A stretch of 64,000 bases of DNA, taken from Mobula hypostoma (taxonomy: Eukaryota). Positions 1 to 64,000 of this stretch are shown here, one piece after another. The translations under genes and the position numbers were made by a program. The first letter of the stretch is position 1, and each line of letters opens with the position of its first letter. The notes below the pieces were generated by a model. It was not told where the DNA came from. It did no database searches and saw only the letters and a program-made list of their open reading frames with translations. Location: positions 58,530,001 to 58,594,000 of the forward strand of contig NC_086108.1 in the NCBI RefSeq assembly GCF_963921235.1. The letters are read 5' to 3'.

Positions 1-397
1 GAACTATGCACCATTATTCCTAGATCCCTCTGTTCTAAAGCATTCTTTAATGATATCCAAGTAAGAATTTTGTATCCTATCAATAAATGCTATTATGAAA
101 ATATGGAATATAAAACATATTTAAACATTTTGATCTAATGACAAGTTTGGAAATACTTTGAAAACACAAGGGAAAGTAAAGCAAAAAGCAGAAAATAGAT
201 ACCAAAGTATATAAAAGTAATTACCACCACAAATCCAAGTCACATGAGATCAAGGAGAGAATTTTAAAAAATAATGGCAGAGATATTGAATAATCTGGAG
301 ATTTAAAAAAATGTTATTAAGAACTGATCATAAGCAACAGAACAACATACTGAAATAAGAACAGGAAAGGTTGGAAATACTTCGTCAATCAGGCAGC

Positions 398-2060
398 GTT
401 CCTAAATCTTTTTTTGATAAAGTTGACTCTAAAATTTCTTCATTTATTTGGCAGAATAAGAATCCGAGACTGGGTAAAATACATTTACAGAAAGCTAAGA
501 GAGATGGAGGTTTAGCATTACCTAACTTTAGATTTTATTATTGGGCTATTAATATTCGACATATGAAATTTTGGTTACTTGACCGGGACATACTATCTAT
601 TCCTAAATGGGTAGCATTGGAATTACAATCTGTTCAGGGTTATACACTTGGTTCTATTTTAGGTTCCTCTCTTCCTTTTGATTCGAAACGTCTTAAGCAG
701 GTCCCTAACCCGATAGTTAAATATGCTTTGCGCATTTGGTTTCAATTCAGAAAATTTTTTGATCTTAATCAATTCGGGTTAGCGATTCCTATTTTAGGTA
801 ACATATTTTTTCCTCCCTCTTTTACGGATCGCGCTTTTCAAACTTGGAAGACTAAGGGTATTTTACGGTTTTTGGATTTATTTTTAGATGGTTCCCTTAT
901 GTCTTTTGAACAATTATCTAATAAATATAACTTATCAAGAATACATTTTTTTAGATATTTACAAGTTAGAAATTTCCTAAGTACTATACTTTCTTCCTTT
1001 CCAATGCTTCCTCCTATATATATTTTAGATTCGATAATTAACCTTAATCCATGTCAGAAAGGTGCATCGGCTATGATTTATAATATTATTATGAAACTTA
1101 GGAAAGCTCCATTTGATAAGATTAGGGTAGATTGGGAACAGGAATTGGGGCTTACCATTTCTGTGGATGATTGGGGGCAGATTTTACAATTAGTTAATAC
1201 TTCCTCTATTTGTGCTAAACATTCCCTAATTCAATTTAAAGTGGTTCATAGAGCACATATGTCCAAAGATAAGCTAGCGCGTTTTTACTCGCATATTAAT
1301 CCTTTCTGTGATAGATGTTCGGGGCAGATAGCCTCTTTAACTCATATGTTTTGGTCTTGCCCTACTTTGGAAACTTTTTGGAGAGATATTTTCAATATTA
1401 TTTCTAAGGTATTAAATATAGATATCTCTCCTCACCCTATTACTGCTATCTTTGGACTACCTAAAATTTCTAGTAATCTTTCCCCTTCAGCCCGTAGAAT
1501 GATTGCATTTCTTACTTTAATGGCGAAAAGATGTATTTTACAACATTGGAAAGAGCTTAATGCTCCAACTACCTTTTTTTGGTTTTCTCAGACGATTTTA
1601 TGTTTGAATCTGGAGAAAATTAGAAGTAACCTTTATGATTCTTCATTTAAATTTGAACAGATTTGGGGACCTTTTATTCGATATTTTCATTTAATGTAAT
1701 ATTTACCCTTCTTGTTTTTTCTTCACTGTTTTAATGGAGGTCGGGATTGAAGACGTGATTTTAAGTTTAACTCTGTTTGGTTTCAAGTTAGCCCATTGCT
1801 TTGCTTTGCTTTTAGTTAGTTGCACGGTGGGTTTTTTTTTTGGGGTTTTTTTTTCTTTTTTTTTCCATTGATATATATAAAATCTAGTATACTATTATGT
1901 TATCTTGGTTTCTTATGCTTAAATTACATTGTTTGTAGTATTTTCTTTTTGGTATTGTTATCTTTTGGAATTTTATTATACTTTAACATTGTATTAATGT
2001 TTATATGGCTTACCTTTTTTGTATACTTACTCAATAAAAAGATTTAAAAAGAAAAGAAAG
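398..2060 (+). mobile_element. 5'-truncated L1/Tx1-clade LINE (ORF2 C-terminus, T-rich 3'UTR, A-rich tail)
   Basis: Uninterrupted ORF to 1699 with L1-type GGLALPNFRFYYWA and C-terminal zinc knuckle CDRC..LTHMFWSC. AATAAA plus A-rich tail at ~2033-2060. 11-bp TSD AATCAGGCAGC at 387-397 and 2061-2071. Confidence 0.92.
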
Positions 2061-2619
2061 AATCAGGCAGCATCTGTGGAAAGAGAGAATGTAGGTTGAG
2101 ACCCTTCATTAAATCTGGGAAAAGAGAGAAAATGAGTGCGTTGTAAATTGCATGGATAGAGTACGGGGGAGATAGGTTAATTTGTGACTGGCTGGAAATT
2201 AGGGTTATCTGGAAGATGTAGTACTTTCAACGGCCATTTAGGAGAGGGAACTGAATGTTTGTACATTTAAGCTGAATTTTCCATTGAATTTGAAATTCAC
2301 CTGCATTTAAATGTCCTTTGTTATTTGATACAGCTATTGAAATATAAGCAAAAATACTGAGTTTGTTTGTAGAGCCATCAAATAAATGAGAAAACAAAGA
2401 TAATGTTATGCTTATGTAGAATCTAGGATTCCCCTCCTGTGTGCAATTCTGGCCTCAGTGGGTCGGAAGGAATTGGATGTACAAGGAAGTCCATTTAATA
2501 TACATCTCAATTTGATATTTTGAATAGCAAGTACTAAAATGGAGTAAGGTCAACTTTTCCAGTGTTTTATAAAAATAACAGTATCAAGTTTTGATATAGG
2601 TTTGTTAATTGTGTTGCAG

Positions 2620-2772
2620 CTATCGGTGCTGTTCCATCTCCATTTGACTGTTTTTTGTGCAACCGTGGCTTAAAGACATTATCCCTTCGAATGAGGCAAC
2701 ACTTCAAGAATGCACTGGCTGTAGCCCAATTTTTGGAAGCAGATCCTCGAGTGGAGAAGGTCTTTTTCCCAG
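2620..2772 (+). CDS. CTH: Cystathionine gamma-lyase, internal exon (153 bp; IGAVPSPFDCFLCNRGLKTL...EKVFFPG)
   Basis: AG acceptor 2618-2619, GT donor 2773. Translation matches the GAVPSP-DC-LCNRGLKTL motif of vertebrate CTH. Confidence 0.95.
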
Positions 2773-3306
2773 GTGGGTTATATGAAACTTATTTTACTCT
2801 AGATATAGGAAGATAACTTGGAAGAGGTAGCAGATTCTCAATTTTTGTTGAATTATTAATAATTCCCTCTTAATAACAATTGTGACTTTAAAACTCATTT
2901 GTAACTATCAGGAATCATTTTGTATATTGTGAAATATTGGAAGATGACAATCAATGCATCTACTATTTTCTTATTGCCTTTTAGTACTCTGGGATGCAGA
3001 TTTAAGTGCTGGCAACTTTAGCTTTCAGCAGCATTAATTTTTTACTGATATTTGTTTCCTTAACTTCTCTCTTTCATAAGAATCTTGGTTCCCAAACGTT
3101 TCTGGGAAGTTTTGTGTACTTGTTTATGAATGGAGAACAATAAAAACAACGATTTTGTTCTGCATTGCCTTTGTTCCCCATTATAAATGCTTATGTTTCT
3201 TATGTTAAGTGTAAAAGACTTGCATATATTTTAACTTCTATTTTTAAGCATTTGCAGGAGCTTTGACAGTGAACTTCTATGTTGCACACAAGTTTACCCT
3301 CTAGAT

Positions 3307-5508
3307 CAGGAATTCCCAACCTTTTTTATGCCACGGACCCCTATCACTTCTCTGTACTCTGTCAAGGCAAGTGAGACTGAGCCTGCAGCAACCCAAAGCC
3401 ACAGGTCCCAAGGAGAAGGTAGACTGGAAGGCATTCTCCTCACAACCTATTCTTCAAGCCCAGTACACAGTGGAGGTGAGAATTCACTTCGGCCCACTGG
3501 AAAGGGAGGAGGAAGAGATTGCCACCGACCGCTATCAACGGCTCACAGACACACACACAGATGCAACAAAAAGTTTGCCTACTGTGAAGCGAATCAAGAA
3601 GAGCCAGATCTCGAAACATCCTGACGTTGTCGCAGCAAGAAGTATGGTCAATGCTTGTCATACCAAACTTAGAAGGAGCGAAACAGAAGAGCTAAGACAG
3701 CAAAGAAGAATCTCTTTGCCACTTACGACCAACTGAAGGAAGCGGAACTAGCTGAGAGGATCAGAGAGGTAGAGGCTGCTAATGAAGACAAGCAGCATGG
3801 AGAAGCATGGTGCCTAGTCAATGAGATCAGTAGACAGAAGAAGTCCTCATCAGGTCAGATAAGTGGTAAAACAGCTGAGGACTGTGTCCAGATTTGGTCT
3901 ACCCACTTTAAGAACTTGCTGGGAAGTCCACCAGTGATCACGGAAGAAGAAGAGGATATACCCATGGTACTAATGCAAGTCGACATCGATGACGGCCCAT
4001 TCACCATTGAGGAACTGAGAAAGGCCAAATATGCACTCAAACAGGGCAGGAGCGCTGGACCAGATGGGATACCACCAGATGTCCTGAAGAACTGTGAGCT
4101 GGACGACATCTTGCTGGACATATGTAATACGGCACTGATGAAAGGCGACAAACCAGAACAGTGGTCACTCTCAAATATTATCCCAGTCCCCAAGTCTGGA
4201 TCCCTCACGAAGACAGATATATCAGCTTGACCTGCATCTTAGCAAAGCTATACAATCAGATGATCTTGAACAGGATTTACACCGCCATTTACCCTAAGCT
4301 AAGATTCAATCAGAATGGTTTTCGGCAGAAGCACACAACAGTAATACAAATACTTGCTCTCAGTAGAATCACCGAGGAAGTCAAGAGTAACAGCCTACCA
4401 GCCACGCTTACTTACATCGATTTTCACAAAGCTTTTGACTCCATTCACCGAGGTAAAATACTGAAGATCCTGAAAGCTTACAGAGTGCCAAACCATCTAC
4501 TGAGAGCAATAGAGTCCAGCTATACCAAAACCAAGGCGAAAGTTATATCACCAGATGGAGAAACAGCAGTGTTTGAGCTCTTAGCTGGTGTGCTGTAAGG
4601 AGACACTCTGGCACCATATATCTTTATAACCATCCTTGATTACACTCTGCGTCAAGCCACCAAAGATCATGACAAGCTTGGTTTTACCATAAAACCAGGA
4701 CGAACCAAAAGGGTCAGACCAGTTACGCTCACTGATCTCGATTTTGCAGATGACATAGTCCTGCTCTCTGACCAGATGGAGGAAGCACAGCAGCTACTGA
4801 CAAAAGTGGAAATTGAGTGCAATAAAGTTGGACATCACCTAAACACTAAAAAGATAGAGTACATGGCGTTTAACTGTGACGAAGGTACTCTCAAGACCGT
4901 AAAGAATGATGAGTTCGGAGAAGGACATAAAGATATGGAAGGCGCTGGTGTGGAGGGCTATGAATGACATGAAGGAAATCTGGAAGTCGAACCTGACCAG
5001 AGGGCTTAAAAAGAGGATCGTCATAGAGTCCATTCTCATGTACGGATGTGAGACGTGCACACTCACCAAGACGATGCGGAAGTCTCTAGATTGTTGCTAT
5101 ACACGAATGCTCCGGATGGCTCTTGACGTGAGTTGGCAACAGCACATGACGAACATCGAGCTCTATGACGACCTACCGATGCTCACCACTAAAATTGAGG
5201 CGAGACGACTGCAACTAGCGGGGCACTGTCTACGCCACCCCGCGCTATCTGCCAGCCTGGTCATCATATGGGAGGATGAACCTTGGCGCCCTCCCAAGAC
5301 TATGGGCAACACGCTCCTAGAAGACAGCAGCGCGGCTAACGTAGATGAACTGAACACACTGATGAGGGAGAGGGAGAAGTGGAGAGTCCATCATCGTGCC
5401 CGACGCCGGCCCCTGGGCCTGAGTCGATGTCATAGTAGTAGTAGTAGTGATAGTAGTAGACCCTACCATTAACTGAGGGCTCTGTGGACCCTAGGCTGGG
5501 AACTACTG
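3307..5508. mobile_element. Short hAT (Charlie-like) MITE split by an RTE insertion
   Basis: CAG...CTG termini (CAGGAATTCCCAACCT / AGGCTGGGAACTACTG) and an 8-bp TSD CTCTAGAT at 3299-3306 and 5509-5516. Confidence 0.8.
3347..5458 (+). mobile_element. 5'-truncated RTE-clade LINE, frameshifted
   Basis: RT fragments (SAGPDGIPP, QNGFRQ, IDFHKAFDSIHR, DFADD at ~4738), ILMYGCETCTL C-terminal region, (TAG)n tail 5433-5458, approximate TSD GACCCCTATCA/GACCCTACCA. Confidence 0.9.
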
Positions 5509-6279
5509 CTCTAGATCCTTTCTGCATGGATCTAAATCTGGGTCTGCTGCTGCTTCTGGCAACTCTGTGTGCCTTCTCTTTGGATCTAATACTATCATTT
5601 TTCCATAATGGTGAGGTGGCTATTCCTTTTTTAGGTTTTGCTTCAGAAGAGAATGTGTAACTGTTAATTGTCCATGATTTGCCCTTTGAATGAAGCTCCC
5701 CACAAATATTTTGCTGAAATATAGGACCTTAATTTTAGATCAACTTTTCCATCACAGTAAGGTTGTACAGCATTTTTTTTTTGCAGAAGCAACTGGCCCT
5801 ACTAAAATTTGACTTCTGTGTTTTTCCCTCAGTTATTTGTTTCACTCTAAATGCATTATTGATATAAAAGTGTCTATATAGGAATGCCTAATCCATTTTA
5901 TAAATACAGTAAAAATCTGCTATTGGACTATGTGAAAATTATGATAGTTTAGCATCTGACTCATCTGCTAAGTAATTGTCACACAACCTTCTCACATAAC
6001 AGGGGCCCTTATTCATTTGCTCCCTCCAACACAGAAGGGACACAATTCACCTCAATCCTTTCAATTTAGTGTGGCCCTGATTCGTGTGCTCTCTTTCAAA
6101 TGATCTGGGTTACGGGAAACTTTATCATCATTTGGAGCTGGTGTACGGTTTCTACTCAATGACTCCAGACTCTGAAGGGTAGATTGCAATATTCTCAAAC
6201 TGCAGAATATGGTACTCAAAAGCTGCTGGAAGTACTTTAAAAATGCTTCACATTTTCAGTAAATGTGCTTCCTTTTCAG

Positions 6280-6401
6280 GTCTCCCTTCCCATCCGCAAT
6301 ACAAGGTGACAAAACAGCAGTGCACTGGAACTTCAGGCATGATTGCTTTCTTAATTAAAGGAAACCTGGAAAATGCCAAGATATTCCTTGAAAATCTAAA
6401 A
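6280..6401 (+). CDS. CTH: Cystathionine gamma-lyase, internal exon (122 bp; GLPSHPQY...GMIAFLIKG...FLENLK)
   Basis: ccttttcAG acceptor, GTAAGG donor, phase compatible with the previous exon, GLPSHPQ motif. Confidence 0.95.
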
Positions 6402-6702
6402 GTAAGGACTGCTAAAACCTAGTCCACTTTAAAAAAAATACATTTTACCTAGGTTGTTAATGTTGGGTGAGAAGATTTCTTAAAAATATTTCTTTCTAGC
6501 CTTTTAAATATTGAAATATACCCTTAACTATGTTAAATGCAAGTTAAAATTGGTAATGTCTGATTGGTAAACGTTCCCATTCACTGAAGGAAAGCAACTA
6601 ATAAATTAAAACACAAAATAATTTGCAGATTCTGGGGTCAAAGCAACACTCAAAACACGCTGGAGGAACTCAGCAGGTCGAGCAGCATCAGTGGAAAAGA
6701 TC

Positions 6703-6739
6703 GGTCGACGTTTTGGGCCAGAACCCTTCGTCAGGACTG
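6703..6739 (-). ncRNA. Penelope-associated minimal hammerhead ribozyme, degenerate (GAAA box reads AAAA)
   Basis: Reverse complement CAGTC-CTGACGA-AGGGTTCTGGCCC-AAAA-CGTC-GACC. Confidence 0.65.
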
Positions 6740-8155
6740 TAGGGGGAAGGGGCAGAGGCCCTATAAAGAAGGTGGGGGGAGTGTGGGAAGGAGAAGGCTG
6801 GTAGGTTCCAGGTGAAAAACCAGTAAGGGGAAAGATAAAGGGGTGACATAGGGATAGGGGAAGGGAGGGGGTGGGAATTACCGCAAGTTGGAGAATTCTA
6901 TGTTCATACCAAGGGGCTGGAGACTACCTAGATGGTATATGAGGTGTTGCTCCTCCAACCTGAGTTTAGCCTCATCATGGCAGTAGAGGAGAGGCCATGT
7001 ATGGACATATCTGAATGGGAGTGGGAAGCAGAGTTGAAGTGGGTGGCTACTGGGAGATCCTGTCTGTTTTGGCGGACGGAGCGGAGGTGCTCGACGAAGC
7101 GGTCCCCCAATCTGCATTGGGTTTCACCGATGTAGAGGAGGCCGCACCGGGAGCACCGGATGCAATAGATGACCCCAACAGACTCAGAAGTGAAGTGTTG
7201 CCTCACTTGGAAGTACTGTTTGGGACTCTGAATGGTGGCAAGAGAGGAGGTGTAGGGACAGGTGTAGCACTTGCGCTTACAGGGATAAGTGCCGGGTGGG
7301 AGATCCGTGGGGAGGGATGTGCGGACCAGGGAGTCGCGGAGGTGGAAGTTCCGCCACCTTCAACAGGACCCCACCACTAAGCTCATCTTTCCCTCTCCAC
7401 CCCTCTCCGCCTTCCGCAGGGATCGGTCCCTCCGCGACTCCCTGGTCCACACGTCCCTCCCCACGGATCTCCCATCTGGCACTTATCACTGTAAGCGCAA
7501 GTGCTACACCTGTCCCTACACCTCCTCTCTTGCCACCATTCAGGGCACCAAACAGTCCTTCCAAGTGAGGCAACACTTCACTTCTGAGTCTGTTGGGGTC
7601 ATCTATTGCATCCGGTGCTCCCGGTGCGGCCTCCTCTACATCGGTGAAACCCGACGCAGATTGGGGGACCGCTTCATCGAGCACCTCTACTCCGTCCGCC
7701 ACAACAGACAGGATCTCCCAGCAGCCACCCACTTCAACTCTGCTTCCCACTCCCATTCAGATATGACCATACATGGCCTCCTCTACTGCCATGATGAGGC
7801 TAAACTCAGGTTGGAGGAGCAACACCTCATATACCGTCCAGGTAGTCTCCAACCCCTTGGTATGAACATAGAATTCTCCAACTTGCGGTAATTCCCTCCC
7901 CCTCCCTTCCCCTATCTCTATGTCACTCTGCCCCCTCCCCCAGCTGCCTACCTTCTCCCTCTTGGTTCCGCCTCCTTCTACTACCCATTGTGTTTTCCAC
8001 TATTCTTTCTTCACCTTTCCTGCCTATCATCTCCCTGTTTCCCCTCCCCCACCCCTTTATCTTTCCCCTTACTGGTTTTTCTCCTGGAACCTACCAGCCT
8101 TCTCCTTCCCACCCTCCCCCCACCTTCTTTATAGGGCCTCTGCCCCTTCCCCCTA

Positions 8156-8193
8156 CAGTCCTGACAAAGGGTTCCAGCCCGAAATGTCGACTG
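8156..8193 (+). ncRNA. Penelope-associated minimal hammerhead ribozyme, degenerate (CTGACAA; GAAATGTC)
   Basis: CAGTC-CTGACAA-AGGGTTCCAGCCC-GAAA-TGTC-GACTG; stem I CAGTC/GACTG intact. Confidence 0.65.
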
Positions 8194-8533
8194 ATCTTTT
8201 CCACTGATGCTGCCCGACCTGCTGAGTTCCTCCAGCGTGTTGTGAGTGTTAATAAATTAAAATGTGGTTTCTAGATCTTCTAAAACAAAGTCTGTCACTG
8301 TAAATGTATTACTGAAATCTCTCAAAAATGACATTTTTGACATTGAAAACTTGAGAAATTCTTAACTGATGAAAAGGCTTAGTTTTAAAAAAGCATATTA
8401 TTGAACAGAGAACAATATAGCATCGTTCATTGTCTGTCCTTGCACTCTTTGTAAATAAGTAGCTTTTGGTTTCCAGTAGGGAATGTTCTGTACTGTATGA
8501 CTCACATGGTTTTTTTTAACCTATGCCTTTTAG

Positions 8534-8586
8534 CTGTTTTGTCTTGCCGAGAGTTTGGGAGGATATGAAAGCCTAGCTGATCATCC
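8534..8586 (+). CDS. CTH: Cystathionine gamma-lyase, internal exon (53 bp; LFCLAESLGGYESLADHP)
   Basis: ttttAG acceptor, GTAAG donor, LAESLGG.ESL signature of Cys/Met-metabolism PLP enzymes. Confidence 0.95.
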
Positions 8587-10205
8587 GTAAGATTTTTTTC
8601 CTTCCATTTCTTAAGCTGATTGAAAGCTAACAAACTTTACTTGGTTCATTTATTCAATAAGACAGAGAGAATCATTTTATCCTGGCTGTTTCAATTTATA
8701 TTTAGAAAAACATTCAATATAATCGTAAATATGTGGTCTCAATGTGCAAAAGGAAATCGGGGAAGAGTTCATTTTTTTAAATCAATAGTTTGTCAGTTGA
8801 AGATTCAGAATAAATATTTTTTTAACTTGACGCAGTAATTTTTATGACTAATTTAGATACCTAGTTTCGTTAGGCAGCTTTGCCAGTGTTATTCAGGATG
8901 GAGTTGAGAACCTAGCAGCAGTTTCAGCTGGTTAAAGGACAATTAAATATAGTAAGTCACAGTTTACGAAACAGTAATTAGCAGGTATAGAGTAAAAATT
9001 GTAAGTTTAAAACAATGCTGAAAATATTCAAGAGAGTTGGGCAGCATCTGGATAGAGAAATGTAATATAGAAGTGTTTATTTTACCATCTAATGCTAGAA
9101 TTCCAAAGAAATAAATTCAGTGCACTAAGGTCATGGCAATAAACTGGCCATTACTGAAATAAGGTTTGAAGATGGCCAGATTGGCTGTTTCTTTATGTCA
9201 GGATCTCAGACCATGGAAGGGAAGTTTGAAAAAAAGGAACTGTGCAGCAATATGGATTAAACAAAGCATGCCAATCGTGAAGAGGATTCAGTGGCTTGAA
9301 AGATCAACCAATAGAACCATGTAGATTGAACTTCGGAACAAAAAAAAAGTAGTATTTGCATAGGTGGAAGTATATTTTAGGCTCCCAGTCAGAGGAGCAT
9401 GTCATAAGAAATACATTGCTAACTAAAAAAGTAATAAAGCAGTAACAGTAAAGTAATTCAGATAACCTAACAAAGTCTGGGACAGAAGTAGAGAAGTTGC
9501 TTTCAAAAAGCATTCAAACTATTAAAATCAGTATGTAACCAGTCCAAACAGAAAGGTAGGAAACTGAACTAGTTTTGGGAAGTGAAGCTGCATCAGTAGA
9601 AAGGTCACTCTAGGAGGGCATTTTGAAGATGCAGACATAAGTTAACATTGATCTATTTTTAGCAAAGAGCGAAGTTAGTTTAGGGATAAATGTTCTAAAA
9701 TGGACTAAGACCGGTTTCATCTGACTGAGATACAGGGCTTCAGAAGTGAATTTGTAACAGCTACTTCAGAGTTACTCAGTGTACTACTATGCAAGAAGTT
9801 GGAGAAGAAAGAAGTATTTCAGACCAAAATGTTCCCTTTGAAAGATTCTTCTGGATCTTTATTAACCATGGATGTCAAGAGCAAGGTAGAACTGCACGAA
9901 CTAAGTCAATTAGAGTTGCAGTTTAGTGTACAGTTTTGGCCATGACGCTGTGATAACACAAATGCAGAGGAGATCTGAGGACATTCTGATCTAGATAGTG
10001 TTAAATACTGTTCTTGATCAATATTTGGTATTTCATTCTGAAATAGATGAAGAACTTGCTTGACTTTGGGTATATGGGAAAGTGATAATGGTTGTTGTAA
10101 ATATAAGTACTGTATTTACAGATTGGATCTTAATATTATTGTATATTTTGACAGAATTTATCCTTAACAAAATGGTACAACACAATGAACTGTATTCTTT
10201 CTTAG

Positions 10206-10344
10206 AGCAATCATGACGCACGCATCCATCCCAAAGGAGGAGCGCAAGGCATTGGGGATCAGTGATACTCTAATCAGATTATCTGTTGGTTTGGAAGATG
10301 TAACAGATATCATTGAAGATCTCGATAAAGCTTTAAAAGCTGCA
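10206..10344 (+). CDS. CTH: Cystathionine gamma-lyase, penultimate exon (139 bp; AIMTHASIP...LIRLSVGLED..DIIEDLDKALKAA)
   Basis: ttcttAG acceptor, GTAAG donor, MTHAS and IRLSVGLED motifs. Confidence 0.96.
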
Positions 10345-10943
10345 GTAAGAAAACAAGTATAATTTTAATAAGGAAACAGTTATTTGTTGTTACATTAGAC
10401 TTGGATATTTTATCAGAAAAGAAGATGCAAGTTTCCCTCCCTTTAATAGAACTTGGCATGCTTACATTCTGTTCTCCTTCCCCACAACGCATTCAGTACT
10501 GATGTTGTTATGAACCAGACTCAGGTGGGAAGGACAGTCGTAGAAATTCTTTCTTAGGTGTCCTAGGGGTGCATTTCTGATGACCATGCAGAATAATGCT
10601 TCGAATATAAATCCAGGGAGATGGTGTAAATTTTTCAAATAAGAGCAACATCTCTGGTTAAGGCTATCAGAGATGTATATACTTCTACAATATTGTATAG
10701 AAAATGATAAGGATCGTATGTAAACAATCACATTAAGATTGAACTCTTTTGCTCTCTTATCATTTTAGAGATGGGATAGTATTATTAGTTTAGTAGGCTA
10801 CCAAAGTGAAGAATCACAATTAAAAAGGTAGCCTTGAGAAAGTAGATTTTAGTTGAACAATGCAGATTCTGGCAAAATCAAAGATAAAGGAATTTCACGG
10901 GTAAATATGTTTGAGAAGTCAAGAGCTAGAGAGAGAAGATTGA

Positions 10944-11393
10944 AGGCTGATTTATACTTGTGCGTCAAATGTACACTGTAGGTACCGCATACCCTACGCT
11001 GTAGGGTGATGTGTACCTCCCCAAAAATGTAACTCACGTGTCGCGGCGACGCAGACCGCAACAACTGTGATTGGTCCGCTTGGTAGCATTGCATTTCCGG
11101 TTGCTTTTCTCCGCCGTGTCTGTACACTGATGCGAAATAAATGGTTGGAGACGATGAACCAAATCGTCAAATCTACCTGCCGACATCCGAAAATATTTGA
11201 AATGCATTTCCTCGTCCATGTCTCTCATGAAGAAACTCAACACAGTGGCATAGAAACCCCGCCAATTAGCGTTTTGGTGGTGAATTGCAGAGCGACGTAG
11301 ATAAAACTACGCATGCTCGCTACGGCATAGGGCTAGGCAAAAGTATAAATCAGACCTACGGCGTAGACCTTTAGCACGAGTATAAATCAGCCT
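10944..11393 (-). mobile_element. PIF/Harbinger non-autonomous deletion derivative
   Basis: 20-bp TIRs AGGCTGATTTATACTTGTGC / GCACGAGTATAAATCAGCCT, 3-bp TSD TGA, and a remnant Harbinger transposase N-terminus ([15 protein letters not shown]) on the minus strand. Confidence 0.88.
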
Positions 11394-11636
11394 TGAATGT
11401 GAGACAATGAGAACAGAAGCCAGAGACTGGAATTCAGTTGCACAATTGGTCATCGAGGCAGAAGCTGTCAGCTTCAAGGTTAAATCAGAAAGGTAAACAA
11501 GGGGGGACTGAAAGACTAGAATGGGTACATTGCTCCATCTTTTCTCTAGAATGGGGATTATATCAACATGGATTGGCTATATCTGTAGCCAGTTTACCAC
11601 CTGCAGAATGGCATAGAAGTAGTTTTGCCACAAGCA

Positions 11637-11860
11637 AACATGAGGAAATCTGCAGATGCTGGAATTTCAAGCAACACAGGTAAAAGTTGCTGGTGAACGC
11701 AGCAGGCCAGGCAGCATCTCTAGGAAGAGGTACAGTCGACGTTTCGGGCCGAGACCCTTCATCAGGACCCTTTGTCTCAGCTGGAAACGTCGACTGTACC
11801 TCTCCCTAGAGATGCTGCCTGGCCTGCTGCGTTCACCAGCAACTTTTATGTGTGTTGCTG
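11637..11860. mobile_element. Miniature inverted Penelope terminus (fold-back) insertion
   Basis: ~75-bp inverted arms (11670-11745 / 11784-11858) and 10-bp TSD GCCACAAGCA at 11627-11636 and 11861-11870. Confidence 0.88.
11735..11768 (-). ncRNA. Minimal hammerhead ribozyme, intact core
   Basis: Reverse complement GTC-CTGATGA-AGGGTCTCGGCCC-GAAA-CGTC-GAC. Confidence 0.8.
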
Positions 11861-12126
11861 GCCACAAGCAGGAGTTTTCAGGACTTGTATATTTTTGCCT
11901 ATTATTATACCCTCTTATTAGTCAATGGTCTGTTTTAGCTTATTGATATTTGTCATAATCATCAGACTCCCTTCCCCTAAAATAAAAAGCATCAGCTTCC
12001 ACCCCCCAACCATATTCTGCCTGTGAATTAGCCATTTATATTTAGAAGTAGGCAAGTACAGTTTTTTTTCAAATAAAAAGTATGGAAAGAAGAATTTCAC
12101 TTACCTTTGTTAATTTACTTCTCTAG

Positions 12127-12156
12127 CATCCAGATGTGGAAACACCTGCCAAATAA
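12127..12156 (+). CDS. CTH: Cystathionine gamma-lyase, terminal coding exon (HPDVETPAK*)
   Basis: Pyrimidine-rich acceptor ttacttctctAG, phase 0, begins HP like the human CTH tail (AAHP...), TAA stop. Confidence 0.85.
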   Translation, partial: HPDVETPAK

Positions 12157-12541
12157 ATTAAGCTGGGAGTGTCCTTTGGAAGAAACATCAAGAGATTAGA
12201 AAAATTTTGAATCAATTTAAATGCAGCCTCTCAAGATGTTTTGATCTGATTGTATACAGTGAATAATAAGTGTACATTTTTGAAATTGTGACTTTGAAAA
12301 AATTAATTGGGACACTTTGGGACAAGTACATTTTGGCCCAGAAGTGGCTGCCTCAGTAAGATTAAGGTTCATTAAAATAGTTTAAAATATATATTAAAAA
12401 AAAGACAAATTGAGTAACAAATTATGTGTTTAAGTGAAATGCAGAAGAAATTAGAACACTGTCAATACTATTACAGTACTATAAAACTCTATTAGTTCTT
12501 AATAGTTAATGGCAGGAACTCAAGTGAATGCTGCCATGTTT

Positions 12542-12641
12542 AGTTAGTCCTGACGAAGGGTCTCGGCCTGAAACGTCGACTGCACCTCTTCCTAGAGATG
12601 CTGCCTGGCCTGCTGCGTTCACCAGCAACCTTTATGTGTGT
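12542..12641 (+). mobile_element. 100-bp Penelope-terminus mini-insertion carrying a hammerhead ribozyme
   Basis: 13-bp TSD TGCTGCCATGTTT at 12529-12541 and 12642-12654; sequence matches the Penelope 3' end at ~40198-40297. Confidence 0.9.
12545..12582 (+). ncRNA. Minimal hammerhead ribozyme, intact core (predicted cleavage after C12577)
   Basis: TAGTC-CTGACGA-AGGGTCTCGGCCT-GAAA-CG-TC-GACTG: CUGANGA and GAAA boxes, stem I, stem II AGG/CCT, palindromic ACGT in place of stem III. Confidence 0.85.
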
Positions 12642-13189
12642 TGCTGCCATGTTTTCTTTGATTGACTGCAAATGAGCAAAATCAGTGCAGATAATGGACT
12701 GCCTTCATACAATACTTTTGCCAATTGCATCCTCCAAATCTTGGTTTTTAATGAAACATTCAAAATAATTGCCTATACCTTCAAATTCTTTGTAGTTTCT
12801 AACTTGTAGTGAAATCATTTAGTTTTCACTGCTGGCAGTTTCTGGCATCTCCAAGCCATAAATGCTTGAAACTGCAGTGCGCAAACATTTCTGAATTCTT
12901 AATGCTTATTTCTCACCAACTGTCAGTGACAATGATCACTGCTTTTTGAACACAAACACATGCAACTGATGCTCCTTAAGAAGTGTTCGCTGCTGAGCAC
13001 AGTGTAGTGTTCTACGGCAGCACAAAGTGCATACGATGGTTGGTAATCAGAAATGTTCGGCGAAGTGCCCCCAAATAAATGAGGGGAATCCCGACAATTT
13101 TCTCAATTAGTTTTTGTTCTTTAAGAGTTGTCTCAGATAAGCAGCTGCTCCGATTAACTGGAATCCACGGTATTAATTTACAATAAAAT

Positions 13190-13888
13190 TGTGGGGAAAA
13201 GATTTAAAACTATTAACAGTGTACGAGGTCTCTTCTTTGTATGTTAAATTTAAAATAGCTTCTTTGTTATGTTAATCTTTTAAATTGCTGCGTATGTGGA
13301 TTATAATGGTTTCTATGTTATGTTAAATGCTGAGAAAGTCTCCAGCTAGACATTTGCTTGGGTGAATACAGACAGCAGGGAGCTATTAGCCAATGGGTAT
13401 TCATGTTATTGTTCTTCGGATGATAATGCTATCTCATATGACTGGGAACGGGGGTTTTTGGCGGGGAGTCGGAGGAGAGACGGGGAGGATGGTGGACGTG
13501 GGAAAAGGCTCCGGTTGATCACTCCGGGCGGTCCCAAGCCACGAGTCGACGGGGTCCAGGCGGTCCCGAGCCGCGAGTCGACGGGGTCCGGGTGGTCGTC
13601 GGGAATTTCTGAGCTCCAACTTGTGCACGAAGAACTTGAACCTTGATAAGTCTGGCGCTTTTTTTCTCCATTACTTCCTTTTCTGTATCGAACGTATTAA
13701 TTTCATAGACTTAGTAATATCTATAAAGTGTACCTGGTAAAAGGTACTGTGGGTGCTGGCTGATGATTGTTGATTGGGATTGATTTGGGTGGCTGTGGTA
13801 CAGCAACTGACCCAGCGGGAAGTGTCCAGGCCGGTGCCAGGCGGGATTTCCCCTAGACATATATGAGCCAATATAGCGGAGCGTTACA
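13190..13888. mobile_element. Probable solo LTR
   Basis: TG...CA bounded (ends GCGTTACA), CpG-rich core with an internal ~32-bp tandem duplication. No convincing TSD and the left boundary is uncertain. Confidence 0.45.
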
Positions 13889-15239
13889 ACTTAATGAAGA
13901 CAAATAGATAGTAATTACTGTTAATCTTTTGCCAGCAACTTAGAATAAATTATAAGAATGATTGCAAATTAATTTAATTCCATGTATGACCGGTGTAGCT
14001 GTATGGCACCTTTTTTAAAAAAAAAAGTTGCCAGAGGATCATAGTTTTACAGTATGTCACACTTTTTACCAAATTTAGAAAACAATGTTCCCTGTAAAGG
14101 GAGACTTGTTGAATTGTTAATAGATCCATGTGCTGTAGACAGTGTTGGCCAGGTTTTTGCCTAGAGCTGAGAGATTGTTTCTCAAATGATACTATTTTTA
14201 CTGGCCTTAACCAGATCCTCTGGCAATATTTAAGAACTTGTATTGCCTTGGGCTATACCAGTTCACAATACACTTCACTTGTTGATATCCAGTCATCCGG
14301 ATCCTACATGATGTCACCACTCTTCATGAAGCTCTACCGAGCTAATGACAGTTTTGTCTCAGTTGTGATCTCATTTTAGCAACACTCAGCAGCTCTAGCT
14401 GGTGCGTACGCTAGGAGCCATGTAACTTTGTCTCAACATGGTAGCTGCTTTAAAATGAAGGAGCCATGGAAGCACTCAGGGTACCTTGCATGGATGATGA
14501 GAAAGTTCATCGTGTGGTTGACTACAACTGGAATGTTGAGGAACAGGAAGACCTCATCATTCAAAAAGAACTGTAGGATCTGAAAGGTAGTTTGAAGTGA
14601 TACATAACCAAAAGTGTTGAATCTTTGGCAATTGTCTTAAATTTCTGAGAGGGCTGAAATTTATTGAGACGGGAGATGTGTAGTTCTTGAATATCATACC
14701 CACATTCAGTAATGAGCCCTTCTATATTCCCAGACTAGCAATGTTACAAGATAGTGGCTGTTTGCGGAGCAAACAATGTTATCTAAACTTTCTTGGTTTA
14801 CGTGTAGCCAAATGGAAAATCTTTTTGAAAGCATCACCGAGTTCCATCTGATACTACTGCAATATGGTATTACCTGAGAATAGCTGTCACTAGTGATAAA
14901 ATTCTATCACCCACACTCACGTATCACATACTGGACTGTGACTTTCTAGAATGATCCAAAACAGTCAGAAAATAGTTGTATCATGTTTCATTCTATGAAA
15001 GTTTGATTTTCATTTGTGAAATGTTTGAAAAAAATCAACAATGTGTCCTCAGACTGTACAATTTTATTCAAATTAAAATATATTAATTTCTTTATATTTA
15101 GTTTTAACCTGGTTCTATATGAAACTAAAATACAGTAATCTCTACACAATTTTCAAATCAAAATGCTGTTCTTTATTATGATGTACAATAAATTTAACCC
15201 TTAAGCACCTGGATTTATTACACACACTCACGAATGATT

Positions 15240-16210
15240 CAGGAAATACTGGAAGCTCTTAAGATTGGAAATGTCACTCCACTCTTTAACAAGAGAGGAA
15301 GGCAAAGAAAAGGGAATTATAGGCCGGTTAGCTTAACCTCAGTGGTTGTGAAAGTGGTGGAGTCTATTATTAAGGTCGAGCTTTTAGGGTGCTTGGAGAC
15401 TAATGATAAAATAAATCAAAGTCAGCATGGTTTCTGTGAAGGGAAATCTTGCCTAACAAATCTAAATGGGGAGAAGGTTCAAACATCAGAGGTGCAAGAC
15501 TCCCAAAAGGTTAATTTACAGGTTGAATCTGTGGTAAAGAATGCAAATGCAATGTTGGCATTTATTTCAAGGAGAATAGAATATAAAAGCAGGGAGATAA
15601 TATTGAGCCTTTATAAGACACTCGTCAGGCCACACTTGGGAGTATTGTCAACAGTTTTGGGCCCCATATCTCAGGATGTTTGTCATTGGAGAGAGTCTGG
15701 AGGAGGTCTGCAAGGATGAATCTGGGAATGAAGGTGTTAACATACAAGGAGCATTTGGCAGCTTTGGGCCTGTACTCACTGGAATTTAGAAGAACGCGGG
15801 GGCTGGTGGTGGTGGAGGGGCATGGAATTCTCATTGAAACCTGCCAAAAGTTGAAAGGACTTGATAGGGTGGGTGTGGAGAGGATGTTTCCTATGGTAGG
15901 AGTATCCAGAACTAGAAGGCACAACCTCAAAATAGAGGGGCCACCCTGTACAACAGAGGTAAGGAAGAATTTTTTTTTAGCCAGAGAGTGGTGAATCTGG
16001 AATACTCTGCCACAGACTGCAGTGGAGGCAAGTCCATGGGTATATTTAAGACAGAAGTTGATCATTTCTTGATCAATCAGGGCATCAAAGGATATGGTGA
16101 GAAGGTAGGTGTGTGGAGTTGAGTGGGATCTGGGATCAGCCATGACTGAATGGTGGAGCAGACTCAAAGGGCCAAATGGCCTAATTCTGCTCCTATGTCT
16201 TATGGTCTTA
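15240..16210 (+). mobile_element. CR1 LINE 3' fragment with internal deletion
   Basis: GNYRPVSLTSVV, QHGFCEGKSCLTNL, LYKTLVRPHL, LGLYSLEFRR; CR1 3' tail TATGTCTTATGGTCTTA. Confidence 0.9.
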
Positions 16211-17013
16211 GAGGGTCTTAAAATTGACAAAATTCAAGTCTTAGGTGTTGAAAATGGTCTCTTTTTTAACGCAATGCTACTAGAATGCTTTCAGCATTGA
16301 TAAATACATCAAGCATCTTGGCACCAATTACAATGCAATCAACAGCAAATTATACACAAACACTTGATAAAATTGACTTCATTCAAAAGTTGGGTATCCT
16401 TTGTCTAGATTCTAAAAGGACCAAGTATGCCACTGTGTTGCTGGTAAAATCCTGTCAGTTGCTGCACTTACACTTTAATTTTTGAGAGTTATCAGAAACA
16501 AGGTATAAGGTCCCACTTGTTTGGTGTGAGAACGACTGCCAAATATTCTGAAACAAATCTGCTTCACATTTGCAATCTAAGTCTACTTTCACAAACATTG
16601 TTTTGATGGCTTTCTCTGAATGACAATAAATGCCTTTTCAGGTGAGAAGAGTGGGAAGATGCAATTCATTGAATATACATGTATAAGAAAGTCTGCTTAG
16701 CAATTTGACCTTTGACATCTATTTGAGAGGCAATCAGACTGAAAAGAGAATGAATTTTAAGTGAATGTTATGTGAAAAGATGATGGGAAAGTGCCTAGCA
16801 GGGAAAGAAACATGGAATAGGTTAATCTTTCATAGGATACATACAACATATTTTGAATCGGATCAAAAACAAACAAATCTCACACAGGAGCACCTCCAAA
16901 AGGTGCCCTATGCTCTGCTCAGAGTGGAAGTTTTAAATGAATAATTTGACATCTGTCTCTGTACAATAATACTACAGATTTATTTGCCTTCCAAAACAAA
17001 AAATACATAGTGA

Positions 17014-17144
17014 GCAACAGGAATTCTGAAGATGCTGGAAATTCAAGCAACACACATCAAAGTTGCTGGTGAATGCAGCAGGCCAGGCAGCATCTCCAGG
17101 AAGAGGTACAGTTGACGTTTCAGGCCGAGACCCTTCGTCAGGAC
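17014..17144 (-). mobile_element. 131-bp Penelope-terminus mini-insertion with hammerhead ribozyme (core intact, ~17109-17144)
   Basis: 12-bp TSD AATACATAGTGA at 17002-17013 and 17145-17156; reverse complement GTC-CTGACGA-AGGGTCTCGGCCT-GAAA-CGTC-AAC. Confidence 0.88.
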
Positions 17145-17337
17145 AATACATAGTGAAATAACTTCTCCGACAACTTCCCTACCATTTGGTCTCAAGCTCA
17201 CCACCAGTAGTTTCCAGACTATCCTTGCATCCATTTTTGAATATTAGCTAGCCTCAAGTCTTCTAATAAAAATGCAAAAAAAAACAAAATCACTATTAGA
17301 GCCTCAACAATGTGTTAGAACCCTGAAACACTAATGA

Positions 17338-17425
17338 TGATAGACAATAGGTGCAGGAGTAGGCCATTCGGCCCTTTGAGCCAGCACCACCATTCACTGT
17401 GATCATGGCTGATCATCCACAATCA
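17338..17425 (-). mobile_element. CR1 3'-end fragment
   Basis: Near-identical to the CR1 3' terminus at ~33870-33955. Confidence 0.75.
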
Positions 17426-19467
17426 GCACAATGAGTTACAATATTTGTAACAACTCTTCCTTTCCGATACAGGCATGCATTTTATAACACTAACACAAAC
17501 ACACGCACGCAGGCACGCATATGCCTTCCTTAACCTCTCCAGCCTTCCTGTTCTTCTGCTGCTGGTGAATGCCAGTGAGAACTATTTTTTAGTAACTCGT
17601 TATGTCCTCTGGTTACACAAATATTTGCCCTTCATGACACCTTTGCTGCCGATTCAACAGAATTTTCCCTCTACTTCACAAAAGGCCCCCAAGCCTAGAT
17701 CCGTTGAACTCAGCAGAAACGCAAGCATTTTATGTGTGTTGCTCTGGACTTCCGGCATCTACGGAAAGTCTTGTGTTTATGGAACTAGTCTGAATTCTCA
17801 GTGAAAGGCTGGAAACTTCTGCACTTCTTAGAGAGCCACTGTTCAAATATCCACAATATTCTGTCTTTGCTTTTGTTCTGTGGAATTGAGGAACTAGTAT
17901 AAATGTGAAGTGCTATTTAATACATTGCTGAAGCAGGTACCAGCCTACAGCTGAGAATAAAATCCTGTTAATTCACTTCTTTTTCACCCTCTTGCAATAT
18001 ACCTGCTTTCTTCAGCGATCCCATCCCATACCAATGTGCCATCTCTTACTGCATGCCTTCCTGACAGCTACTGCCCCCACTGTCATCACTACACCCTCAT
18101 GTCCCAGATTCAAATCTCTGAGCGTCCCACCGCCAAGGTTCTAATGTTCTACAGCCAGAGGTTCTTACAAGGTTCTTCTGCCACAGCCCTTTCTTCTCAC
18201 TGCCGCACTGACCAACAAATATGGTCACAGGCAAAGGCATTTCACTCCGCTGTTTATGGTGCAGTTTTGAGTTTTCAAGCAGTCAAGAGAAAAAAAATGT
18301 TCACCACAATTTCCCTTTAATTGCTAAGTATCTAAGGAAAGGTCACAAGATACCCTTTAGAATGATCAGCATATTTCTACTCTTTAAAAGGTCGTTTTTC
18401 ATAACTGCTATGTCATTTTAGTTAGAACGATACAATTCACATAAATCATGAATAGGAGAAATGGAGATCGTTAATCTACCTAGTAAAACATTATTCAGTC
18501 ATGTTTACTTTTGAAAACCTCCCTAGAAAATGGACAAATCACTGTTCTTTGGGAAGATATTGTCAAAGTTTCTGTTTGTAAAATGTCTATTACACTTTGT
18601 TTACCTTAGTTATGCATTACTATTGCTGTAAATTTTGGAAACTTGAAGTACTGAAGTTATGAGGGAAAGATCTGGGCAACATCTTTGGTTAAAAGTATTG
18701 CCTCATTGCGTATCATTTTAAAAATGATTTGACCATTTTGTTTTAAACTCAAAAGAGAAAACAAGGCGTTGGAATCCCTTGTTCATAAGTCATACAGTTA
18801 GAGCAAGTGTGAAGTCTAAATGATAGATCTTAACGAAAAGTTAAAATGCAGATTTATCGTGATACTACCCAAGTCTGAGGTGCTTCAACTGAAACAACAG
18901 GTTAACACTTGGTTGAGAATGGACTGTTTTCTATACTTGAGAACCATAGAAAGGGAATATCTGTAAAAGATCAGAACATAGAGGTGTGTGTACAAGTTGG
19001 CAGTTGAGTCAGAAATTGTGTCAATATTTAAAGATAGATTGGATTAATGGATGGGAAAAGGGATTAAGTGCACTTAAAAGTGCTCTGGTCTGATGAAATG
19101 ACGACTTTTCTATTGTAATTTCCATTATTTATTTTGTGTCAAGGCTGCACCATTGACAGCAATGTGCAAGATCCCTTCTTACACAGGGGCTTGATGGAAT
19201 TGAAATAGAGACTGATTATCCTGAAGGAGAAGTGTGGGAAATCCAGAATCTAGGCATGGAAATCCAGAAAGGGGAAAAAGCATCAAAGATAGATCATGTG
19301 AAAATAAAAAGTGAAGAAATTTGCAGCAAAAGTTATGAAATTTGAGTTTTGTATGAGTGTGTGGGAAACTACACCAGTACAGGTGACATCTACATTATGA
19401 ACAGGTTACATTCCTAGAAAAGGGTCTGTATTGTGACTTCCCATAATGCAAAGCCAAATTATCTCTG

Positions 19468-19567
19468 AACAACAGGAATCCTGCAGATGCTGGAAATTCA
19501 AGTAACACACATCAAAGTTGCTGGTGAACGCAGCAGGCCAGGCAGCACCTCTAGGAAGAGGTACAGT
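19468..19567 (-). mobile_element. 100-bp Penelope-terminus mini-insertion lacking the ribozyme core
   Basis: 13-bp TSD CAAATTATCTCTG at 19455-19467 and 19568-19580. Confidence 0.9.
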
Positions 19568-19839
19568 CAAATTATCTCTGCATTCATTAAGTGCGATGAA
19601 TAATCACTTCACAGGGCCTGAGGGCCTTATTATTATCTTCAGCTTTCTAGCACAGTAGCATGACCTTGCCAAAGGATCAGAGTTGTTTTTGAAGAGGTTA
19701 GATTTCCCACTAATGTTCCTTGCTCAGCTTCTTATTGTAAAGAAGGAAACAGTGAAGTCTCGTAAACAGTGAAGACTTGCAGTGAAGTCTTACATTGTTT
19801 AATCTGTGTAAAACAATGGGGTTAAGTTAATTCAACCAA

Positions 19840-20324
19840 TGCACATCAAAGTTGCTGGTGAACGCAGCAGGTGAGGCAGCATCTCTAGGAAAAGGTACAG
19901 TCGACGTTTCAGGCCGGGACCCTCCGTCAGGACTAACTGAAGGGAGAGCTAGTAAGAGATTTGAAAGTGGGAGGGGGAGGGGAGATCCAAAATGATAGGA
20001 GAAGACAGGAGGGGGAGGGATGGAGACAAGATCTGGACAGGTGATTGGCAAAAGGGATATGAGAGGATCATGGGACAGGAGGCCCAGGGAGAAGGGAGAA
20101 GGAAAAAGGAGGAGGTGGGGGGAAACCCAGAGGATGGGCAAGGGGTATAGTCAGAGGGACAGAGGGAGAAAAAGGAGAGTGAGAGAAAGAATGTGTGTAT
20201 ATAAATAACGGATGGGGTATGAGGGGGAGGTGGGGCATTAACGGAAGTTAGAGAAGTCAATGTTCATGCCATCAGGTTGGAGGCTACCCAGACGGAATAT
20301 AAGGTGTTGTTCCTCCAACCTGAG
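19840..20324 (-). mobile_element. Penelope-like 3' fragment (end of GIY-YIG ORF, 3'UTR, hammerhead at 19898-19935 with CTGACGG variant)
   Basis: High similarity to 39830-40297; LEEQHLIFRLGSLQPDGMNIDFSNFR on the minus strand. Confidence 0.88.
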
Positions 20325-21104
20325 TTATGTTAAATTGTCTTGCTTCAAACGAGACAGCACTAGCTATGTTATTAGCACCAGTATGACTGAGTTCAAGGAA
20401 GCGTGCATACCAAACCAGTTTCACCATTTAGCACATCAAACATGGTCACAGGTATCAATCAATAGTTGGGATATTTGTGTACTCAGAAAGTCAACCTTCA
20501 TAGCATTAATTTTGGGTATCTGGTATCTCTGTCTCCAGAGGCTTTCAGGCCATCTGTGTGAATTATTTTGTCCAAATTATTTTGTATCTGAAAAACATCA
20601 CATACAGATAATGTCAACTAGTAACAAAGCATTATAAATGTTAGGAAGCATTGAGGATTGCTAGAAATGACAAGGAGAATGACAGAAAAATGAGGTGACA
20701 GAAAGCAAAACTAGAATTCATTCCTCAACCTGAGACGGATGACTCATTCATCAGTGACTTGTTGGTATGGTCTTTTAGTTCATAAGATTTATACCTGTGT
20801 TGGGAAATCCTTTGTCGTTTATAAGTGTTTTGTGACTTGGAAATCTTTCATAAATCAGAAATCCTCTGTGAGCGTTAAATGTGAGAATGACCTACTTCTG
20901 CTTCTAAAACTTATGGTCTTATGGTGTTAAGAATTGTTGGTCTAAAATAAAACATGTATCATTAAAAATAAAATAAACTATGTTTAAACTACTCTGTTAG
21001 TGGATATTGGCAGCTAGACTTCATTACAGAGACTAGACAGGGAAGTAAAGTAGATAGGGAACTAGCCTTGAAAGACTTGTTGATACAGTCTCTCTATAAT
21101 GAGA

Positions 21105-21887
21105 GTATCTGCATCAGCTGGAAAAATGGGCAGAAAAATTGCAGATGGAATTTAATGCAGACAAGTTCAAGGTGTAGCACTTCGGTAGGAACAGCCAGGG
21201 CGGGTCTTACACAGTGAATGGTAGGGCTCTGAGGAGAGTGGGAGAACAAAGGTCTAGGAATACAGGTCTATAATTCGTTGAGAGTAGTGTCACAGGTTGT
21301 AAAGAAAGCCTTTAGCATAATGGCCTTCATATGTACTGAGTACTGCAGATGGGATATTATGTTGACATTGTACAAGATGTTGGTGAGGCCTAAGTTGGAG
21401 TATTGTGTGCAGTTTTGGTCACCTACCTACAGGAAAAATGTAAATGAGGTTGTAAGAGTACAGAGAAAGTTTACAAGGATGTTGTCGGGTCTGAAGGACC
21501 TGAGTTATAAGGAAAGTTTGGGTAGCTTAGGACTTTATTCTTTACAACGTAGAAGATTGAGAGTAGATTTGATAGAGGTATACAAAATTGTGAGGTGTAT
21601 ACATAGGGTAAATGCACTGAGGTTGGGTTAGAGGTTAATGGTGAAAGAGGAATATGAGGGGAAACTTCTTCACTCAAAAGGTCATGAGAGAGTGGAATGT
21701 TAGCACAAGTGGTGCATGCGAGCTCAATTTCAACATTTAAGAAAGGTTTGGATAGATACATTGATGGTAGGATATGGAGGCCTATGGTCCCGGTGCAGTT
21801 CGATGAGAGTAGGCCATTTAAATGGTTTCGGCATGGACTCGATGGGCTGAAGGGCCTGTTTCTGTGCTGTACTTCTCTATGACTCTA
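21105..21887 (+). mobile_element. CR1 LINE 3' fragment
   Basis: LYKMLVRPKLEYCVQFWSP, LGLYSLQRRRLR; tail CTCTATGACTCTA. Confidence 0.88.
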
Positions 21888-22189
21888 CTCGTAGATAGCT
21901 ACATGAGATAGGACTTAAAATCTCCTTTAAGTTCAGTGCTTTGCAGACAGTGAACCCAATACCATCACACAAGAAGCAGGAATTTAAAAATGTTTGGTGT
22001 TCTCCCCCACCCACGCATAAATTCTAAGGGAGTAACGTTTGTTGTGTATCTCGAATTTTTGCATAGTTTTATGAATTCTGTTCGGGTGAATTTATGTTAT
22101 CTGAATGACTGTAACGCATGGTCACCTATACAGCAATCTAGAAAGCGAGGCTAGAAGGGTTCTGATAGGACTCAAACAGGAAAAGGTGT

Positions 22190-22900
22190 AGTTTGGACTT
22201 GCTTTTGGAAGGGTAGTTATGGGAACCTATGCAAGTGGAGAATTTTTAAAAATATGAGGACAAGTTCAGCCAGGTGAAAGAATGTTGGTTTGGCTTCTGT
22301 TCAAAATAGTAGAGAAAGTTCTTCAGGTTCTCAGATGTGGGATGGGGGTCCAATTCTGTGGGCCCATGGTAATAATGACCTATTTGGGACCAGAGAATTG
22401 GAGAAGGTCAAAATGGCAGAGGACTTCAGACTTCAGAGATGCAAGTTAAAAAGTACTGGACTGAAGAGAAAGAATGGAATCAAGAAAAGAAATAGTAAGT
22501 TCTATGGGGCAAAAGCAGGCTGAAACAATGGGTTTACTCACTTGTGGATCTTGGGCAGGAGGTGCAATTATACTGAGTAAGTTGGGGAACTTCAAGGCTG
22601 GAAGAAGTGGGGGAAAAATTGCCTATGTAAATAAGGTCCATGACTACCTGGGAGACAGTGACCTGATATTCAGTAGGGTGGTCAGTTCCAGTGGCAGGTA
22701 TTGTGCTGCATCTTAGAGCAGGTGATTGGCCTTTACCATATAGAGATCAGTTCACCAAAGTGTAATAATAACACCCTTAATCATGAGCTTGACAATGATG
22801 CAGGGGATATTTCGTCAACTGAGTGCTACAAATTCAGAAAGGGGTGGTTTAGACACAGAAGGGATTGGAAAAATCAAGATGATCAATATCATGTGAACAG
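22190..22900 (-). mobile_element. Highly decayed Penelope-like RT fragment
   Basis: 22345-22410 resembles the reverse complement of the Penelope QxxGxxMGxxxGP region. No intact ORF. Confidence 0.35.
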
Positions 22901-24363
22901 CTAAAATAGGTCTAGAGAGGGTAAGAGGCCAGAATGAGATGGTCTAAATAGATCTGTGATTTTTCACAGAAAGAGAAAAGATGTACATTTTGGGGTGAAA
23001 ACTCCTGGCCAAAGAAATTAATACAAGATAGAGATGGCAGAAAAACAGATTCACATCAATTCAGGATTAGAATTCATGAAGATAGGAACATAAATGAATG
23101 AAGTTGTGGCCTCTTCTGGGGACTGACTGTTCGGAATCAGAAGGGGGAATATCAGTGGGGATGGTGTAATAACACAGGATATAAAATGTGGTAAGTGATG
23201 GGGTTCGACTCATAGACTCGTCTATGCTGATCAGGTTACCCACTAGAACTAATCTCATTGGCCCGCAAATCCCATTTCCCTCTATCTGTTTTTCTGTTTA
23301 GTTTCTCGATGTATTGTTCTAGAAAACTTATCAAAATGCATTCTGTAAACTCATCATTGGCATTACTTCTGCAAGTTTAGTTTGTCTAGTCTGTAAGAAG
23401 ATTAAAGCTCTATACAATTACTGTATTAATCCTGTTACCTGCTCCTTTAATGTCCTCTTCTGTATTCTGTCCAACAATATGATTACTAGAGTGTCTATAA
23501 TATTCCTGCTAATGTTTTCTGTTCTTTATAATTTCTTAGTGCTATCAATAATGTTTCAACATCCCAATATTCTAAGTTAAGGCTCTTATTTTCTAGAGTT
23601 TACCCTATCCATTATTATCAGAGCTACCTTATACTCTTCATTTTTTCTTTTTCGTGAAGTAGTCAAGCACACGGGCATAGTTAGTTCTCAAAAAGAGTAG
23701 CATGTAACCAGAGCTCAGCAATGGGATTCAATCAAAATATATTTCAGCTTTATCATGGCTACCTTTTTATAGATACTGTGTGCACTTTCCATTTTGCAAG
23801 CTCCACTTGAACGGTGCCTCGATTAAACTGCTGCTTCTCCCTTTAAAATTTTATTATCATCTCGACAGTTAGCTCAGAGTTCAGTCCTGTTGGATAGAGT
23901 AAACACCAAAGGTCTTCCAAATGCAATTTAAAGTTCATCTTTAATTATGGCTCCAATTTATAAAAATGCTGAATTAAATAAGAATGCAGCCTTCCCGTCT
24001 GTGAGGGGACTCAATGGACCAAATGGCCTAACTCTGCTCCTATATCTTATGGTCCTATCATGGTGGAAGCCAATACTGTCTTCAACGATGACTTGAGTAA
24101 CTGCCCCCCCCAACTGGAGATCCCCCTCCCAAGCCCCGGTTTTGTTACCAGTTGTCCTGCCTCTCACGTCACCCAGCAAAACACAAACTAAACCATGAAT
24201 ATGGATCTAATTCTGTTACTCTGAGTAGACAATTTAACTATCATTTTCTCCTTAAGCTGTTTATTATTGCAGTCAAGAAGGTATTTTGATAACGTCATTG
24301 AATATCTAGGAATTGATTGTGTTCAAAATACTAGATTTTATATTTAAAGATCAGGGTATGAAA

Positions 24364-26152
24364 GATAATAAGACAAAGGAGCAGAAGTCGACCATTCGGC
24401 CCATTGAATCTGCTCCACCATTTTATCATGAGCTGATCCATTCTCCCATTTAGTCCCACTCCCCCGCCTTCTCACCATAACCTTTGACGCCCTGGCTACT
24501 CAGATACCTATCAATCTCTGCCTTAAATACACCCAATGACTTGGCCTCCACTGCCACCCATGGCAACAAATTCCACAGATTCACCACCCTCTGGCTAAAA
24601 AAATTTCTTCGAATCTCTTTTCTGAATGGGCGCCCTTCAATCCTTAAGTCATGCCTTCTCGTACTAGACTCCCCCATCATGGGAAACAACTTTGCCACAT
24701 CCACTCTGTCCTTGCCTTTCAATATTCGAAATGTTTCTATGAGGTCCCCCTGCCATTCTTCTAAACTCTAAGGAATACAGTCCAAAAATGGACAAACGTT
24801 CCTCATATGTTAACCCTCTCATTCCCGGAATCATTTTAGTGAATCTTCTCTGTACCCTCTCCAACGTCAGCACATCCTTTCTTAAATAAGGAGCCCAAAA
24901 CTGCCCACAGTACTCCAAGTGAGGTCTCACCAGCGCCTTATAGAGCCTCAACATCACATCCCTGCTCCTATACTCTATTCCTCTAGAAATGAATGCCAAC
25001 ATTGCATTCGCCTTCTTCACTGCCGACTCAACCTGGAGGTTAACCTTAAGGGTATCCTGTACGAGGACTCCCAAGTCCCATTGCATCGCAGAAATTTGAA
25101 TTCTCTCCCCATTTAAATAATAGTCTGCCCATTTATTTCTTCTGCCAAAATGCATAACCATACACTTTCCAACATTGTATTTCATTTGCCACTTCTTTGC
25201 CCATTCTTCCAATCTATCCAAGTCTCTCTGCAGACTCTCTGTTTCCTCAGCACTACCGGCCCCTCCACCTATCTTCGTATCGTCAGCAAACTTAGCCACA
25301 AAGCCATCTTTTCCATAACCCAAATCATTGATGTACAATGTAAAAAGAAGCGGCCCCAACACGGACCCCTGTGGAACACCACTGGTAACCGGCAGCCAAC
25401 CAGAATAGGATCCCTTTATTCCCACTCTCTGTTTCCTGCCAATCAGCTAACGCTCTATCCATGTATGTAACTTTCCCGTAATTCCATGGGCTCTTATCTT
25501 GTTAAGCAGCCTCATGTGTGGCACCTTGTCAAAGGCCTTCTGAAAATCCAAATATACAACATCCACTGCATTTCCCTTGTCTAGTCATAGTCATAATCAT
25601 ACTTTATTGATCCTGAGGGAAATTGATTTTCATTACAGTTGCCCCAACCAAGAATAGAGTATAAATATAGCAATATAAAACTATAAATAATTAAATAGTA
25701 ATATGTAAATTATGCCGGGAAGTAAGTCCAGGACCAGCCTATTGGCTCAGGGTCCAGCGTACTTGTAATTTCCTCAAAAAATTGTAATAGCTTTGTCAGG
25801 CAGGATTTTCCTTTAAGGAAACCATGCTGAGTTCTGCCTATCTTGTCATATGCCTCCAGGTACTCCATAACCTCATCCTTGACAATCGACTCCAACAACT
25901 TCCCAACCACCGATGTCAAGCTAACAGGTCTATAATTTCCTTTTTGCTTCCTTGTCACCTTCTTAAATAGCGAAGTGACATTTGCAATCTTCCAGTCCTC
26001 CAGAACCATGCCAGAATGTATCGACTTTTGAAAGATCATTGCTAATGCCTCCGCAATCTCCACAGCTACTTCTTTCAGAACACGAGGGTGCATTCCATCT
26101 GGTCTGGGAGATTTATCTACCCTTAGACTATTCAGCTTCCTGAGTACTTTCT
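24364..26152 (-). mobile_element. CR1 LINE, RT and 3' end (interrupted by a Rex1 tail)
   Basis: MHPRVLKE, GNYRPVSLTSVVGK, SGVPQGSVLGPLLF, KFADDTK, LVRPHLEYC. Confidence 0.93.
25581..25755 (-). mobile_element. Rex1/Babar LINE 3' tail inserted in CR1
   Basis: Reverse complement matches 54540-54697 (ACCCTGAGCCAATAGGCTGGTCCTGGACTTA...AATAAAGTATGA, (GACTAT)n tail). Confidence 0.85.
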
Positions 26153-27531
26153 GAGAGATTGGTAATCTTAAAAATATTTTATTTCATTCATTGTCAATGG
26201 TTTCTGTTGTGTTCTATAACTGCAAAGCAAAAGATAAAAGATTTTTATGAAAGCACAAAGTAAACTAATAATACTCAGCTGGGTAATGAACAAGAGGTGA
26301 GCAAAAGCAAAGTTTCACACATGCCAAAAATCTGAAAAATACACAGATTCTGGACATCTTCAGCAAGAATAGCAACATCTGCAGAGAGAAATTGAATTAA
26401 CATTTTGTGTTGTTGACCTTTGATGAGAAAAAATCCAAACAGATGGCTGACTAATGTGATTGACTGATTTAGTTGACTTGGCAGATTTCTCATCCAAGAC
26501 AGAAAACAGATAATCACAAATGTCAGGTTCCTTCATTATGACCAATTAATCCTTTAAAAATATTTGGAGCTGAATATTGCATAAATGGCAGTTATTTTCC
26601 ATTGACGTTTCTCATGTAGTTTGGAAGAGGATGTTGAGGTCAATGCCACAATGCTTTTAAATATCCAACAGGGATACATAACCATGGTATGAACCTCATG
26701 ATAATCAGAAACAACTTTAGAATAAGGAATGGAGTTTATATTTTCTTCGCCACTCTGAATGAGGATTTCAAATCCTGACAGCTCTGTTCACTAAAGCGAC
26801 CATCAGATGATATATTATAGGAAAACAGATCGATGAACACTTCCAGATTTTGAAGGCACTACCGTCAAAGTAAAATATTAGAATATAATACAATAGATGG
26901 AGAAAGGAAATGATATATAGCCCAAGACCAGATACAACCTCCCACGGTAAATTATTCTTAGATAGTCTATGTAAATTGAGCAAATTTATTGAATGTGATT
27001 TTGCTGTTCTTTTCTCATGTCCAGCCCAAAATATCGGTAGTATTAAGAGCTCAGGAAAATATTATATCCCTTAGGATATCTGATCATTTCCAAAGTATGC
27101 TTGCATCTCCATTGCTAATAACGTACAAATATTTTTAATTTAATTTCATGGCTTTTAGATTATGTGACCAATGATGTAAAGGACAAAATACAGCACATCT
27201 CTGTATTGTGACTGAGCTAATCTGAGTACTCCACAGACTATGTCTGAAGTTCTAGTGTTGGTAGACTAAGCAGTCTAATATGAACACCAATTGGGTTTTG
27301 CACAGTGAGCAGGTTTAATTTACAATGTTATTTAAAGTCCAAGTATAGTTACTGGAACCTTGGAATTCATTTTATCAAGGTCTGCTCTAATAACAAACAA
27401 AATGCTGCCTACATTTCTTCATTACAATGAGAAACTGACTTTTCTTAATACTAATCCATGTATTGCTTTGACAATTACCAAATACCATTTCATTTTCTTT
27501 AAGATAGTCCACTCATCTACTGATACAGGGT

Positions 27532-28886
27532 CTATAGGATTAGTTTCTCTGCAGGATAAATTGGAAAAGATTCTTTCAAGTTTATGCCTATTTATCCCAA
27601 ATCTGCAGACAGTCATATTTTCTGCAGCCCTTATTATAGAGTTTAAAAATAAACATCAGTCCGTCAGATGTCCGGGTAAATATGAATTCTCAGTGAGCTA
27701 ATCCAAGAACCAACTATATTCCAGAAACACCATGGAGGCACAAATGTGATGATTCTAATCCAATAAGTTAACCAATTTTGCTATCTTCCTTCCATTTTAC
27801 AAAGCATAATCACCTTCCCTATTCTTCACCTTCATTTTATACTCATGATATATTAGTTACTACTTGAATATGTAGGCCTCATTCCCCTAGGGTGAATGGT
27901 TGCTTCTTGCTGTACCTGGGATTCTAATACCACAGTTTACATGAGCCGACCCATCTCCATTATTTCTTTCATTAAAGTCCAGCCTTCACATTTGTACAAT
28001 TCTGCCAGGAAAGCAAGTGTTCACAATGTTCTCTAAGTTATTACAACAGCATCTTTAAGTTCAATGAACGGGGTTAAGCTTGACAATGCAGTTCAAATTG
28101 ACTGTAGCCCTCTGATTTCTTCTGTGCATCACTCATTTAATTCTCATTCACAAAACACTGGGGGAAATCAACAGGCCAGGCAGCATCTAAGGAGAAGAGT
28201 AAATAGTCTGCTGTGGTCTCCAGGACAATGAAATTTTCCACAAACTTCACTAGGTCAGTACCGATTTCAAGTTCACTTAATGTTCCAAATGAGATAACAC
28301 TTGTATCTTAGTTGTCTAAGCACAGACAAATATTTGCATCATCTCCTTTGCTGTTCATTATTAACGGTCAATTGAAATCACAATAAACAATCAGACCTCA
28401 CGGCAACTACCAATCCATAGCAGGATAATTCTTGCTTCAAGAACAATCTGTGTTTGCTGATCAATTTATGCCCTAGATTGTGCTCAATTTGTACCGTTTA
28501 CCTACTTATCATTCTCCCAGCAACTCTTCCATCAGTTTCTGCTAACACTCTTGTCATGTGAATGAGGTCAATACAGATATACAAATGAGCCTTTGGGAAA
28601 TAGATGATGAATGTTTGCTAGTTGCTCCAGACAGCAGGAATCTTCTGCCTTGTGCAAATTCTGTTGATGACCACATTTCATTTCCGACTTGCAAGTTGAT
28701 TGGGTTATGAATGGTTCATAGGAACGGAACCCAGCCATAACCGGGGGAGGACCTGGATTTTACAACTTCCTCAAAGCAGCATGATTATTTAAAATTTTAC
28801 AGTCCTAAGCAATGCTTACAAACAAAATTTCTAAATATATTTAAAAGTTATAATAGCACAACCAAAACATTTTACAAAACATATAA
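27532..28886 (+). repeat. Direct duplication, copy 1 (1355 bp)
   Basis: Colinear with 36133-37487 at offset 8601; about 5 substitutions seen by eye. Confidence 0.97.
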
Positions 28887-29059
28887 AAGCCCATTGCGTC
28901 TACAGATCCAGTCTCCACATGGCTCTTTGATCAACAGTTGGTGGAGCATATAATCTGCAAGTTTTGGTGAGTGGATAGTATTTGCATGGCCATGTCAAGA
29001 GAATGAACAATATTCATTCACATTGTTGACTTTGAGAACACAGAACATGCACTTCAAGA

Positions 29060-29650
29060 TCACTGGAATTTAAAAGCAAGGGTGTAATCCTGAGGCTTTT
29101 TAAAGCATTGGTCAGACCACATTTGGAATATGTGAGCAGTTTTGGGCCCCTTACCCAAAGAAGGATGTGCTGGCATTGTTGAGAACAAAGGGCAGTTTTA
29201 GGAGAATAATCCAGGGAATGAAAGGATTAATGTATGAGGAGCATTTGGTGGTTCTGGGCCTGTACTTGCCAGAGTTTAGAAGGATGAAGGAGGTCTCATT
29301 GAAACCTACTGAATATTGAAAGGCCTGGATAGAGTCGAAGGAGAGGATGTTTGCAGTAGGACTAGAGGCCACAGCCTCAGAATACAGTAATAGGGTGTCC
29401 CTTTGGAACAGAAATGAGGAAAAATTTCTTTAGCCAGAGGCTGGTGAATCCATTACCACAGACAGCTGTGGGGGCCAAGTCAGTGGGTATATTTAAAGCA
29501 GAGGTTGATGGGTTCTTGATTATTAAGTGTGTCAAAGGTTACAGGGAGAAGGCAAAAGAATAGGGTTGAGAGGGGAAAAATAATCAACCATGATCTACTG
29601 GCAGAGCAAACTCTTTGGGCCAAATGACCTAATTCTGCTCCTATGTCTTG
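29060..29650 (+). mobile_element. Decayed CR1 3' fragment
   Basis: Nucleotide similarity to the other CR1 3' ends (GGTCAGACCACATTTGGA...CCTAATTCTGCTCCTATGTCTT). Confidence 0.85.
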
Positions 29651-29907
29651 TGCTCTTATTGATTGGATTAGTGCAATGTATAACTTGTTTCATGTCTACT
29701 CAGTCAGCATATCATTCATATTGTTCAGAGAGTGGACAGTACAGTACCTGCATGGCTAAGTCCAGAAAATGTACAGTGTCACATGTTGACGATTCCATGG
29801 CAACAGAGCTCAGAGTGCATAGTAATTACTCTGCTGCATCACCTGCAGGCTAGTTCACATTACTGTGAAATAGCCTGCAAATTACCTGCAAAGGTTTGTA
29901 AAAATAA

Positions 29908-32122
29908 CAGTACTTGGTCAAAGTATTCAGACCCCAACCCATTGTTCACTAAGTGAGTATTACAATCAGGGATTTTGATCAATTTATCTGAGAATTGTTA
30001 GTTGTGAATCACATGCTCATTTTTCACTAGAGTCAAAAAGGGAAAATTATAAATCATGAAAAACTAAAAATTGAAAAGCAGTTGAGAAGTGTTCATCCCC
30101 CTTTGCTCAGTACTTAGTGAACCCCTCCCTCAGCTATTACAGCCAGTAGTCCTTTTGGATAAGTCCCTAACATCTTTGCACAACGTGATGGAGTAATATT
30201 TGCTCATTCCTCCTTGCAAAATTGCTCAAGCTGTGCCAGGGTAATAGAGGAGCAGTGGTGGACAGGAATCCTGAGGTCTTACCAGAGTCGTTCGATCAAA
30301 TTAAGGTCGGGATTCTGACTGGGCCACTCAAGGACACCACATTTGAAGCCACTCCATGGTTGCTCTGGCAGTGTGCTTTGGGTCATTGTCCTGCTGAAAG
30401 ATGAACTTCAACCCCAATTTAAGCTTTCTGGCAGAGGCTAGCAGGTTTTTATCCAGGATCTATTTAGTAGCATTCATCTTCCCATCAATCATGACCAGAT
30501 TTCCAGTCTCTGCTGCTGAAAAGCATCCCCATAGTATGATGTTACCTCCACCATACTTTACAGTAGGGATGGTGTTACCTGGCTGATGCGCATTGGATTT
30601 ATGCCACATGTACCACTTATTGTTGAGGCCAAAAAGTTCCACTTTAGTCTCATCCGACCACAAAACCTTCTTCCACATCTTTACTATATCTTCTAAGTAA
30701 TGCTTTGTAAAGTCTTTACAGGCAAGGATATGCTTTTTTTTAAAGCCAGGACTTCTTTCTTGCCTCTCTTCCAGAAATACACTTTTTGTGAAAGGCCACA
30801 TAGATTGTGGAGCCGTGAACTTCATCTCCAGTTGCAGCCTCTGATTTCTGCAGCTCATTCAGAGTGACTGTTGGCATCACAGTAGCCTCTCTTACAAGTG
30901 CCATTCTTTGCCATTCTTCTCCGGTGACTAAGTTTATAGGGGCAACCTGACCTAGTCAGTGTGGCTGTGGTTTCATATTTTTTCCACTTTTTCACAATGG
31001 ACTGCTCTGAGCTCTGATGTATGTTCAGTGCCTTTGAGATGGTCTTGTACCCTTCCTCAGATTTGTGCTTCTCTATGATCATTTGCGTGACTTGACTTGA
31101 ATGCTCTCGTCTTCATTTTGACTTGGTCTGCTGAAAATCCACCTTACAGAGAAAGGAGGTATTTACTCTTATGCTTGCTTTTATCAGTCGAAGCATTGAG
31201 TTCAAAAGTCAGGAGGTTTTTTTGAAACTTCATAAAACTCTGGTTTTAGGCTGCATCTGGAGTATTGCATACAGTTCTGGTCATCCCAATACAGGAAAGA
31301 TGTTGAGGCTTTGGAGAGGGTTCAGAAGAGATTTACCAGGATGCTGCCTCGTTTAGAGGGCATGTGCTATCACGAGAGGCTGAGTAAACTTGGGTTATTT
31401 TATCTGGAGTGGCAGAGTTTGAGGGGAAATCTGATAGAGATCTTCAAGATCATGAGAGGCATATAGAGAGTGGACAGAGTATATCTGTTTCCCAGTGTAG
31501 AAATGCCTAATACCAGAGGGCATTGCATTGAAGGTGAGATGGAGTAGGTTCAAGGAGGAAGTGAGGGATAAGTTTTTTTTATTCAGAGAGTTGTAAATGC
31601 CTGGAATGTGCTGCCTAGTTTGGTGGTAGAGGCGAATACATTAAGAGGCTTTTAAGAGACATCTGTATAGGCACACAGTTGTAAGGAAGATGTGGGAAAA
31701 TGGGCATGGTTTAGAAAGGAAGGATTAGTGTTTGGGTGTTTTTGATTTGATTTCTAGCTGGTTCAGCATGACAATGTGGGCTGAATGGCCTGTTCCTGTG
31801 CTGTACTCTTCTATGTTCTATGAAATCAGGTGATCCTCCAATTTTCTACATCAACAAATTGGGTGAGTTGGAAATATATTGCACCTGAGGGAAGTTAGCA
31901 TAGTAATTACAAAGGGGATGAAGACTTATTCAGCCTTCCAAGTTTGGTTGTAAATTTTTAGTAAATTGTTGACAGGTTTTGAAATTTTTCTTTTAATTTG
32001 ACATGATGCGCAATGTTTTGTAGGTTAGCTCAAAATCTCCTACTTCAATATATTTTAAATTTAGGAAATGAGAGGATAAAGTGTAAAAATAGTTGTGGGG
32101 GCTGAATATTTTTGAAGACGTA
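29908..32122 (-). mobile_element. Tc1-like transposon, decayed, with long IR/DR-type ends and a nested CR1
   Basis: [43 protein letters not shown] motifs; CAGT start and inverted terminal/inner repeats (AGTATTCAGACCCC / GGGGCTGAATATT). Confidence 0.88.
31171..31822 (+). mobile_element. CR1 3' fragment nested in Tc1
   Basis: MLAFISRSIEFKS; tail TTCTATGTTCTATG. Confidence 0.87.
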
Positions 32123-32359
32123 TCAACAAAACATTAGTGCCTAACATAAGGTTGCATCATGTGCTATAACCTTTGATACTCTGAGTTCTGCTTCCCTCAA
32201 GAAAAATCCATAAAAATCACTGTTAGTAAATAATTAACACTGGTTACATGGTTACCTATTGACATCAATATGCTTTTGCAAGCTACAAAACTATTCAATC
32301 ACTTGGAACACCTGAACATACGTCAACATCAGAAATTATTGGCTCTTCACTCCACTCTG

Positions 32360-33565
32360 GAACATCTGGGCAGTGAAGCTGTTTACATCAGGATGCTCTT
32401 TACTGACGACAGCTGGACATTCATTACTATCATCCCCTGAAAACTAATCATAAACTCCAAGACTTAGAGAAGGCCTCAATACCTCCTCGTGCAATTGGAT
32501 CCTTGATTTCCTCACTTGCAGACCTCAGTCAGTTTGGATTGGCAGCAACATCTCCTCCATGATCTCCATCAGCACAGATGCAGCACAAGTCTGTGAGCTC
32601 AGCCCCCTCCTCCACTCACTTTACACTTATCATTATGTGCCTAAGTGAAGCTCCAATGCCATAATAAAGTTTGCTGACAACACCACAGTTGTGGGCAGAA
32701 TTGAAGGTGGTGGCAAAGCAGCCTGTGGGATGGAGATTGAAAATCTGGCTGAGTGGTGCCACAACACCAATCTCTCACTCAATGTCATCAAAACAAAAGA
32801 GCTGATCATTGCCTACAGGAGGAGGAAACCAGAGGTCCAGGCAGTCCTCATCAGACGAGCAGAGGTGGAGGCAGTCAGCAACTATCAATTCCTTGGCATT
32901 ATCATTTCAGAGGATCTGTCCTGGGTGCAGCAAGTAACTGGCATTACAAAGAAGGCACTGCAGCACCTCTACATCTTTGGAAGTTTGTGTGGATTCTGCA
33001 TGTCATCTAAAACTTTGACAAACTTCTATTGATATGCGGTGGAGAGTATACAGTACTGACTGATTGTATCACGGCCTGCTATGGAAACAACAATGCGCTT
33101 GAAGGGAAAAAAAACACTACAAAAAGTAGTGAATACAGTCCAGTCCATTATAGGTAAAGCCCTCCCCACCTTTATGTATATTTACAAGGAATGCTGGCGC
33201 AGGAAAACAGCATCTATCATCAAGGACCTTCGAGTCCATGCTCTATTCTAGTTTCTGCCATCAGGAAGGGTGCACAGGAGCCTTAAGTCCCACACCACCA
33301 GGTTCAGGAACAGTTATTACCCCTCAGCCATCAGGCTGTTGAACCAGAAGGGATAACTTCACTCACCCCAACACGGAACTGATTCTGCATCCTGTGGACT
33401 CACTTCTAAAGACTCTACAGCTTGTGCTTATTGCTCATTTATTTATTCCTTTTGTATCAGTTTGCTGTCTTTTGCACACTGGTTGTTTCTCTCTGTCGGT
33501 TGCCGTTTTTCATTGCTTCTGCAAGGAATTTAATCTTAGAGTAGCATATGGTGACCTTTATGTAC
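32360..33565 (+). mobile_element. Rex1/Babar-type LINE 3' portion, decayed
   Basis: KFADNTT, WCHNTNLSLNVIKTKELI, FLGIIISEDLSW, TLTNFY. Confidence 0.85.
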
Positions 33566-33854
33566 TGTAGAGTGGCAGGGTGGAGATACATTGCTTTGTA
33601 CGTTGCTCCTTCCCTCCGTTAGCCTGCAGCAGCTGCTTAGCCCCGCTGATCAGGGTTACGTGAAGGTACGGGAACAGGTGATGGATGGTGCTATGACACA
33701 TAATTAGGACTTGCATATCACAATGTAATAAGCACATACAGAATATTAGTAAAATACAAAATATATGCGTGTACAGTCTTCTGCCAGGTGAACACGGGGT
33801 GGGGGTGGGTCAACCATGCAAAATATACATATATAGTCTTCTGCTGAATGATAA

Positions 33855-35500
33855 TAGACAATAGACAATAGATGATAGGTCCAGGAGTAGGCCATTTGGC
33901 CCTTCGAGCCAGCACCGCCATTCACTGTGATCATGGCTGATCATCCACAATCAATATCCAGTTCCTGCCCTATCCCCATAACCTTTGATTCCGCTATCTT
34001 TAAGAGCATCTCTTTCTTGAAAGCATCCAGAGACTTGGCCTCCACCGCCTTCTGGGGCAGAGCATTCCATATATCCACCACTCTCTGGGTGAAAAAGTTT
34101 TTCCTCTACTCCATTCTAAATGGCCTACCCCTAATTCTTAAACAGTGGCCTCTGGTTCTGGACTCACCCATCAGCGGGAACATGCTTCCTGCCTCCAGCA
34201 TGTCCAATCCTTTAATAATCTTATATGCTTCAATAAGATCCCCTCTCAGCCTTCTAAATTCCAGAGTATACAAGCCCGGTCGCTCCAATCTTTCGACATA
34301 TGACAGTCCCGCCATCCCGGGAATTAACCTTGTGAACCTACGCTGCACTCCCTCAATAGCAAGAATGTTCTTCCTCAAATTTGGAGACCAAAACTGCACA
34401 CAGTACTCCAGCTGTGGTCTCACCAGGGCCCTGTACAGCTGCAGAAGGACCTCTTTGCTCTTATACTCAATTCCCCTTGTTATGAAGGCCAGCATGCCAT
34501 TAGCTTTCTTCACTGCCTGCTGTACTTGCAAGCTTGCTTTCAGTGACTGATGTACAAGAACACCTAGATCTCATAGTTCCCCTTTCCCTAACTTGACTCC
34601 ATTTAGATAGTAATCTGCCTTCCTGTTCTTACTACCAAAGTGGATAATCTCACATTTATCCACATTAAACTGCATCTGTCCACTCACTTAGCCTGTCCAA
34701 GTCACCCTGCATTCTCATAACATCCTCCTCACATTTCACACTGCCACCCAGCTTTGTGTCATCGGCAAATTTGCTAATGTTACTTTTAATTCCCTCATCT
34801 AAATCATTAATATATACTGTAAACAGCTGCGGTTCCAGCACTGAGCCCTGCGGTACCCCACTGGTCACCGCCTGCCATTCCGAAAGGGACCCATTAATCA
34901 CTACTCTTTGTTTTCTGTCAGCCAGCCAATTTTCAATCCATGTCAGTACTCTGCCCCATTACCATGTGCCCTAATTTTGCCCACTAATCTCCAATGTGGG
35001 ACTTTATCAAAGGCTTTCTGAAAGTCCAGGTACACTACATCCACTGGCTCTCCCTTGTCCATTTTCATAGTTACAGCCTCAAAAAATTCCAGAAGATTAG
35101 TTAAGCACGATTTCCCCTTCGTAAATCCATGCTGACTTGGACCTATCCTGTTACTGCTATCCAGATGTGTTGTAATTTCATCTTTTATAATTGACTCCAG
35201 CATCTTTCCCACCGTTGACATCAGGCTAACCGGTCTATAATTCCCTGTTTTCTCTCTTCCTCCCTTCTTGAAGAGAGGGACAACATTAGCCACCCGCCAA
35301 TCCACAGGAACTGATCCTGAATCTATAGAACATTGGGAAATAATTACCAATGCATCCACGATTTCTAAAGCCACCTCCTTAAGTATCCTGGGATGCAGAC
35401 CATCAGGTCCTGGGGACTTATCAGCCTTCAGACCCAACAGTCTATCCAACACAATTTGCTGCCTAATATAAATTTCCTTCAGTTCATCCATTACCCTAGG
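33855..35500 (-). mobile_element. CR1 LINE, RT and 3' end
   Basis: KSPGPDGLHPRILKE, YLDFQKAFDKVPH, SGVPQGSVL, KFADDTK; (CTATTGT)n-like tail. Confidence 0.93.
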
Positions 35501-36132
35501 TACAGTATATGGTTATGATATGTAACTCCATGGTTATGATATATTGCATAACCATGGAGATTCCTTGCACATAATATTGTCCACCGGGTTAGATGCTCTA
35601 CTACTTTGGTATCTGTCTGCAAGCTGACTTTCTATTCTTTTTAGTATTCTCTTCACCAGAAATTACTTTGTACTACTTCTCTCCGACAACCTGGGGAAAG
35701 GATGAATGGTGAATCTAGCTGCAGCTGATCACTGATTAAGCCATTTGCCTTAGAACATTAAGTTCAAACGAATTGCTATTTGACTATAATTGTCCACAAC
35801 GAGATAAAGCTACACATGGAAATTAAGAAAATCAGTTTAATAGTGAGCAATTGCTTCATTGCACTTTTGTGTAGCTTTGCATAGGCTTTGAATGTTGCAG
35901 CTGAATAGCTGCATTCAAGAGCTATTTTTTGTTGGGTGGTACAACATACGATTTACTGGAGCTTAAAAATGAAATATAAAATATAAATTAAGATAGTGCA
36001 TACAAGCCCCATTGTCTTGTCAAGGGGAATAGTTTCCTGCTTATTTAACTTGAGCAAGCACATTCTTAACAATTGCCCCATCAAACTATTTATTTTTCTT
36101 TAAGATAGACCACCCATCTATTGATACAAAGC

Positions 36133-37487
36133 CTATAGGATTAGTTTCTCTGCAGGATAAATTGGAAAAGATTCTTTCAAATTTATGCCTATTTATCCCA
36201 AATCTACAGACAGTCATATTTTCTGCAGCCCTTATTATAGAGTTTAAAAATAAACATCAGTCCGTCAGATGTCCGAGTAAATATGAATTCTCAGTGAGCT
36301 AATCCAAGAACCAACTATATTCCAGAAACACCATGGAGGCACAAATGTGATGATTCTAATCCAATAAGTTAACCAATTTTGCTATCTTCCTTCCATTTTA
36401 CAAAGCATAATCACCTTCCCTATTCTTCACCTTCATTTTATACTCATGATATATTAGTTACTACTTGAATATGTAGGCCTCATTCCCCTAGGGTGAATGG
36501 TTGCTTCTTGCTGTACCTGGGATTCTAATACCACAGTTTACATGAGCCGACCCATCTCCATTATTTCTTTCATTAAAGTCCAGCCTTCACATTTGTACAA
36601 TTCTGCCAGGAAAGCAAGTGTTCACAATGTTCTCTAAGTTATTACAACAGCATCTTTAAGTTCAATGAACGGGGTTAAGCTTGACAATGCAGTTCAAATT
36701 GACTGTAGCCCTCTGATTTCTTCTGTGCATCACTCATTTAATTCTCATTCACAAAACACTGGGGGAAATCAACAGGCCAGGCAGCATCTAAGGAGAAGAG
36801 TAAATAGTCTGCTGTGGTCTCCAGGACAATGAAATTTTCCACAAACTTCACTAGGTCAGTACCGATTTCAAGTTCACTTAATGTTCCAAATGAGATAACA
36901 CTTGTATCTTAGTTGTCTAAGCACAGACAAATATTTGCATCATCTCCTTTGCTGTTCATTATTAACGGTCAATTGAAATCACAATAAACAATCAGACCTC
37001 ACGGCAACTACCAATCCATAGCAGGATAATTCTTGCTTCAAGAACAATCTGTGTTTGCTGATCAATTTATGCCCTAGATTGTGCTCAATTTGTACCGTTT
37101 ACCTACTTATCATTCTCCCAGCAACTCTTCCATCAGTTTCTGCTAACACTCTTGTCATGTGAATGAGGTCAATACAGATATACAAATGAGCCTTTGGGAA
37201 ATAGATGATGAATGTTTGCTAGTTGCTCCAGACAGCAGGAATCTTCTGCCTTGTGCAAATTCTGTTGATGACCACATTTCATTTCCGACTTGCAAGCTGA
37301 TTGGGTTATGAATGGTTCATAGGAACGGAACCCAGCCATAACCGGGGGAGGACCTGGATTTTACAACTTCCTCAAAGCAGCATGATTATTTAAAATTTTA
37401 CAGTCCTAAGCAATGCTTACAAACAAAATTTCTAAATGTATTTAAAAGTTATAATAGCACAACCAAAACATTTTACAAAACATATAA
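36133..37487 (+). repeat. Direct duplication, copy 2 (1355 bp)
   Basis: Near-identical to 27532-28886. Confidence 0.97.
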
Positions 37488-37920
37488 CATATAGGATCCT
37501 GCTATATTACCTACCCTTTCTGTAGCTGTAATAGTATCCCTGACCAGTAATGCCACACCTCCTCCCCTTTTTCTGCCCTCTCTATCCCTTTTAAAGCACT
37601 GAAATCCAGGAATATTGAGAATCCATTCCTGCCCTGGTGCCAGCCAAGTCTCTGTTATGGCCACTACATCATAGTTCCATGTATGTATCCAAGCTCTCAG
37701 TTCATCACCTTTGTTCCTGATGTTTTTGCATTGAGGTACACACATTTCAGCCCTTCTACCTTACTGTCTTTACACCGTTTATTCTGCTTCTCTTTCCTCA
37801 AAGCCTCTCTATATGTTAGACAAAAACAACAGGAATTCTGCAGATGCTGGAAATTCAAGCAACACACATAAAAGTTGCTGGTGAACGCAGCAGGCCAGGC
37901 AGCATCTCTAGGAAGAGGTG

Positions 37921-37958
37921 CAGTCGACGTTTCAGGCTGAGACCCTTCGTCAGGACTA
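37921..37958 (-). ncRNA. Minimal hammerhead ribozyme, intact core
   Basis: Reverse complement TAGTC-CTGACGA-AGGGTCTCAGCCT-GAAA-CGTC-GACTG. Confidence 0.83.
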
Positions 37959-38211
37959 ACTGAAGGAAGAGTGAGTAAGGGATTTGAAAGTTGGAGGGGG
38001 AGGGGGAAATCCAAAATGATAGGAGAAGACAGGAGGGGGAGGGATGGAGCCAAGAGCTGGACAGGTGATAGGCAAAAGGGATATGAGAGGATCATGGGAC
38101 AGGAGGTCCAGGAAGAAAGACAAGGCGGGGGGACCCAAAGGATGGGCAACGGGTATATTCAGAGGGACAGAGGGAGAAAAAGGAGAGTGAGAGAAAGAAT
38201 GTGTGTATAAA

Positions 38212-38706
38212 AGCTATGCCTGCCTTCTTGTTATGGGCACCCGTATGGGTCCCAGCTATGCCTGCCTTTTTGTTGATGGGCACCCGTATGGGTCCCAGCT
38301 ATGCCTGCCTTTTTGTTATGGGCACCCGTATGGGTCCCAGCTATGCCTGCCTTTTCATTATGGGCACCCATATGAGTCCCAGCTATGCCTGCCTTTTTGT
38401 TGATGGGCACCCGTATGGGTCCCAGCTATGCCTGCCTTTTTGTTGATGGGCACCCGTATGGGTCCCAGCTATGCCTGCCTTTTTGTTATGGGCACCCGTA
38501 TGGGTCCCAGCTATGTCTGCCTTTTCATTATGGGCACCCATATGAGTCCCAGCTATGCCTGCCTTTTTGTTGATGGGCACCCGTATGGGTCCCAGCTATG
38601 CCTGCCTTTTTGTTGGCATTGGCACCTGTATGGGTCCCAGCTATGCCTGCCTTTTTGTTGGCATGGGCACCCATATGGGTCCCAGCTATGCCTGCCTTTT
38701 TGTTGG
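38212..38706 (+). repeat. Tandem array, 11 full units plus 1 partial unit of 42-45 bp, derived from Penelope RT coding sequence
   Basis: Unit AGCTATGCCTGCCTTTTTGTT(G/GGC)ATGGGCACCCGTATGGGTCCC; lengths 42,43,42,42,43,43,42,42,43,45,45; native copy at ~38740-38783. Confidence 0.97.
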
Positions 38707-40199
38707 TCCTCCCACTTCCTCCAAACTAAAGGTGTAGCTATGGGCACCCGTATGGGTCCCAGCTATGCCTGCCTTTTTGTTGGCTTTGTGGAACAATCTA
38801 TGTTCCGTGCCTATTCTGGTATCTGTCCCCCACTTTTCCTTTGCTACATCGACGACTGCATTGGCGCTGCTTCCTGCACGCGCGCAGAACTCGTTGACTT
38901 TATTAACTTTGCCTCCAACTTTCACCCTGCCCTCGTTTACCTGGTCCATTTCCGACACTTCCTTCCCCTTTCTAGATCTTTCTGTCTCTGTCTCTGGAGA
39001 CAGCTTATCCACTGATGTCTACTATAAGCCTACTGACTCTCACAGCTATCTGGACTATTCCTCTTCTCACCCTGTCTCTTGCAAAAACACCATCCCCTTC
39101 TCACAATTCCTCCGTCTCCGCCGCATCTGCTCTCAGGATGAGGCTTTTCATTCTAGGATGAGGGAAATGTCTTCCTTTTTTAAAGAAAGGGGCTTCCCTT
39201 CCTCCACTATCAACTCTGCTCTTAAATGCATCTCCCCCATTTCACGTACATCTGCTCTCACTCCATCCTCCCGCCACCCCACTAGGAATAGGGTTCCCCT
39301 GGTCCTCACCTACCACCCCACCAGCCTCCGGGTCCAACATATTATTGTCCGTAACTTCCGCCACCTCCAACGGGATCCCACCACTAAGCACATCTTTCCC
39401 TCCCCCCCCGCATTCCGCAGTTCCGCAGGGATCTCTCCCTATGCAACTCCCTTGTCCATTCGTTCCCCCCATCCCTCCCCACTGATCTCCCTCCTGGCAC
39501 TTATCCGTGTAAGCGGAACAAGTGCTACACATGCCCTTACACTTCCTCCCTTATCACCATTCAGGGCCCCAAACAGTCCTTCCAGGTGAGGCAACACTTT
39601 ACCTGTGAGTCGACTGGGGAGATATACTGCGACCGGTGCTCCCGATGTGGACTTTTATATATTGGCGAGACCCGACGCAGACTGGGAGACCGCTTTGCTG
39701 AACATCTACGCTCTGTCCGCCAGAGAAAGCAGGATCTCCCAGTGGCCACACATTTTAATTCCACATCCCATTCCCATTCTGACATGTCTATCCACGGCCT
39801 CCTCTACTGTAAAGATGAAGCCACACTCAGGTTGGAGGAACAACACCTTATATTCCGTCTGGGTAGCCTCCAACCTGATGGCATGAACATCGACTTCTCT
39901 AACTTCCGCTATTGCCCCACCTCCCCCTCGTACCCCATCTGTTACTTATTTTTATACACACATTATTTCTCTCACTCTCCTTTTTCTCCCTCTGTCCCTC
40001 TGAATATACCCGTTGCCCATCCTCTGGGTCCCCCCGCCCCTTGTCTTTCTTCTCGGACCTCCTGTCCCATGATCCTCTCGTATCCCCTTTGCCTATCACC
40101 TGTCCAGCTCTTGGCTCCATCCCTCCCCCTCCTGTCTTCTCCTATCATTTTGGATCTCCCCCTCCAACTTTCAAATCTCTTACTCACTCTTCCTTCAGT

Positions 40200-40237
40200 T
40201 AGTCCTGATGAAGGGTCTCGGCCTGAAACGTCGACTG
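40200..40237 (+). ncRNA. Minimal hammerhead ribozyme, intact core (predicted cleavage after C40232)
   Basis: TAGTC-CTGATGA-AGGGTCTCGGCCT-GAAA-CGTC-GACTG in the Penelope 3' terminus. Confidence 0.85.
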
Positions 40238-43200
40238 CACCTCTCCTAGAGATGCTGCCTGGCCTGCTGCGTTCACCAGCAACTTTTATGTGTGTTGCTC
40301 TATATGTTAGATCTGGCTTTACTCCATGCACTTCTTTCATTGCTCTATCGCTCCGGATCCCATCCCCTCGCAAATTAGTTTAAACCCTCCCGAACCATGC
40401 TAATAAACCTACCTGCAAGGATATTGCTCCCCCTCGAGTTCAGGTGCAACCCATCCAATCTGTACAGGTCCCACCTTCCCCAGAAGAGATCCCAATTATC
40501 TGAAAATCCAAAACCCTGCTCCCTGCACCAACTCCTCAGCCACGCATTCAACTGCCATCTCCTCCAATTCTTACCATCACTGTCACGTAGCACTGGCAGC
40601 AGTCCTGAGAACGCCACCCTTGAGGTCCTGTTCTTCAGCCTTCTGCCTAGTTCCCGAAACTCACACTTCAGGACCTCATCCCTCTTCCTGCCTATGTCAT
40701 TGGTCCCAACATGTATCATGACTTCTGGTTGCTTTCCCTCTCGTACCAGGATGTTGTGCACCCGGTCAGAGACATCCCGGACCCTGGTACCCAGGAGGCA
40801 ACAAACCATGCGGGTGTCCTTCTCATGTCCACAAAATCTCCTGTCTGCTCCCTTGACTATCGAGTCTTCAATTACAATAGCTCTCCTCTTCTCCATCCCA
40901 CCCTTCTGCACCACAGGGTCAGAGTCAGTGCCGGAGGCCCTGCCACCGTGGCTCACACCTGGTCGGTCGTCCCCGCCAACAGTATCCAGGACGGTAAACT
41001 TATTATTCAGGGGAATGGCTACAGGGGTGCTCTGCACTACCTGTCTGCTCACCTTTGCTTTCCCCCCTCATTGACCTAAGTTGAATTGTTTGAGGAGTCG
41101 AAAGCTCTTAGGCAGTTTTGGATGCTAGAATTTAGATGTTTGCCAGACTTCCAGTGCCTACAACAGATTTAAATTCCCAGTGTGTGGATGTTTAATACAG
41201 TTTACTTTTAAACTGATGACATGGAGTTAAATTAAACTAATAATTAGAGGTTGACCAGAGCAACGCAAGAAAGAAGCAGACACTCTGCAATAAAACTGAC
41301 TTGGGTATCAATTATAACTTAAAAATGACTGGAAAAAATATCTGGATGACAGGATAAATATTTCCAGATGAATGAGCAAGATATGGTCAGTGTGATATCT
41401 TGAAATACTCAAGTGGAATATCACTGCGAGTACCACTAGTGGAATGATTTGTGGTTTATTAAAGAAGTGTTTATATGTAAAATTATAATAATTGTGATAA
41501 GCATTGACTTTTTTCATTACTTCTACACCTGAAGTCCAAATTCGAGTTTTTTCCAGATACGATAAAGTCTAGCTGTTTCACCAGTCATTTTTCTTTTCCC
41601 TTTGCTTAAAAATAAAACATTTGTCCTTTTATTTTATGCGTCAAAAATGTGGTTAAAATATTGTCACTTTACCAATGTAGCCAGCCTTCTTTTTGCAATA
41701 CTTGGTCTGATCCTTGTAACCATTAAATTAGGAGATCAGAAGTGAAGCATCCACATGCTATCACCTTAATCCATAATTGTTCAGCTTAAGATTGACTAGA
41801 AATCAATTAGAGCAAAAGCTATTTAAGAACTTTCCTTATTCAAAGATTCAAAGCACATTTATTATCAAAGAATGTATAAATTATACAACCTTGAGATGTG
41901 TCTGTTTACAGGCGGCCACAAAAGCAAGAAACTCAAATAACCCAATTTAAAGAAGACCAGAAAACACTGAGTAGAGAAAGACTACATGAAGTATTATCTG
42001 GATCTTGTCATGAAAAGGGGTTTATTAATGCCATTGTTGTAAATCAGCCATTAGGAAACAAGACCACATGATTTTTTTAATCAAGTTTGATAGCTATAGT
42101 TCAATCTGAATATAGGGTCTTAAATGTAAATGAGGGTTGAGTTGGCTGTGGTTGACTGGGACATTCTATAAAAAAAAGTATGACAATGGACAGACAGTGG
42201 CTAGTATTTAAAGAACTAATACATGATTTGCCAAATCATATTTCTTAAGCCACAAAACCCACCAGGAAAATTGATTCACCTGTAACAGCAAGGAAAATAT
42301 TAAAGATAGTATTGAAAAAATCAAAGGAAGAAGCATATAAAGCTGCCAGGTATAAAGGAAATATTGAATGATTTTTAGAATTTAGCAAGAGGACCAAAAA
42401 ACCAGATAAAGGAACACAGTATGAGAGTAAAATAAAAAACATTAAAAAAATTTATATTTATGCAAAAGGGAAGAAGATAGCAAAGGTAAATGAGGGTCCA
42501 TTACAAATACAGTAGCAGTAAAATTTGTTACAGGGAATAAGAAATGGACAGCAAAATTGTATTTATCTTTATGGAATGTAAAAAGATAGTCTCAGATATT
42601 AGCGAATTGAGGAAAAATAGGTGGTAAAGTTTCTTTTAGAAAATACCAAAGAACTGAGACAAAACTAGCATTAGGTGCTGAGATTTTGTGGCCACGTGTA
42701 AGTATTAAGAAGAGGTACTTATAGAGATGTATTACAAATATTGAAGTCTGGCAGGATAGCAAAATAATGTTCCCTTTATTTTTCAGGACAACATCTTCAG
42801 CAATGAGACCCAAGTTATGTCCATTCAGCTCCCATGTTCCAGTGAGATTGTTTACAGAGTTCACACCAGATTTGTGAAACAGGGATTCCTTTTTGAGCTT
42901 TGAGAGTCGACAAAAGATTTAAAAAAAGTTACTTGTACAGTGTTTTATAAGGTTGTTTTTATATTCATATTTATTGTGATTTTTGTGTTTATTGTGTTTT
43001 TCTATGCGGCATCTGACATAAAGTGACAATTATTCTGTCCTCCTTCACACTCATGTTCTGAATAACAATAACCAATCTTCAATCTGGATAAATATCGAGT
43101 ATGGTGTGCAGCTTGGAAGAGATCTTGCAGATGATTCCAAAGTACTTACTGCTCTTACCTATTGCTCTTCTGAGCTGGGTCTGTGTCAACAGAGAAATAT

Positions 43201-44205
43201 TCAAAAGATTAGAAATAGTTTTTTCTCAGCTGAGGTAAGGCAGCACTTTGACAAAATGTGATTGAAAATCTGGAACTCTCTTTACCAAGCTTTGAGTGCT
43301 GTACTTGGCTTAGAAATGAAATTGATATACTTTATTGATTCAATACATTCAAGATTTCAAAACCAAGATGGAGGGGTGAAGTGAAAATTCAAAAAAGACA
43401 ATATTTAATTGAATGGTGGAGCTTTCATTCATCATTATTTAGAAGACCAGAAACCCCAAAAGTGATTGCCATGTTTTACATAAATATGATCTTATGTCAA
43501 TAGATTTTGCTCAGAGACACCATATGAACATTGAACATTTGATGTATTAGACATATACAAGTCATGTCCAGGAAACAAAAGTGCTTTGCTTAACAGACAT
43601 TCAAAATTCAATCTTGTACATGAGCTGGAAAATACCACAAACTTCACTAAGTATGGTAATCACAACGTGACAATATTGTGAAAATGTATGGCATCAAAAA
43701 CACACAAGACTGATAAGAAATAATAATTACTAAAAGTGGAGAGAGAGAAAAAACTAGTTCTATTACTTATAGGAAGAAATGTATGAATGTAGATCAGATA
43801 TCTTAATTTAACAATACTATGGGAACTCGCTCAGATGTAGGGATGTCCATAAGTCAAGCCTTTGTAACCCAGTGAATGACTGCAGAGATCATAATATTCT
43901 GTATGGGCTATGACATTTGCAGTGTTTATTGTCTGGAAGTATTGAGCTGAATCAAGCTGCGGTCTCAGCCTGCCCTAATATACCTGGGCAGAAAGTGGAC
44001 ATCTAATCTGTTCAGGGAGACAGCCAGAGAGGCATAGCAAGGCTGCAAGTGGATACCCTACTGAATCATCTTCTCTGGAATTCCCTGACAACCTTTGAGA
44101 AGAGGCAGAATTGGCAGCAGATCTTTATCATTTGCTGAAGTTGGGACAAAAAAAAGTACTTCTACAAGCTTCTAAATATAAAGCAAATGAAAGTAGAAAA
44201 TAATT

Positions 44206-45374
44206 TTCATTGACTACAGCTCTGCCTTTAGTACCATCGTTCCAAATAAACTGATTCCTAAGCACTGGAACCTGGGCCTTAGCACTCAGATCTGCAGCTG
44301 GATCTTCAACTTCCTCATAGACAGGACCCAGGCTGTAAAAATAAGGAACAAGCTCTCCTCTACAATCACTCTGAGCACCTGTGCCCCACAAGGCTGTGTA
44401 CTCAGCCCCCTGCTGTACTCACTGTACACCTGTGATTGTGTAGCCAAGTTTCCATCAAACTCAATATGTAAGTTTACTGATGACACAACAATTGAAGGCC
44501 GTATGTCGGGTAATGATGAGTTTGAGTACAGAGAGGAAATTAAGAACCTGGTGGCATGGTCAAAGACAATAACCTATCTCTCAATGTCAGCAAGACGAAG
44601 GAATTAGTTGTTGGCTTCAGAAGGAGTAGTGGACCACACGACCCAATTTACATCAGTGGTGCGCAAGTGGAACAGGTCAAAAGCTTTAAATTCCTCAGGG
44701 GTCAATATCACAAATGACCTGACTTGGTCCAACCAAGCAGAGTCCACTGCCAAGAAGGCCCACCAGCACCTTTACTTCCTGAGAAAGCTAAAGGAATTTG
44801 GCCTGTCCCCTAAAACCCTCACTAATTTTTATAGATGCACCGTAGAAAGCATTCTTCTAGGGTGTATCACAACCTGGTATGGAAATTGTCCTGTCCAAGA
44901 CCGGAAGAAGCTGCAGAAGATCATGAACACAGTGTAGCACATCACACAAACCAATCTTCCGTCCTTAGACTCATTTTACACTGTACGCTGTCAGAGCAGT
45001 GCTGCCAGGATAATCAAGGACACGACCCACCCAGCCAACACACTTTTCGTCCCTCTTCCCTCCGGGAGAAGGCTCAGGAGCTTGAAGACTTGTACGGCCA
45101 GATTTGGGAACAGCTTCTTTCCAACTGTGATAAGACTGCTGAGCGGATCCTGACCCGGATCTGGGCCGTACCCTCCAAATATCCGGACCTGCCTCTTGTT
45201 TTTTTTTTGCACTACCTTACTTTCCCTTTTCTATTTATGATTTATAATTTGAATTTTTAATATTTACTATCGATTTGTAATCCAGGGAGCGGGAAGCGCA
45301 GAATCAAATATCGCTGTGATGATTGTACGCTCTACTATCAATTGTTTGGGGACAATAAAGTAAAGTATAAAGTA
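44206..45374 (+). mobile_element. Rex1/Babar-type LINE 3' portion
   Basis: PQGCVLSPLLYSLYT, KFTDDTT, TLTNFYRCTVESILLGCITTWYG; tail AATAAAGTAAAGTATAAAGTA. Confidence 0.88.
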
Positions 45375-45970
45375 ATTAGGATATTTGTTCACAAATAAAT
45401 AGTTAAATACTTTAAGATAATTAATATACTTCTTTTGCTCCTGATCTTAAGTCTGCTAATCTACATTGAAATGGAATGGAAATAGGTTGGACTAGTGAAT
45501 TGTTTGTAGAAACAGATTGTCATTGTAAAATGGAAAGAAAAACACAGCCAGACTGGACTCTGCTGTTGGACTCTACCTGGAAACCAGCAACAGACGTATT
45601 TGTCTCTCAACATACATCAAGACCATCAACAGCATTGCACAATCCTGGAGCTTATTTTCTTAAGCTGCAGCAAAATGCTTTCAGCCTTCTCTGGAGTTGT
45701 CAGCCAGCGTCAGCATGAGTTAGCCTATTATCTGAATGAAATAAAAATTAATTTCACAATTGTCAGAAGCCAAGAGAGCATTGAAAGCCATAAAACTGAG
45801 GGTCCATCAAGTTGCACCTTTGCAAGATCATGGTGGTTTCACAAACAATTCTACAAATTTAGTTCCATTCACTAAAGTCAATTCAGAGCCTGTACATTAA
45901 TATTTAATCACATATTATCCATTAATAATCCCTATTCAATGTTTAAATTTGTGCTGTTTTGGTTCTAGGT

Positions 45971-46532
45971 TGTAACTGCACCGGTCCAATGAAATAATGG
46001 CCACGCAACATACAGATGTCCTTGAAGATTTATTTTTATTTCTCTCTCTCCTTCTTCAGTAGACACCGTGAAAACTACAAGAGAATAAAAGTCATAAAAG
46101 GTTTGAAACATACATTTCTCAGTCTTTTAAAGTCTGTCAAGCTAGTGTCCACCAATAACAGGCCCAAACACGTTAGCACAGCAGAAGTGTGCTGAAATCA
46201 AATAAATCACTAAAAATGTATCACACTGTTCATATAAAGACACCTCAACAACATTATATAAAACAAATTAAGATAAAAAATTACCATGTGCGCCTCTTGG
46301 ACCACATGCAGAATGAGGTTATTTTAGGGCCATGTGTCTTTCTCTGCTTCCATGTTGGTTCTGACCCATAATACCACAGTCATGCTTTTATCAAACTCTG
46401 ATCATGTGACCCGTTACACTCTACATTAAATAAACCTTACACACAATATTTTATAAATAGGTGATAAAATAATCATGAATTTATGACAAAAACATAAACA
46501 TCTCAATGAAACATGTCCCTAAGACAGTTACA
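45971..46532 (-). repeat. BEL 3' LTR
   Basis: TGTAACTG...CAGTTACA inverted ends; PPT (GGTGGGAG on minus) at 46533-46540. Confidence 0.9.
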
Positions 46533-47821
46533 CTCCCACCAAATTACTATGATTTATGATAACCTTTATACAAATATTTGAATAAATCTAGTAACTTTTG
46601 GAACCAAATAATTGGTACTTGTAACAAAGTCTAAGGTCAAGACGGATACTTTAAACTCTCCACACAGGTGTGTTTAGAAATTAGTTCCCTTGGAACACAC
46701 TTTAGTTATTCTCTACAAGGACAACTAATTTATGAATAGGACGTTCAAGAATGGATGGATTAATGAGACATTGACACTCTTTTCTTAGCCGTTTATTTCC
46801 TAATTGTATTGTGGCTCTTCGCACCAGTCCATCTTCATCTTCACAAACATCAAGCACTCTTCCAAGTCTCCATTCACTACGAGGAATACCTTCCTCATTT
46901 ACAATGACAATATCTCCAATCTTCAGATTTCGTCTTGAAGAGTGCCAGCGCTGTCTGTGGGTGATGTTTGCTAGATATTCCTTCTTCCATCTACTCCAGA
47001 ATTGCTTTGTCAGATATTGCACTCTGCATCACCTTTTCCTGGCATACAGATCTTCTGCCATAAATTTTCCTGGTGGAGGCAGCGGGACAGAAGTTTTCAT
47101 GGTAAGTAAGTGGCTCTAGGCCTTTGGGATCACTGATACTGTCAGTGGTGAGTGGGCGGTTGTTTATAATTGACATGGCCTCATAGGAAAAGGTTCTCAA
47201 AGAAGCATCATCTAATCTTCCAGTGCTCTGTGAGAGGACTCTGCTTAGGACGCTCCTAACTGTGCTAATCTGCCGTTCCCAAACACCTCCCATGTGACTG
47301 GCATCAGGTACGTTCATGGTGAAGTCACATTGTTTTTCGGCCAGGGAAGCCGTCAATCTTTCTTTGTCCACTTCCTTTAAGGCCTTTGTCAGTTCATATT
47401 TCGCTCCAACAAAGTTTGTCCCTTGATCCAATCTGATTTGTCTTACAGCACCACGGATAGCCTTAAAACTCCGTAAAGCATTTATGAAGGCATCAGTTGT
47501 TAAATCTTCCAACATTTCTATGTGAATTGCCCTCGAGGACAGACAGGTGAATATAAGACCGTATCTCTTGTACTCTTTATGACCTTGCTTAGTGTGAAAT
47601 GGTCCAGAACAGTCCATCCCACAGCGTGAGAATGGTGGCGAGGAATCAACACGGTTAGCAGGAAGATCCACCATCTTTAGCTTTTCTGTTGGCCTGCAAG
47701 CTAACACATTGTTTGATGTCATTTGCCACAACTTTGCTGCCACCAACAACCCAGTAACTATTTCCTCTCAGTTCATTAAGGGTTTGTCCTGTGCCTTGGT
47801 GCTGAGTTTTTCAACGGCAGT

Positions 47822-48206
47822 CGTGGCTATCCCTCGAGGTTGAGGATGATGGTCTTCATTCTGAAGAAGTGGCCCACAGAGCGTGTTGCACTCCAAGAAG
47901 CACACGATACTTCACAAATCAACCAACTGATTCCAATGGCATGGAAACCACGACGAATGGAGCTGATGGATTTGTTGCAGCCTTCATCCGCCTTCACAGC
48001 CGTTGAGTTCGAAGTAACTTCATCCCCCTGTTCCACCGTTGAGGTCTTGGTTGGATTGTTCTTTGTCAGGGTCCTCACCCTCGACCTTACCACCATGGGT
48101 GACCCTACCAGGAGCATTGCTCCAGATGGCATTGCTGCCGGGATCACAGGATCACAGGATCACACAAGCTTCTGCACCATGACAAGGTGACAATCCACCG
48201 AGAAGC
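47822..48206 (-). mobile_element. Short non-autonomous RTE-related retroposon inserted in the BEL integrase zinc-binding region
   Basis: Interrupts LDYCH|EKTQHQG; approximate TSD CAACGGCAGT/CATGGCAGT; GGGTGACCCTACCAGGAGC motif resembles RTE 5' regions (from memory). Confidence 0.65.
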
Positions 48207-50138
48207 CATGGCAGTAATCTAGGATCAGACGTGTGACCACACCATCTCCTGGAAGGATTATTGGATGCTTCAAGTCGAGAGGTAAGGAAGCCTTCTTTAA
48301 TCACCTTCCCACCCTGAGGAGACCATTTTGCAATACTGGGTCAAGTTGGAACAATGGATGACTGTGTGGCAGTTTGTGATGACTCAGTATTTGTATTTCC
48401 TCTTTGAAGGCATCCCTTTGTGCCAATTTTACAAGCACAAGACTGGCCTTCCTTCTGTCTTCGACATTTATGGGTTTTGCTGTTTTGGCTAGTTGCTGGA
48501 ACCGGGCAACCACATTCAATGCTGTATGCCATTTTGAAAACCGTTTAAGTCTCTCCAAAAAATTGTCCTCTTTTACCACCTTTGTTTCCTGGGCTTTTCC
48601 TTCTTTGATCAAATGACATTCCTTTCCTCTGAAGCAATCTAATTCATTGACAAGTGAATTATTCTGCATATGAAGTGTCTTTAATGCTTCAGTTAATTGA
48701 TCAATCTTGTCGACATATTTTAGTAATTCCGCCTCCAGGTACTCTCTCTCATTCTTGACTTTGTCTGACATTTCCCAGACATTTTCAACTTCTTCCTGGA
48801 GGACAGATTTGTCATCCTCTAAAATTTTGACTTTTTCATTCAAGTTTATAGTCTCTTGCTGGCAAGCTTTTGTTTCCTGCTCAAGCTGTGTAATTATTTC
48901 ACCTTTTTCACAAGTCTCCACTCTGAGACAAAACTCTAACTGTTGAAGCTTCTCAGGCAGTGAGTGTCTTACTTGCCCCAGGTTGTAAACCTCTCCTTTC
49001 TTGACTGTACAAGTGTTCTCCAGGGATCGCAATTCCGAAGACTGTGACTCACTGACCTGGGACTTGTGGTCAACTTGTGATATGCTCTTTCCCCAGGGTT
49101 TCCATCTCTAACGTCTGAATTAAGGGCTCTAATGACAGTGGTTGGTTTCAATGGTGGAAGTTCCTTGACAGATACACGAAGGCACAGACCTGTCACTTCT
49201 GTTGACTTTGCAACCCGTGGTGAGCTGCCAACAATGCTCCAACTCAGGTCAGTCTTGATGGCATATGGCTCATCGTCACCTCCTGTGATGACAAGCCGTG
49301 GTGCCAAGGCTGTCGCGCAGTCTTAGCCTAACAGGAGTCTGACCTCGCAATCCATCAGCTCTGGTATTTCCTGTGCTATTCTATTCAGATGTTTCCAGCT
49401 TTTGGCTGTTTCAGGGGTAGGAATGTGGGAACGTTCGAATGGGATGAATTCGCTGGTATAGGCAGGTGGCAAGTTGATGAAACTTTGCGAGGAGAACCCT
49501 CTAACTCTAAGCCCACTAACTCTTCCACTCTGAACAATGGAATCTTTTCCCATCATAGTGGTAAGCTTTAACCTGACTGGCTCTAATCCTGACCCCATCT
49601 CCTCGCATACCTCTTGGTCTACAAAAGTGTTGCTACTCTGTGTATCCAGTAGGGCATACACTAAGGTCTCTGTTTTAGGGGTGGTGATTGAAGAAATCCT
49701 TACAGGCAATATCATGGATGTGCTCCCACTATCACCTCTGTTCATGCAGCAAGAAAGGGAAGATGTGTTTTCTTCTGCTTGCATAACATGAGAAGATGTG
49801 TCTGCTGCAGCAGAAGGACGGTCTTCATGAAGTGGTGTTGGATGATGCTTCTTACATATGCCACAAATAGCTTTGCTCTTACAGTCCTTTGAATAATGTC
49901 CTCTCCTAAGACAGCCAAAGCACAGGTTATTGTCCAATATGAACCTTCTCTTGTCCTCCACAATCTTCTTGGCGAGCTTCTGTGGCTTCCTCCACAGCAC
50001 ATGCATGTGACTGGGTTTGAAGATGAAAACAAAGTGTTTACCTTCTTGCATCTGTTTGAATCCTTTGAGCTGTTCTCCACGGCACTGTACGGTTCCATCA
50101 CTGTATTTGATTTATCCAACGTTTTCACATTTCTAATA

Positions 50139-51019
50139 TGTTACGTAACCGGCAACAATGAATATCAATCGAAACAGGTTATATAAAAACAACCAAACAT
50201 TTATTAAACACGGATAAACAATAAAAAAAACGAAAACCTTAACCGGAAGTTAACTGCTATGCAGCCGTTCAACAAATCGTCACTCGGCACTGGTTCTTAA
50301 AGCGTTAAATGCAAAAACAGTTCTTAAAGCAGTAAAGTCAGATATAGTTCATAAAATGGTAAATTTGAAAGTCCAACAGATTTATACGTTCAATTGGGAG
50401 AGACTTCTCTGGAGAAGGATTTCTTCATAGACGTGACTTTCCTGCTGGTTCTGTCCAAAGGATTCACGATGCAGTAAATAAACAGTTTAAAACAACTGAC
50501 CTTAAATTCTAGAGAGAGCAAACCTTTGCATGAACTCATTGCTCTTTTGGCAAGAGTTGTCTTCGATGCAGGTCACTACTCCTTCAACAAAGACTCAATA
50601 AGGTCGATCTTTTGCTAAACTGCCGAATGATGCCAACTCCTCTCAATCCTTCAGTCCTGTACTTCGATAAAGTCATCACTCTCCCTTCTACTGCTGGAAT
50701 GGGGTAAATCAGCACATCTAGCTAAAAATTTCCAGTCCAATAACATTGCATCTTGCAACAGAACGCAACACTCTGTTTTAAAAATGAAACTGCGTCATAA
50801 AAACAAATACGCAACAGAATCAGAGACACAGCACGTTCTACCTGGAAATCTATAAACTAAAAACTAACTGCGTCATCTGGGGTTTACCCTTATATACCCG
50901 TGGTGCACATGTCATCACGTGACCTCACATCGGCAGGAAAATTACATCAGGAGACCTCCAAAAGACCATTACATCATTCTCACAAAAAAAAATCACAGAC
51001 ATCCTTGAGACATGTAACA
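50139..51019 (-). repeat. Gypsy 3' LTR
   Basis: TGTTAC...GTAACA; adjacent PPT (GGAGGGAGG on minus). Confidence 0.92.
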
Positions 51020-54000
51020 CCTCCCTCCAAAAAAAATTTGGTCTTTTGAAGAACAAACTTTTAACAATTAACAATTTACAAAAAAAAACAAAGGTATAAA
51101 ATTTACAACATGCACAATATATACAGTCTTATCTTTCAGCACTTTACAAACTAATGTACAGTAGGAGTGTTACAAATGTGAAAATACCACTCCAAAAAAA
51201 ACAAATTTTCATTGTACATTTAACATCTAGACAAACAATCAACGATCATATTATCTTTACCCTTAATGAGTGATCAAAATATTGTACTCCTGTAACATTA
51301 AACTGCATTATTAAATTGGAGTTTAATTTCTTTAACCATTTTCCTTAACAGTCACAGTGGCATGACCAAATTCACTTTTGGCTAATTTAATAGTTAAGTT
51401 AGCTTTTGAAAGTCTCTCACATAATTTCTCCACCGCAGTAATATGTGCTCTCCATGTATTATTTCCTGTAACTAAACCATCAATATAGGCATCTGTATCT
51501 TTTAATCCCTGAATCACACTATTAATCATCCTCTGAAAAGTACCTGGTGCATTCTTCATCCCAAATGGAAGAAAATTATATTCATATAACCCAGATGAGG
51601 TCACAAATGCTGAAATCTCTCTACCTCTATCCGTCAATGGAACACACCAATAACCTTTTAACAAATCAATTTTTGTAAGGAATTTGGCCTGTCCATCTTT
51701 ATCCACACAATCATCTACCCTAATGATTGGATATGCATCAGTTTTTGGCAAAGCATTCACCTTTCTGTAATCCGTACAAAACCTAATACTATGGTCTGGC
51801 TTAGGCACCATAACACACGGTGAAATCCAATTCGAATTAGAATGTCTAATAATATCATTCTCGAACATATACTTAATTTCTTGTTCAGCAAGTTCACATT
51901 TTTCCCTGTTCATTCGATACGGATGTTGTTTTATGGGTTTTGCATCTCCGACATCTACATCATGTGTAACTATGTGGTTCTTCCAGGGACGTCTGGAAAT
52001 AAATCTCTATATTTAAAAAAATAACTGTTTCATCTGCTCTGGCTGTAAATGAGCTAATTTTTCATCAATATGTTCTAGAATTTTTGAATTTGGTAACCTG
52101 GCTGAAATAATGTTGGGATTAAAATGAGTTTCAGATGAATCCTCCACTAAGTTTTTATCAAGATCAGACTCATTATTGATCACAACAGTCATAGTAGCAG
52201 CTTCTCTCTCATAATATGGTTTTATCATACTTAGATGACACAGCTGTGTTGTCTTTCTCCGATCTGGGGTTTTTACCAGGTAATCTACATCATTTACCTT
52301 AGATTTAAGCTCATAAGGACCATGAAATTTGGCTTGTAATAAGTTCGTTTGCACTGGGAAAAGAACCAACACCTTATCTCCAGGCTTAAATGACCTCATC
52401 CTAGCTTCCTTATCATACCAAGTCTTCATCTTCTCTTGAGCTAATTTTAAATTTTCCTTGGCCAAACTACAAGCTTTATAGAATCTTTAAATTTTAAAAC
52501 ATTATCTAGCAAATTAGTGTGTACTTCTTTATTAATCCACTGTTCCTTCAACAAGGCCAAAGGTCCTCGAACTCTATGCCCATACACAAGTTCAAAAGGA
52601 CTGAAACCTAATGATTCCTATACTGCCTCCCTTACTGCAAAAAAGTAGTAAATGTATACCTTCATCCCAGTCCTTTTCATTTTCCACACAATATGTCCTA
52701 ATCAGAGTTTTTAGTGTAGAATGAAATCTCTCCAAGGCTCCTTGTGATTCTGGATGATAGGCTGAGGAAATCATCTGTTTTGCTCCCAGTTTATAAACTA
52801 TCTGCTGAAATAACCCCGACATAAAATTACTACCTTGATCCAATTGTATTTCTGTAGGCAACCCAAAGTAAGTAAAGAATTTTATAAGAGCCTTTGTAAC
52901 AGTTTTGGCTGTTATATTCCTAAGAGGTACTGCCTCTGGAAACCTAGACACTGTGCACATAATAGTTAATAAATATCGATGTCCAGTTTTAGTTTTTGGC
53001 AAAGGACCTACACAGTCTACAATGATTTTTGAGAATGGCTCACCGAATACTGGAATTGGTTGCAGTGGGGCCACTGGAGTAACCTGATTAGGTTTACCCA
53101 CAATTTGACACTTATGACATGTTCTACAAAATGTCATCATATCTTGTCTTAAACTAGGCCAATAAAAATGTTTAGAAACTTTGTTCATAGTTTTCTTTAC
53201 ACCTAAATGACACCCAAAGGAATACTATGAGCCATAGTTAAAATCTCATTTCGGTAAATTTTAGGAACTACTACCTGATGATTAACTTCCCATTCCTCAC
53301 TAGCAGGAATTGTAGGTGATCTCCACTTTCTCAGTAATACTCCCTTTTCAAAATAATATCCTACTGGTACTTTTCCAATTTCACTATCTGGAAGAGCTTG
53401 TTCTTTTAATTTAACTATCTCAGGATCTCTACCCTGCTCTGCTATCATCTCCTTCCGAGATAAAGACAAATCTTCCTAGACAGACTTACCACCAAAATCC
53501 TGATCAAATGTAGGTAAGAAAGTTTCTGATACATCCTCAAAATTCAAATCTTGATTTGAACTGTCATGGGTAACAACCTCATCCTTTACATCAGTCTTTT
53601 TAGCCATAGCTCTTGTTACAACATAGGAAGAATCTGTGTTAGAATCCCTCTGTGGTTCCTCAGAATTTGAATTTATTGTCAAATGCACTTCAGGAAAAAC
53701 TTGTCCACCTGCTAAATCATTCCCTAACAAAAGAGAAACATCATTCACAGGTAAACTGGATTGTAATCCTACTTTAACAACCCCTGTAACTAATCCTGAC
53801 CTTAAATTTACTCTGTGTAAGTGTACTGGCATAAGGGCACTCCCAACTCCTCCTATATAATTTACCTCACCAATGTCAGACTCATCACTAAACCTTAACA
53901 CAGTATCTAATATTAGTGATTGTGAAGCTCCAGTATCTCTAAGTATCCTTATCGGTACTGCATTGGATCCTTTGTTCAAGGATACAAATCCTTCTGTTAT

Positions 54001-54190
54001 AAAAGTTTCATATCCCTTCTTAACTTGGTCAGACTCAGACACATCTTCATTACTATTTTCTGAACCCTGTGGCTTTACAGGTTTTTCAATATGCTGCACA
54101 CAAGCATCTGGGACTACTCTTTCTCTTTCCCTTTCAATCGAAAGTAATTAGCTACTACATGTCCAGGTTTCTTACAATAATTACAAATAA

Positions 54191-54697
54191 ATTTTGTATT
54201 GTTGAGTCTGTGGTGGCCAGTGCTATCATGTTTGCTGTTGTGTGCTGGGGCAGCAGGCTGAGGGTAGCAGACACTAACAGAATCAACAAACTTATTCGTA
54301 AGGCCAGTGATGTTGTGGGGATGGAACTGGACTCTCTGACGGTGGTGTCTGAAAAGAAGATGCTGTCTAAGTTGCATGCCATCTTGGTCAATGTCTCCCA
54401 TCCACTACATAATGTACTGGTTGGGCACAGGAGTACATTCAGCCAGAGACTCAGTCCTCCAAGATGCAGCACAGAGTGTCATAGGAAGTCATTCCTGCCT
54501 GTGGCCATCAAACTTTACAACTCCTCCCTTGGAGGGTCAGACACCCTGAGCCAATAGGCTGGTCCTGGACTTATTTCATAATTTACATATTACTATTTAA
54601 CTATTTATGGTTCTATTACTATTTATTATTTATGGTACAACTGTAACGAAAACCAATTTCCCCGGGATCAATAAAGTATGACTATGACTATGACTAC
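54191..54697 (+). mobile_element. Rex1/Babar 3' fragment nested in Gypsy gag
   Basis: ESVVASAIMFAVVCWG, RKSFLPVAIKLYN; (GACTAT)n tail; removing it restores HFGIICNYC in the Gypsy frame. Confidence 0.9.
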
Positions 54698-55933
54698 TAT
54701 AATACCAAAATGTCTTTCCTTCACATGTCTCCCTTCATCCTTATTTTTCTCACTAACTTCAGGTTTAATTTCTGATTTACCTTGACTCTCTGTGCTATTT
54801 TTCCTTTTAAGAGTTTTACCTGGAGAAAATTTATTCTTGTGAATTAAAACATACTCATCAGCTAGTTTAGCAATCTCCTGCAATGTAGCAATGTTCATTT
54901 AGGTATGTTCTCACTTCAACAAGAATGCTTCTTTTAAATTCCTCCTGCAAAATCAACTCTTTTAATTTATTATACTCCCCATTCACATTTTTAGAGGAAA
55001 CCCATCTCTCAAAACACACAGATTTCTCATAGGCAAATTCCACATAAGTTTTTTCCACCGATTTCTTCAAATTTCTGTATCTTTCTCTATACGCTTCTGG
55101 AACCATCTCATATGCCTTTAAAATATGCTGCTTAACAATATCATAATCCAGTGCTTGCTCAGCATTTAAAGCTGTATAAACTTGTTGTGCCTTGCCTTTA
55201 ATTACACTTTCTAACATCACTGGCCATTGCTCTTTCGGCCACTTTAAACTCAGAACAAAGGTTTCGAAATGCTGGAAATATTTGTCCACTTCAGCTTCAT
55301 TAAATGGAGGAGCCAAAATAACCTCACGACTTGCAATAAACTGTTTCGTAGAACCAGAAGACTGATTCCCGGACTTTAATTTCTGCATCTCTAGCTCAAA
55401 TTTCCTCTGATTTTCAGCTTCTCTTTCTGCAAATTCTCTTTTTTTATGAGCCTCTCTTTCTTCAAATTCCCTTTTTTTTATTAGCCTCCCAAGCCTCGAA
55501 TTCCTGTTTACTTACAGCTTCTAACCGACTCTTTTCCAAATCAGCTTCTAATTGCTTTAACTTTATTTGTTCAAGATGTAACTGCATTTCCAGCTTACTC
55601 ATTGGAAACTTATCTAACACCTCCTCATCAAACAATTTCAAAGTAATATAATGCTCAGCAATTTTTCTTTGTATAAAAGCCTTGGTGGAATTCTTCATAA
55701 TTCCTTTAATATCCAACTTCCTAGCAATCTCCAATACCTCAGGTTTTCTCGCATTCACTAAAGACCCCGAGTTAGGCGTGTCCAAAAACCCATCAATATC
55801 CACTGCTGCTGCATACTATTCACACCAATCAAACCAAAAAAAAAATCGGATATTTCCCTTTTCCAAATCAAAATGGCAATTACCAGCACTTAAACTCAAA
55901 ATCGGAACATCTCCCATGAGCCCCCACAGATTA

Positions 55934-56814
55934 TGTTACGTAACTGGCAACAATGAATATCAATCGAAACAGGTTGTATAAAAACAACCAAACATTTATT
56001 AAACATGGATAAACGATTAAAAAAATGAAAACCTTAACCGGAAGTTAACCACTATGCAGCCGTTCAACAAATCGTCACTCGGCACTGGTTCTTAAAGCGT
56101 TAAATGCGAAAACAGTTCTTAAAGTGGTAAAGTCAGATATAGTTCATACAATGGTAAATTTGAAAGTCCAACAGATTTATACATTCAATTGGGAGAGACT
56201 TCTCTGGAGAAGGATTTCTTCATAGACACGACTTTCCTGCTGGTTCTGTCCAAAGGATTCACGATGCAGTAAATAAACAGTTTAAAACAACTGACCTTAA
56301 GTTCTAGAGAGAGCAAACCTTTGCATGAACTCATTGCTCTTTTGGCAAGAGTTATCTTTGATGCAGGTTGCTACTCCTTCAACGAAGACTCAATAAGGTC
56401 GATCCTTTGTTAAACTGCTGAACGATGCCGACTCCTCTCAATCCTTCAGTCCTGTACTTCGATAAAGTCTTCACTCTCCCTTCTACTGCTGGAATAGGGT
56501 AAATCAGCACATCTAGTTAAAAATTTCCAGTCCAATAATATTGTATCTTGCAACAGAATGCAACACTCCATTTTAAAAATGAAACTGCATCATCAAAACA
56601 AATACGCAACAGAAACGGAGACACAGCGCGTTCTACCTGGAAATTTACAAACTAAAAACTAACTGCATCATCTGGGGTCTACCCTTATATAACCATGGTG
56701 CACATATCATCACGTGACCTCACATCGGCGGGAAAATTACATCAGGTGACCTCCAAAAGACCATTACATCATTCTCACAAAAAAAAATCACAGATCTCCT
56801 TGGGGCATGTAAGA
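55934..56814 (-). repeat. Gypsy 5' LTR
   Basis: Colinear with 50139-51019; adjacent TGGGGGCTC on minus resembles a tRNA-Pro primer-binding site. Confidence 0.92.
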
Positions 56815-58946
56815 AGTGAACGCGTTAGTCTTTGTGCCCTTCATGTCTCTTGATGGCTTTTCTTCAGTAGGCTTCAAGGCATGAAAGGATGTTACAGGAT
56901 TGCATGCGATTTCTGCTTCTAATGCCACAAAATCAGCAAGCTCCTTGAAATCAGGGAATTCCTCCATTTGTCACAACTGCTTTGTGACATGACGATTCCA
57001 GTGAGAGGTCACCCGATCAGCGAGTTTTTGGAATACCTTTTGATTCTCTTCATAGTCATTTAACACCTGAAGCCCTTTGATATATGGCATGGCATTGCTG
57101 CAGGCTGTCAGAAAATCACCGAATTGACTCAGTTCAACTGACTCCCTTGATCCAATCTTTGTCCAGTTATTCAGTTTTTCTCTAAATGCGCGCTGGATTA
57201 CGAAGGGGTGGCCATACTGAGCATTCAAAGACTCCCATGCCTGGTCGTCAGCTTCATCATCCTTTCTGTAGAAGCTTCCTTCTAATACAGATCCTGCCTC
57301 ACCACTGATGTATTTTTGTAGGTAGAACAATCTGTCAGCTGGATTTGTGCTTCGCCGTTCTATCAATGCCTTAAAACTTGTGCTCCACTCTAAGAACCTA
57401 AGTGGGTCCCCTGACAAGACTGAGGACGCAGGTGTAGGGAGATTGGGGAGAACCATTGGGTCATGTAGGGTTTGAACTAACGATGCTTCATTGTTAGTAC
57501 TGTTTGTTTGTTCATTGTTATTGTTCTTACATTTTTGTCCCCCTTTAATTTCTTTATAAGGTATTGGAAGACAATTAGACAGCTCACTGCTTGCTGTTCT
57601 ACTTTCCTCCAAGGCCTCACCTGAGTCAGCTTCAGAGTAAGCGTTAAGCTTTGTGGCTATTACTTGAAGATCTCTCTGACCTTCCAGTCTTTTAAGTTCT
57701 TGCCCTTGTACAGCAATAGCCTCCTCCATCTCCATTTAAACCCGCTTTGCAGCAAACTGTGCAGCACACTCCACTCTTTTTGCTGTAATGGTTTGCTGTT
57801 CTGATAATCAGCTTGAGTGGTGGCTACGAGCAGTGGATTTGGAGATTGTAGTCCCAAATATCGACTGGGCATACTCTGTATCCAGCACCATACGAAGCCT
57901 TGCATTTTCTGCCTTAGCATCAAACTCCTCTTGCCCCACTTCACTCATACATACTTTCATTAGCCCCATCAAATCTGACGTTACTGCTGTGCAGGAATCC
58001 ATCTTTCTTCTAATCTCAGTGGAAGGTGCCGACTGGGATCGTATGTTTTCATACACATCTTTCACTTGTGTCTCCAGCCCTTCAACAGCATCCATCATGT
58101 CACATAAGTCTTGGTCGGAGCTCTCATCCTTAAGTTTGGTATGTGTAGCTCTAAAGTGTATTCTGTCCAGCTTTCATATAGCTTGATGAGTTTACTCTCC
58201 CTCCGAGAAGCCTCTTGTTGCTTACGTTCCAGCATTTTTGGGGTTAACTTTCTTTCCCGTGAAGATTTCCGAGGTTCGATTCTCCTTGAAGTGGCATTGA
58301 ACATGTTTTAGAAAACGAAACACTGTATCTATCACCAAGTTATTACTGAGTATGCATATAACCCTTTGCAATATAAGTACAAATATTTGGTAACCGTTTG
58401 CTCAATAAACCTTCTAATACTCCTTTGATTATGCGTTTGAACTCTCAGATCAAAAACACCATTAGAACATTCATAACGATGCCACTAATAAAGCAAGAAC
58501 AACAATTAGGCTATAATGATAAATCAACTACTATTCTCATCAATAAACCAGTATTTTAACAAGCATTTTTCAAATTTTACGTATGTTCATAAGGTGGTAA
58601 AGATAGCACAGTCAAACCTGACGCTGTCTGCAGAGCCGCACTTTTCTGCCTGAAGACAGCAAGGGAATGAAACAGACACTGCACTCTGAAGCCTGTAGAG
58701 AGGATATTTGCAAGGCTGTAGCCTGTGCTGGTAAACGTTTCTCTCTCTTGGTGAAATCACAGTATTCTCAACCCGATAGTGTCAGGAGCCAACACTCCTG
58801 TTTTCTCCCAAGAATGGACAAACCTTTTCTCCAACGACTTCTCCGGCCACCCGCTGCTCCAGTGATCGTGCTTCCTCCTCTCTTCTTCCCAGACACATGG
58901 CGCTTCTTACTTTGAACTCTCGGCCACGTTGGCTGCGCGTTTTCAC

Positions 58947-59506
58947 CGCAACTGCACCGGTCCAATGAAATACTGGCCACGCAACATACAGATGTCCTTG
59001 AAGATTTATTTTTATTTCTCTCTCTCTTCAGTAGACACCATGAAAACTACAAGAAAATAAAAGTCATCAGAGGTTTGAAACATACATCTCTCAGTCTTTT
59101 GAAGTCTGTCAAGCTAGTGTCCGCCAATAAACAGGCCCAAACATGTTAGCACATCAGAAGTGTGCTGCAAATAAATCACTAAAAATGTATCACACTGTTC
59201 ATATAAAGGCACCTCAACAAGATTACATAAAACAAATTTGAAAAAAAACAATTACCATGTGCACCTCTTGGACCACATGCAGAATGAGGTTATTTTAGGG
59301 CCACGTGTCTTTCTCTGCTTCCATGTTGGTTCTGACCCATAATACCACAGTCCTGCTTTTATCAAACTCTGATCATGTGACCTGTTAACTCTGGTCATGT
59401 GACCCATTAAACACTACATTAAATAAACCTTACATAAAATATTTTAAGGTGATAAAATAATCATGAATTTATGACAAAAACATATAGACAAACATCTCAA
59501 TGAAAC
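58947..59506 (-). repeat. BEL 5' LTR, outer end truncated
   Basis: Colinear with 45971-46512; the last ~20 bp are missing, so no TSD can be recovered. Confidence 0.88.
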
Positions 59507-61005
59507 CTGGTAGATTTGATTGTAAATAGCACATTTATCAATGTCATCAACTGATTAGAGCAAGCACCTAGCCATCGGTGGGTGAATAAATGTTCTAATG
59601 AGGCTTTACAAAAAGCAGAATAGGGCAGAGTTCATCAAGAGAGCAATTTACTGAGCATGTTGTTGTTGCTGACTGATATCCAAAGTGTTTGATAAGCATT
59701 AATTAAAATTGTATAATAGGTGGCTTTTAAAAACTGCTACTTTTATCCAATATAATTGGAAACATCTTGAATTTCTGGAAATATTATGCATTTTATATAT
59801 CAATGTGGTAGCCAATTAAATTTAGACCTGATGTAAACTAGATTGGCTACATCCCTCTTCAGAATTGTACTTCACTAACAGCAGCATGAAGTTATAGAGA
59901 CATCAGTTAGCACTGTGTCTGTCATTAGCAGTAATCGATTTCAAATGCTAAACCCAATGATGCCTTTAGGCATATTCTATTGTTTACTGCTGGCAGGCTG
60001 AGATATTTTTGTTAGCCATTCACTAGCTACATGATCTATTTCAGTAAAACAGAACACTTTTCCCCGTCTTTAATTAACCTGTCCGCATCACTATCTGGTG
60101 CACATTCACACTTATCTATGACAAAGGATTTGTTTGGATTGCCAGCATCAAACTATGATAAATTCAAATTTAGCTTGATGATAGCCACTGGTTTTCATCA
60201 ATTTTACACTCCTCCATCTTGACAGATTATATGAAATAACTTGTTCATACTTGATGGGAAATGTTGAAGCTAGCATATTTCTCCTGCATAGAGCATTTAT
60301 CAGTGGACAGTCACTATCGGGTGATTTCTGTAGCACATGTGGATGTGGAGTAAATGGAACAGTTTTAGAGGGAGAATTGTTGCACTTACCCATGCTGTAA
60401 CTAACCTGAGAGCTCCTGACACAGACAAGAGTTCTGTAACTGACTGTTATATGCCTTGTCTGTGTATATTTTAAACCATTTATCTGATTAATGATAATAA
60501 AAGTGTTTTACAAAACTGAAAAACAAAAATATTCAATAAAGTACTTGGATCATATTACTTCATTTTATATTCCCCTCAACCTTCTTCTTCTTTTTCCCTA
60601 AGCTCTCCATATAAATTTTGTTATTTAATTTGCTACTAATGCAGTGATGAGAATCAATATTAAATCCATTATGCCAAATATGAGCTAAATATGAGCCCAG
60701 TATCAAAACAATCAGAAATCTTATCTGGATATGTTTCCTGTCTTTTTAAAATCTTGGTTACTTAACAGGGAGATTAAGATAAATAACGGAGATTTTACCA
60801 CAGATATTCCAGGTATTGTGTGTGTTTTGTAATGTATAAGGAACAAATATTCATTTACCTCATGGGTATCATTTCAGATATCAAAGGCACAAGGGTGAAA
60901 AAGTGATGGTGATATTTTTACCTAACCCTATATATCACAAGATTTCCAAATTCTTATAATCCTCTCAGCACAGAAACTCTTGTAGCATTTAATCTTACAT
61001 GAATG

Positions 61006-61882
61006 TGTTACGTACCCCGTAACTGGGTTGCCAAACCAGCAGAAATGGATCACTCAGTTGGAGTCTGGATTACTAGAACTAAGAAAGTTTTATTAAAGAA
61101 ACAAGCAACACAGTACTCTAATCAAAAGGATAATGAATGCAACAGTTCAGCAATGATAGACATACATGTACCAGAATTAAGATAACAGGATCAATCAAAC
61201 TCTATCGTTGTCTAGGGGTAAATGACCAGTTTCAAAGTGACGCAAAGTTCAGTTCAGTTTGCAGTAATCGCTGCCGTGGCGATGGACAGTGGGGGGAAGG
61301 AGAGAGAGAGCAAAACGAATGAATATTCAAAACGGCTTCCACACAGACCTTCGCAGTCAGCTTTCGGGCGAGTCCTTTGTGATGTCATCTGAGGTCACCG
61401 ACCGTGGCCCCTCCGTTTCCAGATACGATCATTTCTCTGCGGTGAACCTGGCACCCAGGCAAGGGTGGACACACACCAGGTTCCCGCCGATTGTGCCTTT
61501 CCACCCTGAGCGTCTATGGCTTGATCCCGCGATCAGCCGTCCAAGAACTTCCCACTGGCTTGTGGGAGACACACTGCTTCCAGGGTCTCGTTACCTCGTG
61601 GTGTCGTGTGTGTGCTGCCTTAGCGAACCTGTCCCTTTTTATCCCCCTGCTGGGTTATCGCCTGTCCATCACTTCAAACAGTTCAGGGTTCAAAGGGGGA
61701 GCCGCTCTTGACAGCTCTCCTTCTGTTACTCTCTCTCCCGTCCCTTCATTAACATCTCCAAATGCTGCTCCATTGTTTTCCTTATCTCTCTCTCTCCTGA
61801 AGACAGGTGGCAGACCAACTGCTGATCCCACTGGTGCCAGCACAGGACAGCTACATCTTAATCTATGTGTACTCTTGTCACA
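61006..61882. mobile_element. Solo LTR (Gypsy-type)
   Basis: TGTTAC...GTCACA termini with an exact 4-bp TSD AATG at 61002-61005 and 61883-61886. Confidence 0.88.
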
Positions 61883-63419
61883 AATGATAAAAAGCAAACC
61901 ATCTATGTGGAATGTAAATACAGAACAAGGTCATTCATCTGAAAGTAGTTTTATGAGTTAATATAAACATGATATTTTATAACAAACGTAAGGAAAAGAT
62001 GCATGGAAATTCATAATGTCATGAACAATGAGTAATTTTTCAATGCTTTAAAGGTTATTAACTGAAACCAATTTTAAAAATACTGTATATATTTTGCTTT
62101 GTTTTTATCAGATTTTATACATAGTATCTAAAGAGAGATTAAAGGTCCTGTCTGCTTAATCTCTTTCATAAGGCAGATCCACCGTATGAGGAATTGATGG
62201 ATGAACCAAGATTGTGCTGTTCCCATCACACATTAAACTATTGATCAGGAGACCAGACCTGTACACACTATTCCTGATATAATTTCAACTGGGGTCTGTA
62301 TAATTGGAGCCATATATCTTCAATCTGGTGGTAAAGAATGACATACTATCTTATTTTTGTAATTGCTCGGTGTTCATACAAGCTAAATGATTCATGTACA
62401 AGGACAGCAGGTCTCTCTCTCAGAGTCAGCATCTTTTAATTAAAAATTTAATTTAATCTTGCCTTTATTTCATATTGTAGTTGATCTCTCATTTTTCACC
62501 TGCTGTGTTCTTACCTATTCACATAGCTTGCTGATGTCCCTTTTTAAAGCTTTCTTCATTCTGCTTTAGTCCACAATGTCAATTATTTTATTATGAGCAT
62601 ATCTGGAGCCTAAGAACAGATCCCTGTGGTATCTCACTTCCAATCCAAAAACCACATATTTCTATTCCTTTTTTATGCATTACGCAACCTTCAAAGTGCA
62701 CCAGAATATCAGCACATAATTCTAATTTTGCTTAATGACTGCTTGCGTAGCACCATTCTGAAAGTCGAAATCTGCCACAATTGGCTTATCTCTACTCTTT
62801 CTAGAGTCACACCAGCACTTGGTCCAAGTATTCCCTGATATTCTTGCACATCAGTTGGTGGAGCTCAGCACTAAACTCAACAAATATGTCATAGAGCAAG
62901 GTCCCTTGAACTCAAAGTGGTACTGGCATTTTTGAACAATCTTGCTTCTTCGTCTCTACTGTTGACACCAGTGATGCTGAGCTCACTGGTAAATTCAGGA
63001 AAACACCAGGAACTTTAGTCTTTGGCAGGATAGGGCCTGGAGAAAGGCTGAACTGCAACAAATCCTACTTATCGGCCGTGCGTTTTATTTATTCCATTAA
63101 AGTTTTGAAATATGAAAAATCCACACAAAACATATTGAGATACAAACAAGTTCCTTACCAGCTACTTGTCAAACATTGCAAAGGCCGGGTGCCAAACATG
63201 GAAATATTACATCATGTTTCTTTGCCATTCCTGGAGTATTGATTATCAAGAAAGGACTCCATTCTGGTCAGTGTGGAACTCCATGCACAACTCCTATTGT
63301 AAAGCAACCTCAAGCTGGAGCAAGGCTTGGGTTGACAAACAACAGGTGATATTTACTTTGGATTAATGCAGCATCAAAAACACTCAGAGCCCAGCTGCTG
63401 TTGTGCTCCTTTCCTTTCC

Positions 63420-63515
63420 TGTCCCGATACCTGTAAAGGGTTTCCGCCCAAAACTATAACTGTTTACTCCTCTCCAGAGATGCTCTCTGAGTTCTTCCAG
63501 TACTTAGAGCAAGTT
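63420..63515 (+). mobile_element. Decayed Penelope terminus / hammerhead remnant
   Basis: CCTGTAAAGGGTTTCCGCCCAAAAC...GATGCT...CTGAGTTCTTCCAG parallels the intact termini. Confidence 0.5.
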
Positions 63516-64000
63516 GCATAATTTCTCTGGTAATTTTAGTGTATAATGCAGCCATACCTGTACAATGAAGTTCAGCACCTCAGGAAGGATACCGCATGAT
63601 TATCTCTTGAGATCACTATGACAATAGAATAGTACAGCAGTACATTTTAGTTACTACCCAAATGCATGTCTTCATGGTATGAAAAGACTTCATATTACTT
63701 TCATTGCTTTGTGCCTTAATCCCATGGTCCTTTCCAAGGCTAAGTGTTGTGAGCAGTATATCAAGATGAAGTGACTCCATACAGCTCTCGCAGAGTCACT
63801 AGTGATGGGCAATAAATGTCATGCCAGGCTCAGCCAAATAATACCCTCTAAGAAAGACGGGAGGATCTATTTGCAGGGAAAAGAAATTGGAAGAGTAGGA
63901 AGAGAAAAAGAATAGTGAAAAATATGGGACAGGATAACTGAATTAGACGTTTAGATTACATTGGATTATTGCTCCTTGATTGTTCTTGTGCTGGTGGGGA

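What the first reader, a model, noticed from the sequence alone, without database searches (positions are those of the whole stretch)
38212..38783. Reiterated 42-45 nt copy of the Penelope RT motif with ragged junctions: possible telomerase-like repeated template copying
Seen: inside one TSD-bounded Penelope insertion, at the junction between the inverted arm and the body, a window of the element's own RT coding sequence (MGTRMGPSYACLFV) is repeated 11.5 times. Each unit begins at the same ATGGG (ATTGG in one unit), but the other junction varies (GTT|, GTTG|, GTTGGC|), and each variant is a different-length read of the native TTGTTGGCTTTG. The native copy is preceded by 33 nt that are not in the array. 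The native template can fold as TAGC-ta-TGGG-c-ACCC-gtat-GGGT-CCCA-GCTA, and the fixed boundary lies in the 5' arm of that hairpin. Established: Penelope RTs are the closest retroelement relatives of telomerase RT and switch templates readily. Inference: the RT repeatedly stopped at one structural boundary and re-primed ~42-45 nt back, i.e. repeat-addition on an internal template. Simple DNA slippage would give one fixed junction.
Basis: partly seen in the sequence, partly recalled or inferred. Interest (0 to 1): 0.85.

Follow-up and report, generated by a model that had tools for sequence, protein, structure and literature searches.

The report
Jumping gene re-copies its broken end
A Penelope jumping gene carries 11 stacked copies of a 42-45-base piece of itself exactly where its copying broke off, the same signature marks about 1 in 20 broken copies across this genome, and it was likely made by the element's own copying enzyme looping over a snapped piece of its RNA without needing matching sequence.

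Summary
The array is real: 11.5 units plus the native copy, at the arm/body junction of one 14-bp-TSD insertion of a Neptune-type Penelope family. Four units are a later 170-nt DNA duplication, so 4-8 primary jumps, not 11. It is not unique. Re-copied terminal segments sit at 5' truncation junctions genome-wide: 16 loci at this hairpin, 39 places at a GIY-YIG site, some at unstructured sites, and 9 of 181 unselected truncated ends. The constant boundary is the unit's 3' end, shared across loci and independent of jump length. The 5' boundary steps downstream going outward (11 of 13 loci). Re-copy junctions carry only chance microhomology (mean 0.65 vs 0.70), unlike plain inversion joins (1.69). 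That argues against slippage, Pol-theta repair and telomerase-style realignment. In two loci, antisense re-copies abut sense re-copies at the exact base, as if the template were nicked there. Best reading (55%): the RT runs off a broken RNA end and jumps end-to-end back onto the same fragment. The hairpin is the element's strongest but is not required.

The parts
37807..37820 (.). Left target-site duplication CTCTATATGTTAGA (14 nt)
   Evidence: empty-site joint 37806/40298
37821..37857 (-). 37-nt 'tail' extension present only on the inverted arm
   Evidence: 30-40-bp tail described in PMC8557442 (passages)
37858..38211 (-). Inverted arm: copy of the element's 3' end (39950-40299), 9 mismatches in 347 aligned columns; holds a hammerhead-core motif at 37929-37953
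38212..38232 (+). Outermost partial unit U0 (element +22 to +42), joined to the arm with 1 nt of overlap
38233..38402 (+). Units U1-U4 (43, 42, 42, 43 nt; element +1 to +42/43)
38403..38572 (+). Units U5-U8: later 170-nt duplicate of U1-U4 sharing four private substitutions
   Evidence: read contig over 38500-38567
38573..38706 (+). Units U9-U11 (45, 45, 44 nt)
38707..38739 (+). 5' end of the truncated body (element -32 to 0), not repeated
38730..38770 (+). Strongest local RNA hairpin of the element: 10-bp lower stem, AU bulge at the unit start, GUAU loop
38740..38784 (+). Native copy of the repeated segment inside the RT frame (MGTRMGPSYACLFVG)
38707..40297 (+). 5'-truncated, frameshifted Penelope-like body: RT end, CxxxxCxxC linker, GIY-YIG, 3' repeat with hammerhead-core motif at 40205-40229
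40298..40311 (.). Right target-site duplication

Best explanation
The array is a run of re-copies of the last 42-45 bases of a 5'-truncated Penelope insertion, likely made during insertion by the element's reverse transcriptase jumping end-to-end, without homology, back onto the same broken piece of its RNA. Inferred steps: (1) both target ends prime cDNA on the element RNA, giving the arm and the body; (2) the RNA is broken at its 5' side and nicked a short way downstream (here near +42 to +45), probably by a host RNase H or at the edge of the RNA-DNA hybrid; (3) the RT runs off at -32, re-enters at the nick, and repeats, while the fragment is trimmed to +1 and finally +22; (4) the two cDNA ends are joined, a step that in this family shows microhomology. 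Shown by sequence: afterwards one 170-nt block (four units) was duplicated. The primary jumps number between 4 (distinct junctions) and 8.
For: Position: of 30 family places parsed at two other anchors, all but two simple internal duplications (L066, L110) and one complex locus (L071) put the repeat at a 5' junction; so do all 16 loci at this hairpin. 9 of 181 unselected truncated body ends carry a sense re-copy of 12 nt or more, one with 3+ copies (95% CI 2.6-9.2%). No homology: of 80 distinct junctions in 57 loci, 54 have no insertion and a mean microhomology of 0.65 (local random null 0.70), and 15 carry a 1-nt insert. Plain arm/body joins average 1.69 (n = 26 of 42; p = 3e-4). A later set of 21 junctions gave 0.73 (15 without insertion; counts). 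Fixed 3' re-entry: 11 of 16 loci in +40..+45 and 17 of 20 in +1006..+1011; no simulation of 5000 reached either. Direction: the 5' boundary steps downstream going outward in 11 of 13 loci where it shifts (p about 0.01), as an eroding template would give. Physical nick: antisense pieces abut the sense units exactly in L060 (1014|1015, then A7) and L349 (1024|1025, copied twice), and nearly in L353. L099 and L349 read arm | antisense re-copies | sense re-copies | body, which needs re-copying of a sense template. Age: 8 substitutions in 325 nt of primary units against 2.6% arm vs 3' end and 1.7% body vs family; the 170-nt duplicate is younger (1 in 213). Literature: a group II intron RT makes ladders by end-to-end switches that need one untemplated base (PMC8363836, passages); R2 jumps to further RNAs (PMC11371274, passages); a PLE RT starts on RNA without homology to the primer (PMC11167929, parts 1-2 of 4).
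Against: Strand polarity is inferred, not seen: a polymerase restarting at the cDNA 3' end and stopping at leftover RNA gives a similar pattern for sense units. Many multi-unit arrays have identical junctions (e.g. L047, L073, L079, L086, L090, L156, L213), which one jump plus later DNA amplification explains equally well. The window's 42/43-nt units could descend from fewer events. The window's first jump (GTTGG|TCC) would carry 6 nt of microhomology if one C was lost later. Exceptions to the direction rule: L071 (mixed) and L220 (4 nt the other way). Some loci are not independent: L079/L082/L351 and L341/L343 share junctions but not flanks. Exact abutment rests on 2 of about 10 loci that could show it. 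Some 1-2-nt 'insertions' are probably point mutations. No RNA nick and no RT activity was observed.
Confidence: 0.55

Rival explanations
1. Second-strand stutter: the arm or target 3' end is extended on the single-stranded tip of the body cDNA by the RT, stops where RNA is still annealed (+42 to +45), jumps back to the tip and finally reads through.
For: It explains a fixed 3' boundary, blunt junctions, and the small upward drift of that boundary here (42,43,42,42,43,45,45,44 left to right). At hairpins the boundary sits at the stem base, where refolding RNA would free the cDNA tip. cDNA-templated snap-back is documented for R2 (PMC11371274), and inverted local pieces occur in this family (L183/L184).
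Against: It needs the cDNA tip to lengthen with time in 11 of 13 loci. It cannot by itself give antisense re-copies directly after the arm (L099, L349, L275, L295).
Confidence: 0.2
2. Host end-joining (Pol theta type) made the repeats by repeated priming and abortive synthesis while joining the two cDNA ends.
For: The arrays lie at the joint that the host must seal. Extra nucleotides at LINE 5' junctions depend on the host (PMC4245944, abstract and passages). Patchwork junctions exist in this family (L254).
Against: Re-copy junctions have chance-level microhomology while ordinary joins in the same family are enriched. That Pol theta needs a few bases of microhomology is recalled, not from a call.
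Confidence: 0.12
3. Telomerase-like repeat addition as first proposed: the RT stops at a hairpin-defined boundary on an intact template and realigns 42-45 nt back.
For: The hairpin is the strongest in the element. The unit start sits at the inner edge of its lower stem and U0 starts at the other arm; L047 also starts its outer unit at +22. Rough per-junction rates look a few-fold higher here than at three of four other anchors. 5' ends are enriched in the loop of the GIY-YIG hairpin (14 of 68 vs 16 of 229, p = 0.002).
Against: There is no alignment region. The ATGGG boundary is locus-specific (5' boundaries at this site range from about -117 to +26). On an intact RNA the RT should often escape upstream, yet arrays are nearly always terminal. 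Arrays occur at unstructured sites, and 12 unselected re-entry points average the 49th percentile for stem bases. Truncation is not enriched at this hairpin (8 of 88 in 65 nt).
Confidence: 0.06
4. Post-insertion DNA slippage or unequal exchange from one duplication, with later indels at the junction.
For: The 170-nt duplication shows that DNA-level growth happened; identical-junction arrays exist.
Against: It needs at least two indels inside the same 4 nt and none elsewhere in the units, plus a separate 76-nt junction. It does not explain restriction to 5' junctions, lack of microhomology, shared 3' boundaries across loci or the direction rule.
Confidence: 0.05
5. Assembly artefact.
For: No listed contig spans the whole array; the exact unit count is unverified.
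Against: Units carry private substitutions; a read contig matches 38500-38567 exactly; dozens of other loci show the same architecture.
Confidence: 0.02

Closest known systems
End-to-end template switching of non-LTR-type RTs (group II intron GsI-IIC RT, PMC8363836; R2 proteins, PMC11371274; passages read)
   Same: Concatemers made by run-off at a template 5' end and re-entry at a 3' end with 0-1 nt of pairing and untemplated bases.
   Different: There the acceptors are further RNA molecules in vitro, or whole templates and non-coding RNAs at transgene junctions. Here the same 25-60-nt terminal piece of the element is copied repeatedly, in vivo, and fixed in the germ line.
Canonical EN+ Penelope-like elements with an inverted 5'-truncated copy and tail (PMC8557442, passages; PAc, PMC11167929, parts 1-2; Adineta, PMC3846280, passages)
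   Same: RT plus C-terminal GIY-YIG, inverted arm, 37-nt tail, TSD, hammerhead-core motif.
   Different: The passages read describe palindromes, microhomology joins and tandems of whole units at the junction, not short reiterated terminal segments.
DRT2 concatemeric cDNA (PMC12039810, passages)
   Same: An RT cycles repeatedly over a template of tens to 120 nt and writes tandem repeats.
   Different: DRT2 has a dedicated non-coding RNA, fixed boundaries and a function; here boundaries vary by locus and the product looks like a by-product.
Telomerase repeat addition (as summarised in PMC12039810; PLE-TERT kinship in PMC8557442)
   Same: Sister RT lineage; repeated copying of one template segment onto a free DNA 3' end.
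   Different: No dedicated template, no alignment region, no uniform unit, not at chromosome ends.
Extra nucleotides at LINE 5' junctions (PMC4245944, abstract and passages)
   Same: Added sequence at the 5' joint of truncated retrocopies.
   Different: The passages seen mention several extra bases and host dependence, not tandem copies of the element's own end. Two older papers that may describe repeated templated extras were not held.

Membership tests
EN+ Penelope-like element (Neptune/Nematis type) | RT followed by C-terminal GIY-YIG in one ORF | tested here: met
   Window copy is frameshifted: RVT_1 E=0.079, GIY-YIG E=0.0035, both under cut-off. Natural copy L042 has a 489-aa frame (RVT_1 E=8e-4) whose relatives of about 800 aa carry RVT_1 and GIY-YIG (P0013, P0021).
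EN+ Penelope-like element (Neptune/Nematis type) | CX2-5CxxC linker upstream of GIY-YIG | tested here: met
   CKRNKCYTC read by eye; definition from PMC8557442. No tree was built, so Neptune vs Nematis is not resolved.
EN+ Penelope-like element (Neptune/Nematis type) | Inverted 5'-truncated copy, 30-40-nt tail, TSD | tested here: met
EN+ Penelope-like element (Neptune/Nematis type) | Hammerhead ribozyme in the terminal repeat | tested here: inconclusive
   Core motif (recalled) at 40205-40229 and 37929-37953; no Rfam hammerhead match at E<=1.
Telomerase-type repeat addition | Alignment region: the repeat end re-anneals to a partial repeat in the template | tested here: not met
   Microhomology at chance level over 54 + 15 insertion-free junctions.
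Telomerase-type repeat addition | Dedicated template with one fixed 5' boundary | tested here: not met
   5' boundaries vary by locus and within a locus; arrays found at all five anchors tested and at unselected sites.
Telomerase-type repeat addition | Processive repeat addition by one enzyme without release | not testable with these tools
   Needs biochemistry.
End-to-end RT template jumping | Junctions with 0-1 nt of pairing and untemplated bases | tested here: met
   44 of 80 junctions have 0-1 nt of overlap and 15 of 80 a 1-nt insert, 12 of them A or T; A7 after the antisense piece in L060.
End-to-end RT template jumping | Re-entry at a physical 3' end of the template | tested here: inconclusive
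   Fixed re-entry independent of distance and two exact abutments point to it; no RNA ends were observed.
Pol-theta templated insertion / replication slippage | Microhomology at re-priming sites (recalled) | tested here: not met

The most novel reading that the evidence does not exclude
Penelope RT has a built-in, alignment-free repeat-addition activity: once it reaches a broken template end it holds on to a 25-60-nt RNA fragment and cycles over it processively. Thousands of junctions in this genome would then be a base-resolution fossil record of a proto-telomerase reaction and of where the host nicks the RNA during insertion, and a seedbed for minisatellites.
Probability: 0.3. Interest if true: 0.85.

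Novelty: new variant of a known kind. Interest (0 to 1): 0.62.

Why it matters
How Penelope-like elements finish an insertion (RNA removal, second strand, joining of arm and body) is stated to be unvalidated in the one in vitro study (PMC11167929). These junctions give testable rules: a fixed re-entry base, an eroding 5' boundary, no homology at re-entry but homology at the final joint. Because PLE RTs are the sister group of telomerase, showing that one RT can cycle on an RNA fragment would bear on how repeat addition arose. With about 64,000 family segments reaching the GIY-YIG region (36,660 exact matches, 34 of 60 copies exact) and about 5% of ends affected, the genome should hold some thousands of cases.

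Tried and rejected
Exact searches for this locus's junctions and for CCCAGCTATGCC repeats found only the window; this first suggested uniqueness, but a subfamily variant (CCTAG) had hidden the other arrays, found. 'Re-entry is always at a stem base' held at three hairpin anchors but failed on 12 unselected cases. 'Truncation is enriched at this hairpin' failed. Per-junction rates by site (roughly 0.4-0.6% at +991, +649, +511; 1-3% at +29 and +847) were worked out by hand; their denominators rest on 1-14 sampled ends, so they are not used as evidence. Rows dropped before the junction count: internal duplications L066 and L110, complex L071, duplicate L082, one spurious antisense join in L156, window junctions distorted by point mutations, and control loci that were internal or from diverged subfamilies (L203, L206, L208, L209, L216-L219; L204 and L220 were used only for the direction rule); L293 was left out too. 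Non-family matches at the +847 anchor (L095-L098, L101-L109, L111) were not parsed, and L112 parsed as a diverged non-array. In one search, L079, L082 and L343 were left out. The read pile-up was swamped by repeats and could not date the insertion in other organisms. PDB search of the short RT piece gave only noise. Paper searches that found no description of this feature; subscription papers are not covered and no supplements were read.

Full report
Coordinates. Element positions count from +1 = the A of ATGGG (window 38740) along a natural copy, L042. y is the 3' boundary of a repeated unit and x its 5' boundary, in sense orientation.

1. The observation. The array is as described: a partial unit at 38212-38232, eleven units of 42-45 nt, 33 unrepeated bases, then the native copy. 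It lies between an inverted arm (37821-38211, with a 37-nt tail) and a 5'-truncated body (38707-40297), inside a 14-nt TSD. Other copies of the host repeat show the empty site. One contig of run X2 matches 38500-38567 exactly, including a junction and a unit-private base; that run may be the assembly's own sample, and nothing listed spans the whole array. The element is an EN+ Penelope-like element with a CX4CxxC linker; its closest named protein relatives are from rays.

2. Internal history. U1-U4 and U5-U8 differ at one base over a 213-nt overlap and share four private substitutions, so four units come from a later duplication. The remaining 7.5 units carry 8 substitutions in 325 nt, similar to the arm versus 3' end (9 in 347) and the body versus the family (12 in 691). 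The core array is therefore about as old as the insertion. It has four distinct junctions (y44/x-32, y45/x1, y43/x1, y42/x1), so 4-8 primary events.

3. It is one of a class. The window's own junctions are unique, but a DNA search and a looser pattern found 16 loci with repeats over this segment, all at a 5' junction. Two further anchors gave 47 matches at 39 places (+991) and 25 matches of which 9 places are this family (+847). Of 30 family places parsed, two are simple internal duplications and one is complex; the rest are at junctions, as are the 16 places parsed later. Two unstructured anchors gave 9 matches each, about three junction loci apiece. In 209 unselected loci (181 distinct truncated body ends), 9 carry a sense re-copy of 12 nt or more and one (L302) has three or more copies; three arms carry antisense re-copies. 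Candidate TSDs were found for 12 of 15 array loci checked, some short enough to be chance.

4. Which boundary is fixed. Across loci y clusters: 11 of 16 at +40..+45, 17 of 20 at +1006..+1011 (none of 5000 simulations reached either). Within a locus y holds within about 2-3 nt even when the jump length changes several-fold (window, L046, L147, L149, L060, L062, L100, L302, L344); L067 is an exception (1009 then 997). x is locus-specific, often equals the body's 5' end, and where it shifts it moves downstream going outward in 11 of 13 loci. Read in cDNA order, the enzyme returns to one place while the template shortens.

5. No homology at re-entry. Of 80 distinct junctions in 57 loci, 35 are blunt, 9 have 1 nt, 10 have 2 or more and 26 have inserts (15 of 1 nt). 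The mean for insertion-free junctions, 0.65, equals the local random null, 0.70. Plain arm/body joins in the unselected set average 1.69 (p = 3e-4). Twenty-one further junctions gave 0.73. So re-copying and final joining look like different reactions.

6. Signs of a nicked template and of first-strand polarity. In L060 an antisense piece 1036-1015 follows the arm, ends in A7, and abuts the sense units that end at 1014. In L349 two antisense copies of 1052-1025 abut sense units ending at 1024. L353 is within 1-2 nt. L099 and L349 have the order arm, antisense re-copies, sense re-copies, body, which second-strand synthesis on cDNA alone cannot give. Because arrays are nearly always terminal, the template most likely ended there. 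These are inferences from few loci.

7. The hairpin. It is real (z = -3.58) and the strongest 45- and 60-nt window in both 3-kb copies scanned. At three hairpin anchors y falls at predicted stem bases (p = 0.04, under 2e-4, 0.015), and 5' ends are enriched in the loop of the GIY-YIG hairpin. But unselected y values show no such link, unstructured sites also give arrays, and truncation is not enriched at this hairpin. Structure shapes hot spots; it is not required.

8. Caveats. Some junctions were spread by later copying: L079, L082 and L351 share one junction, and L341 and L343 another, with unrelated flanks. Arrays with identical junctions may be one jump plus DNA amplification. Anchored searches see only periods of 24-60 nt with exact 12-mers. 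All unselected loci come from one contig.

9. Comparison. It works like end-to-end template switching of non-LTR-type RTs (PMC8363836 and PMC11371274, passages) and fits a PLE RT that starts without homology (PMC11167929, parts 1-2 of 4). It resembles DRT2 and telomerase in cycling over one segment (PMC12039810, passages) but fails two defining tests of telomerase-type repeat addition. PLE structure papers seen in passages (PMC3846280; PMC8557442) and L1/LINE junction papers (PMC2912911, passages; PMC4245944, abstract and passages) did not describe it. Ten searches found no description; two possibly relevant older papers were not held. Earlier notes of this scan on Penelope junctions concern palindromes, whole-unit tandems and a satellite, not this feature.

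10. Verdict. A real, recurrent and apparently undescribed junction signature of a Penelope family, best explained by homology-independent re-copying of a broken RNA end by the RT (0.55). New variant of a known kind; interest 0.62.

Noticed in passing
L079, L082, L351; L341, L343: Identical re-copy junctions (and, for L079/L082, the same four-unit array and 4 upstream bases) in unrelated flanks: finished junction structures appear to be copied on to new sites.
   Followed up: partly
element +949..+991 (window about 39685-39727): 5' truncation points are about three-fold enriched in the loop of a long hairpin in the GIY-YIG region (14 of 68 vs 16 of 229).
   Followed up: partly
L269:838-870: A 33-nt antisense piece from element +110..+78 sits between an arm ending at +1000 and a body starting at +457; it comes from a part of the element absent from both, which suggests a jump onto a separate RNA piece.
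   Followed up: no
L060, L074, L099, L349, L354: Arm and body end at nearly the same element position (within 0-3 nt), as if both were copied from one RNA or one from the other.
   Followed up: partly
window 37500-37806 and 40312-41079: The host of the insertion is itself a multicopy repeat with an esterase-like reading frame (40375-41067, minus strand; name recalled from the sequence); empty-site copies exist.
   Followed up: no
window 6872-7892: An older (about 80% identical) head-to-head Penelope insertion; further short terminal pieces at 11686-11843, 12542-12631, 17062-17144, 19517-19566 and 19851-20325.
   Followed up: no
G000:C50:2010682-2125492: A 115-kb satellite of 26/27-nt units, noted earlier as Penelope-derived; no match to this family in my check.
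   Followed up: partly
L285, L304, L311, L313, L316, L325, L329, L337: Several copies stop matching the reference at the same position, -1492, at or near the edge of the reference copy; possibly the full-length 5' end of the family.
   Followed up: no
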